Shown here piece after piece: positions 1-64,000 of a stretch of DNA of 64,000 nucleotides. The stretch is from Macrostomum lignano (lineage: Eukaryota), in assembly GCA_002269645.1 (NCBI GenBank), contig NIVC01000352.1:1-64000 (forward strand). Reading direction: 5' to 3'. The number at the start of each line of letters is the position of its first letter. The stretch's first letter is position 1. The notes under the pieces are model-generated. The model saw only the letters and a list, made by a program, of their open reading frames with translations. It was not told the DNA's origin and ran no database searches. The translations under genes and the position numbers were made by a program.

Positions 1-210
1 TCCTACGAACTATACAGAGACCTGACCGCTGGAATATAATCGATTAGCTATGAAAGCCTTGAAAACGGAATCAAGCTTGGATCGTTAGAGCTGCACTGAC
101 CTCGTTAAAGTTTGTTTAACTGCATGACTTTTCATGCTGCCTCTCGTTATATGCAATCAGATGACTGATAATATTTCTGTAGCCTATGACTGTAGCCTTG
201 AATTTTTTAA

Positions 211-392
211 CCTGCCACTATCCCTCTCAGAACTTCAGTAACCTGCCGCTATCCCTCTCAGAACTCCAGTAACCTGCCGTTTTCCGCCTCTCGGAACTCC
301 AGTAACCTGCCGCTATCCCTCTCAGAACTTCAGTAACCTGCCGCTATCCTATCAGAACTCCAGTAACCTGCCGCTATCCCTCTCAGAACTCC
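211..392. repeat. 31-bp minisatellite (CCTGCCGCTATCCCTCTCAGAACTCCAGTAA), about 6 copies
   Basis: Direct tandem copies visible just upstream of the first recovered nAChR exon. Confidence 0.9.
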
Positions 393-427
393 ATCTCATT
401 TCTCCTCGCCCTCCTTCGGTGTCCCAG

Positions 428-1126
428 GCGCCCGCGCCGGTAGAAATGAGAAGCGTCTGCTGCAGCACCTGCTTGAAAACAAATCAAATCTGCACAACCC
501 GATGGAGCGGCCTGTTGAGAACGACACCGAGATTCTGTACGTCTGGTTCAAGGTGTCACTGCAGCAGATTATCGATGTGGTAAGTTGCCTATCGTTTTGT
601 GGCGCAAATCAGGTTTTACTCCATAATTTTTCCTTGTTTTCACTTTTCATTTTTATAGGATGAGAAAAATCAAATTCTATTCTCGAGTATTTGGTTGGAC
701 TTGGTAAGTGGGCTTCGTGTGTCCAAGTTTTAATTTTGCTCTTTTCTACCGTCAAATTCATTTTTTCAGTCGTGGACAGATTATCACTTCAAGTGGGACC
801 CGCGGACTTTGGCAACATCACTAAAATTAACATCGACCCAAAGAGAGTCTGGCGACCGGACGTGCTGCTGTACAACAGGTTGGAGACTGCTTAGGCTGTC
901 CATAGAGTGAATTCAATTCTTACTCGACCCCCAGTTCCCCCATCCGCTCACCAACTCAGTCTTTTTTATTAGAGGCATGAGGGCTAACCCTGGTGCACTT
1001 AAGGACATTTTCACACATTCTCACACTCGCACAACCGGCGATAGGCATTGCTGCCCATTCCACCGACTCCCCTGAGCAGGCACACAAGCGCGCGGATACG
1101 TACGCAGTCATACGCACCGGCACACA

Positions 1127-1176
<50 letters not shown>

Positions 1177-4100
1177 AGTTTACAGCGACCCTAACTTTAT
1201 TTATCGTTAGGCATGTACACTTCCCTGTGCCTTGGGGCTTGGCCCTCAATGGCGTTAATTGCACAAGCAGAGCTAAGCCGAGATTCCAATTCAGCCCCAA
1301 ACTAATGTGACTGCACTTGGAATCGAGCCTGGGCCACTGGCACATCAGAGCGCCGCGCCAGACCACTGGGCTACGCCCCACCAACTCAGTCATTCTCTCA
1401 TACAAGCCGTAAGATATCAATGAAGCCTCCCTATCTTTTGACGATTTTTTTTAATAGCGCGGACGAAAAATTTGACGCCACTTATCCGACCAACGTGGTG
1501 ATCGACAACACGGGCTTCATGACCTACATACCGCCCGGCATGTTCAAGTCCACCTGCAAGATCGACATCACTTGGTTCCCATTCGATATGCAGGAGTGTC
1601 TGATGAAGTTCGGCTCGTGGACTTACGACGGCGGGACAGTTGATCTGCGTTTCAAGTGCGCCAACGAGAGTCTCAAGTCTGTGCAGGACCGGCTGAACGA
1701 TCCGCGACGTTGCACCGAGAGAGGCAGCGGCGACACGTCCAACTATGTGAAGAGCGGGGAGTGGAACCTGGAAGGTGCGTCTCTTGCATGGAAGTTCTAG
1801 AAGCTCGTTTGAGTGGTCTAGATGGACTTTTAATGACGTCCGCTAGCGAAATTATTTCATTCAGATTGAATCTACGACTTGGGGTTATCGGTGATAGTGG
1901 GCAAAGCAACTCACGTCAGCGGTAATGTCCTGACACTCGCCAAACACCCTATATTCAGGGTCTAGTGTACAGAAATTTTTCCCCAAGCTTGTCCGTTGTC
2001 TTTCACGTCCGTGAGGGCCAGATCAAAAAACAGATGCCTGCTCGCTGGATAGATTATCGCATTGATTAAGAGACTCCCTTTTAAACTAACAAACGAAGGT
2101 TTTTAATTCCATCAGGTCTGTTAAAATGACAACTAACCGAATTTGATGCTGATGCGCCCGTCAACTCGCGACAATTTCACTCGCCATCAACTCCATGCAG
2201 GCCTGTGGGCGTTCGAACCGGCAAACTCTACGATTGCTGCCCGCATCCGTTTGTTGACCTGAAATTTTACATGCGCATACGCAGGCGCCAGCTTTACTTT
2301 TTGTTCAACATGCTGGGCCCGGTGGCATTTCTGTCCACTTTAGCAATACTCTGCTTTCTAATTCCGCCAGACGATGGCGAGAAAGTCTGCTTCGGTGTGT
2401 TGATAGAGCTGTCAATGAGTTGTGGGCGTCACAAATGACAACTGTACACAGGGCTTTGATGTCCTGACTTTGTGTCAGATGTTTTGCAAACAAGAGCGCG
2501 CAAACGGCCTAAATACGCTCGTATATTTTGCACTACTTTGCTGAAACGTGCGCAAAATTTATTTCTCACGATCTACAAACGTATAGTCCGCCTTATCTGC
2601 GCGTTATCCTTACACATCAAAAGCTCTATTAGCCCTTTTACAGAACATAAGCTATATCTCAAATTAAAATCTCTCCGACCCTAGATTGACCAACACCCTC
2701 CGACCCTAGATTGACCAACACCCCTCCGACCCTAGATTGACCAACACCCCTCCGACCCTAGATTGACTAACACCCCTCCGACCCTAGATTGACCAACATC
2801 CCTCCGACCCTAGATTGACCAACACCCCTCCGACCCTAGATTGACCAACACCCCTCCGACCCTAGATTGACCAACACCCCTCCGACCCTAGATTGACCAA
2901 CACCCCTCCGACCCTAGATTGACCAACACCCCTCCGACCCTAGATTGACCAACACCCCTCCGACCCTAGATTGACCAACACCCCTCCGACCCTAGATTGA
3001 CCAACACCCCTTCGACCATAGATTGACCAACACCCCTCCGACCCTTAGATTGACCAACACCTCCATCGACCTTAGACTGGCCAGCACCTCCTTCAAACCT
3101 CGACTGACCGACGCACTCACTCCATTCATTCTCCATTGAACAAAAAGCCAATGGACAAAGACAGGTAAAATGATTCTCGATCCCCACGGCCCTTTAGTAC
3201 CCCAAATATACTCGCCTTCCAACGCAGGCATGCCGGGTCAGAGAACCGCTTTACTGTACGACTGCTGCCCGTTTCCCTTCATCGACCTGAAGTACCGCAT
3301 CAAGATTCGTCGGCGGACCTTATACTACGGCTTCAACCTTATCATACCGTGCGTGCTTATCTCCACTATGACACTGCTCACCTTCCTCCTGCCGCCGGAC
3401 GCAGGGGAGAAAATCTCTCTCGGTACGTACGCTCGTACGCGACAATTGGCATGTCTTTGCTCTGCAATGCTTATCAAAGTTTTGTCAAATGTAGATCCAA
3501 TGTAGGAAAATCATGGATAACAGATTGTTGTCATTTTAGACACGTTTCCGACCGTGTAATTAGATCCTCACTATATATTTTAAAGCATCAGATTCATTGC
3601 ATTGTACAGGCGTGACAATACTATTGTCACTTATCATGTTTCTGCTACTAGTAGCAGACGCGATGCCGCAGACCTCGGAGTCTCTGCCGCTGATTGGTAA
3701 ACTTCTAGAGCAGTCCATGTTATCACTGTCAAATTAAATCTTGAACGATGTACAGGCTTAGTTATCTTCTGTTTTGTGTTATCGTTGTGCTTCATGTTGT
3801 CAATATCGACTGTCTGAATTTAAGCTTTCGAACGTTCTACTAATCCAATGTGCCATGCATGTTGCATGACTCACTGCTCTACTAACTCTATTTATAGGAG
3901 TCACTATCCTGCTGTCGCTCACCGTCTTCCTCATGACGGTTGGAGAGGCCATGCCCGCCACCTCGGACTCGGTGCCAGTCATCGGTAGGTGAACTCAGCA
4001 GGCGTCTTGCAACTCCTTCTTAAGCAAATTAGGAAACAATTGAGAGTTAAGAAGATTACTCTGTATCTATGCAGAGCTGAGACCAGAATCCAGGAGGGAC

Positions 4101-7100
4101 TGAGACCAGAATCCAGGAGGGACTGAGACCAGAATCCAGGAGGGACTGAGACCAGAATCCAGGAGGGACTGAGACCAGAATCCATGAGGGACTGAGACCA
4201 GAATCCAGCAGGGACTGAGACCAGAATCCATGAGGGACTGAGACCAGAATCCATGAGGGACTGAGACCAGAATCCATGACGGACTGAGACCAGAATCCAT
4301 GACGGACTGAGACCAGAATCCATGACGGACTGAGACCAGAATCCATGAGGGACTGAGACCAGAATCCATGAGGGACTGAGACCAGAATCCTTGAGGGACT
4401 GAGACCAGAATCCATGAGGGACTGAGACCAGAATCCAGCAGGGACTGAGACCAGAATCCATGAGGGACTGAGACCAGAATCCATGAGGGACTGAGACCAG
4501 AATCCATGAGGCACTGAGACCAGAATCCATGATGGACTGAGACCAGAATCCATGAGGGACTGAGACCAGAATCCATGAGAGACTGAGACCAGAATCCATG
4601 AGGGACTGAGACCAGAATCCTTGAGGGACTGAGACCAGAATCCATGAGGGACTGAGACCAGAATCCAGGAGGGACTGAGACCAGAATCCATGAGGGACTG
4701 AGACCAGAATCCATGAGGGACTGAGACCAGAATCCATGAGGCACTGAGACCAGAATCCATGATGGACTGAGACCAGAATCCATGACGGACTGAGACCAGA
4801 ATCCATGAGGGACTGAGACCAGAATCCATGAGGGACTGAGACCAGAATCCATGAGGGACTGAGACCAAAATCCATGAGGGACTGAGACCAGAATCCATGA
4901 GAGACTGAGACCAGAATCCATGAGGGACTGAGACCAGAATCCATGAGGGACTGAGACCAGAATCCAGGAGGGACTGAGACCAGAATCCATGAGGGACTGA
5001 GACCAGAATCCATGAGGGACTGAGACCAGAATCCATGATGACTTTGACCAGACCCACGAAGTCCGGGTTCAGATTCCAGTAACCTGTATTTTGTCCATCG
5101 GTTACTAATGCCACATTTTCTGTTTCTGATTCCAATGAAACTAGAACAAATTCTGATATTACTTAACTAATTTACATGCACTTGCAAAATTAGTATTAAC
5201 ATATGACTAACTTACCCCAACGCTACCCCAAGGCTGATAGACAGTTGATACAAACCGAGCCAATTAAAACTTTGCGCTGTGGCATTTCAGGCATGTACTT
5301 TGCCTGCACAATGATCATGTGCAGTCTGTCGGTGGTATTCACGGTGATTGTGCTCAACTATCATCACAGGAATGCGGAGTCTCATCCCATACCTAACTGG
5401 GTGAGTGAGATCACTATGCTTGCGTCATTTGCAGTGTAGTGAGCTGAAGTCAATGGCTCTGACAATGCTGCTGAGTGTATATTCGAACTAGATTTGTCAG
5501 TACAGTGGAACAGGTCACGTTTTCTTTGCCCGGATCAACCCTAGCTACTCAAACTCAAGCGGTTAACCTAAAATGCTATTTGATACATTTAACTAGATTT
5601 GAGGCGACAAATTATCAGATAAAAATTACAGCTGCAGGAGGGCCGTGGGGCACCCCGGCGCGACCGCCCTCGGTGACATCGTCTCACAACCAGCGCTGAC
5701 GGCAATTCTGCCCGTTCCGCTGGCTCCTGAGCACAATTTACGAGCTACACGGTTTAGCGCTGAGTTGCTGATCTGCTCTGCTTAGCGAAAGTCAGTGAGA
5801 GACTCACTTTAGCCAGCCGGGTTGGCCTGTCGGTGCATGTGTCCCGTCGCATTCATAGCCGGTCTCGAGCCCTAAATTGAGACAATAATCAGCCAATCCA
5901 CTCAATAATGCAGGTTCGCAAGTTCATCTGCGTCTACCTGGCCAGCATTCTGTGCATGCGGCACCACGGGCGGACGGAGCACTCCGAGCCAATCAGAGTG
6001 CGACGCCGGCTGAGCGACTGGCAGCGCAGGGCCAGCCAACTGCAGCGCCGCTCCGGCGGCCTGGAACTGCGGGAGCGCTGCTCGAAATCTTTGCTGGCGA
6101 ATGTGCTGGACATTGAAGACAATTTCCGAACATCCGTGCACCGGCAGCAGCGACCATCAATAAGGTAGCTCTTTTCGATGATGTACATACAACGTTATAG
6201 TAATAAATAACTAATGTACAAGCGTAGAAGGCCGCTCAGGTGCTTTCTAAATGGATTTAGCAAAGATGTTTTACAAAATCTGTCTATAAAAATCAAGGAC
6301 CACCAGGAACACTTCGTTATTATAAGGACGTAACACTCGATTCGTGTAAAAATAGTTGAAGGCCGATTTTCGTTCTCGTATGTAAATTAGTGAGATAGAC
6401 GAATTGCATGATTTTCAACATAATGTACTGAGTGCAGAAGCCTAGTAGTCCTTGATAAAAATTACAACGAAGAGACAGGACTGACGGTAGTTTTGCCAGA
6501 ATAATAATATCAGATTGATTTTTCTGAAATTAACCAGCTTTAACTGGATAAAACAGTGATTTTTTTACAAAATCGACTTTGAGCCTAAGTTCATTCCTCA
6601 CCAAATTATACGGACTGAGAGTTCAAGGCTGGAAGGCATCAGAGTTTGGCACCAGCACATAGCACAGAGTCAGAACTGGACGTCATTGCAGATCGTATCC
6701 GACTGGACTGACGGCGTCCTTTGATGAGACGCACGGCTGGGGCCAAGAGCGCCCGCTGCCGCACCAGCAGCTGCCGACTGACTCGCCGACCTCCTACAGT
6801 GCTTGCCAACCCGGCCGGCGCGCCCGCGACGCCTCAACCGACTGGGGATCGCAACTGGACCAGCCGGATCCGAAACAACCCGACGACTGCAACAGCCAGG
6901 CCGAGCTGGAGGCCATCATTCAGGAGCTTCGCTTTGTCACCAGGAAGATCGCGAACGACGTGGCCGACGGAGAAGTCAGCAGCGAGTGGAAATTCGCAGC
7001 TAGAGTGATTGACCGGCTCTGTCTGATCCTGTTCTCCGGCTTCACTCTGATTGCAACCTGTGCCATTCTGTTCTCTGCTCCGGACGTGTTCAAAGGCTGA
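428..7100 (+). CDS. Nicotinic acetylcholine receptor alpha subunit, alpha7-like (signal-peptide exon lies upstream, not found in window)
   Basis: Exons with GT-AG ends: 428-579, 659-703 (DEKNQ, 45 nt), 770-878 (WxPD..LYN), 1458-1774 (Cys-loop [15 protein letters not shown], loop B WTYDG), 2201-2394 or 3228-3422 (loop C YDCC + TM1), 3610-3696 or 3898-3984 (TM2), 5291-5400 (TM3, 110 nt), 5914-6164 ([13 protein letters not shown] motif of invertebrate alpha7-like subunits), 6692-7100 (TM4, [16 protein letters not shown]). Vicinal cysteines define an alpha subunit. A 1-nt deletion near 800 breaks the frame as given. Confidence 0.95.
1121..1173. repeat. (CA)n microsatellite
   Basis: Direct. Confidence 0.97.
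1304..1379 (-). mobile_element. tRNA-derived SINE head (copy 1)
   Basis: Minus strand reads GGGGCGTAGCCCAGTGG (A box) ... GGCTCGATTCC (B box); near-identical copy at 42240-42316. Confidence 0.65.
2201..2394 (+). CDS. nAChR alternative exon '7a' (loop C + TM1 + TM1-TM2 linker), 194 nt, one base short
   Basis: Acceptor CCATGCAG at 2193-2200, donor GTGTGT at 2395; encodes [63 protein letters not shown]; colinear with exon 3228-3422. Confidence 0.8.
2674..3075. repeat. 26-bp minisatellite (CCGACCCTAGATTGACCAACACCCCT), about 15 copies, in intron between exons 7a and 7b
   Basis: Direct tandem copies. Confidence 0.95.
3228..3422 (+). CDS. nAChR alternative exon '7b' (loop C + TM1), 195 nt
   Basis: Acceptor AACGCAG, donor GTACGT; encodes [64 protein letters not shown]; phase 1-1, the more canonical alpha7-like copy. 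Confidence 0.93.
3610..3696 (+). CDS. nAChR alternative exon '8a' (TM2 + TM2-TM3 loop), 87 nt
   Basis: Acceptor GTACAG, donor GTAAAC; encodes [28 protein letters not shown]; not in the ORF track (no ATG). Confidence 0.88.
3898..3984 (+). CDS. nAChR alternative exon '8b' (TM2 + TM2-TM3 loop), 87 nt
   Basis: Branch point-like ACTAAC at 3881-3886, acceptor TTATAG, donor GTAGGT; encodes [28 protein letters not shown]. Confidence 0.92.
4076..5038. repeat. 23-bp minisatellite (GGGACTGAGACCAGAATCCATGA), about 42 copies, in intron after exon 8b
   Basis: Direct tandem copies; source of the repetitive ORFs 3979-5135. Confidence 0.97.
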
Positions 7101-7865
7101 CGGAAGATATTTGGTCAGCAATTCAGTTAGCCATTGAAGAAATCGCTAGTTACTTTAGGTAGCAATATCAGCACATTTGCGTCTTTCAAATTTACTATAC
7201 ACACATATTAGACTCAGCTACCGTACGTCTAGTGTTCGGTCACATTTCACTGTAGTTACATAAAATTTTGTATTTGAAAGAGTTACAAGTGTATAGTAGT
7301 ACATGCTATTATCAAACTATTCGCATCTAATTCATATGTGATCTATGCATTGCTTGATACTCTTTTACAAAACTCCATTCCTTATTTTCAGCTGCACTGC
7401 TCTCCAATGATGATGTACCTTAGGTACTTGGGGTTGTAGCCTAGTGCTTTAGAGCATCGGACTCACTTGTGAACGGGAGTGAGTAAACAGAACGAAGCAA
7501 AAAGAGCAAATGAATTTCACTAAATAAACGGAACTAAACGTTCTCGTTCACCCTTCACTCACCTAGTAGCCAGCTAAACCTAAAAAACCTGAATATTTGG
7601 TTGTTTATTTTCACGCACGTCACACCAACAGAAAGTCGTGCTGGCTTTCCGCGAGACCGCGCGTGGGGGAAAGTTTGGCAAAAAATGACAAACTGAAAAA
7701 ATTTCAGTTGGAAGTGGACAAGTTTAGAGGAAAAAAATTGTCGGAGGCAGACAGTGAACACTAAAGCTATTTTCTATGAATGAAATAAACTCTTAAACCT
7801 GGCAGAAATATGAACAAAGTAAATTCTTAAAGACTGAGAAAAATGTCACTAGCACGGCACCGCGG

Positions 7866-9632
7866 TCAGTAGGCCGAGTTGGCCGGACTGCTATTGACGG
7901 CGTCAAACGCATCAAACAGCTGCTGCTGCTGCTGCAGACCCGCGCGGCCCGCCGGCTTTCCACCCTGAAGTCGGACGTCGCCCATGTCGCCGGGCGCGAA
8001 CTGCTGCTGCTGCCTGCCAGCGCTGCTGGAGTACATGTGCTTCACCAGCTCGCGCTCGAAGCTGTTCAAGTCTTCGGAGCGCTCCTCGTCTTCGTGGTCG
8101 GCGGTTTCCGTCTTTTCGTTGCCGGCGTAGGGAGATCGAGACGACAGCAGCTGCTGGCGGTGCTGCTGAAACTGCTGATGCTGCTGCAGTTGCTGCTGTT
8201 GAAGCATCTGCTGCATCAGCTGAGGCGGCATCTCCTGGCCCGGCATGCCGGACTCGTCAAAGTCGGTCATGATGTCGGAGCTGCCGGCAGGAGGCTGGGC
8301 GGCCGCCTGCTTCATCCGCGGCATGCCGCTGCTGCTGGCCTGGATGTAGCTGTTGAGCGAGGGCGGCTTGCTGAACCGGCTGCCGTTCTGCCGCACCCGC
8401 AGGAGGGCGCAGTCGTCGCCAACGCTGCGCAGCTCGGAGGCGGGCACGCGCCCAGCTCCTGTCAGATTGATGGTGCTGTCCTGCTCTTTCTCGTTGATGA
8501 TGCTGATGTGAGTCTTGATGGCCAGCAGAGAGTCAGTTGGTAGGGCGACATTCTCCGGCAGGCAGCTGAAGATCTTCTGCAGATGCTCCACAGGCAGTCG
8601 CAGAAACGTTTTTCGCCACTTGGTGGCTGTGAGGGCTCGGCGAATGATGTCGGCCAGGGAGTTCATCGGGCCGTTTTTCACCTTGCAGTGCATGCGGTAG
8701 TACAGGCCCATCAGCAGTGCGATGGCGCAGTCCTGGTCCATGATCATGGGGTCCAGGCTCTGGATGCGGGCAACAAACCCGGCCTTGGTGTCGGGCGTCG
8801 GCTGCAGCTCAAGGAAGCAGCGGTTTTTGAACAGCGTCTCCAGCGCGCTGATCAAGTTGTGCGACTTGCGACACTCTGGGTCCTCGTAGTACGCCACGCG
8901 GGCGATGCGGCGGAACAGGCTGATCTTCTGGCCGAACCCGTCATCGTCCAGCACCTGCGGCTGCCAAATCTCCGGCCGAATGGTGATGAGGCTCTCGAGC
9001 AGGCTGCTGATATTGATGTTGAGCCGCGTCTTCATAGTCTCGGTGCCGTAGTGGAGAGTGTCGCGATATTTGAACACCTTTTGGCTGGCCTTGCTCTCAT
9101 AGTGCAGCTCGAATGGCCGGCTGATGTCCAACGTCAGCGCCTGTCCGTCCTTCATGAACGGCGGCGCCACGCTGCTCAGGGAGCTGATGGCCTCGTAAAA
9201 CTCCCGCCTGATGGCGACGCACACGGGCAGGATCTCGACAATGTCGCCGCCGGCAACGCCTCGGCTGAATACGTCTGTGGCGAAGCTCTTCTGGTGCCCA
9301 TGGTTGACTCCACTGCGCAGGATGATCTCCACAGACTTCTCCTCCTTGAGGTAGATGGCCAGACTCAGCGGGTTGAGGTACAGCACGGCGTTGCGGTGAA
9401 ACATGGACTGAGAGTCGCGCGAGTCGTTCCCGATGAGGTCTGGCTGGTCGGCGATCTGGAAGATCTGCTGGAACAGCTCGGGCCTCTCCCTCACCATGGT
9501 GGTGAGACGGTGGTGCGACCTGCCACGGATCATGTTGATCATCCATTTCGTGTACGGGTGATGGCTGCGTAGGAACGGTGGTATGTTCAGGTGCGAATTG
9601 GGGAACTGCGGCGGCAGCGGGCAGCTGGTCAT
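7866..9632 (-). CDS. Intronless 588-aa protein of unknown function; possible degenerate ankyrin repeat and SOCS-box-like segment; Gln-rich C-terminus
   Basis: Long open frame with strongly GC3-biased codons in AT-rich flanks; NPLSLAIYLKEEKSVEIILRSGVN resembles an ankyrin repeat, SLADIIRRAL...LRLPVEHLQKIF loosely resembles a SOCS box. CDS is well supported, domain call is weak. Confidence 0.75.
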   Translation of the reverse strand: MTSCPLPPQFPNSHLNIPPFLRSHHPYTKWMINMIRGRSHHRLTTMVRERPELFQQIFQIADQPDLIGNDSRDSQSMFHRNAVLYLNPLSLAIYLKEEKSVEIILRSGVNHGHQKSFATDVFSRGVAGGDIVEILPVCVAIRREFYEAISSLSSVAPPFMKDGQALTLDISRPFELHYESKASQKVFKYRDTLHYGTETMKTRLNINISSLLESLITIRPEIWQPQVLDDDGFGQKISLFRRIARVAYYEDPECRKSHNLISALETLFKNRCFLELQPTPDTKAGFVARIQSLDPMIMDQDCAIALLMGLYYRMHCKVKNGPMNSLADIIRRALTATKWRKTFLRLPVEHLQKIFSCLPENVALPTDSLLAIKTHISIINEKEQDSTINLTGAGRVPASELRSVGDDCALLRVRQNGSRFSKPPSLNSYIQASSSGMPRMKQAAAQPPAGSSDIMTDFDESGMPGQEMPPQLMQQMLQQQQLQQHQQFQQHRQQLLSSRSPYAGNEKTETADHEDEERSEDLNSFERELVKHMYSSSAGRQQQQFAPGDMGDVRLQGGKPAGRAGLQQQQQLFDAFDAVNSSPANSAY

Positions 9633-10186
9633 CGTTACTGATCGGCGGAATGCAACTTGGCAGTACTGCGGTATGCAACCTGCTAATTGAAATTATTTTA
9701 ATTATAAATAAAAGATCAAAATTATATGCTGCATTGTTTAAACAGCTGCAGACCATAGATGCAGAAACCGGGTACAGTGCAGCAGCCTCGTGTGCTACGC
9801 TTGGGCAATGCGTTTAAGCCATAGAATTAAGCTCATTTACATTTATATATGTTCTGCTAGTATAAATAGCGACGACTCGTTCATAAAAAGGATCTGTGCC
9901 GCCGATCATACTTGCTGTAAAATTGAGAAGTTGAAATATTAGCCTTTAAATCCATATTCTTCTTGCCGAAATGCAATGAGATTTAAACACATGTCGATAA
10001 TGTACATGTACATGTATACATTTAATCATTCTAAATTTGTATATACTCTCAATTACGGCTGCTCAATGATATATTATATACCTAAACTGCTCTCGTGTCT
10101 GGAGGCACTCTAATTCAAAGGAAAACTTTGCTAATCTGTAGAAAGAGTGTCTGAAAATATTTACCTTCAGATGCAAAATAGTATAT

Positions 10187-10220
10187 ACTAGCAATCTAGT
10201 GCGGCCCCCCTTCGGGGCGC
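10187..10220 (-). mobile_element. Helitron-like 3' terminus (GC hairpin followed by CTAG|T)
   Basis: Minus strand: GCCCC-GAAGG-GGGGC hairpin then CGCACTAGATTG-CTAG-T; other end not located. Confidence 0.35.
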
Positions 10221-10439
10221 CCAATAAGAAAGGAGCAAAAATAGTTCACGGAAAACAATAAAAAAGCACATTTTCTTAAACACCAATTCCTTCTTCACTT
10301 TTAAAAATCACCTAAGCTCGTATTCGGGTAAAATTGTCACGGACAAATTTGTTTGCAAAGTGAAAGAATCACTTTTTCTCTAAAATTAACAAACAGACAA
10401 CAAAATATAGGTTCCCCTAAATAGAAAGTATTCCCAAGA

Positions 10440-10705
10440 CAGCAAGCACCCCCCTCCAAAAGTAAACAACCGCAGATAGCAAGCATCCTCTAATGCTCAT
10501 AGCAAGCATCACCCCAGATAGCAAGCATCTGCAGATAGCAAGCATCACCCCAGATAGCAAGCATCTGCAGATAGCAAGAATTCCTAAATAGCAAGCATCC
10601 CTGGATAGAAAGAATCCCATACATGTAGCCAGAACCCCCCCCCCCCCCCCAAATAGCAAGTATCCCCCCTCGAGAGCAAGCATCCTCCAGATAGCAAGCA
10701 TACGC
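10440..10705. repeat. Degenerate array of AGATAGCAAGCATC units
   Basis: Roughly ten imperfect copies with a poly-C run. Confidence 0.8.
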
Positions 10706-12659
10706 GAGACAGCAAGTAGCTAGTTCAAATGTTACCTCCGCTAATGCAATAATCGCTTTCTCAGGTTGTGCAACAATCCACGTCTCAGTGAGCGCAATAT
10801 AGTATATATCTTTTACAGGTTTGCGAGTGTAAACTATTTTTTTTCAGTAAGCAAACTTATATTTTATAGTTTTAAAGGTATTACTTTGAACAAAATAAGC
10901 CCTGACGATAGCTACTTTTTTATTTTGCTATACCGAGAGTAAAACTTCAAACGAGAAAAATTCCACGAAACCACACTGCAACCCTCTTGTGTGTGTGCAG
11001 TGGTGGATTTCTCAAGTCGTTCATTAATTGTTTGTTTCAAGTGAATTTTGTTCTATACTGTTTGTACACTTAATCGAAAAATTCATGATCTCGGAATATT
11101 ACACATTGAAGTTTATATTATGCTATTTTTTATAAACATAAATTTTGTGTGCCTGTGTTACAATTTATAGGATAGGCCCTACAGAAAGAAGAAAAAATAG
11201 TTGGCCAATGAGTAGGCCTATTACATTACATATAGATATAGGCTTAATCAATCAATCGGATAGATATTCACTTTGATTTCATTTAATACTAATAGATCTA
11301 ACAAGTTTGCAAGTAATCTTTTCTTGATTATTTCTTCATTGCTTAAGTCACTTTTGTAGCATCATTTCTTTCTTTGATTTAGCCAGCAGTCAGCATACTC
11401 TAGTAGTAGTAGTCTAGTTAGTACTGTAGGCCTTCTTTTGCTTTTTGTATATTGTTTATTACCACTTAGCTAAAGCCAATTTTTGATGCTATTATACATC
11501 TTGCTTCTTTTCACTTCCTCTTCCTCTTCTAAACTTATTTAAATTCTTGTCTACTAATTAGTTTACTTTACTTTGAGCTTTGAAGCCATGGGCAATGCAA
11601 TGGCAATCAATTTTATCTCAATTGCAATAATTTTGCCTAGGCCCCTTTGGCTAAACTAGGCCTAGCTTTAAATTAATCTAGATATTTATTATTAGCAAGG
11701 AGGCAAGAGCTAGGCCTAAGTAATCTTAGATTGCTTGTTCTATTATTTTTTTAATTAACAATCTGTATTGACATGAGGAATATAGCAATAATAAGCTTCA
11801 TATTCTAAAGGGACCTAACTTCAATAGAATTAGGGCCTAGGATAAGTAGCAGTGGGTTGGCTAGGTTCTACTCGAAGTTCTTAGGCCTAGTTGTTCTAAA
11901 TTATAATCAATTTAGTAATAAGAAGACATTTTAGTAACAGTCATTTCAAATACAAAAAAAGTCATTTTGATGACAAAAATGATCCTTTGATGACTGCTAT
12001 TGTGGTTTCAAGTAAAAAATTATCTTGTATTTGAAACCTAAAAGTTTAGAGGTTTGCTATAATGGTAAAGTGTTGTTTCATTTAATCTTGTTTATTTACT
12101 ATTAACAAAGTTGCAATCTTCCATAATAGGCCTTATCTGCCATAAGACTTGCACTGTTCAATAAAAAACTTTCTTGTGACGGTATATGTGTTCTGTCTAA
12201 GAAATTGGTCAATGCTAAAGGGATTAAATATTCAAAAAACATGCTTTTTTGCAAAGGTCAAGCAAACTTTTCAATTTGAAATGCATTGTAAGAATGCTAG
12301 GGAAAAAACTGACTGATTGAATTCTGATTCTGAAATATATTGCATTACATAGGCTTTTTATTTATCATCTGTGTACTGGCTGAATTTGACATTGAATTCA
12401 ATTGCATCACAGTGTTGAAAACATAGTGTGAAAGCATATAGCACTAGACTTGATTTAGACTGATACTGACTTGCCTGAGAAATTGATTATGTCATAACTG
12501 CTTTGTGAGTGAGTGTTGAATTATATAAGTGCTATAATTTCATTTATAAATGCGATAAGAGCTAGCCTAGATTTGAACAGACTGGACTGCTAATGCAGCA
12601 ACCTGGGTTCAAATCTTAGTAGTGAAAAATTTTTCATTGAAAGCTTTTATTAAAGGACT

Positions 12660-12954
12660 AATAAAGGACTAAAGGCGTCATGTAAAAACTCATAAAAGTG
12701 TTATGTAAAAATTATAGAAGCGTCATGTAAACAATCATATAAGCATCATGTAAAAATCATAGAAGCGTCATGTAAAAATCATAGAAGCGTCATGTAAACA
12801 ATCATAGAAGCGTCATGTAAAAAATCATAGCTGAACTGAACCAAGGCAGAGTTAAGGTCTTGCTCAATACACAAATTGTTCCTAGTGGGATCGGGAATCG
12901 AACCCCCGACCTTCCAGTCGTAAGTCCGACGCTCTAACCACTAGGCTGCAACCC
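12660..12954 (-). mobile_element. tRNA-derived SINE with tandem-repeat tail
   Basis: Minus strand: tRNA-like head 12954-12886 (A box AGCCTAGTGG, TAC in anticodon position, B box GGTTCGATTCC), body GTGTATTGAGCAAGACCTTAAC (related motif GTGTCCTTGAACAAGGCACTTGAC at 21493-21516), then about 22-bp tandem tail (ATGACGCTTCTATGATTTTTAC)n. Confidence 0.7.
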
Positions 12955-12960
12955 CTTATT

Positions 12961-14558
12961 ATGGTGTGTAATTGCCATAAACTTCTGCAGCAGCCAGCCG
13001 CAGTGCCAGCCAGCCTGCCAGATGGCACCGGATCCGCCATCAGCCGCAAAGGCAGGCAGGTGCAGCTGCGCCCACTGCTTACCGAGCCAGAGGCGGAAGC
13101 TTGCCGGGATATTGGCCTGCTGCCATTCACCTGGACTATCGATAGAGTTGCTCACCGAATCAGCAGCAGCCCGCCTGTGCTGGCTGTTGCCGGGCTCGCC
13201 GCGGCCGTCACAGCCTGGCTGATGATCCGTCGCTACCAGTTGAGCTCCTGGCGGCAGCTGTGGCCGGCGGCTTGTCCGCTGCTGCTGCCGCCGGCGCTGC
13301 GCGGCCTGTTGTGGCTGGATTGTTCGCGCAAGCACACGTGGGTGCTGCCGGACTATCGGCAGTTCGGCCGCTATTGGACCGCACCGCCGAATCGAATTTA
13401 TGGGGCATTTTTCAACTCTGCCGCTGCGCTGGCCAGCCGCAGTGCAAACACTGAGGACAAGTGAGTGAATGCTTCTATGCGAACTTTAATAAATTGCATG
13501 TCTTTACTATTTTCCAATCCGATATGTTTGCACTTAGTAGGCCCGTATGTTTCCCGAGCTGTATAGTGAAATTTAGCAAAAAGTGTCATTTTGTTTAAGT
13601 TCAGCTCTCTATTGAATAACGTAACATTCCTACTGCCTACCAAAAGTAGATAAAAATTAAAATTCATACTGTCTACTATCAGTAGATGAAACTTAAAATT
13701 CCTACTGCCTACTAACAGTAGATGAAAAGTTTCTACTGCCTACTAACAGTAGATGAAAAGTTTCTACTGCCTACTAACAGTAGATGATGCCTAATAACAG
13801 TAGATTAAAAATGTAATTCTTACTGCCTACTAACAGTACATGAAAATTAAAATTCGTATACTGAATACTAACAAAAGATGAAAAAGTAAAATTCCTACTG
13901 CCTACTAACAGTATATTAAAATAGAAATTCCTACTGCTTAGATAAAAATTAAAATTCGTACCGTCTACAAACAGTAGAAAAAAGAATTATAACTGCCTAC
14001 TAGCAGTAGTTAAAAATTATGAGCCTCACTGTCTAGTCTACTAACAGTAGGTATAAAATACGCTTTTTAATTAAAATTTTTCTGTCATTTAATCAAGTCA
14101 TTTAATTCTGTTAATTCTGTCATTTAATTCTGTCAAGTAAGTCAGAGAGAGTCACTATTACATATTTTAGCTACAGAATGCCTTCTGATATAGTAAGTGC
14201 AATAAATTGACTTTCCAGTTTCAACTTGCTCGTCGGTACAGCCGCTTGCCTGCACTTAGACGACAGCGCCTGCGAGCTGCAGCGAGTCGGCGTCCCGGCC
14301 GAGTTTCGCGGCGAAGGCATCGGCGAGATTATCTGCCGGCACGCTATGCTGCAGTCGCGCCGGCTTGGCTACAGTCGGATGCAGCTGCACGTGAGCTCCG
14401 ACCAGCCGCGAGCCATTCGAATCTACGAATCGTTAGGCTTTAAGTTGAAGGAACGAAAGCCGATCCGAGAGCTGGGGTTGTTAATCACTGAGCAGCGATT
14501 GTACGAGATCGACTTGGCTTGCTTGGACCCTGTGAAGTTGGCTGGGGGTTTGGATTGA
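12961..14558 (+). CDS. GNAT-family N-acetyltransferase, NAT8/camello-like
   Basis: Exons about 12961-13460 (GTGAGT donor, phase 2) and 14219-14558 (TTCCAG acceptor) join in frame; acetyl-CoA motif A VPAEFRGEGIG, C-terminal AIRIYESLGF, hydrophobic mid-segment typical of NAT8-like proteins. True start uncertain. Confidence 0.8.
13615..14055. repeat. Degenerate intronic array built on CCTACTGCCTACTAACAGTAG
   Basis: About ten imperfect units inside the NAT8-like intron. Confidence 0.85.
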
Positions 14559-14730
14559 ATTTTGAGCGATTTTAGCTTAGTTATAATTGCGCGTTGTAAT
14601 AAATCAGATTTCTGTTGTTTTTGGACTAAAGAAATGGAAATCCCTGGAAAAAATTGCTTTGCTAACGAAGCCTCTATCCAACCCTCGGGTCCTTTGAAGC
14701 TTCATCTCACCTCCCTCCTCTCGGCTCACC

Positions 14731-14775
14731 TTTCTCTCTCTCTTTCTCTTTCTCTCTCTCTCTCTCTCTCTGTTT

Positions 14776-14839
<64 letters not shown>

Positions 14840-14843
14840 GTTT

Positions 14844-14914
<71 letters not shown>

Positions 14915-14945
14915 TCTCTTTCTCTCTCTCTCTCTCTCTCTCTGT

Positions 14946-15039
<94 letters not shown>

Positions 15040-15050
15040 CTCTTTCTCTT

Positions 15051-15083
<33 letters not shown>

Positions 15084-15113
15084 TTCTCTTTCTCTCTTTC
15101 TTTCTCTCTCTCT

Positions 15114-15154
<41 letters not shown>

Positions 15155-15170
15155 TTTCTCTCTTTCTCTA
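14731..15170. repeat. (CT)n/(CTTT)n microsatellite, about 440 bp
   Basis: Direct. Confidence 0.97.
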
Positions 15171-16268
15171 TCTATTCCCCCCTTCCCCTTTGCAGCACTG
15201 TGACCAATCTACAATAACGGCTGCACAAATTGCATGTTAGTTGTCTGATTGCCCAACTTATCATAAAACAGCTTACGAATTCTTCTTTGCTACTGAAATT
15301 AGAGAAACTGTTTTACTTAGAGAAGACTATGTACCAAAGTTCGGCTGCAGTTCAGGCCTTAGAGACAAGACGATACAGAATATAAAGTACGTCCCAAAAG
15401 TCTACATTTTCAACTGACTGGTCTCCAGGCTAGCGTTTGTGGTGGAATTTTTAGATAAATATACATTGAATGGCTCTTTAACACATTAAAAGGCTGCTGA
15501 TTAATTATTTTAGATTTTAATAATCAAAAAAGCTGCTTTCAGTTGCATTAATTTATTTACTTATGCGTTTATTTATATTTTCAAATGAATATCCTGGTAC
15601 GAGTGCCAAGGATCACTGTTTTACAAGGACTACAGTGGTCCTTGACGAGTGCACTTTAATATCTTAATTAGACGGTTTTAGTATAGGTCACTAGAATAAC
15701 TAGATATGTAACTAGAATCTCCTACGCAAACTGAATGTTGGAGCTTGTTGCTTTTTATGCTAAAATGAAACCTCTCAGTTGCATTCTAGCCTATGTCATT
15801 TCGTATGCTAGAATTTCTATTATGTCTCGATCTTCTAGAGCCATTCCGTAGAATATCTTATCCTCTGCAGTAAGGTCTTTCAATTCGAAACTCTAATGCG
15901 ACATTTCCTGTTCAAATTTATCAAATTTTTCACTATCAAAGTTCCAACTGCACTTGAGCAGGAAGTGAACTTCACTTTCTAACCCCACATGGCACTTTGG
16001 GCAGGTCTTATTCTTGTAAGGGATCTTTGTCTCGCAGTCCTCATGGTTTATGGTTTGCTAATCTAAACTGTGGCTGGTTTCAAAACCAAACAAGCATCAT
16101 TTGCGACATTCGCAGTTTATGATTTATGCGCTCATAGAATATATATTGAACAGTCTTAGACTGTTGGTGCTTTATACCAACGTTTATGCGCTTAATTGTA
16201 TGCAAGAGTCGCTGTGAATTCGCGCATTAAACTCTCTCGTTTTTCAGTTTCCGCTAATAATTTTTCAA

Positions 16269-17597
16269 ATGTCGACGTTCGAAATTTGGCCGCTATCAAT
16301 GATCCCGGATAGTCAAGGGAGAATTCTGACAGCGGCGCTGACTGTCGTTGTCGCGTCCGCAGCTGCATTGTGGTTTGTCCCATGCGCGATCCGCTGGGTC
16401 CGCTACCCATTGCCGCCCGGGCCCTGGGGCTACCCGTTGCTGGGCAATCTGCAACTGTTCAGTAAGTCCGGCAGAGATTCCGCCCAGACTGTCACTGACA
16501 GTTTCGCCAGAGAGTTTTGGCGACACGGTTACAATAAAGCTAGGGCCAGCTGAGATGCTGCTTGTGATGAAGCCAGAACTGGTGCTTGGAGGCCTTCTAA
16601 GCAAACAATTAAGCAACTGGAGTTCCGTCGTGTATTCGTTTACTTACGCTACGGAAAATAATAATGACATCTTTGTGGCGCCGAACAGCGAGCGACTGCG
16701 CAACCACCGGAAGTCTTTCATTCTCAGCCTTTCGAGTGTTCGCCCAGGCCGATCGGCTGGAGCAGTTTACTGTAGATTCGTTTGACAGCGTGACAAAATT
16801 CTTTGCCGATCAGGGTCCCGAGCCGAAGGATCTGTATGAGACCATCTACCTGCTCACGTATAATCTGCAGTGTCGCATGGCGTTCAGTAAGGAATGCACT
16901 CCAACTGAGCCAGAGTTTTTAATGCTACGCAAAAACATTGAGAACTTGAACCAAAGCTTCCAGAAGGGTCTTTTGGTTGATCTCCTGCCAATATTGAGGT
17001 TTCTTCCACTGCCAAGTACTCGCGAGTTTACGTCCTGCGTTGACGAACTGATTTCTTGGGGCCAGGAAGCTGGTTGAGGAGCGTCAGAGAAGCTTTAATC
17101 CGAGCGAGCTAAACGACGTTCTGGACTTTCTGATACAAGAGCAGAAACAGGCTGTAAATTATGGACAGGGGTGCGTGCCATCGTAACATCATTTTGTCTT
17201 TTTCCTTTTTCGTGAAATTTTTTTGCTATACAATATACTCTACAGTCACCTGTTCCAAGACGTCCATCTTCGGCAGACCCTGCTCGACATCTTCACCGCT
17301 GGCACTGACACGACCTGTCTGACTCTGTACTGGGTTGTGTGGGCGCTGTGCGACCATCCAGAGATGCAAGCTGCTGCTACGAAGAGATCCAGTCAGTGTT
17401 CGGTGACTCAACTCCTAGACTGTCGGAGCGGCACCTGCTGCCGTATACTGACGCCTTCTTGTACGAGGTGATGCGATTCTGGCCGCTGCTGTCCTTCATT
17501 CCCCGCGAGTGCTACGAGGACTGTCAGCTGGGCAATAACCTGCTTCCGAAGGGTATCCAGGTGATGCTGTCGATCTACCGCTGTCACTACGATCCTA
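16269..17597 (+). pseudogene. Cytochrome P450 (clan 2-like), multiply frameshifted and truncated before PERF and the heme-binding motif
   Basis: Anchor + PPGPWGYPLLGNL, I-helix DIFTAGTDTT, K-helix EVMR; one intron 17171-17245; at least five frame changes (about 16518, 16728, 17065, 17090, 17370); homology stops at HYDPT with no FxxGxRxCxG downstream. Confidence 0.75.
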
Positions 17598-17894
17598 CAT
17601 CCTCAATTTTTTAACATTGATTAGCCAAGCAAAGTACTGATGCTGTATTTTTATACACCAACCTTCTCTTCTTGAGCCTTAATATTCTGAAAGATTTTTT
17701 TCCGATTGATGTTTTCTTTTGACTTATTTGAATTTTTTAATACAGACTTTTAACACTCACCATACTACTTAGCTATTAGACTAGGCATTCGTTTGACTTT
17801 CTTATTTTCCAGGAATGCGCCGTTCTTAGGGGGAAATTGTCTCTTTGATTGACAATTGATTGACAGCTTAGGCTCGGAATTGTTGTTGCAGCAG

Positions 17895-20800
17895 ATGTCG
17901 GCAGCCATTCGCCGGCTTGCCGTCTCTCAGACTGCTGGCAACTCCTGCAGCGGCGGCTACTGGCAGCAGCTCTTGGACGGACTGCGGCGTCGCCTGCTGC
18001 GCGACTCCGGCCGCGGCGCATCCGGCGGAGGTCCGGTCGCCGCGGCCAACTCCGCTCTGCGTCACCTATGCGGCGGCGGCGGTGACCATCTCCAGCGAGT
18101 GCCGACGAGTACCGACCGACCGCCGATCAGTGCTGCCGACTTTGCCGAGCTTCGCCGACTGTTCGACTCGCCTGCAGCTGTCGCCAGCTGGGGCCACCTT
18201 GGCAACGCCTGGCCAGGACTGCTGCTGGAGCGAGCCGGCAGGCCGCTGACGGCGTCCCTGCTAGAGGAGTTGGAGCGGCAGGTCGGACTGGAGGAGCTGG
18301 CGGTGAAGAATCCCGGCCTGCTGGCCAGCATGGCAGAGTCGCGGCTCCGTCTGCTTGGTGTGAGTCCTGCGGCCCGAATAGTTTGTCTCTGTTTGACAAG
18401 TTGAGCTGCCTTCTTTCCTATTGCATTACGCTCATCAAACCGCTGTTTACGAGTCCTTAAAGTTACGATACGAAAAACTTCTCAAGTACGTCGCAACCGC
18501 AGACCTGTTAAGACACTTGAGAGGGCGCAAAAATCCCAAATGGACATTTGCGCTTTCTGGGTCTGGATTACATCGAATTAGTCTCTAATTAGCTTTTAGA
18601 TGAGCAGGGACTGCTCATGCACCTGAAATACTGCTTTTTTCAGCTCGAAATCAAATACGCTTCCTTTACATTACAACCTACTGTATTTAGTTTTGCAATG
18701 AGGTTAGCCATCGGCGTAAGGTTACAGTGCTATTAAATATTTATCATCAAGGATTTTGCATTGGACGAGCAGTCACCGCTCAAACATTCACGGATGCGGG
18801 AAGTCTGTCACGGGACTTTTTAGCCTACATGTACCCGCTTGAAAATGATTGGATGGTGTTGTGCCACCGATTTCAAAATTCTTTCATCCTTCCGAAATAG
18901 TTTTGCAAAATACTTGTTTGTTTACATTGCGTCTTTTCCCAGGACCGAGCTGGCAGCAGGCGCTGTGTGGTCGCTCTGTCCAAGCGCGCTGACCCTGCTG
19001 TCCGCTCCTTGCTGAATGTCCGGATGCTGTCGCTGCTTCGTCAGCTGCCGGATGCTGCCGAATTAACCGCGGTCTGGGGTGAATCCGGCGCTAACACGTC
19101 AGAGGTGCCGGCGGAGTCGTTTGAAGGCAGCGAGCAGCTGTTTGCGTACTTTGAAGCCGCTGGCAGGCAGCGCCGAGACAATGCGGCCAACCCGCTGCTG
19201 CCGCCTCGGCAACCGTGGGATATTGACGAACGTCTGGTGGCCGAAGTTGCCGCTGCGCCCGACAGCTGGGGAGATCTCAGCCAGCTGCTGGTGGAGCCGG
19301 CGTGTCGGCACGGACTGCTGTTCAGCCAGCCGGCTGCCCTGCGACTGGCCCTACTGCTGCTGGATAAGACTCCGGTGAGCACTGGGGATGGAGGGTTTCG
19401 GGTTGGGTGAGCACTCGGGGGCTGGGTGAACACTGGGAATGGAGGGTTTCGGGTTGGGTGAGCACTCGGGGGCTGGGTGAACACTGGGAATGGAAGGTTT
19501 CGGGTTGGGTGAGCACTCGGGGGCTGGGTGAACGCTGGGAATGGAGGGTTTCGGGTTGGGTGAGCACTCGGGGGCTGGGTGAACACTGGGAATGGAAGGT
19601 TTCGGGTTGGGTGAGCACTCGGGGGCTGGGTGAACACTGGGAATGGAGGGTTTCGGGCTGGGTGAGCACTTGGGATGGAGGATTTCGGGCTGGGTGAGCA
19701 CTTGGGATGGAGGATTTCGGGCTGGGTGAGCACTTGGGATGGAGGGTTTCGGGCTGGGTGAGCACTGGGGATGGAGAGTTTCGGGTTGGGTGAGCACTCG
19801 GGGGCTGGGTGAACACTGGGAATGGAAGGTTTCGGGTTGGGTGAGCACTCGGGGGCTGGGTGAACACTGGGAATGGAGGGTTTTGGGCTGGGTGAGCACT
19901 TGGGATGGAGGATTTCGGGCTGGGTGAGCACTTGGGATGGAGGGTTTCGGGCTGGGTGAGCACTGGGGATGGAGGGTTTCGGGTTGGGTGAGCACTCGGG
20001 GGCTGGGTGAACACTGGGAATGGAAGGTTTCGGGTTGGGTGAGCACTCGGGGGCTGGGTGAACACTGGGAATGGAGGGTTTCGGGCTGGGTGAGCACTTG
20101 GGATGGAGGATTTCGGGCTGGGTGAGCACTTGGGATGGAGGGTTTCGGGCTGGGTGAGCACTGGGGATGGAGGATTTCGGGCTGGGTGAGCACTTGGGAT
20201 GGAAGGTTTCGGGTTGGGTGAGCACTCGCGGGGGCTGGGTGAGCACTCGGGATGGAGGGTTTCGGGCTGGGTGAGCACCGAGGTTTAAGATATTCTGATC
20301 AGATGTACGATGAGGACTGATATCGAAAGTTTTTGGCTTTAAAACACGTGATTTCTAAAACTTTTGTCTGTTATAAAAGTGGAATTTTATAATTGTACTT
20401 TTAGTCAAGGACATTGTCCCCTTCCACCGCGTTGGAGGCGACCATGGACCGCCGGTGCGCCTCCTGCGGCCGCTCCCTGTCCGAGGCGTACAGCACTGGC
20501 GCGGCCGACAGCGACCAGCTGGACGCGGCCGGCCTGGCCAGCCGCCTGTTGGAGCTTCGGCAGGCCAGCGGGCAGCCGGTGTGGCGCACCGATCCAGACG
20601 AGGCCGCCGATTTCCGACAGTGGCTGCGCCATAAAACCGCTCGTAATGGACGGCCTGGCGCTGTACTGGACTTGAACAACTTGCTGCTGCATCTGGGCAG
20701 CGGCGGCAGCTCAGGCCGTGCGAAGATCAAGCCGGACTACTCAGCCTGCTTCTCCATCCTGGAAGGCCAGCTGCCGCTGTCCGGTAGGCCGCTCCGCCAC

Positions 20801-21790
20801 CTGGTATTCGTAGGCAAACTGGTCGAATCCAAGCATCTGTTTACTGACGAGTTCTTTCGACAGTTTCGAATGTACTGCAGCCGGGCGCCGGTGCCTGTAT
20901 CTATGTACCTGTTCAAGCGGTCCAAGTGTGATGACCTGTTCTCCCTGTACGCCAGTCTGGTCAGCTGGCCGGGCTGCTATATGATTAGCGACGACCAGTT
21001 CAGGGAGCAGAGAAAACACTTGACTCCGGCTGATAGGTGAGGGGGCTAACTGAGATGCAGATTTTGTATCTTTTTTTTACTTAACACTGGAGCTCTGGGT
21101 AAGCAGTGCAGCGGTGGAGCCCCTGGATTCGATTGGCCAGTTAACCCTAGGCTTACAAATGAATTAATGATTAATAATAACTTAAGCCTGCCCTAATGGG
21201 GCAGATGTGCAACCGACAGCTCAGCCGCAGCTATTGCGCGGCGCATCTGAAGGCTGCGTACGGTTGCTCAGTCCAAGGACTGGGGGTTCGCTACCAGGCG
21301 CGCCGCCAAAAATTTTCTTCGGGGAGAATTGGCCGCCCCTAGGGAGGGAAAAGAGAAATATGCTAGAAAAGCATCCCCCATCCCCCTCCCTACGCCCCTG
21401 GTCGTCACACACCCTTAATTACCCCAGCTAAAGATACCATAAATGGTTAAATGGTAGCCATTTAACAGCTGGGTGAGCTGAACCAATGCAGAGTCAAGTG
21501 CCTTGTTCAAGGACACAAATGGTATCTTCTGTACGCCATATTGCCATCTGTTTGTTTGCAGGCGTGCATTTCAACGTTGGCAAGCAACCTGGCAGGTGGG
21601 CCTGACTAAGCATTCCAGCGAGGCCGGAGGGCCTCACAGATTGTTGTGGCCGCCGGGCTATCCGACGCGATGCCTGACCCACGCTGACGGTGCCGTGCAC
21701 CTGCTGTGCGCTGCTTCGGACGATGTGGCTGATGATCTATCCTTTTGGCCAAGCTTCCGCTGGGTGTGCGTGCCTCTTACTGCTGCCTAA
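17895..21790 (+). CDS. PRORP: Protein-only RNase P catalytic subunit (mitochondrial RNase P protein 3), about 585 aa
   Basis: Exons 17895-18359, 18943-19374, 20405-21036, 21562-21790 join in frame with canonical sites. Zn ligands RCASC ... H ... WVC; NYN motifs AVLDLNN, KCDDLFSLYASL, MISDDQFREQ, FQRWQ; basic/hydroxylated N-terminus compatible with a mitochondrial presequence. Confidence 0.88.
19375..20280. repeat. G-rich minisatellite (26-29 bp units, about 55-bp higher-order unit) filling PRORP intron 2
   Basis: Units GGGTTGGGTGAGCACTCGGG / GGGATGGAGGGTTTC; starts exactly at the splice donor. Confidence 0.95.
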
Positions 21791-23504
21791 TTAAGAGCAT
21801 TTTACAAGCTTTTTTACAAATAAAAACAGTTGCTAGTAGCGTGACCGTTTGTTGACAGCGTGCAATTATTTGGTATATTTAATGCTTGAAAATATATCTT
21901 CCATTTACTATATAAAAATTGCTGGTTTATTCTTTTTTTCTACACGTGTACATGTACGCTCGTACGTGTTAAGCACTTCAGCGTCCCCAAAGTCAAAATA
22001 CATGATGTACGCTCGTTACTCGCGCTTACGCTTGACTAACCACCATATAAAGGACCACCAGATTCGACTCAACCCACTATCGGAAGGTGCCGCTGTTGAT
22101 GAGGAACAGATAATGCTAACAAGTACTGTAAGTACTAGTACATGTATTAAAGCATGCGTGTGAATGTTACATGTACATGCAAGTACCCAAGAATTGATCA
22201 TTGGGTCCTTTCCCAGTAAAAAAGGGTAGTCGGAATTCGATCGGAATCTGATCGTAATTTAATCGGTATTCGGAATTTGTCGGAAAGTGGATTAAACACA
22301 TTATTTTGTTTTAAATAATTACGTTACTATGATAAATAACATCAGCAATTCAAGAAAATATTTTTTGAGCTACAATTGCTCATCGGAAATTAGTCGGAAA
22401 TGGTTCGTAACTCTTCCGATCGGATTTTGTACCCATTTTTCCTTTGGCTTTCCGATACAGCCATATTCAAAAAGCATGTGCTGTACTAAACGTGTACTGC
22501 TGTATTTATGCATTAACTACAAGTGCGAAAATATACTTTTATGGGAAAATAAATTATTAGTATAACTTAGTTTTTGTTTTTACGCCACTAGAATGCGCTG
22601 GCTCATCCATTTTATACCGAAGTATTTTAAAAACCGATTTATTTTACAACCTCTCTTGCTCAAAACCGCGCCTCTGCACTAGCCCTAGCCACTAGCCTTT
22701 GTAATTTAATTTTGACTAAATCTAGTGATTGAAAGCAGAGCCTTCACCCACAAGGCCACAACCTAAATTTAAATTACTCTCATTGCTTTGCCTATTGCAA
22801 TTTTTTTATATTCCTACATAACTACTGCTATACTTATATTTATAATTATATAAGTTAGGTTTACACTGTATTTCTCAAATTACCTTTATTTTTTCTTGAT
22901 AATTGTCTTAAAAACTATTTGGCTTTCATTTTTCACCTACAAACAACTACTTACAAGTTACAACCTTGCTTCCATTATATCACATGTTCAACTGCCTATT
23001 TTAAACTTTGAAGGAAGACTTTAAATAGAAAAAATATAGGGCCTAGCCAAAATTCTTTTTAAGATTCATATTACTCATTATTCATATTATTACTCATTGA
23101 GTCATTACTCAATATTATCATATATAGTTATCAATAGACAATCATTTGAGCTTGACATTGGTTCATTTGGTTCATTCATTAGTGTATCTATAAGCAAAAC
23201 AAAGTTTTTTATACCACTGCAAGTATAGTTTTTTGATTAAATTTAGTTTTTAGCAATTGTGACTTGTCTTTATTAGGTTAAGGCAATATAATTAATCATA
23301 AAAATTATTAACTTGTTTTTTATAGTGAATAAGTATTATTGACTTGACTATAGTCTATAAAGTAAATAGCTATTTATATCATATTTAACATTACATTTAC
23401 TGTCCAAAACTTCAATTAAACTTAAATTTAAGATAATTTAGGCCTAGTCTAAATTTAGTTTAATATAAATTTTAAAACTTTGACATATTTATAAGATTGT
23501 CAAA

Positions 23505-25412
23505 ATGTCAAAAAGAAATTCTAGTAGAAATGTAACTAAAGAGATAGAAAAAATACTAAAGGATATTCCATCCTTGGAAAATCATAGCCATGTCCACGCC
23601 CATGATTATGAAGATACTGGGCCTAGTAACATTGAGGATATTGTTAGCCAAGAAGTGGATATTGAAAATGCGGAATATTTTGATTGTCATGAGCTTTTGA
23701 ATGATTTTAATCTTGAAATGCAACTTTTATTTGAAGAACCATTGGAGGATATTCAGGAACCTCAAGGGCAACCAGAAAGCAATTTAGACACAGCTAAATT
23801 GGTCCAAGAATTGCTAATGTTCTACTTAACTTTTAATATCACAACATCGGCTATGAACCATTTGCTTAAACTGTTGGCTAACTTCCATCCTGGAATGCCA
23901 AAGTCTGTCTATATGCTAAGAAAGTTTTTTCCAAAGGCTGAGATTGAAAAGCTAAACATCAATAATGGAAAACTTGCTTTCTTGTCTATTTCTGACAATT
24001 TACAATTTCTTTTTGATTCCAAGGTTTTGGCTATCCCACAAGGTGCCAAGGAGTTTTTTGTTTCATTAAGGATAAATATAGATGGTCTTCCTCTTTTTAA
24101 ATCATCTCGTATTGGTCTTTGGCCTATCTTAATGATTGTAAATGATTGCTTTCGACCTGTGCCTTTGGGTCTATTTTGTGGTATAGGAAAACCAGACTTG
24201 CTTTCTTTCATTAATAACTTTTGCACAGAAGCAAATAGTCTAATAAAATTTAACTTTAACTATGGTGAGGTAGTAATAAAATTAAAAAATATTATATTTA
24301 TCTGTGACACACCTGCAAGGAATTTTATCCAATGTCTAAAGGGTCATTCAAGTTATTTTGGGTGTAGCTGGTGTCGGCAAGTTGGCAAATATATAGGAGA
24401 TAGGATTTGTTTTTCAAGTAGTATTGCTGAACAGAGAACTAATGAGGATTATAAAAGCAATAGGGAGAACAATCAACATAGCCTTTCACCACTTGCAGGT
24501 ATTGTACCTATGTATTCAAATTTTACACCTGACTATATGCATATTGTCTGTCTTGGAGTATGTCGCAAGCTACTCAAATTCTACTTTTTTGGTGCAAAGC
24601 ATATTCGCCTACCATGCAAACTTTCTAGCCATCTTAAAAATATGTTAAATGGGAAAGTTAGGTTAGTCCAACCTTTTATCCCTTCAAACTTTCAGCGGAA
24701 GCTTCGCGAGCTATCAAATATTGAACATTTCAAGGCTACTGAGTATCGTCAATTTTTGCTTTATCTAGGTCCTTTTCTTCTTGTTGATATTCTACCAATA
24801 CAATATTATAATCACTTCATGCTGCTTCACTGGTCCATGTATGTACTGAGCTCTACAACATACAAGAATTATCTCCATGCAGCTGAAGCATGTTTGAAAA
24901 AATTTGTACAGGATTCACCAAGGCTATATTATGCTAATGTATTGTCTTACAACTTCCATGCACTTCTACATCTTCCAGAGTTTGTTAAAATATATGGTCC
25001 AGTTGATAACTTTTCTGCATTTCCTTTTGAGAATTATCTACAGCTAATTAAAAAACGTATTAGGGCTAATAATAATATATTTACTCAGTCTGTCAATCAG
25101 TTGATTAATATGCGTTTCTTGTATTCCAATGATAAACTTGCTAATCTTATATTTTCTAATAAAAGCCCAGACAATTGTGCTATTATAAATAATGATGAAG
25201 TAATTATTATTTCACGGGAGAAAGATGGCCTAATTTCTGGTCGGCGTCTAACTTTTAGTCGGTCACTCTATTCTTATCCTTATCCTTCTGAGTCAATAGG
25301 CATTGGATTCTACCAACTTTCCATGTCCTATGTATCTAATGCTCAACCCAAGAGAAAAGCCATTCTTATTTTATGTGATTGTGAGTATTTAGTAATTCCT
25401 TGCATGGAGTGA
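23505..25412 (+). CDS. CMC/EnSpm-type DDE transposase, 635 aa, intronless
   Basis: Motifs NIDGLPLFKSS..LWPI, GIGKP, ICDTPAR..KGH..YFGC..C, DYMH..CLGV, KATEYRQFLLY, YNFHALLHL, SAFPFENY; uninterrupted frame. Confidence 0.93.
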   Translation: MSKRNSSRNVTKEIEKILKDIPSLENHSHVHAHDYEDTGPSNIEDIVSQEVDIENAEYFDCHELLNDFNLEMQLLFEEPLEDIQEPQGQPESNLDTAKLVQELLMFYLTFNITTSAMNHLLKLLANFHPGMPKSVYMLRKFFPKAEIEKLNINNGKLAFLSISDNLQFLFDSKVLAIPQGAKEFFVSLRINIDGLPLFKSSRIGLWPILMIVNDCFRPVPLGLFCGIGKPDLLSFINNFCTEANSLIKFNFNYGEVVIKLKNIIFICDTPARNFIQCLKGHSSYFGCSWCRQVGKYIGDRICFSSSIAEQRTNEDYKSNRENNQHSLSPLAGIVPMYSNFTPDYMHIVCLGVCRKLLKFYFFGAKHIRLPCKLSSHLKNMLNGKVRLVQPFIPSNFQRKLRELSNIEHFKATEYRQFLLYLGPFLLVDILPIQYYNHFMLLHWSMYVLSSTTYKNYLHAAEACLKKFVQDSPRLYYANVLSYNFHALLHLPEFVKIYGPVDNFSAFPFENYLQLIKKRIRANNNIFTQSVNQLINMRFLYSNDKLANLIFSNKSPDNCAIINNDEVIIISREKDGLISGRRLTFSRSLYSYPYPSESIGIGFYQLSMSYVSNAQPKRKAILILCDCEYLVIPCME

Positions 25413-25730
25413 TGTAGTCTTCTCTGGGGCATGCTAGCAAAAAATAATAAGCAATGAAGCCGGCACTTTTCTGTATGGTAGCATATAGTGAAAAGATTTG
25501 CCTGAAAAAACTTTTAGGCTTAACTATTTAATACCTTACTTATATTTCATAAGTAAATGTACAATAAGTTTAGGGAATATTTTGACAAGTAATCAGTTGG
25601 CCAAAGTGCTTAGAATAATATTTTTTTAGATTTATATTAAATCTATATCCTATATAATATAGTTATAATATAGGTAGGTATCCTCATTAACCTGAGCTTA
25701 ACTAAAATATTTTGCTCATGCTCACAAAAA

Positions 25731-28510
25731 ATGAAGTACATAATTTATCTTCTTAGCAACAAGCAAGTCATTGAAGCCTGTGAGGAACAATGTATTATGG
25801 GTGACTATGCCTCTTGGACAGTGGAGCAGTGGGCACAGCTACCATCATCAGCTGAAGTTCATATCCAGGTGGCCCACTGTGAGCGTCTTGAAGATGCAGT
25901 GGTTCTGCAGATTGTTCCACATGAGTGCGACACTGCAGACTGCATTAAGATGCTTCGCACTGTCATTCGGGAGAAGAAATATCGTCACAGGGAGCTTCTG
26001 ATGCACGTGCTACCCAATCGTGTGCGGACAGCTGGTCGGCAGTCTCTTCCACCTTTGGGCAACCTTTGGACAGCCGATGAAGCAACGGAGGATGAGAGCG
26101 TAAGATATGAAGTAGAAATTTTCGTCATAATCGAGTAACAACTTAATTTTCCTGAACAATTACTAACAAACCATTACCAGCAAAGTCTAGTAACGTGAAA
26201 AATATCACTGTACTTTTTACTCTAGGATACCCGCCCTCGAAGACACGAAACGGATGCAGATAAAAGCCTCCAAGTCAGCTCTCCTGCGGCTGCGCCTTCG
26301 CAAGACGTCCAGCTCCCGGTGCTGCCATTTTCATTACGTGCCTGCGACACCACGACTGTTGCTAAGGTAACTTTTTATGACTTTAACGAACACGCATTTT
26401 CTTTGGTATCATGTATTCTAGTAATAAACCATAATATAGAAGTTTAAGTTGAATGCTGTTTAAGCTGCTATAGAAAATGTCATTGGTTGCCAATAAAAAC
26501 TATTCCTGAAGTCTCGTTTCCTTCTTTTACAGAATTTTACAGTTTCAGTTTGTTTTTGTCGTTATAACACTGTCTGTCTCAAGCTTGTGCACGAGTCCCT
26601 GTCTATTCTACTGTTCTATTGTAGAGCTCGGCGAGCACCGTCCAAAACCAACGGGCTTTATCCAACCAGAGACAGATCGCCGATTCAACGCCAGAGACAC
26701 CGCATTGCCAGCTTCAAGCAGTTGGCACCGCTCCAGCCACCACCCAGAACGGCGTTGATGATGCCATCAATTATAGTGCTATTCTTACAACCCCGCATGG
26801 AGATGGCCCGCGACCTCCACCAGTGGTTAGTAAAATATTTGGAATTGAGATTTTACAACGAGAAAAGAATTAATATATTCACAATTTGTTGCAGAACCGC
26901 TTTAAAGAAATAAAAATTGAATACGAATTGCAAGAGGGGAGATAAAAATACAGGGAAGAGAGAAGATAAAATGAAAATGCGGAGTGTGGAGAGGAAGACC
27001 ATTAGGAGCAGGGAGATCGAAAGCTAGAAAGTGTATGTAGAGTGCATGAGAGGGACAGTTAGCAGGAAAAAAGATACATAAGTGTTTTTATTTACTTTAT
27101 CTAAATTTACTAAAACTGACGTGTTGTTTTATTTTGTCTGTGTTCGATAACTCCTAAAATATTGGCAAGTCAGCGTTGAAACTTGTATGGGAAAACAGAA
27201 AATTTTCCGGTATAGGCTTTATAGTATATAAAAATGCAAGTTTGTAAAAATATTTGCCGACAATCCATAAAAATTTTTTCGCAGGGAGCGTTTTCAGCTA
27301 TGCCTCAGCTGGAGGCGTTCGTCAAGAGGCAGGTTGAGTCTAGAGGCTACTCTTGGGGATCGCTTGAAGGTAATCGATATGTTCCTGTTGTATATCCATT
27401 CTTTCTAAGAAAAAAATAGCTAGCTATGCTTTTTATATTTCTGTTATTTTTCTATGGCTTATTGTTTTCTTAATTTCCCCGTTTAGGTCTGTATTGTCTT
27501 CAACTGCTGAATTTGAGGGAGACGCTGAAGATCAGGGATGCACTGCAGCGCGGGACGAACGCAGTTCTGAGCACACCCGCAGCTAATCTGCTGCCGGTCA
27601 ACCTTCCAATTCGAACGATTCAAGATTTGGAACAGTTTAAGAGCTGCATCGGCGCCAACGAGGATCTGAAAAAGGCTCTAGTAAGTTAAATACAGACCTG
27701 AGTATCGATTGCATGGCTTGTAAGCTCCGCTGACCCAGTTTAGTTTTGGTTGCGCAAGTGGTTCCAGAAATATTAGGGAGCTATAAAAATCTCCCGCTAT
27801 TAACTTTGGGCTGTTGTCGATAGACGTTTTAATTTTCTGAAAGTTTATTCTGTCGAAATTTAAGTGCATGCACGTTGATTATCTCATCAATGGCTTGTGC
27901 TTCTGTTCCAGACAACGCAGATTCAGACGCGGTGCGTTACTGCAAAGGTGCAGCAATCTGTTCGCTACGCGATGGATGAGCTTATCGCGCGGGATCTCCA
28001 GGTCCGGTTCAATAGGACTGGGGGAAAGGATCCTAGAAGGGCTGACAAGGAGAACGTCAAACTATCTTTTGATCAGTACTTTGGCGAGATCTTCAAGGGT
28101 ATGTGTTATTTGTTTTTTATCCTTTATAGTGTACTCCAATTACCAATTTCTAAAGAACGTAAATTAGGTTTTTCTCTTACCTTGTCAGACTATCTAAAAT
28201 ATGGTGTACACGATTATTTGTCTTTATTTTTTACTTCCTTATTTTTCTAATGACATTGCGGGTGTTCAACTTGTCTGCTGATCATGCCATTAACTCTTAA
28301 TTACTCTTTGCAGGGGCCCTATCCTCCAAGTTCTCTCTGGATTCTATCAACAAAGCCATCCAGAGCTTCTTTGACGGCGTCCGAAAGCGCAAGAGGTCCG
28401 GACCAACAGTCGTGGAGAGTGCCAGTGTGGGGAAGCGACCACGACAACGGAATAGCCGAGGTGGCGCCTCTGCCGCCTCCTCTGATGTATCCTCCGATGA
28501 CTCCGGGTGA
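25731..28510 (+). CDS. Transposon accessory gene, 7 exons, about 457 aa, C-terminal DUF4806-like region
   Basis: Exons 25731-26099, 26226-26366, 26625-26825, 27285-27369, 27487-27680, 27912-28098, 28314-28510; all GT-AG with matching phases and no internal stop; LPIRTIQDLEQF...VRYAMDELIARDL...FNRTG...K..F pattern; basic RKRKR NLS-like tail. Confidence 0.75.
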
Positions 28511-29726
28511 TATGTGCAGTAATCGATTATGCAGCCGGTTGGCTCACCGCAAAAGTCTAGCTCGTAGCTAGATTTTCTAATTTCCATTTTATATGCTTCA
28601 GACGTGATGCGGCCTATACCAAAATACATGTGCACGTTTTTCATATATATTTTGTTTTGCAGTTCTGATTTTGAACTACTCAAGCCGATAAAGTCCGTTT
28701 CATTGAGAACTTGCATTAAATTTGTAACAGTTTTACAAGCTAGACGGATCAAGATTCCAAAAAGGGTTATAATTATGGAAAAAATTCTCAAAAATACAAC
28801 AATCGTATTTTAGTCGGATTTTAGCGTCACTCTCCGATCGGAAAACTCCGACCAGAAAACGATCGGATTGCACGAGCCACTTTGCTGACAAATTCCGACC
28901 GGACATTCCGATCGGATTCCGACTACCCTTTTTTACTGGGTTGGTTGTTGTAAGTCGAAAGTCTCAACAGCAGTTTAAACTAAAATTTTCTAGTCTAGCT
29001 ATTCTAGCTTGAATGTGTGGTCACTAGCAAGTAGCGACACAGACAGGGTGCCAAAGCCAAACATATTTCGTTCGCCAGCGCCAGGGTCTAAAATAGCATC
29101 AATACAGGGAATCAATTCCCACCGAAATATTTTATTTTTGCCTCATTTTATTGCGGCACTATATAGCTTTTTTTCAAATTAAAAATAAAAAAACTAGGCT
29201 TTTGACTTGAAATTAGTTGCTCTTATTAAAAACCTGTTTTTTACTTTTTGTTCTACTTTCTACATTTTTGAATAAATTTAACTCGTGTCCGAAGCTCTGA
29301 CGGTGTGATATCTAAATTGCTAATTTTGGGCCTAGTTTTAAAATGCGGGTTAAAATCTAAAAAGCTAATTTTGGGCCTAGTTTTAAAATGCGGGTCAAAA
29401 TGCGGGTTAAAATGCGGTTCAGCCCGGAGTCTGAACTCATCGGGACCTTGGTCTATCTGTGAAAAAATCACTCATAACTTTCCTTAATTTCAAGCATGTC
29501 AAAGAAGTTACCAAATAGAAGCTGTCAGGAGCTATATTACACAGAAGCTATTATCACTGAAAATTGCAGACCTAAACACTTTAAAGCTGCTTTCTATTTG
29601 TAAATAGAAAATATAATATATAATTATTAATATTACTTGGCCTCTCTAAATGACTTTATATTTTATGCTAAACTGACCATTTAAACTGGTAGGCCTATTT
29701 CATTAAAAAGATGTAGTTTAGGGATA

Positions 29727-30844
29727 TAGGGATGCTAAATACCAGACTTGCCCAAAACAGGGATCCCGGTATTCAATACTGGAATTTCGCCAATACCAGT
29801 TTTGAATACTGTTATTCAATACGACAATAGCTTTTTTCATATTTTGGCTCCCAAATTTCAAAAAGTCAAATTTTATTGCATTTTACCTATTTTTTATTGC
29901 CTATCTTTTGAATGCATTATAAATCATTTACTGAATTGTCCTGACTTTTAAATCCAATCAATTTGTGAAGTAGTAGTAATTGTTTGTGTAGTTATAGTAG
30001 TTATCATTTTAGTAGCATTCTTACTAGCCTTACCTTATTGTCTTATTGATTACTTTATCATATTTGCCTTAATACAGCTATAGGCCTATTGTTTGTTAAA
30101 TAAATCACAAAAAATCATGTATCTTCTACTCATAGTTTCAATTCTATTTTCATTTTTAAGTAGTTAAATATATTGCCTTGCTTTTTTATGTTTATTATAT
30201 AGGCAGTAGGCCTATATACTATTGCTTAAATTTTGTTAATAATTGTCTACCATATTTAGTAAAATTACTATAAATACAAGCAAATATATGGTGAGGAAGA
30301 ACTTCAACTTGTGCTTGACTGCCCTATTCTAGCAATTGCTATTAGGCTTTAGCATTGATTCATTAGGCATTCTGCCTTCCTACCTCTTTAGTCCACTATT
30401 AAATATCCTACTCTCTATGCTAACATTTCCCATTTAACTATTAGAATTCCCCATTAGCTATTGAAATTCCCCATTGGCACACCTGTTTCCTAGGCAACTC
30501 CAATCTACTGTGTAGCCCTTTTCCTCTCTCCCCCTTAGACTGATTAGACTGTCTTGCTACTCTAACATTTATGCCACTAAGAATATCCCTAGGCTTACTC
30601 CTTATAGTAGCATACATTTCCCCAATTCTAAGAAATCCCCAAATCTCAAGTAAATTCAAATCTAAAAAGCTAAGGCAAAAACATATTTTAATTTCTAGGA
30701 AAATGTAATTTAAACAAAAAATCACAAATTTTAAAAAATACAGACAGTTTTAGACCAATACTGGACTAATATTGGAATACACATATCAAAAAATGGCCCA
30801 AAACCAGTATTTTTCAAAACCGGATCCTGGTATTAGCATATCTA
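29727..30844. mobile_element. Non-autonomous TIR element (MITE), TAGGGATGCTAAATACCAG ends
   Basis: Left TAGGGATGCTAAATACCAG; right end reverse-complements to TAGATATGCTAATACCAG; AT-rich noncoding interior; no clear 8-bp TSD. Confidence 0.55.
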
Positions 30845-31712
30845 TATCCCAGTGATAAGAATGGCCAAATTTATAAAAAGTTTCTCTATAAAAAAGTCAA
30901 GAAACTTTTTTCTCTATTTTTTCTTTTTTTATAATTTGTTTAGTGCTTCTTTTTTATATAGGCTATGCTAATTGCACTGCAAAGTTATTTATATCAAGAA
31001 GAAAAAAATTAAAGTTTTAGCAGTTGCATTTTTCTCTTCTAGATTAAGGCTTTATATTATATATAGTAAAAAACTGGGAAAAGCTTAGTTTGCTATTATT
31101 AGCTACCATTGATTTTTTTAAATAAAACAGTAGGGATTAAAACAGAAAGTAACTTAAACAAACGAAAGCTGTTTTCTGTTTAGACAATATAACATGTGCA
31201 ATTACTGCTACTATAAGTAAAAATTAATGAGGATACATATACTTGAAACTAAATACTTATTTGGCAAAATTATTCCCTATCAAGGCTATCACAATTTATA
31301 TTTTTTAATGTCAGTTAAACAATAAAAAAATTTTCTATTTGGATTTTAAGTATCAGAATCATTGTATTCTTGGTCTCACTTCAGGATGCCAAATTGAAAA
31401 CTAAGGTATAAGCTGGCATCCATCAAAAGAGTAAAAAAAATAATTTTATGGGTCAATGGGTCGTGACATTGAAAAATCCTAGGTTCAGGTTATGGGTCCA
31501 TCATAATTGCCTGCAACCTTTTCCCACCAAAATTTTTCCACTGAGCTTTTTTATCTTTGTTTTAATGTTGCTGAAGTACCCTGGATCTATGTGGCTATTA
31601 GTAGATGAAGCCAATATATTTTACAAGGTAGCCAGCCCTTAAAATGATACTGTGACAAAAAATCGCTAAAAAGTCTTTGCAAACAACTTAAGTGACTCTA
31701 GCCGCCACTCTG

Positions 31713-31821
31713 GGACGACTTTTGTGACTCTTTAACGACTAATGTGACAGAGGTGACCATTGCATCACAAGCGCGTCACGTGAGCTGTTAGAATCGTAAA
31801 AGAGCCATAAAAGAGTCGTCC
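31713..31821. repeat. Imperfect inverted repeat (about 28-bp arms) upstream of RPS23
   Basis: GGACGACTTTTGTGACTCTTTAACGACT vs reverse complement of AATCGTAAAAGAGCCATAAAAGAGTCGTCC. Confidence 0.65.
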
Positions 31822-32065
31822 AAGAATCGTGTTGGCGCTTAACTTTCTACTAACTCAGTAGGCTAGTTAGTGTGCTTCAAACACAACTCAACGACTATAG
31901 GTAGCACGCCTCAAATACGACTCTACGGCCCACAGTCGTTATACCGTTGCTTCAGTGACTAAAATCGCACAAAATTTGTTTCATATTGATTATTGATTAT
32001 CAATTGATTATCAGTCTGCCACTATCCGATGCCATTCACTGCTGCAGCCGCACTGACCGGACAGC

Positions 32066-32497
32066 ATGGGGAAGCCAGCCGGTATTCGCACCGCCCGCAA
32101 GCTACGCAATAACCGACGCGAGCAGCGCTGGGCAGACAAGGACTACAAAAAGTCTCACCTGGGCACCCGTTGGAAGGCCAACCCGTTCGGCGGCGCGTCC
32201 CACGCCAAGGGCATCGTGGTTGAGAAGATCGGCGTCGAGGCCAAGCAGCCCAACAGCGCCATCAGGAAGTGCGTCAGAGTCCAGCTGATCAAGAACGGCA
32301 AGAAGATCACCGCTTTCGTGCCTAACGACGGCTGTCTGAACTTCATCGAGGAGAACGACGAGGTGCTGGTGTCCGGATTCGGCCGAGCCGGACACGCCGT
32401 CGGCGACATCCCCGGCGTCCGGTTCAAGATTGTCAAGGTGGCCAACGTGTCTCTGTGGGCGCTGTTCCGCGGCAAGAAGGAGCGACCGAGGAGCTGA
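32066..32497 (+). CDS. RPS23: 40S ribosomal protein S23 (uS12), 143 aa
   Basis: [13 protein letters not shown]...[33 protein letters not shown]...GKKERPRS; AATAAA at about 32614. Confidence 0.99.
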
Positions 32498-33200
32498 GTA
32501 GCGAAAGTATTTGATGAAGATCTGCGCGCAGTCGAGACTTTAATAGCCTTGTGTGAGTTCTGTTGGATTCTGATGCGAAGCCGTGTCGCGTGCGTACAAA
32601 ACTTGCTAAAACTAATAAATTGGAATTGCGCGAGAGTGCTATGTTGAACAATTGCGTCAATGCTAAACTCGCTTACTGCATTGGAGACAACTGTTTGGAT
32701 TCAGTCTCTGGATTGTGTGTCATTTTCAGATAAGGGCCAGTTGGTAGACACTTAAGCATCAGTAAGTGTTCAACTGTTCAACGAGTTAGATCGAGATCAC
32801 GATTTATATGTATGAGAAGGTGTTGCAAAACTTTCCGGAACTGTAAACGCCAGGGATGTCCAAATGAGCTTAAATTCTAGCCATAACTCCTTGCACAGTT
32901 GTGAAATTGGTTGTGTCATTGGTCTTCTGGATTGTTTTGCCTGGGCGAATTAGGGATGGTTCTTTAGCGAAGGGGGTATGTGGCGCTAATATAAAATTAC
33001 AATAATCATTTTTTTAGAAAAATTTATTAGACTTCAACAGAGAAGTATAGAGTTTAGAGAATAAAATTAAACAAACTTGTGAATCAACTTTATAATCCGC
33101 ATCAATTTATCTTATCTAGAGTCGTTCCTGCAGCAACAGATTTATATTTGAACTTGAACAAGCATGAAAGACAAGAATTGGCAAAATGTACTTTTACCAT

Positions 33201-33473
33201 CTACTCGGTCTCCTGGTGACCATGCACCGTCACATCGATGGAGTTGGTTCCGGGCGAGTACTTTAGATAGTCGCTAATCTGTCGTATGTCCAGCATTGGC
33301 ACGACAGACTTGTACATGAGATTGTTGATGACTAGCTTGCCGCTAACACGCTTCTTGATGTCCTCCTTGAGCTCGATGATGGTCATGCTGGTTGGCACGT
33401 TCATCGTCAGCAGTTGCTTGTTGCTGGAGGCCAATAGGACACGGATCTCCACTACAGAGTTCTTTTCTGCCAT
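33201..33473 (-). CDS. Small ubiquitin-like-fold protein (90 aa), tentative
   Basis: Pattern EIRV...LTMNVPTSMTIIELKEDIKKR...LMYK...L.D.RQISDY resembles ubiquitin-like domains; GC3-rich codons; no terminal GG. Confidence 0.5.
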   Translation of the reverse strand: MAEKNSVVEIRVLLASSNKQLLTMNVPTSMTIIELKEDIKKRVSGKLVINNLMYKSVVPMLDIRQISDYLKYSPGTNSIDVTVHGHQETE

Positions 33474-33700
33474 CTAAGTCTCTAGCACTTATTCTGCTAT
33501 TCTTAAGTAATGTAAGAACAATATAAGTCGCGAACTCACACTGCAATTATAATCAGACGACGACAACAATTTTTCATTTCGGTTCGGCATGAGTTTAGTC
33601 TGTGGTCTGAAATTGTCTGGTCAGCTACTGGGTCCACCTGGCATTGATATGGGGTTAAAACATGTAATTTCTATTTTTACTAGCTAGCCAATGGATAAAT

Positions 33701-33795
33701 AATCAGCGGTCCCAGTGCGTGACAACGATTGTCTGGCGAGCGCCGGTAGGCGCGAGCCATAGACAAATCGTTGTCACGTGCTGCGACCGCTGATT
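33701..33795 (+). ncRNA. Long near-perfect hairpin (candidate pre-miRNA/structured RNA or tiny palindromic MITE)
   Basis: AATCAGCGGTC..CGTGACAACGATT.GTCT..GCGCC-GGTA-GGCGC..AGAC.AATCGTTGTCACG..GACCGCTGATT; two arm differences form G-U pairs on the + strand. Confidence 0.35.
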
Positions 33796-34535
33796 CTTTG
33801 CATTGTTTTTCTGTTTGACGATCCTACAGACAATGCATTGTTGTAGTAATGGATTGTTCTGCATTAAAAATGTGAATAATGATCGTCAAATTGCTAAACA
33901 ATGGCATTCAAATGTGGCCCGTTTAACTTAGCTCACTTTGTCAGGGTTGGTGCCTACAAAATACGGAGGCTTACACATTAATTCCGATAGGTCAACGGTA
34001 TTTAAGCGGCCAAACAGAGGTAGGTGTTTCTTGAAACAACTAGTACCGCCAGATAACAACGATGGCTTCTAATTTCTATAATTTTTATACAGTTTAATTC
34101 ATTGTTGCTTACAGCAGACATTTTAGCGAATTACTGAATACATAACACGATCCTCCATCTACTTCTGTTGTAATTCTCGTTGTGTTCGTATAGTTTGAGT
34201 TGTCATGGCGACAACAAGCTCGCACACGGCTGTCACAGCTAATATTTGACAGTTGAAACATTGGTTGTTTGGCCTAAAAGCTTTGTACTAGAAGCTAGAG
34301 GCAGCTAGCTTCAAGCTATTGTTCACACGATTTTCGTTTACATAGCAAGACTGCCCGCCAATCACACTAACTATAGCTGTATATCATCCTTATTGAGCTA
34401 ACTCACGCGGCCATGCTTCCACTGGCAGCCTGGAAGAGAAATGATCGTCACGTGAAAACCTCAACTCTATAAAGCAAACCGTTTGCTTCCGCTTATGTTG
34501 GACATGACACTGGCACAAGCTTCTGCTGGCTAAAA

Positions 34536-35326
34536 ATGAAGTTAATTCTGCTGCCGCTGCTGCTATGCTCTACATTGGAAGTTTCATTTGCCATGACCGT
34601 TCACATCCAGTTCATGGTGGTCAAACTGCGCAGCACCTTAACTCCGGTTGCCATGGAGTCTCTGCCTGGCAGAGATTTAATGAACTGCGCTACGCTCTGC
34701 GCTTTGAGGCCCGCCTGCTTCGGCTTCGGCTGGCTGCAGGGTCGACTGTGCCGATTCTTTGACCGGCTGGCATTCAGCAGCACGGATGGCTGGCAGGTCT
34801 CGGAGTCATGCGATGTGTACACCAAGATTGTCGGTAAGACGTTATGCACTCTGTGCGAATTATTGTGTACATTAATTTTGCCCTACAAGCTCGCGGGACA
34901 AAGTACTTTGACCGCATATAATTTCCAGACTCACAGAAACAAACTCGGCTAAAATTTGGAAGCTGCAAGCAGAGCACAACGATCGAATCGAGCGTTTGCG
35001 ATCGAGCAATTGACGGAAACAGGAACCAAAACTACACGCACTTGTCCTGCAGCCACACCGACAACAATCCAATCGAATGGTGGGAGGGGCAGCTGGCCGC
35101 TCCATCGTTTGTCTCGTACGTCACCATCTACAACCGGCAGGACTGCTGCGCTGGCCGACTCAACAAATTCTCGCTGCTGGTGGACGGCGTCGAGTGCAAC
35201 CGAGTGAACATGACGGAGTCGTTCTCTGTGGCCAGCTTCAGTTGCAACGCCATCGGCAGCCGAGTTCGAGTCAGCGTGATCAGCAGATACCTGACCATTT
35301 GCGAGATCGAGGCTTACACGCTGTAG
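34536..35326 (+). CDS. Secreted PAN/Apple + F-type (fucose-binding) lectin, about 231 aa
   Basis: Signal peptide MKLILLPLLLCSTLEVSFA; exons 34536-34833 and 34929-35326 (phase 1); PAN cysteines CATLC...CFGF...C; exact F-lectin motif H-x26-R-x-D-x4-R (HTDNN...NRQDCCAGR). Confidence 0.88.
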
Positions 35327-36048
35327 CTGAGCTGGGGGCAAGTGCAACTGCAGAGTGAAAGTGAACTGAAAGCAGTAATATTTAGAGCCTGAACGGCTGT
35401 GATGTAAACCAGAGCAATCAATAAAACTCTAAGTTGTCTGTAGCAACCTTCAAGCATTCAAAAATGAGTATGCCTTTCGACTTGGAAGTTTTGTTTTTGC
35501 TGCTTTTGGGTATGGGACCTCAGAAAGCATTTGGATAGTCTTGACTTGGTGTTTAAATCAAACGGCACTGACGTCATCTGCTGCTAGTTGGAAGTCCATA
35601 ATCCCAAGGTTCCGTGTGGATAATTTCAATTTCATCCATAAAGCATAGCTGCTGTTGAAGAAGAGCCACCGCTCCACTCCACTGAATCTGGTTGCTTCTC
35701 ATCGGAGTCTTCTGGAGACGTCATCTCAAATACATGTAAGTAAGAAGTGTTGGGTGTTCGCTTCCGTCCGCGCGGACCGCAGATAGGGTGTTCGGGGTTC
35801 GGGTGCTGGACTGCCCAGAGCAAGAGGGAGGTTCGGATGATGAGGCTGTAACCAGGTAGCCACTCAGCAGCACCAGAGAGGTAGACACGGGTCTGGAGGC
35901 GCACGGATACTTCACAGACGAGAGCAGGAAGGGCGACAGCCGGGCGAGGGCCCTGCGAGCACATAAATACTGGGTGAGAGCAGGGGGCTGGATGGGGCTA
36001 AGCCACGCAGAGCTGGGAGGTGGGAAAAACTCACAGAGTTGAAGGACG

Positions 36049-36282
36049 AGAGAGAAAGAAGGGGAATTCTAGCCAATCAGGTGCCTCCACGGCGAGAGAC
36101 GACGTGATTGGACTGGCCCAAACGAGAGAGAAAGAAGGGGAATTCTAGCCAATCAGGTGCCTCCACGGCGAGAGACGACGTGATTGGACTGGCCCAAACG
36201 AGAGAGAAAGAAGGGGAATTCTAGCCAATCAGGTGCCTCCACGGCGAGAGACGACGTGATTGGACTGGCCCAAACGAGAGAG
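36049..36282. repeat. 76-bp tandem repeat x3 containing CCAAT and ATTGG
   Basis: Period 76 (GGGGAATTC at 36061, 36137, 36213). Confidence 0.92.
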
Positions 36283-36447
36283 ACAAAAATCGCCAGCCAA
36301 TGAAAATGAAATGAAGAATGGCAGCTTAAGACGGAGCAGGGCAGACCAGAGTGGATCAGCGGCAGGGAGAAGAGAGGCGGAGATCGCAGGGGTCGGGGCA
36401 AGGGCATTGTGCGGCACGGCCCTCACAGTTATTTTTTATTCTACGAT

Positions 36448-36612
36448 ATCGACTAAAACAGGAGCCAATCTACGGACCCCTACACTCACATGGTTTGGAT
36501 GGTGGGAGGAGATGTCTGATACATTGTTTGTCTTTTGTCTCCATCTAAAACACGCATGACTGTTGCGCTTGCCGACTCAAAATATTCTCGTTGCAGGTGG
36601 ACGGCTATGTCG
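36448..36612 (+). pseudogene. Decayed fragment of the F-type lectin domain
   Basis: Nucleotide colinearity with about 35010-35195 (TGGTGGGAG...TTTGTC...CCATCTA.AAC...GACTG.TGCGCT.GCCGACTCAA...TTCTCG.TGC.GGTGGACGGC) with indels. Confidence 0.7.
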
Positions 36613-37228
36613 TTGAGAAGCAGCTCACATTTGCTTTTCGAATTTGACAAAAGTGCATTCATGTTTCTAAGCTCCTTCATCCTACACTTCTTTATCAACT
36701 CATCTCCCAGAGCACCCAAAGCTAAAACCATAGCTAAAAAGCACACCTCTAGCCATTTCTATGAGACATGATAAAATTGGTCATACCAGCTACAAGCCTG
36801 TTAAAGATTAAAAAGAGAAATGTCTATACGTGTTTTAACAATTGTACCAACGTCCATGCTCTTTTAAGCTGTACATTTGGACAGAAATGTACAGTATAGT
36901 CGATGAGCATACATTCTATTGTACGTCTCAAGCCTCTCTCCCCTGCTCAGAGATTTTCTGCCCCAACCGCCGCGCGTTGCCATGGACAACACAAGCATTG
37001 TGGAGAGCGGGGCGGGGAGGCAGGCAAGCACAGGTTTCTAAAATACTGTTCCAGCTTGTATTAAATGCCCCATCTCGGAATCCGAGTTAATAGCTACTCG
37101 TCAAATTTTAATTTCAAATTTGAAATTAAATTAAATTAATAAATTAAATAAATAAATAAATAAAATAAATTAATAAATTAAATTAAATTAAGCGAAATTA
37201 AATTCGCCATTCCAAGAAACACTTAAGA

Positions 37229-40200
37229 ATGCTGGGTTGGCCGCAGCAGGATCCGCAGTTCTACCAGCAGCAGCAGCAGCAGATGCAGCACGCCAATCCC
37301 AATAGCCAGCACTACGGCAGCTACGGCCAGAACATGACGCAGAATGTCCATGGCCAAGCCAACCCTTGGCAGGTGAGTTGCTACTTGCTATAACTCCATG
37401 TCATCTCATTACCATTTTTGAAGCTGGTATCACTGTAAGACTTTCAAATATAAAAGCAAACAGTTCTTCAAGTCTGCAAGGATCACTAAGGATAGGACAT
37501 GGACAGCTGAAGTAAAAGGACGCTGCACTCGGTTTTCTTAGAAATGAGCTGGAGGCCGCTAAGAAACGGTAAGGCATGGGTCAGATGAGAGGGGAGAGGA
37601 GGGGAGAGAGAGAAAAGAGGAAAGAAAAGAGGAGAGAGAAGTGGAGGGGAGATAAGAGAGGAGAGAAGAGAGCTGAGAAGAGACTATTGCTATTGTGAAG
37701 TTTAAAAAAAAACCCGAGGGCCGGATAGAGACTTCGCGGGGAGCAATGTGGCCCTGCGGGCTGGAGTTTGCCAACCCCTGGTGTAAGGATATTCGTTTCT
37801 TACCAGCTTCCGAATCTAACGTCCTTCTACTTCAGCTGTCCACGAAATAGAACAGGACACTTTGCTCAAGGAGAGTGCGTACATATATTGTTAATATTCG
37901 ATAGATGCTACAAGTACGAGTATATTTATCAAAAGAAAAAACTGCTGGGCCGTTAAAGCGCGTCCCCGGGTTCGAATCCATACTCTACCAAGTCAATTTT
38001 AGGCTTTTGCTCGTAAATTAGCCCGGGGTTATCGTGCGATTCACCGGCCACTAGGGCTAACCCCCCCCCCAAGGCACAGAGAGTGTACATGCCTGATGAT
38101 AAGAAAGCGAGAGCTGCTGTACACCCCGTGAGCCTGTTTACCGTACATGTACGTGGATTTGCCAACGGGAAACCTATGTGTTGTTAAAAATTATTAAAAC
38201 TAAAATCAATAAAAAAACAGCTGGTAGTTAATTGCCTCCCGTACTGCAGCAGCGGCAGGTTATATTATTTGGCAATTCTATTTTTAGCTCCATGCGAAAT
38301 ACTAATTATACCAATTGGGGCAATAAATAGCAGCTGCGCACTTATACTTTGCATTTGGTGGTAGAGACCTGAAGCCAAGGATCCAAACTAAGTAGTTTTA
38401 TTCGAATTCCATTTTAGTACAATTCTCAAACTTCGAGAAGCTGTACGATGACGATAGCTATTAAAAAGAATGAAAGAGTATTAGGATTGCGTAAAACTGT
38501 CGACAGCAACCTGAGGAAGCGAAGCTCTCCTCTGGAAGACAAAAAATGCAACATAGCCATATGACAATAAAATATGCCAGTATGCATAATACGTAAAAAC
38601 AGTGACCAGGCTTAGCAAAACAAAGAATGTGTTTTTATTTACATGGGAACAGCGTTTAGTCAGCCTACAGCCTTTGCTTGATCTAGTCAAATAGTCAAAC
38701 AAATCAAAGGATTTTTAAGCAGATTTCAGCCTGACCCAGCGAGCAAAACAATTAAAAATCTGCTTATTAGCAGAATAAAACCATGGAGTAAAACAAAAAT
38801 TTAACTGTTTTAAAAACAATTGAACATTCCTTCATGTTGCTATCGTGTATGGCAAAACAAAGACAAAGATCGAATATCGAGTTGACAACAATTAACACGG
38901 CAAAACTTACATTGAAACTATGGGCTGAAATTCAATTTACAATAAATAAACGCCATAATGCTATTCAATGGACATGGTTAAACAAAACAAAACATTTAAA
39001 CACACCAAACACACTGTCCATTTTGACGAGAATTCAAATCGGATTCAATGGTGATTGAATTATTACCTGACTCTAATTGGTCTAGAAGTCATCTGAAATT
39101 TCGCTGTCACTGCCGCTGTCGCTCAAGTTTTTATCGTCACAATTGCTGCTTTTTCTATTAGTTTCTTTTAGTTTCCGCTGCTCCTTCAAAGCAGCAATTT
39201 CTTTGGCTTTGGCATCGGCCCTGGAGGCCAGGCCGGCCAGCAGCCGTTCGACAGACACGCGGCGGAGCGTCAGAAGCATGCAAGCCCGCTCGCCGCCGGC
39301 TCGGTCACGGAGGCGCGCCAACCGATCGTCCAGGTCAGCCAGCTGGCCGCGCAGCTGCGTCTCCTCGCGTCGCGCGAGGCTGAACTGGCGCGCCGCTTCG
39401 GCCAACTGTTTCTCGTCTTCGTTGCGGCTGCTGGCGTCCGTGGAATCGGAGAAGCTGAGCAAGCTGCTGCAGCTGAAGCTCAGGCTGCCCGGAGACTGCG
39501 GGTAGTTCTGTAGAAGCCCTAATGGCTGGGAGGAATGTCTGCTAAGGTGGCAGCGGCATTGCGGTGTGCTGCTGCTCGCAGCGCCAGATGGGAAATATTC
39601 GTCAGGTAGAGCGGCCAGCAGTTGGTCAGCCCGCCACAGACTCTCGTCTTGGTGCTGCTTGAACAGCGGCACAGTCTGCGGTTGGTCGGCCATTGTGACA
39701 GTCGCTTCAGTAACTTCTACTAGCTTATTCTTTCAGCTGCAGTGACTTGACACTCGATGAGTTAGAAGGTGGCTAGAATTATTAATACAGGCCAAGGGGT
39801 GAGGGAAGAGTATCGCGTAGCCTCATTTTGATTGGCTGCTGTGATTGGATAAGATAGCGCAGCCTAGCAAGACCATTCCATATATCCAGTTGTAAATTAG
39901 CCGGCCAGACCGTGTACTGATCAACACGCTGAACTGAGCAATTGTACATAAGAAGCGACTCTGTTTTAGGCAGCGTGACGCGTGATTTCGTTATTTATTG
40001 CCATCAGGCGAAGGTTAATAAAGCACTTCTTATTTATAGACAGTTTGCATCTCTAATATCATAGAACGTGCACCCCTAAATCTGCAGAAGTACGCGCACC
40101 TAAGCGGTAGGTGAACAGCATTCATTTCCAATAAAAAGTCAACCATTATATATGCTCTAAAGTTCGATTCATACTACTGTTAGTAAAGTATCTCTGCATG

Positions 40201-40888
40201 TCCGAAATGGGTCTTAACCAACAGCACATTTCCGGCAAACACTTTTACAAGCCCCAATAATTTAATCATCTGTCCTTGTAGTTTACTGTACTTTAGCATG
40301 CAAAATAATCTTATTTATCACTTTCAGAGCTTCCAGTTCAACAGCGAGGACGAGTTCATCGGCATGTTTCAGCACTACGCGTCTCAGAGTCTGGGCGGCA
40401 TCCAGGCTGAAGAGCTGTGCCGCATCCTCAACGAGCACCCCAGCATCCGCAATTACTACCGGGTCACCTGGTCGCTGGAGCTGTGCAAAATCATGCTGGC
40501 CATGTTGGACAGATCGCGGGATGGCGTCATGCAATACGCCGAGTTCAGAGAGCTGCTCACCTGCCTGCTCTACTGGCACCGCACCTTCCAGGAATACGAT
40601 CGCGATAGAAGCGGCTTCATCGAGGCTAACGAGCTGCACAACATCATCAGCAGTCGGTTTCTGTACCGCCTGTCGGCCAAATCCATGACAATGCTGCTCA
40701 AGCGCTACTCAAAGGCCATGGACGACGGGCGCTGTTTGGTTGCTTTCGACGACTTCGTGACCCTGTCGGTGCGTCTGCGCACCTACACGGAGGCTTTCAG
40801 AGCCCGCGACCGGATGCAGCACAACGGCGAGACCGGCACCTGCCAGTTCTCCTATGACGACTTTCTGCAGTGCACAATGAGCCTGTGA
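37229..40888 (+). CDS. Penta-EF-hand calcium-binding protein (sorcin/ALG-2/peflin-like), copy A, about 234 aa
   Basis: Exon 1 37229-37372 (Q/G/Y-rich MLGWPQQDPQFYQQQ...YGSYGQNM..NPWQ, GTGAGT donor) homologous to exon 1 of copy B; exon 2 40328-40888 with EF loops DRSRDGVMQYAEF and DRDRSGFIEANEL. Confidence 0.85.
37745..37780 (-). mobile_element. hAT (Charlie-like) terminal fragment
   Basis: Reverse complement CAGGGGTTGGCAAACTCCAGCCCGCAGGGCCACA matches the common CAGGGGT..GCAAACT..GGCCCGCGGGCC terminus; partner end not found. Confidence 0.5.
37960..38135 (+). mobile_element. SINE-like element (B box + conserved body), related copy at about 46905-47045
   Basis: GGTTCGAATCC, then GGGCTAACCCCC..GGCACAGAGAGTGTACAT.CCTGA.GAT...GCTGTACACCC..GTGAGC shared by both loci. 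Confidence 0.55.
39082..39693 (-). CDS. 203-aa coiled-coil protein of unknown function, nested antisense in the PEF copy A intron
   Basis: GC-rich open frame in AT-rich intron; heptad-rich segment EKQLAEAARQF...LADLDDRLARLRDR...KAKEIAALKEQRKLKE; acidic Ser-rich tail. Confidence 0.65.
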   Translation of the reverse strand: MADQPQTVPLFKQHQDESLWRADQLLAALPDEYFPSGAASSSTPQCRCHLSRHSSQPLGLLQNYPQSPGSLSFSCSSLLSFSDSTDASSRNEDEKQLAEAARQFSLARREETQLRGQLADLDDRLARLRDRAGGERACMLLTLRRVSVERLLAGLASRADAKAKEIAALKEQRKLKETNRKSSNCDDKNLSDSGSDSEISDDF

Positions 40889-41344
40889 AATTGGTTCTGC
40901 CTACTAACAGTTTCTAAGAATTGTTGACACGTCTATCTTTTACGTACGAGATAGGATCTATGTGACTCATGGTTTGCAATAGCAAACTTACTTTGAATTC
41001 TAAGAGCTACTTATTTGTAGAGTTCGTTGCTCTGGTTAAGTAGCTTTCAATGATAACAGCTTTTTTAAGTTGTGAGCGAGGCCTGGCTATCTTGTACAAC
41101 GCATCAGCACCAGGTTTGCACCCTGTTTATTGAAATATATCAAGAAGGCAATGAAAAAGGCTGTTATATTTTTAGTTTTCGATAAGTTTCAGTAAATTAG
41201 CAAGTTGTTAAACAGTCCATTTTGACTTATGGGTGCCCACTAAATTTTTGCATCATCTTAGAATCCTTGCTTACTTTGATGTTAGCTTCTCAATCTCATT
41301 TAGGCTTGTGCTCTTATGCTTTTGTTTGCTTTTGTTACCTCAAA

Positions 41345-41978
41345 AAACCCTGGAGTCGGTGCTGTAACAACTCTGGAGGCAGTGCTGTAACAACTCTGGA
41401 GGCAGTGCTGTAACAACCATTGTAGAGTCGGTGCTGTAACAACCATTGTAGAGTCGGTGCTGTAACAACCATTGTAGAGTCGGTGCTGTAACAACCATAG
41501 AGTCGGTGCTGTAACAACCATAGAGTCGGTGCTGTAACAACCATAGAGTCGGTGCTGTAACAACCATAGAGTCGGTGCTGTAACAACCATAGAGTCGGTG
41601 CTGTAACAACCATTGTAGAGTCGGTGCTGTAACAACCATAGAGTCGGTGCTGTAACAACCATAGAGTCGGTGCTGTAACAACCATTGTAGAGTCGGTGCT
41701 GTAACAACCATAGAGTCGGTGCTGTAACAACCATAGAGTCGGTGCTGTAACAACCATAGAGTCGGTGCTGTAACAACCATTGTAGAGTCTGTGCTGTAAC
41801 AACCATTGTAGAGTCGGTGCTGTAACAATCATAGAGTCTGTGCTGTAATAACAACGCCAAAGTCGGTGCTGTAACAACCATTGTAGAGTCTGTGCTGTAA
41901 CAACCATTGTAGAGTCGGTGCTGTAACAATCATAGAGTCTGTGCTGTAATAACAACGCCAAAGTCGGTGCTGTAACAA
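41345..41978. repeat. 23/26-bp minisatellite (GAGTCGGTGCTGTAACAACCAT[TGT]A) between the two PEF genes
   Basis: Direct tandem copies. Confidence 0.96.
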
Positions 41979-42239
41979 CTGCTGAATCGCTGAAATTCTG
42001 TCTCCTGGCTGTTGCTGAAATTCCAAAGGTAAATTGGGAATTGTTGGTGAGCCAAGCATCAAAGAGAGAGTAAGAGTTCGGGATAAGCCCTGGCTTAAAT
42101 GGAGGCTTCAATGCCAAAACTGAAATGGGTGCTGATATCTTGCTACTCTCTGTCCAATGGCACACGCGTATATTTGCTTTATTTTTGACATGACAAAATA
42201 GATATTATTATTAATCATTATTTGTAAAATTGATTGTCA

Positions 42240-42316
42240 AATGTGACTGCACTTGGAATCGAGCCTGGGTCGCTGGCACACCAGAGCAGCTACGCTACCG
42301 CTGGGCTACGGCCCCC
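42240..42316 (-). mobile_element. tRNA-derived SINE head (copy 2)
   Basis: Shares ATGTGACTGCACTTGGAATCGAGCCTGGG...CTGGGCTACG with 1304-1379. Confidence 0.65.
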
Positions 42317-42884
42317 CTTGACGCTCACCGAAAGAGTAGACACTTTGTTGAGCCATAGACTATAACACAAAAAATGGCTTAACTCAATGCAGAGTGAAAT
42401 ATCTAGTGTTTTATTATCTGTGGGCCAAGCTTGGCTGTGGATCAGAATACACTAGTGAAGCTAATGGACTAAATAAATGTTGCTTTTTACGCTACTACCG
42501 AACAGAGTAGTTTTGCTAAATATAAACTCGTAGTTGAGTGAAACAACTAGTGTATTTAGTATCTGTGGATTGGACACAACACCGGGAAATTCAGAGAACT
42601 CTCTCTCTATGGCAAACCTTTGGCGATTCTTTAAAGGTTTATCGAAGTTTGACGTTTAAAAATGTTCAGAAATTGATACAAAAGTTTCACAGCCGCTGCT
42701 CCTGAGGACGCGTGTCATTCTAAGAATAGGTAAGCTTTTTGAACTGATCTAGACGATAGAGGCTCTGCTTGCGAGATTATAGCAATATAAAATTGAAGCA
42801 TTCCATATATGAATTCGTAGCTTAAACCCTCTCATCGCATTTTTATAATATTGAAAAACTACCCTTCCAGAAGTTACCGAAATC

Positions 42885-43700
42885 ATGAAGAAGTTCCTTT
42901 TCCACGCGCTGGCAAGCCAGGCTCACGGCTCCTACAAGCAGAGAATGGGTTCCTACCAGAATAGCCAGTACTATGGAAGCTACGGACAACACATGGTGCA
43001 GAATGTCTACAGTCGCATAAACCCATGGCAGGTGAGCAGCTGCAATCGAGCGTATCTGGAAGCTCATAGTTGCTATTGTTGCACCGTTTAAACAGCAATC
43101 CAACTCTTCCTTCCATATTTCTTACTGTGAGCACAGAGTTTCCAGTTTAGAAGCGAGAACGAATTCATGAGCATGTTCCATCACTACTCGTCACCGTCAC
43201 TGGGCGGCATCCAGGCTCACGAGCTGTGCCGCATCCTCAACGAGCACCCCAGCATCCGCAACTACTACCGGATCACCTGGTCCCTGGAGCTGTGCAGGGT
43301 CATGCTGGCCATGATGGACAGATCGCGCGACGGCATCATGCAGTATGACGAGTTTAGCGAACTGCTCACCTGTCTGGTCTACTGGCACCGCACCTTCCAG
43401 GACTTCGATCGCAACCGTAGCGGCTATATTGAAGCTCATGAGCTGCACAATATCATCACTAATCATTTTCACTACATGTTGTCGCCGCAGGCGATGACGG
43501 TGCTGCTCAAACGCTACTCGAGAGCCATTAACGACGGTCGCTGCTTGCTAGCATTCGACGACTTCGTAAACCTGTCGGTGCGTCTGCGCGCTTACACGGA
43601 GTCCTTCCGGGCTCGCGATCAGTACCAGCACAATGGCAGTGAAACCGGCACCTGCCAGTTCACGTACGACGATTTCCTGCAGTGCACGATGAGCCTGTGA
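42885..43700 (+). CDS. Penta-EF-hand calcium-binding protein, copy B, about 236 aa
   Basis: Exon 1 42885-43031 (GTGAGC donor), 105-nt intron, exon 2 43137-43700; closely similar to copy A (ELCRILNEHPSIRNYYR.TWSLELC, CQF.YDDFLQCTMSL). Confidence 0.9.
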
Positions 43701-44083
43701 CCAGCGACCACGTGACCGAGAGTTGAAAAAAGCGGAGCTTGCAAGTCTCAGGACTATTATTGAGATAAATTTATTTGACTGCTTGAGTTTTCAGTTTGAT
43801 ACAATTTGTTTTTCTTATGATAAAGCATTTAAAAAGAAATCTACATTCAGTTGCTAAAGTTTGCTTTTCATTTGTCTCGACTTTTCTTCAGTTTGAACAG
43901 TTTGACCAAAACGTAAACACACATCGGTGGTAGATTTGCAGAGGAATTTCAAGTTCTTTAGTTTGCTATTAGTGGGTTCAAGTTTCTTAGTCATTTTAGA
44001 GTCAGCATGAGATCGCGTGCTTTTTAGCGTTTTTCCGTTTGGTTTGTCCATTTTCGCTCGGTTTGCCGAGGCGGTGCCGGCGC

Positions 44084-47000
44084 TCAGGTGCAGGTGGCGG
44101 CAGCGCCATCCAATCGGATGGACACGAAGCCGTGATCGCCAGTCCACAGCAGGCCGGAGGCGCAGCCGCCCAGGCAGAAGGAGCCGCCACCGCCGCCGAC
44201 CTGACCGTAGCCGAGGCCGGCGCCGCCGCCGCTGAATCCGCCGCCAGCGCCGGGCGCGCCTTTGGCGGTCTCGGTTAAGCAGCCGGCTCCGCCGCCGCCG
44301 CCGAAGCCGCCATCGCCGACGCTATCGTTTCCGGCGCTGCCGCCGACCCAGCCGTCGTCCAGGCCGCCGCCTCGCTCGCCATCCAAGGAGCTCCGTCTCG
44401 GGTTGACCGCCTTGCCCAGCCAGCCGGCGCCGCAGCCGCCGTGGTTCGATCCCAGTGGACTGCTTGCTGGGTTGTTGAATCCCGGCTGGCCGTTAGCGCC
44501 CCCGAATCCATAGATGCTTAGGTCTGGGCTGGCGCCTTTACTGTCTGAGCCGTTTACTCCGAGTTCACCGGGACTTCCTGATCAAAAACAATATTTTTGT
44601 GGGGTTTTCATGAATTACACCATGGACAGGGACGGTTTGCGCTTGCAACACGCATTGGCGAGATGGGAAGTTTTCAGTTCTTCAGCACTGAATTCCCAAT
44701 TTCTCACCTGCTGGACTTCCGAATTTCAGATGCAGACAGCAGGTGTTTTGTCCGTTGTGATTTCTAAACAGTGTTGCCCGTACACCGTTCAAATCTCTGA
44801 CCCTCAGTTGTACAATGCCTTCCCCCGTCACATATATCTTGGCGCTCAAGGCCATGGATGAAGGAATACTATGGATTGCTCATTTGAAATGCGTCTAATG
44901 GTCAATTTGGCCTTCTCAAAACTTGGAATTTACCCCCGTACTAACGCTATTGGCTGATGAAATCTATTCATAATCAAGAAAGGGAAATCCGAGAATTCAA
45001 ACGTTCATGTTTTAGATCTTCACCCGCGCTCTTTCAATGTAAACTCCAGTCGAACTCCTAGGGGGGGACTATTAATAGACTTCATCAGCCAATAGCGTTA
45101 GTACGGGGGTAAATTCCAGAACGCCGACCATAGGCACTCGGCAGATGATGAGCAATCCTTGTTATTCCTTCATCCATGCTCAAGGCCGCGTGGTGGCCAA
45201 GCCTTTTTTACCTCTAACCAAATCTACAAACAGATTTCCCAGAGATTTGCGTTTTGCACAGCGCTGACTGGGGTTTGGCCATAGACAAATCCGTCCAGAC
45301 AAAACACTGCAGAGACAGGAGCAGCTGCAATTTCGCCGCAACTTTGCTTGCTTGCCGGTCTCCGGCAGCAGTTCATGAAAAAACAGCTTGATAAACTTGT
45401 GAGCGCAGCTCGGACAAAACACCTGCTGACTGCATTTGCAATTCGGAAGTCCAGCAGGTGAGAAATTGGGAATTCAGTGCTGAAGAACTGAAAACTTCCC
45501 ATCTCGCCAATGAATTTCGCAGCGAAATTGAAGGATTTGAGAGTGCAGCGTCCTGCTGCTTCAGCTGTCCAAGTGTAGGTCATTGTGGGATAAGATTCGT
45601 GAAATGAAATGTACACCCAAGTTTGCAGCTAAGTTTGCTGTACTTGGAATTGAACAGTTGGGCGTACAGAAATTTTTATCATACCTTCGCAATTAAACGT
45701 CGAACCTCCGCCTCCTCCGGCAGCCATCAGCAGCATCCGGTCGGAGCTCCGGTACACAAAGCTGGCGCCGCCACCGCCGCCGCCCTCGAATTGCTGCCTA
45801 CCGGAGCCGCCCATCTGACCAACAACAATAGTCAGCTGAGTGCCAACTGTCAGGTTCACTCTGGCGCTCACGCGGGCACCCGGGCCGCCCAGAGTGCCCG
45901 ATCCGGTGTTTCGGCCGCCCCTGGCGCCGGCAGTTTCGATCAGGTAGCAGCCGGTCATCTCTATCCAAGCGTATTGGAGTGTGCCGTTCCTGCCGGCGCT
46001 GCTGTCTGCAATGCATTGTTCGAGATCCCACACAAGGCGCTGTGCTTCACGCATTGTTAACTGAAGTTTCAATCTGCTACCACTGGATTCTATCCGCATA
46101 CTTTCTGCTGAAGCGTTCATACGGAAAAAGGGTAAGAAAGGAGCACAAAAAATCCATCAATTTTGCCCTGCATTCCACCTAATTACAACCACTTTCAAGT
46201 CGGAGAAATCGCTTTTTTCGCGACGATACTTGACAATTGATGACAAAAGACAATTTATGTCGTCATAACCTCGATCATTGCCACTTTCAAGCGGATGTAA
46301 TGGACTTCTTGGCCATCACCAGCGTTTTCAGCAGCATCATCGGCAGCAGGAAAGCAGTTTCCTTTCACTCCTTCTACTAGATTTGACCAGCTTTTTAGTA
46401 GTTTAATACCAAATTTAGCAACACAGGATGGCGAGTTTCATGCTTAAGCGATTGAAAAACTTTACAGAAAAACATTCTAGTTAAAAACGCTCACTTTCGA
46501 AGCGTAAATGCGGAATCCACACGCCCCAGTCGAGCGGCCTCCACGCAATCCTACCGGCCTTGGACAGGATCGTCACGGCTTGTTGGCCAGATGAGTTGTG
46601 CGCACTGGCAGCTGGTAGCAATGAGATGGCGTGGCACACGCTCTCTGCCTCGAAGACCACCGCGGTGCAGTCCGCCTTCTCGCAGCCGGCCAGGCACTCC
46701 AACTGTAGGCTGAAATTCATTGAGACGATCCGGGAATTGTTTTTGCCAATGTTCAGATTGAGCAGTTCGATCTCGAACTCCGTGCACACCGAGTACCGCC
46801 GTCCAATCGCATGTGGGGCCGCATTCGCACCTGCTGATGGGTATTGGAAGTGTTTTATTGTATTTCTATAAACGGCGGTAATGCACCTGACTCTCGCGCC
46901 ACGATCCCTGGTTCGACTCTGTGCGCAAATACATTCATTTGATTCATATTGAAAATCAATGAGGGCCAACCCCCATGGCACAGAGAGTGTACATACCTGA

Positions 47001-47532
47001 CGATTAGAGAATCAGGGCCGCTGTACACCCTGTGTGAGCGTCTGTATGAGTTGCGTGCCTGAGTACAGCAGTGGTACGCTTGCATGTGCTCAGGACTCAG
47101 CGGAATGGCCAGAATTGCCTCAGCGCGCTGGTTGTGGGACGATGTCGCCGAAGGCGTTGCGTCAGGGTGCCCCCAACTTTCTTGCCAGTTTTTTTCTCAA
47201 CGCAAGTCAAGGCGAAAGTCGGCAGCAAGGAGACAGGCAGGTCATGCATATCCCACTGACCCCTGAGCACACACTCGGTTGAGTACGCAGACTGGGCGTA
47301 CAGCGGCCCTGACTTTCTCGTCATTACGAATCTACACGCTGTGCCCTGAGGTTCGGCCCTCTGATCCTGGGCCTGAATTGCATAATATGCCCATGGCCAA
47401 TCTTGGATCAAGAAGCCTGAAGCCTCAACTTGGCACAGGAACCCTGGCGCTACTCCAGACATACATGAGTTATCGCTTCGACTCACCGACAAGTTGAAAA
47501 GCAACCGCACACAGCAGGATGTCAGACAGCAT
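44084..47532 (-). CDS. Secreted PAN/Apple + ALK/LTK-type glycine-rich domain protein, about 433 aa
   Basis: Exons 47532-47487 (in-frame upstream ATG at 47577), 46833-46495, 46107-45685, 44577-44084, all phase 1, GT-AG. Signal MLSDILLCAVAFQLVAGANA; PAN-like ECLAGCEKADCTAVVF...C; GR motifs YLIETAGARGG, IVVGQMG, GGGGGASFV, LMAAGGGGG, GFGGGGG, GGGFSGG, GGGGGSF, HGFVSI; no TM or kinase. Confidence 0.85.
44653..45512. mobile_element. Foldback/nested MITE structure with three layers of inverted repeats, inside an intron
   Basis: Outer arms 44653-44755 / 45411-45512 (about 100 bp, near-identical), middle arms 44853-44883 / 45148-45178, inner arms from 44925 / to 45117. Confidence 0.8.
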
Positions 47533-47904
47533 CACTGTGTTTTGTGTTGAATGCCTTGGAAAACTCTGCAGTCGCATTTATCGCAATGAGAGATGGTGCG
47601 GCTGCTGCCGGATTGTAGGCTTTTATTTTCTAAATGCCAACAGTCTTCGATCGGGACAAGGTTGTCTTCTCTCTGCCCCCCTAGCAACGGACAAAATTTT
47701 CAATTCTCAATTATTTGGCGTTGGCAAATAGGCAACTATGAAATTTTGTGTCGAGCTTTGTCACGCTAATGCTGTTGCTGTGGCTAATTGCAGATGGGGG
47801 CAATAAATTAATTAAATTGAAGCAATTTTTTAAATGAAATAATTTTTGCAAACTACATTGGGAGTTCGCATCCTTGCTATTATTATCAATACAACCTAGA
47901 GGTA

Positions 47905-48160
47905 GAAGTGAGCTTCAGGACACTTTTGATGTACATGTAGAGAGTGAGATTCAGGACACTTTTGATGTACATGTAGAGAGTGAGATTCAGGGCACTTTTG
48001 ATGTACATGTAGAGAGTGAGATTCAGGGCACTTTTGATGTACATGTAGAGAGTGAGATTCAGGACACAACTATGTGTAGAGAGTGAGATTCAGGACACAA
48101 CTATGTGTAGAGAGTGAGATTCAGGACACAACTATGTGTAGAGAGTGAGATTCTGGACAC
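47905..48160. repeat. 36/31-bp minisatellite with core GAGAGTGAGATTCAGGACAC
   Basis: Direct; related array at 49240-49435. Confidence 0.9.
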
Positions 48161-48600
48161 CGTTTAAGATCGACAGTTAAATTCAAATGAAATTTGGACT
48201 TCAAATATGCATGTAGTTTCACAGTGTTACACATTTTAGTCCCCTGAATAGCAGTTTTATGCTTGCATTCAAGTTTAAATACTCGTAGCTGGGACAAAAA
48301 TACTCCAAGAGCCGGTCAATCCAATGTAAAACATCAGTGCGAATTTACCAAGCTGTTCCTCTCTCTCCCTCTAGAGTCGTTTATTAAATTTCGTACTCGT
48401 ATTGCCACAATTGCTGAGTGAGTCAATGCTATAGCGTTTGCTTATACAGTCACTTTTTCAGCCAGAATAAATGAACCAATTGGCTTTGGTTGATAAGGCA
48501 CGACCGTCGTTGAGCTGTAGATTATTTAAATTTTGCTTTACAGGCCGCGATGATAACTGAAATTCTAGTCTTCAACTTTATTCTGTTTTCAAATGAAAAA

Positions 48601-48924
48601 ATGTCGAAGATGAGTAGTCTGCTCATTGTGCTTCAGTCGTTGGTTCTCACGGCAACTCTGCTGTCAGCGGAAGACTTCAACGGCCCGTGCTTCGACGCAA
48701 GAGAATTCTGCCAGGACGCCAAGCACGCTGGCTTCCAGTTCTCGCCCGACGGCTGTAACTCGTGCCAGTGCACAGAGGAGGGCGGCGGCCTGGACACCTG
48801 CACCATGATGCACTGTCCTGCCCGGTTCCGGGACGAGCTAGAATGGGCTGTCCACTGCGAGACGGCGAAGAGCAAGGCGGAGAAGGGAGAGCTGTACTTG
48901 ATTAACCTGCGGGAGGATCTTTGA
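48601..48924 (+). CDS. Small secreted cysteine-rich peptide with pacifastin-like inhibitor motif (107 aa)
   Basis: Signal MSKMSSLLIVLQSLVLTATLLSA; C-x14-CNSCQC-TEE-G-GGLDT-CTMMHC compared with pacifastin consensus C-x9-12-CNxCxC-x2-3-G-x3-6-CTx3C. Confidence 0.7.
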   Translation: MSKMSSLLIVLQSLVLTATLLSAEDFNGPCFDAREFCQDAKHAGFQFSPDGCNSCQCTEEGGGLDTCTMMHCPARFRDELEWAVHCETAKSKAEKGELYLINLREDL

Positions 48925-49239
48925 CTGTCCATGGCGGTTTTTTACTAATTTTGTGTTGCCTCGTAGTATATAGTATGAAATCTGGTGCATTAGTTTATGA
49001 TTAATAAATACATTAATATTGAATTGCGTATCCACAGCATGCATGTGGCCAATCCAACTGGTTTATTTTGTTTACCTGAGAGAGACTTTAGGGCAACAGA
49101 CAGTGAGATTTTGGACATAATTTGTGTCGGGAATTGAGATTTTGGCACAACAAAGGATGCAACTTTAGAGATAGGAGATCTCTAGTTGCATCCTTTAGAA
49201 GGAGATTTAAGAAGGAGGAGATTTACGACAGCTTTGAGA

Positions 49240-49435
49240 TAGAGAGTGAGATTCAGGACACAACTAGATGTAGAGACGGGAGATTCAGGACACAATTTGA
49301 TGTAGAGACTGGGAGATTCAGGACACAATTTTTTGTTGAGACGCGAGATTCAGGACACAATTTGATGTAGAGACGCGAGATTCAGGACACAATTTAATGT
49401 ATAGAGACGCGAGATCCAGGACACAATTTGATGTA
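49240..49435. repeat. About 32-bp minisatellite with core GAGATTCAGGACACAATTTGATGTA
   Basis: Direct. Confidence 0.88.
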
Positions 49436-49515
49436 TATACGTCGATGAAATAAGGAACCATATCGTAAAAACAGAACGTCTTATAAAGAGCGTTGCTATC
49501 ACTGGTTTGGTGTCT

Positions 49516-51985
49516 ATGGTCGTGGTCGCTTCGGCTCCATCTTATGCTTTGCACTCAAACAGAATCGCCATTAGAGATCAGAGCGGCGGTATTGACCTCT
49601 CCCCATCGCGCCGCTCAGAATCATATCAGGCAGACATCATGCAGTCCGGATCGGGCGGCTGGCTTTCCCAAACTATGCAGGAATCTGCCAGCGGCCTGTG
49701 GCATCAGCAACAGCAGCAGCCGTATCAGCCAGAGTCAATTTATCAGCCTGACTCTATCTATCAGTATCAGGAAGAGTTCTCTACGAGACCGCCGACCGAA
49801 CTTGGATCGGCCCAGCTCGGTGACCCGCTAGCCTACCCTCAGTATCAGTTTTCCTACCTGGACACCTGGCAACAATCCAACTGCCAGCAAAGCTGTCAAG
49901 AACTAATCTACCAGCAGCCAAACTGCCAACAACAACAACAACAACAACAACCAAACTGCCACCAGAGCTATCAATCCACTTGTCAATCCGACTTGAAAGC
50001 TCTGTACAATCGGCAGTGGGAGTGCGACTTGTACAGCCTGACCGAACAGCCGCTGGCCGAGGTGTCCATCTCGGACGCTGATTGTCCGGTGTGCCAGTGG
50101 GACCGGCAGTTCACCCGCACCCGGGAGCCGCCAGACCAGCTGCCCGCCGGACCGTCAACAGCCGACTGGGCATCGGCAAGTCAGCATTTACCGCGCATCG
50201 ATGGCGCCAGTAAAATTCTGGTATCATTCAACTCTAGGCTGGCTGCAATCTATATTGAAGAGGCCGCCGGGCACCGCGCCGGCGCATCGGCGGGGGCTGG
50301 CGGAGGCGCGAATAGTGGCGACGAAAGACGTGCTAGAAGCTCCGGTAGTCAAGTAGCTGGCGATGTCACGAGTGTTGGCGCGGCTGGAAGCGGAGTCGGA
50401 GGCGGCATGTCGATTCCCGCTTCGGATGCGCTGCGAACTCCTGGGTGAGAAATGCGTGAGATGCAGGAGCTCCTTGGCTCAAAAACATAGCCGTAGCAAT
50501 TGTCAATTGCATTTAAACACTTCATGAACATTTGAAGAGTCAAAATCATAGAGAAATCAGTGGATAACTTTTCAGTTTTGCTTTTACAAAACATCAGTCA
50601 TGAACCATAGTTTTATCCGGAACCGTAAAGCCAGGTCGTTCGCAAATTTTATCATTTGAGGAACACGCTATGGCTCGTAATTGAGAAGGGTCGGCCTTTC
50701 AGTGCTACATTCAACAACGATATTTTTTCATTTCCCAATTGCAGACAACTGGCTACTTCAAGCCGAAGAGAAGAGCCAGCTGATGCCAGTTGTGAGTAAA
50801 TATGAGCTATACGTCTTCTGGATCAACTAGCTATTATGCACGTGCGCACCGTTCAATAGCTTAATTCGCAAATAAAATACATTTTAATGTCTCCAGGATT
50901 GTCCAGGAAGGTCTGAGGAAAATTAATTGAGTGGTAGTCGAAAGATATATCTATAGTGAATTATATGGGATGAAAAACGTTTATAATAGACCCTCAGTTT
51001 CCATGGTATGCGTTGCGTTAGTGTCCGCAATCTCAGTTAGCAATTCGAGCGCGTCTAGAATTGGGCTGTCAGTTTCGAAACCCTTGATTCTTGTGCAGTC
51101 TTAGCGTCTCGAACAGCCAGCTCAGCGCTGCCGTATCGATGGCAGCCTCCACCACCGCCGCCGCCACAGCCGCCACCAGCGCCGCCACCAGCGCCGCCAC
51201 CACCACCGCCGCCGGCTGCTCGCTCTCAAGAGGTTGTCATGACACCGATGCCACAGTCGTCGGAGCCGGAATCGACGGATAGCGCTGATGCCACCGTCTC
51301 CTTTGCAGCGTTGGATAGGCAGCATCGTCGCCGATCCAGTCGACTGTCCGACGCTGTCACAAAGGCCGCCACCGCGGCAGCTGCAGCAGCTCCTGAGCGT
51401 CGCCAGCGGGACGTGACATTGCAGAGAACGTCGGAGCTCAGTTCGATGCTGCGAACTCCTTCAACCGGAGGCACGCCGCGTCCTTGGACGTCTGGTTCAG
51501 GCACTGCTACAACTGCGGCTGGAGCTGCTGCTGTCACGTCAACAGCTACTTCCCGCGTGACATCAACCACAGGAGGGGCGCGAATCTACGGAAGCGAGGG
51601 CAGCGAGGGCAGCGAAGGCGTTGGCGTTGGCGTCGGCGGCAGTGGCAGCGGCGACCGAGTCCCAGGCAAGACCACTATCCAGCTGTTGCGCTTCAAAACC
51701 CGGGACTTCGTTGGACCCGGCAAGGCGCCAAAACGTATTGAGCCGCCGCATTTCGTCAGTCAGCAACGCCCAGAGAATGTGGTGTCAAGAGGCGCTGCTG
51801 GTGACGGCTTCTCCAGGCCGCGGTCGCCGCAGACGCAACTGCAGAAGACCAACTTCTCGAATTCGGAGGTCGTCGACGAGTCGTCGAATTTGCCTCCAAG
51901 CGACGCGGCGGACAGACAGAAACAGATCATGGCAGATGCCATGCGCCTGGCCCGTCTCATCGAGGCCAGCTGGGGTTTGTTGTGA
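49516..51985 (+). CDS. 3-exon low-complexity protein (Q-rich, CxxC, polyproline), about 620 aa, unknown function
   Basis: Exons about 49516-50444, 50745-50791, 51099-51985 join in frame (phases 2 and 1, GTGAGA/GTGAGT donors), linking track ORFs 49507-50448 and 51239-51985. Start uncertain. Confidence 0.65.
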
Positions 51986-53326
51986 CACCCTCATCGGGCT
52001 CGAACTGCTTTCAATAAGGTACACGTACTACTCGACTGTTCTTCTTAACTAGAAGATCTATAGAAAAATATGACTCAACATGCCAATCTTGGGCCTCGTG
52101 CAGAGCTTTTTGTTGAGCTTAGAAATAAAGCTGGAGATTTTGATTGTTCTAAAGTCTGTTTTGGTAAAAGAATTTCAAAAAAATTGGCTCTGACGGAGCC
52201 ACCGGGAATGTTTGTCACGGGGACTTTTTCATTTTTATCATATCGTTCTGTCTCTCACCATCGTCACTTGTGTAAATTGCTTCTAACTTTATTAGAACTT
52301 TACTTTCATATCATATCGCATAGTGTTTATGCTGTGGTAAACCTATATTAAATTTGTTCGCTTGCTTAGACACCAAACGAGCTATTATTATTACATATTT
52401 ACTTTTTCCCACGTATTTACATTGAAAAATATACCTAATGAAGCTGTGTAACATCAGACGAATTTCTATACAAATTTATAACTTTAAATAACAAACTACT
52501 CGTACCAACGCTGCGACATAGCAGGATAAACACACTGTGAAGAGACGAGCTGCAGATCAAGAAAATTTCATTTATGTCACAAATACATAAACAATTTTCC
52601 ATATAGGATAGAGTAACAAGCATGCATGCATGTACATGTACTTTATGCATAGTCCCTTCTACATAGATACTGCTATTATGAATTGCTATTATGAAATATT
52701 ATGAAAAACTGCTGTTATGAATTAGTTTCTATTATGTACATGTTTCGTAATTCCTATATTTTGGTGCGGGCATATTCATGCAATTCCAGGATATGGTTTG
52801 TCCTTCTTTTGGTTTGGATTGCAACGTCATCAATAATAGGAATAATCGTGATTATCTGACTTAATTCACTGTCTACATATGGCAACATTAAAACTATATT
52901 GGCACTTCTGAATGCCCTAAATGTTTTGTCCCTAAGATTTTTGCCTTTTTTCCTCGACTTTGTCTACAGTGTACACGCAGCTTGGTCCTTTGTACACGTG
53001 TACTTTAATAAGCGTTTAAAATTTAAATCACCCAGAATTTGCAACCAAGCTGATGTATAATTTCGTAATTTTATTATTTTGGGATCATTTTACCACACAA
53101 TTAAAAAAAACAGTCACTTAATTTGTGCTCTGTTTGATCATTGAGTCACACTGAATTTGATAGTACTTTCATTTTTGTTTAAATGTAAGGTTTAATTTTC
53201 CGCGTGTTAAATTGAACTGAATTAACTATAACTGGATATGCTACAAATGAAAAAAGAGTCAGAAAAGAGCTCACTGGTGTAGCTAAAATATATGAAGTCA
53301 TGTATAGCTAAAACAGTTATGCAAAC

Positions 53327-53432
53327 TGAAACAGATATATCAGCAGTGTAATAAATCCGCTTTTCAGTTGTTTATTCATTGAAACAGATATATCAGCAGT
53401 GTAATAAATCCGCTTTTCAGTTGTTTATTCAT
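53327..53432. repeat. 53-bp direct duplication
   Basis: TGAAACAGATATATCAGCAGTGTAATAAATCCGCTTTTCAGTTGTTTATTCAT twice. Confidence 0.9.
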
Positions 53433-54751
53433 TTACTGTCTTTTTAATTTCCTTTTTAATTCGATATTTCATTGCGATACTGTATCACGCGCTTTCAAAA
53501 ATACTATATCTTTTTTTACAAAAATCGCCTATTATTGAGAACAATCCTCAATTATACTAGATATTTGTTATATTGACAAAATAATATTTAACTACCTTTT
53601 CTGAATCGCATTTTAGAAGAATCGTTTCAAACATTAAGGTCATATATATACAACATCGATTTTCTATTTTTCCCTGCTTAGATTCTTGCTGCTTCCGTCG
53701 TTAGTCGTTAATCGGCTAAAAAACCGTAAAAAATTCTTAACGCCCTTTCAAATGACCTTACTTAATACAAATATCGTGTAGTACTCGTTTTCAGCGACCG
53801 TGTAAAATTTAACCTTTTGAATAAATAAATCGGATCATACTGGCATAACAGGCTCCTTAAGCCTGAGCCAAATTTACTACTACTAACTGAATTTAAAAAG
53901 CAAAGAATTTGTAAAAAACGTTATAGGCCTATATATTTTTTATATATATCGCGTTTGCTAGCCTAGCCCTAACTAACAAAAAAGTGACTTGAGGGCTAGA
54001 TTGAAGACTAGGCCTTAATACCTACCTAGCCAAACCATTTTAGTATGTTAGATATGTTTTAAGCCATATAGGCCCCCTTGTATAGAGGCAAGAGCATATA
54101 TCCTAAAATTTGTGGATGCCTTATTTATAAATTTTTATTATAGCCATAGCCTTAGGCATAGGGTCTATTATTATTTAGCACGTAGATAGCGCCTAGTATA
54201 GATTTATTTCCAAAAAATATTCTGTCACATACTAGGCCTATGCCAACTTCCTAACTATAAGAAGGCTAGACATGGATAAAAAGTTTTATGTTAGAAAGTT
54301 AAAGTTTAGAAGATTATTTTTGTATATATTCATACTTAAAAAATCACATAATATAATAGCTATATAAAAATAATAATGTTGGTACATTTTGCCAATGCCT
54401 AACAGTCTAAAGAAGTAATTAATTAGTCATTAGATTTAGGCCTAAGTTAGAATATTATATTGTACATTCCATTTATAGTCTAGATTATACTATTACTAGG
54501 TCCATGCCCAAATAAAATCAAATAGTTACAAATATACATGCCAAAAAATGAGTGCATAGGCCTATCTATACTCTCAAATCTAGATTAGTCTTATAAAAAT
54601 AGATGACTTTTCAATCTTTTTTCTATTTTACACTTAACTTTTCTATGCCTGTATAGAAAAAGTTGTAAAATTGCAGATGGCATTTGGTATACTTCTGAAT
54701 TTTTTCTAAAGCATAGTACTGCCTTTTCCTACTGGCTACTGCTCCAGCAAA

Positions 54752-55460
54752 TCTCTACCTATAAAAATCAAAACTCTGTCTGTGTGTATGTGTGTGTGTA
54801 TCTATGTACAAATTTGATCACTATGGACTCCCAAACCATTCAACCAAATGACACCAAATTTTACACCCACCCTAAAATGGCTACAGAGAATGTCTTAGGC
54901 TACTTTTAAATTTCCTAAATTTGAGTCTTCCCACCTAAAAGTGCATAAAACTGCTCAAAATGTGCAATTTTTTCACTAAATTCTTCATAGCAGCGCTCCA
55001 CTTCTACTGATTCTCTTCAAAGTTGACACAGTTAATCTTTAACTATTTTGACACAATCGTGTAAAATTTTCAGTTTCAAAGTTAATCCTAAATGGCACTG
55101 TGCACTTTAAAGTTAGGCTGCTTTTTTCAGCGAGATAGCCATCCCAACCTCTGTCTGCTTGCCTCTCTTTCCCTTATCTGGAAAGATATGTAAAAGGGGT
55201 TTTAAAATTGACTAACTTTCAGCTGCCATAAGTTTGCTCCACGGGAAGCGATTAACTTCAAACTTGACACAATTCTGCATTGACTTATTCTCTGTCTAAA
55301 TGTAAAGTCTCAACTCTGTAACTCAACTCAAACAGAACAGAAACTGTAAGCATGTGAAATTTGTCTGCTTTTTCTGTTGTTTGTGGCGCAGTGGCGCTCA
55401 CTCATTCATTCCCCCAGCCTAGACGAAGGGTCAGGCAATAGGGCTCAATGTACATAGCGA
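54752..55460 (+). mobile_element. Possible non-autonomous Helitron-like element
   Basis: Begins A|TCTCTACCTATAAAAA followed by TGTCTGTGTGT microsatellite; GC hairpin GCCTAGAC-GAAGG-GTCAGGC near 55418-55437; no clean CTRR end. Confidence 0.3.
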
Positions 55461-55999
55461 ATATACAGTGTTTTGGAATCACTTTAATAGCCTTCTCTGC
55501 ACCCTGCAAGTGGAGAGGCGTGGAGAGGAGAGACAGTTTAGCAAGAGATTCAAACCAATGTCCTCTGTATAGACAGTCTACAGCAGTTTAACAGTGGATG
55601 GCAATTGGCAAATCAAGGCGATATGGATGGTTTGTAAAAAAAGCAAAAAAATAATTAATAACTGATTACAATGCAATCCTACTAAATTAGTTACGCATAC
55701 CATGAAAAGTTCAATATTAAGTTAGCATAAGGTACTTTAAAATTTAAATGGCTCCTAAGAAATGCATATTTCCTTGGTTGTTAGACTGCTGCAGACTGTG
55801 GTAGAGCTGGAGTTACACAACTTCATCTCAGGGCTGCTAATTGGCCAGAAAGATGACATTATTAAAGTGTGAGAAATGATAACAACCATGATAGTACTAT
55901 GTCCCACAAACTAGCTTTCAAAGCAAGGATTGGCAGATTTTTTATGTCAAAGGCCAGATAAAGAATCAAGCTCATGGCTGCGGGCCAGATGAGAGTGAA

Positions 56000-57420
56000 A
56001 AAGAGAAAGAATAGACTATAAGAAAGAGCAGAGGGGCGAGAGGAGGATCAGAGAAAATATAGAAAATAATAAAAGAGACGAGGGGGTGAGGAGAAAGCAG
56101 AGAATATGGGAGGAAGAAGCAAAAGGAAGGATAGAGGAGGGAGAAGAAACAGTAGAGGTGAGAAGAAGGAGACAGAAGAGTTAAGAGATGAGACAGAGAA
56201 TCAATGAGAGAGCAGGGTAGAGAAGAGTGAGAAGAAAGTAGAGATGAGTAGACATAAGAGAACAGAGAGGAGATGAGAGAGGATTGAGAGGAGCGATTAG
56301 AAAGGATAGAGAAGAGATAAGAGGGGGAGAGAGGAGTGAGAAGAGAGGAGAAAAATGAGATAGAGTCGCAAAAGAAAAGGGGAGAAAGGAGAGATGATAG
56401 AGTAAAGGGAAGAGGAGGAGAGAGGAAAGAGATGAGATTTTAGAGATGAGAGAGATGAAAGAAAAACTGAAAGAGTAGAGATGAAAGATGAAGGAAGAGA
56501 GAGAGCAGAGTGCAAAGACGAGAGAAGAGAATAGAGGGAGAGAGTAGAGAAGAGGGAAGAGAAGTAAGGAAAGAGAGGAGTCAGAAGAGGGGAAAGAGAA
56601 GACTACACTGGAGAGAACATATAAGAGTAAAGATGACAGATGAGAGAAAAGAGATGAGAGAGCAGAAACGAGAGTGAACAGACGAGAGATAGGAGAGTAG
56701 AGAGAGAAGAGGAGAGATAAGAAATGAGGTGAGAGGTGGAGACAAGGGAGAGATGAGAAGTAAGTGAGGAGAGAGGAGGGGAGGGAAGAGAATCAAGAGG
56801 ACAGGGAAAATTGGTGGAAAGGGTGAGAGAGGAGAGGAAAGAGGGGAGAGATTAGAAAGAAGAGAGATGGGACAGGACAGGAGAGAGCAGAGAGAGAGAG
56901 AGAGAGAGAAAGAGAAAGAGAGAAGGAGAGGAGAGAAAGCAGAGAGAAATGAGAAAAAGATAAGAGAGAGAAGATAAAATAAGAGAAAGGAGAGATAAGA
57001 GAGCAAAGACAAGAGAGAAGAGAGGTGAGGGAAAAGATGAGAGGAGAGAGTGAAGAGAAGAGAGGAAAAAGGAGAGAGGAGAGATGAGGGAAGTGTTGAA
57101 AGAGGGTAGAGTAAGGAGTGAGAAGAGGGGAGAGGGAAGAGAGAGTAGAGAGCAGAGAGAAATGAGAAGAGATTAAAGAAGAGAAAGGAGATATGAGAGA
57201 TCAGAGACCAGAGAGAAGAGAGGAGAGGCCAGGAGAGATAAAGAGAGAAGAGAGGAGAGGCCAGGAGAGATAAAGAGAGAAGAGAGGAGAGGCCAGGAGA
57301 GAGAAAAGAATAGAGGGGAGAGGGGAGACAAGAGACGAGACAGAAGATAGGAAACAGAAGAGAAGATACTGTAGAAGTTTCAAAGTATCCAAGGGATTTA
57401 GGGAGAGGCAGAGATAGAAG
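56000..57420. repeat. 1.4-kb purine-rich (A/G) low-complexity tract
   Basis: Almost pyrimidine-free + strand; internal short tandem GAGAGAAGAGAGGAGAGGCCAGGAGAGATAAA. Confidence 0.9.
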
Positions 57421-58232
57421 CCAGAGTTTGCCTGACATTCTGCGCTGCATCCCAGCCAACAATATAAATATTTGCCTCAAATCCTAATTTTAAATGAATG
57501 TACTCTATTTTATGTTTAACTCTGTCCTAACTATAAACAAGTTTTTGTTTGAGTTTGACCTCAGATTTTAGAATACATGCAAAAATAATTCTGGGGAATG
57601 GAGTTCCCCGGGTTCAAAATCTACAGGTTTCAACAGCTTGTAAATATATATAGAAGGCAGCCTGATGCCTCTGTGGAAAAGGCCTATACATGTGTCATTT
57701 ATAATGTTTAGTATTGTTTTAAAATTTTAATTTTGAAAAAATTCTGAAGGTAAAATTTTGGAAATGTTGAAAAAAGTGGCTAAAATAAACTAATTTCTGC
57801 AAAACTAATTTCTGCTACATATACATGTATATTTTTTTGTTTTGTTTAAATAGTAAATAAAAAGTAAAAAAAGTGAGTGTTAGTCATACTAAACTTTGTT
57901 TTTCTAAATTTTAATTTTGAAAAATTTAATTTTTAATTTAAGAAACTTAGCCAATTTGATATGTTACAGAAAATGCTTTTTTTAGAACATCTAATATGCT
58001 AAAATGCAGTAAAATAATTTGACTCTATTCTAAAGTGCGCATCCATAAGTTTTCAATATTTATTCCAACGCAGCAGGGTTTCAAATAGTTTTATAAAGTG
58101 CATACTAGGTATATAGACACTTTTTTCTTAGGAGTCATGCATGCCAATTATGCATGCCTAACTTTTGGCTTGCAAGGCCAATGCATACCTATATTTTTGG
58201 GCATACTATATGATCTAGAGTGTGGTATACAT

Positions 58233-59327
58233 TAGGGCTCGGACGGGATCAAAATTTTCGGGCGGGATCGAGATCGGGATTGAAATTTTTTAATGGGCAG
58301 GATTCGGGCAGGATTAGTCGGGAGTATACTGTTTTGTGATATTATATAGATATATATATATATATATATATATTATATTACTAATTTACTGTCAATAAAT
58401 AATATATTTTGATAATAATAATAATATTAATATTATTATTATTATTATTATTGTATAGATTATATATTATATAATATATATATAATATTATATATAATAT
58501 ATATATATATACTACAGATATAGTATAGTCAATACTAGCTATAAGTTATAACTAGCTATCTATAACTTCATTCTAGCCTATATTAGCTATATAGTTACTT
58601 ATTAAGTTATTATTATTGAATATTGATAGTTGGATACTAGATACTAGTAGTTGTAGTCTTGTAGACTAGATGATTATTAATATTATGCTTACCTATATCA
58701 GCTATATGTCATGTACTGATTCATCACTGAACCTATTAGTATTATTATGCTTTATAATTTAGATATAATATAGCTAGGCCTAGAAGAAAAGAAATGAATA
58801 TATTAGTTTGTTTTGTATTGCATATCATGTTATTATATATATTGATAATTGAGTAAATTGACTAATTATAATTGATGAATAATTTGTGCAACATCTGTGC
58901 GCCACTTCACGAGTAGAGTTTTCTAAGAAAGGCAATCGTACGAAAAGTCTTTTTTAAATATTACAAATATTTTCATTTTAAACAAACTTAAATTATGCTT
59001 ACAAAAAGAGTAATGCGAAATAAACATTCTATACAAATACAAATACTAGTACTATACTATACTAAACTAATACTATTCTACTATACAATACTATACTAAT
59101 ACTAGTACAAATACTATACGTGAAGCAAAAAATTCTTATGTATCATTAAAACAAAATTTGTTACAATATCGATATACTTATTTTCACAAAATACATTTGC
59201 AAGAAAGTTACCTTACCTGAGATTTCCGAAACACTGCATCAGAAAGTGCAAATATTCCCGATTCCCGACGGGTCACAAACTCGGGATCGGGATCCCGAAA
59301 AAAGCTCGGGATCCCGTCTGAGCTCTA
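58233..59327. mobile_element. hAT-family MITE, 1095 bp, with 8-bp TSD GTATACAT
   Basis: TIR TAGGGCTCGGACGGGATC / GATCCCGTCTGAGCTCTA; identical GTATACAT at 58225-58232 and 59328-59335; subterminal CGGGAT repeats; AT-rich noncoding interior. Confidence 0.9.
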
Positions 59328-59775
59328 GTATACATTGTGTGTAATGCATAGACACTTTATTTGGCCATATATTTAATTTTTCAAAAGTGCATTAGACACT
59401 ATTTATCAAGACCCCTATTTATTCTACTAAAGGTTCAAACTATAATTTTAATATAATAAGCCAAATCCTAAACCTTTTAAACCTATGCAAAATAGAAAAC
59501 TAGTTTGTATTTCTTGGTAAAAGAAATATATTTTCTTTATTATAATAGGCTCTTAATAATATAAGCCTGCCAGTCTTTCATTTGAGCAATGCAAATGCAC
59601 TAGCCTAGCTTGGGGTTTGGTGCACTTAGCCAGCCAGACAGGCTGGGGGTTGATTGCTCTCATGCCTTTTAAAAATAATTGCATTGGTACTTTTCTTTCT
59701 TGGCCTCGCATAAGACATGAGCTGCCAAAGAAGCATATTTCATAAGTTAAAGTTGATCCCACCTTACAGCCAAGC

Positions 59776-62278
59776 ATGAAGCTCATAATTGATGTAGACA
59801 CAGGCATGGACGATGCTCAGGCATTGTTGCTGGCGCTCCGCAGTCCCCAAGCCCAGGTCCTGGCTGTCACCTGCATTGGCGGCAATGTTCCTCTGGACCT
59901 AGTAGTTCGCAACACCCGCCTAGTGGTGGCAGCTGCTAACTGGCCCGGACAGCCAGCGCCACGCGTGTTTGCTGGCTGCAGTCGGCCGCTGGTGTCAGAC
60001 GGCGATGGAGAGATCCGAGCGACGCATTATCACGGCAGCGATGGCATTGCCGGCGCCTGGGAGAAGCTCACCTCTAGCGACTCAACAAAGTCAGAAGTGG
60101 AGGCCGCGGTGAACTCTGTGCCAGTGGAATCCATGCACGCCGCCCTGGGCCTGATTGAGCTGGTGTCGCAGAACAAAGGCGAGGTCACCCTGCTGGCCCT
60201 GGCTCCATTGACCAACATTGCGCTGGCGCTGCGCCTCGAGCCGCGCCTTGGCACCTGGTTGAGAAGCCTAGTAGTCATGGGCGGCGCCTATCAGTCTATG
60301 GGCAATAATGAGCGCCATCTTAGCGCCGAGTTCAACTTTGTACACGATCCGGAGGCGGCGCGCCTTGTGCTGCACGAGATGCTGCCCTGTCCCAGGCTGA
60401 TCGTCCCTTACGAAGCCTGCTTGGAGAGCAGCCTGCCGTTTGATTGGGCGATTACCTGGGCCGCTGGTGGTAACGCTGCTGACGAGCCTAAGCCCTTGTG
60501 GCGTCGTCTCCATGAGCTGATTGTGTCTCACCAGTGCCTGATGCAGCGTGGTCAGGTCTGTGTTCAGGATTGTTCTTTGTTTTAACCTGTTTCAGCCTTG
60601 GTTTTGACATCTTGAGTTTGATTTTGGCATCAGGACTTTGATTTTGGCATCCTGAATTTGATTGTGGCATCCTGAATTTGATTCTGGCATCCTGACTTTG
60701 ATTGTGGCATCCTGACTTTGATTCTGGCATCCTGACTTTGATTCTGGCATCCTGAATTTGATTATGGCATCCTGACTTTGATTGTGGCATCCTGAATTTG
60801 ATTCTGGCATCTTGACTTTGATTCTGGCATCCTGAATTTGATTCTGGCATCCTGACTTTGATTGTGGCATCCTGAATTTGATTCTGGCATCTTGACTTTG
60901 ATTCTGGCATCCTGACTTTGATTCTGGCATCAGGACTTTGATTCTGGCATCCTGAATTTGATTCTGGCATCCTGACTTTGATTGTGGCATTCTGAATTTG
61001 ATTCTGGCATCCTGACTTTGATTCTGGCATCCTGACTTTGATTCTGGCATCGTGAATTTGATTGTGGCATTCTGAATTTGATTCTGGCATCCTGACTTTG
61101 ATTCTGGCATCCTGAATTAGATTCTGGCATCAGGACTTTGATTCTGGCATCCTGAATTTGATTCTGGCATCAGGACTTTGATTGTGGCATCCTGACTTTG
61201 ATTGTGGCATCAGGACTTTGATTCTGGCATCCTGACTTTGATTGTGGCATCCTGACTTTGATTCTGGCATCCTGACTTTGATTTTGGCATCCTGACTTTG
61301 ATTCTGGCATCTTGACTTTGATTCTGGCATCCTGAATTTGATTCTGGCATCCTGACTTTGATTCTGGCATCCTGACTTTGATTCTGGCATCCTGACTTTG
61401 ATTCTGGCATCCTGAATTTGATTCTGGCATCCTGACTTTGATTCTGGCATCCTGACTTTGATTGTGGCATCCTGACTTTGATTCTGGCATCCTGAATTTG
61501 ATTCTGGCATCCTGACTTTGATTTTGGCATCCTGAATTTGATTGTGGCATCCTGACTTTGATTCTGGCATCCTGAGTTTGATTCTGGCATGACTGAGTTT
61601 GGCATCATGACTGTGTTTATAGCATCCTGAAGGTGAGAGATTTCAACTAAGACTACTGAGAAAAGTAGACGAATAAAGACTTGAATCGTAAAATCTCTCA
61701 CCTAGCCCGAAAATGTCGCCATTAGAAACGGCAGCATATAAAAGAAACCATCTGTGCACACTGGGAGTGGTTGGCGTGTGGCCATGGCTGACTGACGAAG
61801 GCCAACAATCCAGAAACCGGTCTTGGTCTGCCTGCGCCGAGGTTCGATCTCCACTTTTAGTGTGTCACAGCAGACAGTGCTTCCTGTATTAAAGTTATTT
61901 AGGCTAATCAGCATGTGCACCGGTCTCACTTTCACACAGTATAGGATAGCTACGTACTATCTACTAAGAGTAGGCACCTATGAATTCAAATTATTATGAT
62001 TTCAGACGTTCGCGCTCACCCTGGCCCAGCCGTTGGCCTATCGCAGCTGCGACCTGCTGGCGGCCAGCATCTGCCTGCTGCCCAGCGTAGCCTCAGACGT
62101 ACTGGAGAAGCGTTGCACTATTGAACTGGCCGGCGGCGTCACCAGAGGTCAGCTGGTGGTTGATTGGTTCGACAAGGCGGACCGCGGGCTCAGCAAAGTG
62201 GCCACCGTGTCAGCCAGGTTTGTGACCAAAGTCGCACTGGATGCCTACCGGGCACTGCTGTTTGAAACTCTGGGATAA
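59776..62278 (+). CDS. Inosine-uridine preferring nucleoside hydrolase family protein, about 350 aa
   Basis: Ca-binding motif DVDTGMDDA, GNV, HGSDG, LAPLTNIALAL, VMGG, AEFNFVHDPEAA; exons 59776-60555 and 62006-62278 (phase 0); SCDLLAA and TRGQLVVDW in exon 2. Confidence 0.92.
60597..61590. repeat. 20-bp minisatellite (GATTCTGGCATCCTGACTTT), about 50 copies, in the hydrolase intron
   Basis: Direct. Confidence 0.97.
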
Positions 62279-62449
62279 TAGGGTTTTTCACTGCCAATTA
62301 TTGACTATGCAGCTCTGCAGTCTCGGGTTATCAACTTAATAAAGAAAAATGAATTGTTAATTTTGCCTCAATAATCAATGTTGCTTTAGTTAGTTACTAT
62401 GCAATTTAAAGTCGGAATATGCAATACTTTCCGTTCATGTTGGTAACTA

Positions 62450-62872
62450 GCCTGAATTCATGGTGTCACCATTGCCTGAATAGCCTGAATGTACAGTATC
62501 ACCTTTGCCTGAATAGCCTGAATGTACAGTGTCACCATTGCCTGAATAGCCTGAATGTACAGTGTCACCATTGCCTGAATAGCCTGAATGTACAGTGTCA
62601 CCATTGCCTGAATAGCCTGAATGTACAGTGTCACCATTGCCTGAATAGCCTGAATGTACAGTGTCACCATTGCCTGAATAGCATGAATGTACAGTGTCAC
62701 CATTGCCTGAATAGCCTGAATGCATGGTGTCATCATTGTTTGAATAGCCTGAATGTACAGTGTCACCATTGCCTGAATAGCCTGAATGTACAGTGTCACC
62801 ATTGCCTGAATAGCCTGAATGTACAGTGTCACCATTGCCTGAATAGCCTGAATGTACAGTGTCACCATTGCT
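62450..62872. repeat. 33-bp minisatellite (CCTGAATAGCCTGAATGTACAGTGTCACCATTG), about 13 copies
   Basis: Direct. Confidence 0.96.
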
Positions 62873-63303
62873 TAGCTATTGATCAAGACTAACACAATCA
62901 GCTAATTAAATACATGTACTTTTAACCTATTTTCAATCTGCATGCAGCTCTTTCTAAATGAAATTGAAATGCTTTTACGATACATATTTAGTACAATATA
63001 CAGATTAAATTTATGTTTAAATGTTGAGATTTATCCCCTTGCGTCTTTTCAATACCAGATTTATTAAATTGAAACTTTGATTCTGAAACGTGGCTAGTAT
63101 GTTTTAATGGCCTCTGTTTAACTGGTCTATTAATTATATTTATAGTATGCTAATGCGCATTTTAACTACATTAATCGTTTCCGGTCTATTAGATTTTACC
63201 TGCAATGATTTTTAAAATAAATTAGTAATGTCTTAATGTTTCTTTTGTTTTTTAGTGTACTGTTTTTACACTTGAACTTTACAGTATGAATTATTGCATA
63301 AAC

Positions 63304-64000
<697 letters not shown>

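Follow-up and report, generated by a model that had tools for sequence, protein, structure and literature searches.

Two neighbouring coding exons of a nicotinic acetylcholine receptor (nAChR) gene of the flatworm Macrostomum lignano are each present twice in tandem, which raises the question whether the copies are alternative exons and, if so, which of them are joined in one mRNA. The window that we analyzed is a stretch of 64,000 nucleotides (GenBank assembly GCA_002269645.1, contig NIVC01000352.1, positions 1 to 64,000), in which the gene occupies positions 428-7100 of the + strand. Judging from the predicted exons, all exons of this alpha7-like subunit gene except the first are in the window; the signal-peptide exon lies upstream of it. 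The following features were identified (P0001 is a gene model from another M. lignano assembly).

428 to 579, + strand: N-terminal extracellular exon, translation ending in ...QQIIDV, 100% match to P0001; acceptor position probable
659 to 703, + strand: 45-nt exon, single copy in this gene
770 to 878, + strand: 109-nt exon where 110 nt are needed; one base missing in the C-run 799-801
1458 to 1774, + strand: 317-nt exon with the Cys-loop and a loop-F insertion of ~22 aa, ending in phase 1
2201 to 2394, + strand: exon 7a, divergent copy, 194 nt
2673 to 3088, no strand: 26-nt minisatellite, 16 copies, in the 7a-7b intron
3228 to 3422, + strand: exon 7b, canonical copy, 195 nt, phase 1-1, ending in ...GEKISLG
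3610 to 3696, + strand: exon 8a, flatworm type, 87 nt, phase 1-1, with ..MF..LVAD.MPQTSE..
3898 to 3984, + strand: exon 8b, canonical alpha7/spiralian type, 87 nt, phase 1-1, with ..TVF..V.E.MP.TSD..
4077 to 5052, no strand: 23-nt minisatellite, 42.5 copies, in the 8b-M3 intron
5291 to 5400, + strand: M3 exon, from translation and paralog comparison
5914 to 6164, + strand: cytoplasmic-loop exon, from translation and the P0001 match
6692 to 7100, + strand: last exon, with cytoplasmic loop, MA helix, M4 and stop codon (7098-7100)

The best protein-search matches to this gene were M. lignano proteins, and the top named matches were alpha7 or acr-16-like. Two conceptual isoforms both matched the Pfam domains Neur_chan_LBD and Neur_chan_memb (E = 7e-62 and 1e-49 for 7b+8a; E = 1e-61 and 2e-43 for 7a+8b), and the closest solved structure in PDB was human alpha7 (E = 3e-129; next class, 1e-89). 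Hallmarks of nAChR alpha subunits were also present, i.e., the Cys-loop (C-x13-C) in exon 1458-1774 and the vicinal Cys residues (YDCC) in both 7a and 7b. By sequence similarity, the subunit is nearest to the alpha7/ACR-16/insect alpha5-7 group rather than to other classes, and its naming as an alpha7-like receptor in a first-pass annotation agrees with the Pfam domains and the PDB match. Scanning the window against Rfam and for tRNAs gave no matches.

Exon 7a encodes loop C (YDCC), the pre-M1 RRR, M1, the M1-M2 loop and M2 positions 0'-3' (GEKVCFG), and either member of the pair contributes the agonist-site loop C, M1 together with the M1-M2 loop, where the -1' Glu lies, and positions 1'-3', the first of the pore. 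Exons 8a and 8b both encode M2 4'-20' and the M2-M3 linker, and differ in the pore at 12', 13', 16', 17', 19' and 20' (Glu/Asp). Exons 7a and 7b share 34 of 64 amino acids (53%), and 8a and 8b share 18 of 28 (64%), with 62% nucleotide identity in each pair. All four exons are flanked by AG upstream and GT downstream, both in the window and in contig L001 of a paralogous locus, and the exons flanking the pairs occur once each in the window, as judged by tblastn and a motif scan. We recovered what the first-pass annotation had described here: the doubling of two adjacent coding exons with their own GT-AG sites in the order 7a-7b-8a-8b, their coordinates, the lengths of 194/195 and 87/87 nt, and the single-copy flanking exons.

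It has been proposed that clusters of mutually exclusive exons consist of homologous neighbours of equal length and phase, with their own splice sites and one copy used per mRNA (PMC3228551). Both pairs in the window are homologous and adjacent and have their own splice sites. Exons 8a and 8b are also equal in length and phase (87/87 nt, phase 1-1); 7a is 194 nt long in the window and 195 nt long and in phase in the paralogous contigs L001 and L004. The earlier claims of identical phase 1-1 boundaries and of lengths divisible by three hold for 7b, 8a and 8b (195, 87 and 87 nt) and fail for 7a, the second against the annotation's own figure of 194 nt. The open frame of 7a begins at 2202, and it needs two bases from an upstream exon that ends in phase 1; 7a is one base short near 2206 in the window and hence out of frame with exon 1458-1774. 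Between the stop codon at 2127-2129 and position 2200, reading of the sequence revealed no alternative AG that would restore the frame.

A similar frame shift is present in exon 770-878 at the C-run, where the window has GACCCGCGGAC and P0001 has WDPADFG. This defect had been missed earlier. P0001 carries neither frameshift, has 7a in frame and in all other respects matches the window at 100% identity; the expected intact versions are GACCCCGCGGAC over 795-810 and GCCTGTTGGGC over 2200-2210. Since both bases are present in P0001, the one-base deficits in 7a and exon 770-878 are probably indel errors of the window assembly. In addition, 3-4 bases are deleted in the 7b of another M. lignano contig (L003), suggesting that such indels are common in assemblies of this species.

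The four-exon arrangement was also found at other M. lignano loci. The paralogous locus, represented by the two near-identical contigs L001 and L004, has the order 7a-7b-8a-8b, lengths of 195, 195, 87 and 87 nt and AG/GT sites, and L003, an allelic or homeologous contig, holds 7b-8a-8b contiguously. The duplication is therefore not an assembly merge of two loci, a concern that the first-pass annotation had raised. Contig NIVC01000372.1 of the Mlig_3_7 assembly terminates within the 7a-7b minisatellite, and a further paralog, L002, contains 7b and 8a as the sole exons of their kinds. Comparison of the window with L001 gave dN/dS values of 0.16 (7a), 0.06 (7b), 0.11 (8a) and 0.06 (8b) with dS of 0.9-2.2, which is saturated, and a dN/dS of 0.18 for the constitutive exon 1458-1774. 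Across paralogs, all four are conserved, keep usable splice sites and show purifying selection. The window 7a is the most divergent 7a: it has a long branch, Val replaces the Cys of the M1 'PC', and PPDAGEK is changed to PPDDGEK. No intron conservation between the window and L001 was detected outside exons.

Exon-7 pairs are not limited to M. lignano. Isoforms X1-X6 of an alpha7-like gene in the ribbon worm Lineus longissimus (XP_064652926, XP_064652936, XP_064652944, XP_064652952 and XP_064652968; Gnomon models) differ by exchange of exactly exon 7 between X3/X6 and X1/X2/X4, and all have 480 aa, so 7a and 7b are annotated there as a substitution. Tandem 7a then 7b was found in the genomes of Lineus and Capitella and in a nemertean-like contig (L006), this order is kept in L001, L006, L007 and L008, and an Owenia model contains both copies, again 7a then 7b. 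Models of barnacle and isopod genes likewise contain exon 7 twice, and in the barnacle three TM2 exons follow. The first-pass annotation had known of no paired duplication of the loop C/TM1 exon, a statement that does not stand given the pairs in Lineus, Capitella, Owenia and the barnacle. Literature searches on Macrostomum nAChR splicing, nicotinic exon 7a/7b and TM1 alternative exons returned nothing relevant. The doubled exons are real, yet less unusual than first thought, the exon-7 pair being shared with ribbon worms and annelids. The counterpart of the 45-nt exon 659-703 occurs in duplicate in Lineus and Capitella, and in Tigriopus it is an alternative exon.

In a neighbour-joining tree of the M1 half of exon 7 (39 residues), all spiralian 7a-type exons formed one clade (bootstrap 0.72), whereas the whole-exon tree did not recover it (bootstrap 0.07) and the loop-C half grouped by species. 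With this moderate tree support, 7a and 7b probably form an old pair of spiralian exons, shared with Lineus, Capitella and Owenia. As to TM2, 8b of L001 is identical to the single Lineus TM2 exon at 27 of 30 residues, and the 8a signature is common to all trematode orthologs. A TM2 tree (30 residues) placed M. lignano 8a with the trematode exon (bootstrap 0.45) and 8b nearest to canonical spiralian exons and barnacle 8y, and never joined 8a to 8b. The 8a signature is shared only with trematodes, and the TM2 exon thus looks to have been duplicated in the flatworm lineage, with 8b as the ancestral-type exon, an origin that is weakly resolved in this tree.

We then considered which copies occur together in gene models. 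Transcript-based BOX15 models of the paralogs (P0009, P0022 and P0002) contain one exon of each pair, 7b+8a only; for the window gene itself, no such model was present among the protein-search matches. All trematode orthologs likewise have 7b+8a, including that of Schistosoma japonicum (L005), which has only these two exon types. The combination 7a+8b occurs in P0008 and P0290, models of another paralog, whose NCBI locus was not found by a search with P0290. The annotation behind the models with 7a or 8b is an automated one, and impossible co-inclusion models (P0001, P0004 and P0007) are among its products; all four exons are included in P0001, P0004 and P0005. A protein search with a 153-aa 7a+8b segment gave 29 candidates without P0001, such a short query being uninformative. 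Among models without co-inclusion, 7b+8a and 7a+8b were the only combinations, and the coupling of 7a with 8a and of 7b with 8b suggested in the first-pass annotation is not supported. Its labels for these couples, 'divergent' and 'canonical', were half wrong: 8b is the canonical spiralian TM2 exon, 8a is specific to flatworms, and the models pair 8b with 7a and 8a with 7b. Its proposals that up to four subunits differing in loop C, M1 and pore could be built from one gene, by virtue of tandem pairs at two adjacent positions, and that nonsense-mediated decay (NMD) cannot police co-inclusion remain sound; exons of 195 and 87 nt are divisible by three, so NMD could not prevent co-inclusion.

Long-range competing RNA pairings are known to act in mutually exclusive splicing (PMC4691838, PMC3535345). 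Such candidates were found beside the 7a donor and the exon-8 acceptors in M. lignano. RNAduplex on 150-nt windows returned diffuse whole-window duplexes and was replaced by a local complementarity score. The elements in the window (AAATGACAAC/GTTGTCATTT) are as follows.

2122 to 2133, + strand: TAAAATGACAAC, 68-79 nt before the 7a acceptor, perfect complement of 3527-3538
2428 to 2442, + strand: GTCACAAATGACAAC, 34-48 nt after the 7a donor, 87% complementary to 3527-3541
3527 to 3541, + strand: GTTGTCATTTTAGAC, 69-83 nt before the 8a acceptor, complementary to both 7a-flanking elements; candidate pairing site

The AAATGACAAC motif was absent from the paralogs. A different, 31-nt pairing was detected in L001/L004 (81% complementary, -40 kcal/mol; arms at 4311-4341 and 6317-6347 of L001), which joins a site 27 nt past the 7a donor to a site 69 nt before the 8b acceptor. 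In a splice-site-window test, it was reached by 1 of 300 shuffles, a value that is borderline after multiple-test correction. A region-wide inverted-repeat test was not significant for the window and was dominated by another repeat in L001, so that support for the 31-nt bridge comes only from the splice-site-window test. A pairing of this type (7a donor to 8b acceptor) was not found in the window, and the only strong candidate RNA bridge is that of L001/L004. Compared with known competing pairings, the M. lignano candidates show neither covariation nor conservation between paralogs and reach only borderline statistics, and we regard them as a lead only.

Taken together, these data suggest that the gene probably has two neighbouring exon positions, each occupied by a tandem pair of homologous, individually spliceable alternative exons. 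One exon of each pair would enter each mRNA, and the resulting subunit variants would differ in ligand-site, M1 and pore properties. The inner pair, 7b+8a, is the combination seen in transcript-derived models and in relatives with one exon of each kind. Exclusivity would likely be achieved by competing long-range intron pairings or by tissue-specific splicing factors. A nested, coupled choice, in which the mRNA is either e6-7b-8a-e9 or e6-7a-8b-e9 and 7b and 8a leave within one intron, is possible though unlikely. In its favour, 7b+8a and 7a+8b are the sole combinations in models without co-inclusion, L002 kept precisely the inner pair, and the 31-nt duplex of L001/L004 runs from the 7a donor side to the 8b acceptor side (1/300 shuffles). 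However, the 7a-flanking elements of the window pair with a site upstream of 8a instead, the pairing lacks region-wide significance, and P0008/P0290 stem from an automated annotation of uncertain evidence basis. Moreover, Lineus joins both 7a and 7b to one canonical TM2 exon, which implies that 7b with an 8b-type exon makes a viable protein. The more specific version, a single nested switch in which an intron-intron RNA bridge beside the 7a donor and one of the exon-8 acceptors would loop out the inner exons and thereby exchange 7a+8b and 7b+8a together, is distinctly doubtful. If true, it would be a coupled double mutually exclusive choice that combines an exon-7 pair, probably older than the spiralian phyla, with a TM2 pair of the flatworm lineage.

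It is also rather improbable that the window gene uses only 7b+8a, with 7a and perhaps 8b as decaying leftovers of ancestral alternative exons. The frameshift of the window 7a relative to the preceding exon, its position on the longest branch among 7a exons, the loss of the conserved M1 Cys, the restriction of transcript-based paralog models to 7b+8a, and the complete loss of 7a and 8b from L002 and trematodes would fit such decay. On the other hand, 7a retains a 64-codon open frame, AG/GT, YDCC, RRR and GEK, its dN/dS against L001 (0.16) is near that of the constitutive exon 1458-1774 (0.18), that of 8b is 0.06, and 7a is in frame in P0001 from the other assembly. Inclusion of all four exons in one mRNA, as in P0001, is very improbable. 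It would preserve the reading frame and is what P0001, P0004 and P0005 depict, and the barnacle RefSeq models have both exon-7 copies. However, each subunit of these pentameric channels has a four-helix topology, with which an additional loop C/M1 and M2 would be incompatible, models based on transcripts have a single exon from each pair, and Lineus isoforms exchange the exon rather than add it. That two loci or haplotypes were collapsed or interleaved into apparent duplicates is barely credible. M. lignano assemblies are repeat-rich and indel-prone, and the contig of the other assembly stops in the 7a-7b minisatellite; yet the order is identical on paralogous contigs L001 and L004, 7b-8a-8b is contiguous on L003, 7a-7b tandems occur in the genomes of three other species, and a nucleotide identity of 62% between copies is far below the allelic level.

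The reading with two alternative pairs can be compared with known systems. In insects, the alternative TM2 and 45-nt exons of nAChR alpha6 are textbook cases, in which a major insecticide target is tuned. Insect alpha6 has mutually exclusive exons 3a/3b and 8a/8b/8c (PMC6393475). The M. lignano gene resembles it as an alpha7-like gene with tandem alternative 87-nt M2 exons and several clusters per gene; in contrast to insects, the second cluster is formed by the 195-nt exon for loop C/M1 directly upstream of TM2, the 45-nt exon is single copy, and the TM2 pair looks as if it arose by duplication in the flatworm lineage. Lineus shares the 7a-/7b-type pair, its genomic order and the 7a signature RRRK...EKVSFG, but has one TM2 exon only and alternative 45-nt and 110-nt exons. 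An adjacent double cluster is also present in an alpha7/acr-16-like gene of the barnacle Amphibalanus amphitrite (XP_043210121-25, KAF0300447), where a tandem exon-7 pair directly precedes several alternative TM2 exons. However, both barnacle exon-7 copies are of the RRRT type and fall into a group with the isopod copies, not with the 7a of spiralians, suggesting a separate duplication, and every model includes both. The RDL GABA receptor of Drosophila has two alternative exons, 3 (a/b) and 6 (c/d), whose combination yields four variants and affects agonist potency. RDL likewise belongs to the Cys-loop receptor genes, and its two separate exon pairs are each mutually exclusive, but both pairs lie in the extracellular domain, are non-adjacent and encode no membrane helices; its splice variants have been mentioned previously (PMC4019635).

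The window gene may represent an alpha6-like strategy at a new position, the loop C/M1 exon. The exon-7 pair appears to be older than the divergence of flatworms, nemerteans and annelids. With the pore-exon pair directly beside it, a single gene could produce up to four combinations of agonist site, M1 and pore lining, so that the M. lignano gene offers a compact system for studying coupling of neighbouring exon choices and exclusivity without NMD. In addition, the duplicated exons pose a practical problem for automated annotation: in M. lignano, Capitella, Owenia and the barnacle, the copies are merged into one model, and the predicted proteins are impossible.

The window carries an alpha7-like nicotinic acetylcholine receptor gene whose first exon, encoding the signal peptide, lies upstream of the window start. 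Sequence reading of positions 1-7200 together with translation yielded the following exons.

428-579, + strand: extracellular exon
659-703, + strand: 45-nt exon
770-878, + strand: 110-nt-type exon, 109 nt in the window
1458-1774, + strand: exon preceding 7a, ending in phase 1
2201-2394, + strand: exon 7a, 194 nt
3228-3422, + strand: exon 7b, 195 nt
3610-3696, + strand: exon 8a, 87 nt
3898-3984, + strand: exon 8b, 87 nt
5291-5400, + strand: M3 exon
5914-6164, + strand: exon after the M3 exon
6692-7100, + strand: last exon, stop at 7098-7100

AG and GT borders were present at every exon. Both exon combinations tested matched Pfam Neur_chan_LBD and Neur_chan_memb. A C-x13-C Cys-loop is present in the product, as is YDCC in loop C. 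The top database matches of the product were Macrostomum lignano proteins, which assigns the window to that free-living flatworm; human alpha7 was the closest relative with a solved structure (3e-129). Compared with human alpha7, exon 1458-1774 encodes a loop-F insertion of about 22 residues with two extra cysteines, which could form an additional disulfide. This insertion is common to the M. lignano paralogs, and a shorter version occurs in Schistosoma.

Two homologous exon pairs had been proposed in the first-pass annotation, and both were confirmed. The copies of the loop C/M1 exon, 7a and 7b, are identical at 34 of 64 amino acids, and those of the TM2 exon, 8a and 8b, at 18 of 28 (62% nucleotide identity in each pair). 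As also proposed, all other exons are single-copy within the window. The reported lengths (194/195 and 87/87 nt) were correct, except that 194 is not divisible by three, and the phase 1-1 assignment fails for 7a in the window: its reading frame opens at 2202, where two bases are needed after an exon ending in phase 1. No in-frame alternative AG for 7a was found upstream as far as the stop at 2127. Exon 770-878 is likewise short (109 nt, 110 required), with the frame shift located at the C-run 799-801.

These two frameshifts may mean that this gene copy is truly broken. However, P0001, an automated model of the same gene from another assembly, was 100% identical to the window translation apart from two sites, GLLGVRTGK at the 7a start and WDPADFG in the 110-nt exon, which implies an extra T near 2206 and an extra C at 799-801 relative to the window. 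In addition, an allelic or homeologous contig from a third assembly, L003 (98.8% identity over 7.4 kb, terminating within the 7a-7b minisatellite), lacks 3-4 exon-7b bases that the window retains. Taken with the window deficits, this points to single-base deletions as a recurrent assembly artefact at the locus, and the window frameshifts are probably assembly errors. The observation of doubled exons is real, apart from the frame claim, and its initial interpretation was partly right. L003 and the window do not differ in 8a, 8b, the M3 exon or the following exon, and 8 substitutions separate them in the last exon (6692-7100); such uneven divergence suggests mosaic haplotypes or gene conversion.

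The same cassette was detected in a paralogous locus represented by two near-identical contigs, L001 and L004, in the order 7a-7b-8a-8b (195/195/87/87 nt, all phase 1-1, AG/GT at each). Between the window gene and L001, dS was saturated (0.9-2.2) and dN was low, with dN/dS of 0.16 for 7a, 0.06 for 7b, 0.11 for 8a and 0.06 for 8b, compared to 0.18 for constitutive exon 1458-1774. Low dN despite saturated dS implies that all four exons have been retained as coding since the two paralogs diverged. In a third paralog, L002, just a 7b-type and an 8a-type exon are present. After the counterpart of exon 1458-1774, the donor is GC (TGGAAG|gcaag) in L001 (2843/2844) and L002 (12968/12969), and GT in the window.

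Labelling 8a as the divergent partner of 7a was misleading. Exon 8b is the canonical-type TM2 exon, and its L001 copy is identical at 27 of 30 residues to the lone TM2 exon of Lineus and Capitella, whereas all trematode orthologs have a single TM2 exon, and it bears the 8a signature (…MF..LVAD..PQTSE…). In no bootstrap did the M. lignano pair, 8a and 8b, group together, and 8a grouped with the trematode exon at 0.45 (30 residues only). The 8a/8b pair therefore looks older than the Macrostomum-trematode split, in which case 8b and 7a would have been lost in trematodes and in L002.

Occurrence of the exon-7 pair was assessed by using 7a as a lone query against 1.8 billion representative proteins. 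Leading matches were proteins matching twice, i.e., models with two co-included exon-7 copies, from another M. lignano paralog, a barnacle, an isopod and further contigs. Both copies are included in an Owenia model, and 7a precedes 7b in the genomes of the nemertean Lineus longissimus (L007, 76695-76889, then 77679-77873) and Capitella (L008, 6428-6619, then 6770-6964) and in a nemertean-like contig (L006, 75-nt intron between copies). Among Lineus RefSeq isoforms, all of 480 aa, X3 and X6 are 7a-type (…RRRKLYFLANLILPCMILSSLCLVTFLIPPDAGEKVSFG) and X1, X2 and X4 are 7b-type. In a neighbour-joining tree of the M1 half, all spiralian 7a-type exons formed one clade (bootstrap 0.72); in the loop-C half, exons clustered by species, as expected if this half evolves in concert with the remainder of the ligand-binding domain. 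The 7a grouping was not resolved in the whole-exon-7 tree. These sequence comparisons give moderate support to a 7a/7b pair older than the flatworm/nemertean/annelid divergence. Crustacean exon-7 duplicates clustered apart from spiralian 7a; the barnacle has three alternative TM2 exons after them, and hence also an adjacent double-cluster layout. Copies are co-included in P0015 (Capitella), P0016 (Owenia), all barnacle RefSeq models (exon 7) and M. lignano P0001, P0004, P0005 and P0007, almost certainly by mis-annotation. Besides exon 7, the 45-nt exon and the 110-nt exon (copies only ~54 nt apart) each occur as tandem alternatives in Lineus (L007, 62458-62650, 69550-69819), and the 45-nt exon is present twice in Capitella (L008, 4311-4658).

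In insect alpha6, exons 3a/3b and 8a/8b/8c are mutually exclusive (PMC6393475); in a copepod ortholog, alternatives exist for the 45-nt exon, for a loop-F segment and for the TM2 exon. Exon 7 adds another alternative-exon position to the alpha7-like family, adjoining the TM2 pair in M. lignano. The first-pass annotation knew of no paired duplication of this exon. Full-text literature searches yielded no publication describing alternative loop C/M1 exons of nicotinic receptors, or Macrostomum receptor splicing, but the alternative is already in the Lineus RefSeq isoforms and novelty is moderate.

Exon 7 alternatives span loop C, pre-M1, M1, the -1' Glu and 1'-3', and differ at 1'-3' (VCF vs ISL) and all through M1. 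Exon 8 alternatives span M2 4'-20' and the M2-M3 linker, differing at 12', 13', 16', 17', 19' and 20' (Glu/Asp). Given what is known of alpha7, exon swaps would change gating, desensitisation, and conductance or Ca2+ permeability. Independent choices would give four isoforms, and coupled choices an inner versus an outer pair. Possible coupling of the two adjacent choices is the point of greatest interest. The suggested coupling of 7a with 8a and of 7b with 8b found no support: the combinations observed were 7b+8a, in BOX15 models P0009, P0022 and P0002 of the Mlig_3_7 annotation (which we take to be transcript-derived), and 7a+8b, in P0008 and P0290, models of another paralog. The inner pair 7b+8a, the sole combination possible in L002 and trematodes, looks like the default. 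In Lineus, one canonical TM2 exon joins both 7a and 7b. Automated models with three or four of the exons are incompatible with a four-helix subunit.

Since co-inclusion or double skipping preserves the frame, nonsense-mediated decay is unable to enforce exclusivity, as had been argued from the outset. Steric exclusion was also rejected, the 7a-7b (833 nt) and 8a-8b (201 nt) introns being too long. Two RNA pairings are candidate elements, as leads only. In L001/L004, a 31-nt pairing (81% complementary, 13-nt perfect core, -40 kcal/mol) between arms 27 nt past the 7a donor and 69 nt ahead of the 8b acceptor would loop out 7b and 8a. It was matched in 1 of 300 shuffles of splice-site-proximal windows only (~0.05 after 15 tests), and was not remarkable in a region-wide test. 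In the window, the exact 10-mer AAATGACAAC flanks 7a (2124-2133, 2433-2442), with its complement at 3527-3536 (83 nt upstream of 8a); no fourth exact copy exists in the 64 kb, and the duplexes have about -17 kcal/mol. The motif was not found in the paralogs, and comparison of introns between paralogs revealed no conserved sequence.

Introns of the gene contain minisatellites (31-, 26- and 23-nt units) and a CA run at 208-393, 1121-1174, 2673-3088 and 4077-5052. L001 minisatellites (~3540-4020 and 6700-7420, in the e6-7a and 8b-M3 introns) have unrelated units, and NIVC01000372.1, from another assembly, terminates within the 26-nt array. Downstream, a single-exon 588-aa ORF with a Gln-rich C-terminus (7866-9632, - strand), which had no Pfam match, encodes the same sequence as an M. 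lignano protein annotated on NIVC01000372.1; on that contig, the annotation continues with an acetyltransferase, a P450 fragment and a PRORP gene. A purine-rich, degenerate (GA)n-like simple repeat at 56000-57400 produces extreme GC and AT skew in the composition profile, and an ORF at 59776-60585 (+ strand) strongly matches inosine-uridine-preferring nucleoside hydrolase (PF01156, E = 2e-56).

Follow-up and report, generated by a model that had tools for sequence, protein, structure and literature searches.

The window analysed here is a 64,000-nucleotide stretch of Macrostomum lignano DNA (contig NIVC01000352.1, positions 1 to 64,000, forward strand). Near its start lies a gene that, judged by its sequence, is an alpha7-like (homomer-type) nicotinic acetylcholine receptor (nAChR) subunit gene. 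A human alpha7 sequence was used purely as a guide in placing its exons, and the alignment that was tested was the one with solved alpha7. The features are as follows.

About 428-7099, + strand: alpha7-like nAChR gene
428-579, + strand: exon 2, N-terminal ligand-binding domain (...GRNEKRLL...QQIIDV)
659-703, + strand: exon 3, 45 nt, single copy in the window gene
770-878, + strand: exon 4, 109 nt where 110 are expected, with a C-run in tgggaCCCgcgg
1458-1774, + strand: exon 5, corresponding to a fusion of vertebrate exons 5 and 6; carries the Cys-loop
2201-2394, + strand: exon 7a, 194 nt, first copy, loop C, pre-M1, TM1 and M1-M2 loop (...YDCCPHPF...)
3228-3422, + strand: exon 7b, 195 nt, second TM1 exon copy, in phase, canonical alpha7-like type (...YDCCPFPF...)
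3423-3609, + strand: intron 7b-8a, 187 nt, 37% GC
3610-3696, + strand: exon 8a, 87 nt, TM2 and M2-M3 linker; M13', L16', D20', Q24', E27'
3697-3897, + strand: spacer intron 8a-8b, 201 nt
3898-3984, + strand: exon 8b, 87 nt, TM2 and M2-M3 linker; V13', M16', E20', A24', D27', T17', G19'
3985-5290, + strand: intron 8b-9, 1306 nt
5291-5400, + strand: exon 9, 110 nt, TM3
5914-6164, + strand: exon 10, cytoplasmic loop
6692-7099, + strand: exon 11, remaining cytoplasmic loop, TM4 and stop codon

No exon 1 encoding the signal peptide was identified within the window, and an Rfam scan of the window gave no matches. Most of intron 8b-9 is filled by a 23-nt minisatellite (4077-5052, 42.5 copies).

The host gene and its reading frame

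The best PDB match of the gene was human alpha7 (E 5e-116, compared with 4e-87 for alpha4), and TM1-TM3 aligned without gaps between the window gene and solved human alpha7. The assembled 7b+8a isoform matched the Pfam families Neur_chan_LBD (PF02931, E 7e-62) and Neur_chan_memb (PF02932, E 1e-49). The Cys-loop (C-x13-C) is encoded in exon 5, and the vicinal Cys pair of loop C, the hallmark of an alpha subunit, is present as YDCC in both 7a and 7b. Both exon 7 copies also carry GEK ahead of M2; the pore is of the cation type, with Glu at -1' and no Pro insertion at -2'.

As assembled, the gene contains two frameshifts. Exon 4 is one base short, with CCC in tgggaCCCgcgg where CCCC would restore the frame, and exon 7a is out of phase by one missing G at its 5' end (cctgtGGGcg), where GGGG would restore it. 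If these frameshifts were real, the window copy would be a pseudogene and its exon pair a fossil, with functional copies elsewhere in a partly duplicated genome. This view draws on the lengths of the two exons, on the sister model A0A1I8H666, which is also disrupted in exons 4 and 7a, and on the high redundancy reported for M. lignano assemblies (PMC5730564). However, both deficits would be single-base homopolymer contractions, three sister models are in frame at both places, and the rest of the gene has neither stop codons nor substitutions in conserved motifs. In addition, the two copies of a paralogous gene (paralogue B, described below) are separated by 9 gaps, with 0 substitutions, across 2.4 kb, a signature of long-read indel error and not of decay. 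We consider a pseudogene unlikely.

Anatomy and maintenance of exons 8a and 8b

The two TM2 exons sit between the TM1 exon and the TM3 exon, in the correct place and phase. As in a tandem exon pair, they are homologous and equal in length, both are phase 1 in and out, and each has its own AG/GT splice sites (splice junctions marked by a slash: 8a, acceptor ...tgtacAG/GCGTG and donor GATTG/GTaaac; 8b, acceptor ...tttatAG/GAGTC and donor CATCG/GTaggt). The original prediction, which had placed two TM2 exon copies with these peptides around a 201-nt spacer, agreed with the sequence to the base. Its prime numbering from the K of GEK was likewise borne out by the gap-free alignment with solved human alpha7, which gives K=0', T6', L9' and S10'. 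The differences that it had listed at 12', 13', 16', 17', 19' and 20' are present in the alignment, but the list omitted four in the M2-M3 linker, namely 24' Q/A, 27' E/D, 29' L/V and 31' L/V (8a/8b).

Exons 8a and 8b share 54 of 87 nt (62%) and 19 of 29 amino acids (66%). Only 3 codons are the same in both, 16 carry synonymous and 10 non-synonymous changes, so that the copies are indeed diverged at synonymous sites yet both open and of the same length (87/87 nt). Each exon also matched the opposite type in an 18-kb paralogous locus (tblastn E ~1e-8 to 1e-10), and on these comparisons, and on the position and phase of the pair, the resemblance is no chance match. An assembly duplication artefact was rejected, since the DNA is only 62% identical and the differences are mostly synonymous. 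The GC3 of the two exons is 0.57 (8a) and 0.86 (8b), and that of the constitutive exons is 0.67-0.78, except for exon 3 (15 codons, 0.47). The low GC3 of 8a may mean that it is the minor form or less constrained.

Paralogue B contains 7a-7b-8a-8b in the same order at two loci (L001 and L005), with every splice site intact. We compared exons of the same type between the window gene (A) and paralogue B, pairwise and over 28 codons per comparison, a thin sample. Residue identity was 24/28 for A8a/B8a and 22/28 for A8b/B8b, compared with 17-18/28 between types. The 8a comparison gave pS 0.53, pN 0.09 and pN/pS 0.18, and the 8b comparison pS 0.70, pN 0.11 and pN/pS 0.15 (Fisher p<1e-4 for each). 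Because same-type pN is far below pS, these comparisons support purifying selection on both exon types, as originally predicted. Inside the window gene, 8a versus 8b gave pN/pS 0.30 (Fisher p<=1.6e-5 in this and the two same-type comparisons). The grouping of the types across genes, together with the low pN, further indicates that the exon duplication is older than the gene duplication. Across paralogues, the residues that define the types (8a/8b) are only 13' M/V, 16' L/M, 20' D/E, 24' Q(K)/P(A) and 27' E/D; T17' and G19' are confined, among the paralogues, to the 8b of the window gene.

Elsewhere, each type occurs with no second TM2 exon beside it. The prediction had named a lack of conservation of 8a in relatives as an argument against itself; instead, a lone TM2 exon, of the 8a type, is present in a further M. 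lignano paralogue (C, locus L002) and in the gene ranges of Schistosoma japonicum and Opisthorchis viverrini (87 and 70 kb). The 8b type corresponds to the one TM2 exon at the locus in the nemertean Lineus longissimus and to the TM2 annotated in protein models from annelids and bivalves. On this distribution, 8b is the ancestral alpha7-like form and 8a the flatworm-derived type.

Probable use of one exon per mRNA and its possible control

We propose that 8a and 8b arose by tandem duplication and are alternatively spliced, and that one of them probably enters each mRNA, giving two nAChR subunit variants. Mutually exclusive use in the window gene is strongly implied, since a subunit with two TM2 segments would have the wrong topology and the RNA-based models of paralogue B take one exon. 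In those models (GenBank, BOX15_), 8a is included and 8b is skipped; the annotation pipeline behind them uses an isoform-fraction filter of 0.75, which we took to drop minor isoforms. No transcripts of the window gene were found in the protein collections, which were searched with full-length, concatenated-exon and short junction-spanning queries. In these searches, match lengths seemed to follow query length.

Could only one of the exons be in use in the window gene, the other being a decaying relic that is still open? A relic is not expected to stay intact over a near-saturated synonymous distance. Length, phase, frame and splice sites have been kept in two paralogues at pS 0.5-0.7 and pN 0.09-0.11, while the introns of the same two paralogues have no above-chance similarity. 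Weighed against this are the absence of window-gene transcripts from the searches, the 8a-only RNA-based models of paralogue B, the GC3 of 8a below that of the rest of the window gene and the two odd residues of the window 8b (T17' and G19'). We regard a pseudo-exon as quite unlikely. Constitutive use of both exons in series, which would double TM1 as well as TM2 in the predicted subunit, appears extremely improbable. Joined in frame, 7a+7b+8a+8b do occur in four UniProt models of the window gene (A0A1I8GWB3 is among the concatenated models) and in two of paralogue B. However, the concatenated models also leave out exon 3 or run on into introns, and thus look like ab initio artefacts; the same artefact is found in arthropod models of a known mutually exclusive cluster, and the RNA-derived models use one exon of each pair. 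No solved pentameric channel is known to have a fold that could accommodate additional membrane passes of this kind. The pair therefore exposes faulty database models: in UniProt, six or more M. lignano entries string the alternative exons together into impossible proteins.

We then asked what could enforce a choice between 8a and 8b. A consensus branch site, TACTAAC, lies at 3880-3886, and its branch A (3885) is 13 nt before 8b and 188 nt from the 8a donor. Steric exclusion of the alpha-tropomyosin type, which applies under about 50-60 nt, was rejected on this distance and on the 201-nt spacer, in agreement with the original prediction. U2/U12 incompatibility was also rejected; the donors are GTACGT, GTAAAC and GTAGGT, not RTATCCTT, and all acceptors are AG. 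Exons of 87 nt (3 x 29) leave double inclusion or double skipping in frame, and the two-exon database models stay in frame; nonsense-mediated decay therefore cannot enforce exclusivity.

Pairing of the Dscam docking/selector type was looked for with a sliding 36-nt duplex scan over 15 intron pairs of the window. Most pairs fell within the shuffled range, by crude methods that can miss weak or gapped pairings. The sole outlier paired 3150-3184 with 5065-5099 (z -4.4 from 20 shuffles); it was rejected, as it would loop out 7b, 8a and 8b together, has no docking/selector geometry and makes no functional sense. No conserved intronic motifs above chance were found between paralogue A and paralogues B and C, and the intronic 10-mers common to the window gene and paralogue B numbered 5, with ~7 expected by chance. 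In both paralogues, 8b has a CTAAC branch motif and a richer pyrimidine tract, and 8a is without them. Our best guess is that the choice would be set by cell-type-specific splicing regulators acting on these unequal 3' splice sites.

The TM2 pair of the window gene adjoins the duplicated TM1 exon, which the original prediction had left out. The alpha7-like gene of L. longissimus also uses either a 7a-type or a 7b-type TM1 exon, and the signatures of the 7a type (...IPPDAGEKVSFG) and the 7b type are common to this species and M. lignano. The TM1 pair appears to be shared by nemerteans and the flatworm, and would then be much older than the flatworm-specific TM2 pair. We consider it the more interesting addition of the two.

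The neighbouring pairs raised the idea that the TM2 and TM1 pairs together make up a two-cluster switch with a coupled choice of 7a+8b (outer) or 7b+8a (inner), which, if true, would exchange TM1 and TM2 jointly as one matched pore module. Coupling is hinted at by the genomic locus of paralogue C, which has only 7b+8a, by the protein models of a paralogue E, which have only 7a+8b, and by the RNA-based models of paralogue B, which are 7b+8a. A further hint is a strong intronic stem of paralogue B (4310-4342 / 6316-6347), which joins 26-58 nt after the 7a donor with 69-100 nt before the 8b acceptor, so that 7b and 8a would be looped out. The stem scored -38.9 kcal/mol, compared with -25.1 +/- 2.3 for shuffles (0/60 as good). 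Two points speak against coupling: the window gene has no counterpart of this stem (z 0.1), and the nemertean joins either exon 7 to one TM2. We hold a coupled switch as a tentative and rather doubtful proposal.

Pore differences and comparison with known systems

Each exon would supply positions 5' to 32', covering the pore-lining M2 helix except for its lower third, together with the M2-M3 gating linker. The two variants would share the ligand-binding domain, TM3 and TM4 and differ in the outer pore (13', 16', 17' and 20') and in the linker (24', 27', 29' and 31'). The expected effect would be on gating, desensitisation kinetics, conductance or Ca2+ permeability. The original prediction had assigned to 13', 16'/17' and 20' roles in alpha7 desensitisation, Ca2+ permeability and charge selectivity. 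The first two roles stand, as desensitisation is affected by V251 (13'), L254 (16') and L255 (17') and Ca2+ permeability by L254/L255 (PMC4959957), and the third was overstated. With an acidic 20' in both exons and Glu at -1' in the preceding exon 7, both variants should be cation channels, and cation versus anion selectivity should be unchanged between the 8a and 8b forms. Most of the differences are conservative (V/M, L/M, D/E), so the functional effects may be modest. The window 8b form (M16', T17') is predicted to be less permeable to Ca2+ than the 8a form (L16', L17').

Among the M2 point mutants made in vertebrate alpha7 (L247, V251, L254, L255 and E237; PMC4959957), the positions hit by the natural 8a/8b differences are 13', 16' and 17', and T17' of the window 8b reproduces the change made in the L255T mutant. 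Unlike the M. lignano gene with its pair, CHRNA7 of vertebrates carries just one exon 8. The pair thus offers natural M2 variants (13', 16', 17' and 20') for electrophysiology in a flatworm model in which transgenesis is possible.

Alternatives of alpha6 exon 8 were reportedly first described in Drosophila Dalpha6. In arthropods, exons 8a, 8b and 8c of nAChR alpha6 are mutually exclusive (Jin et al. 2007, PMC1919356), and alpha6/alpha7-like genes carry two to four tandem TM2 exons. The M. lignano exons resemble these in many respects: they belong to the alpha7-like clade, are 87 nt long, stand in tandem after GEKxxLG and before xYF, diversify the same M2 and M2-M3 linker residues, and are closer across species or genes than to each other. 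One exon enters each mRNA in arthropod alpha6, and the same is predicted for M. lignano. The M. lignano pair differs in belonging to a platyhelminth, in having two copies and not two to four, in variant signatures that are not common to the arthropod variants, and in lying directly beside a duplicated TM1 exon.

A shared origin with the arthropod alpha6 cluster was unsupported, with one TM2 exon in the nemertean locus (the one outgroup locus seen as DNA) and in the trematode loci. Flatworm 8a matched the beetle variants at 17-18/28 residues, no closer than it matched 8b types. Since the nemertean locus, like the annelid and bivalve models, shows just one TM2 exon, the flatworm duplication is most simply, and probably, independent of the arthropod one. 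In homomeric nAChRs, the outer pore with the M2-M3 linker would then be a recurrent target of isoform diversification.

The M. lignano pair adds to the known arthropod alpha6 device and is not a new kind of thing; it extends pore-exon swapping in alpha7-like nicotinic receptors beyond arthropods. Since 8a is the only form in the schistosome and liver fluke loci, a comparison of 8a with 8b in one gene could show what sets the parasite channel, a potential drug target class, apart.

The orthologue in L. longissimus has the same exon structure, with tandem alternative exons used one for one. Each of its RefSeq isoforms X1-X4 and X6 is 480 aa long, and it is the tandem copies of exons 3, 4 and 7 that are exchanged among them in this way. 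Unlike M. lignano, it has one TM2 exon, of the 8b type, and its exons 3 and 4 also come as alternative pairs, which is not so in the window gene.

Mutually exclusive exons for pore segments also occur in CaV1.2 (exons 8/8a) and in the exon pairs of the insect para sodium channel. The logic is the same, in that a pore-lining or gating segment is swapped and the rest of the channel is kept, although these protein families are unrelated and have no homology to nAChR.

The host gene and its tandem exons

The gene was located with a vertebrate alpha7 sequence as guide, and its splice sites were then fitted by hand. The window holds a complete alpha7-like nAChR subunit gene (paralogue A) on the forward strand. 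The assembled protein matched both Pfam domains of the pentameric ligand-gated channels. Its closest solved structure was human alpha7 (E 5e-116), with TM1-TM3 aligned without gaps, and its top database matches were Macrostomum lignano proteins.

Table. Exons of the window gene (exons 2-7b and 9-11: guide search and hand-fitted splice sites)
428-579, +, exon 2
659-703, +, exon 3
770-878, +, exon 4
1458-1774, +, exon 5
2201-2394, +, exon 7a, first TM1 exon copy
3228-3422, +, exon 7b, second TM1 exon copy
3610-3696, +, exon 8a, 87 nt, preceded by AG, followed by GT, phase 1 in and out
3898-3984, +, exon 8b, 87 nt, preceded by AG, followed by GT, phase 1 in and out
5291-5400, +, exon 9, TM3
5914-6164, +, exon 10
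6692-7099, +, exon 11, TM4 and stop

Reading and translating positions 3300-4300 reproduced, exact to the base, the two TM2 exons and peptides of the original prediction, with a spacer of 201 nt between them. Its numbering of M2 positions, from the K of GEK as 0', was also correct by gap-free alignment with human alpha7. Exon 7 encodes -1' Glu, 0' Lys (GEK) and 1'-4', and exon 8 encodes 5'-32'. By direct comparison, 8a and 8b were identical at 54/87 bases; among 29 codons, three were identical, 16 differed synonymously only and 10 changed the amino acid. A second tandem pair, 7a and 7b (65 codons each), lies directly upstream of 8a, giving the order 7a-7b-8a-8b. This pair covers loop C, TM1 and the M1-M2 loop; between its members, residues flanking loop C, the whole of M1 and the pore residues at 1'-3' (ISL versus VCF or VSF) are altered. 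The GC3 values (8a 0.57, 7a 0.62, 8b 0.86, 7b 0.75, most constitutive exons 0.67-0.78) point weakly to 7b/8b as the main combination in the window gene.

As assembled, the window gene is frameshifted by two single-base deficits, one in the C-run of exon 4 (~796-800; sister-copy models read WDPADFG) and one in the G-run of exon 7a (~2206-2209; sister-copy models read G-LWGVRTGK). Because two GenBank assembly copies of one paralogue differed by nine gaps and no substitutions over 2.4 kb, we read both frameshifts as probable long-read homopolymer errors. That they mark the locus as a decayed redundant copy is improbable.

The window gene is represented by four near-identical UniProt models (A0A1I8GWB3, A0A1I8G5P1, A0A1I8JBH6 and A0A1I8H666), all 4/4 of which join 7a+7b+8a+8b serially. 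This is a typical ab initio prediction error on alternative-exon clusters, and the same error is present in arthropod models of the known TM2 cluster. These four, A0A1I8HAX1 and the P0005 entry are annotation errors that fuse two TM1 and two TM2; all six also skip or misread other exons. The fused-exon M. lignano UniProt models are worth correcting.

Conservation and ancestry of the two TM2 types

The genomic loci of paralogues B and C were taken from GCA_002269645.1. Paralogue B (L001, with L005 as a near-identical copy) carries 7a, 7b, 8a and 8b in the order of the window, each of 195 or 87 nt and all with canonical splice sites. Paralogue C (L002) has one 7b-type and one 8a-type exon only, and the protein models of paralogues D and E contain 7a+7b+8a and 7a+8b, respectively. 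Identity was 24/28 residues for A8a/B8a, 22/28 for A8b/B8b and 17-18/28 across types, so the exon types are closer between genes than 8a is to 8b inside one gene. The Nei-Gojobori comparisons of A and B gave pS 0.53 and pN 0.09 for 8a (Fisher p 9e-5) and pS 0.70 and pN 0.11 for 8b (p 2e-7), and that of 8a with 8b inside the window gave pS 0.76 and pN 0.23 (p 1.6e-5); with 28 codons per sample and synonymous sites near saturation, these pN/pS ratios are rough upper bounds. The likeness of same-type exons across genes and a pN far below pS indicate that the TM2 exon duplication predates the gene duplication and that purifying selection has held both copies since. The original prediction had proposed such selection on both exons, and the A-B values (pN 0.09-0.11 versus pS 0.53-0.70) bear it out. 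Paralogue B carries the 7a/7b pair as well; pN/pS was 0.36 for 7a versus 0.17 for 7b, which points to purifying but more relaxed selection on 7a.

The trematode orthologues have the derived TM2 states M13', D20', Q24' and E27' in common with the 8a type. When conservation of 8a in relatives was checked, this type was the sole TM2 exon in the gene ranges of S. japonicum (87 kb) and O. viverrini (70 kb). The TM2 of nemertean, annelid and bivalve proteins is LSLTVFLLLVAETMPPTSDAVPLI, of the 8b type, and the locus of the nemertean Lineus longissimus (L006) has a single TM2 exon at 81079-81168. By this distribution, 8b is the ancestral form and 8a a flatworm innovation older than the split of the Macrostomum and parasitic lineages; the parasites and paralogue C retained 8a alone. 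The types differ consistently at 13' (M/V), 16' (L/M), 20' (D/E), 24' (Q(K)/P(A)) and 27' (E/D), and T17' and G19' are confined to the window gene's 8b. The flatworm pair is a further, probably convergent member of the mutually exclusive TM2 exons in alpha7-like nAChR genes; full-text literature searches returned no published report of it.

The acceptor site of the paralogue C TM2 exon, together with ~19 nt of the exon's 5' end (gcag|GCGTGATGATCATGCTGTC), occurs as three tandem repeats (L002 14160-14262), which place two decoy acceptors upstream. The O. viverrini locus (L004) has two TM1 exons of identical protein ~1 kb apart (45619-45804 and 46653-46838), the result of recent duplication or of an assembly artefact.

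Probable alternative use and expected function

No transcript of the window gene was found in protein-collection searches. The GenBank BOX15_ models derive from a genome-guided transcriptome (PMC5730564), and those of paralogue B include 7b+8a and leave out 7a and 8b. The pipeline applied an isoform-fraction setting of 0.75 as transcript filter (PMC5730564), which we take to mean that minor isoforms were dropped; if so, the missing 8b model carries little weight. Constraint on exon 8b is strong in paralogues A and B alike. Two M2 helices in one subunit would give it the wrong topology. RefSeq isoforms X1-X4 and X6 of the Lineus orthologue are 480 aa each, with tandem exons 3 (L006 62458-62502 / 62606-62650), 4 (by isoform comparison) and 7 (76692-76889 / 77676-77873) swapped one for one; unlike in the window, its TM2 exon is single. 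In the arthropod counterpart, mutually exclusive TM2 exons are established by experiment (PMC1919356). There is thus good, indirect evidence that 8a and 8b would be used alternatively.

Desensitisation of alpha7 is influenced by V251 (13'), L254 (16') and L255 (17'), its Ca2+ permeability is lowered by L254R/T and L255R/T/G, and the AEIMPATSDS stretch (19'-28') matters for positive allosteric modulation by PNU120596 (PMC4959957). The 8a/8b differences fall exactly at these positions, and T17' in the window gene's 8b resembles L255T. The effects of 13', 16' and 17' agree with the desensitisation and Ca2+ permeability roles named in the original prediction. Charge selectivity, which it also named, is not expected to change because the acidic 20' is kept in both exons and the -1' Glu lies outside exon 8. 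Both variants are expected to conduct cations and to have different kinetics and divalent permeability.

Possible control of exon choice

Steric hindrance was ruled out: the distance from the 8a donor to the branch site TACTAAC (3880-3886) is 188 nt, in keeping with the earlier view that the 201-nt spacer is too long. U12-type splicing incompatibility was excluded by the lack of U12-type sites, and NMD cannot act as enforcer, since 87 divides by three. No support for competing RNA structures emerged in the window, where intron-intron duplexes stayed within the shuffled range except for one outlier, 3150-3184 (upstream of 7b) with 5065-5099 (upstream of exon 9), at -30.1 kcal/mol (z -4.4, from only 20 shuffles and 15 pairs tested). 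This pairing has a geometry without functional sense and may be due to chance. No intron motif common to the window gene and paralogue B rose above chance. In both paralogues, 8b has better 3' splice signals (CTAAC, pyrimidine 0.70-0.75) than 8a (no CTAAC, 0.60). These unequal signals fit regulated use, in which trans-acting factors would govern the 8a/8b choice; with low confidence, we consider this the most likely mechanism.

The choices at the TM1 and TM2 exons may be coupled, as hinted by the order 7a-7b-8a-8b, by paralogue C, whose locus has 7b+8a only, and paralogue E, whose protein models show 7a+8b, and by a strong stem in paralogue B. The stem, an inverted repeat (L001 4310-4342 / 6316-6347; L005 27433-27445 / 29452-29464), has a 13-bp perfect core, GAATGGATGATCA, and a duplex energy of -38.9 kcal/mol (z -6.1). 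Its ends lie in the introns just after 7a and just before 8b, and it would loop out 7b and 8a. Since no counterpart was found in the window, we put coupling forward as a speculative reading only. Lineus has an alternatively used TM1 exon pair with the same signatures as 7a and 7b (IPPDAGEKVSFG for one of them); the overall likeness of 7a types between phyla exceeds background only modestly.

Several repeats accompany the gene. Minisatellites precede exon 2 (31-nt x 6, 208-393), lie in intron 7a-7b (26-nt x 16, 2673-3088) and fill most of intron 8b-9 (23-nt x 42.5, 4077-5052); the unit of the last includes ATCCATGA, complementary to TCATGGAT at 3511-3518, upstream of 8a.

Table. Other features of the window
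40298-40888, +, EF-hand protein exon
~56000-57500, long low-complexity tract of purines only (AG-rich; GC skew 0.66)
59776-60585, +, inosine-uridine nucleoside hydrolase exon (Pfam PF01156, E 2e-56)
60608-61590, minisatellite, 20-nt x 49
63304-64000, (GATA)n array to the window end
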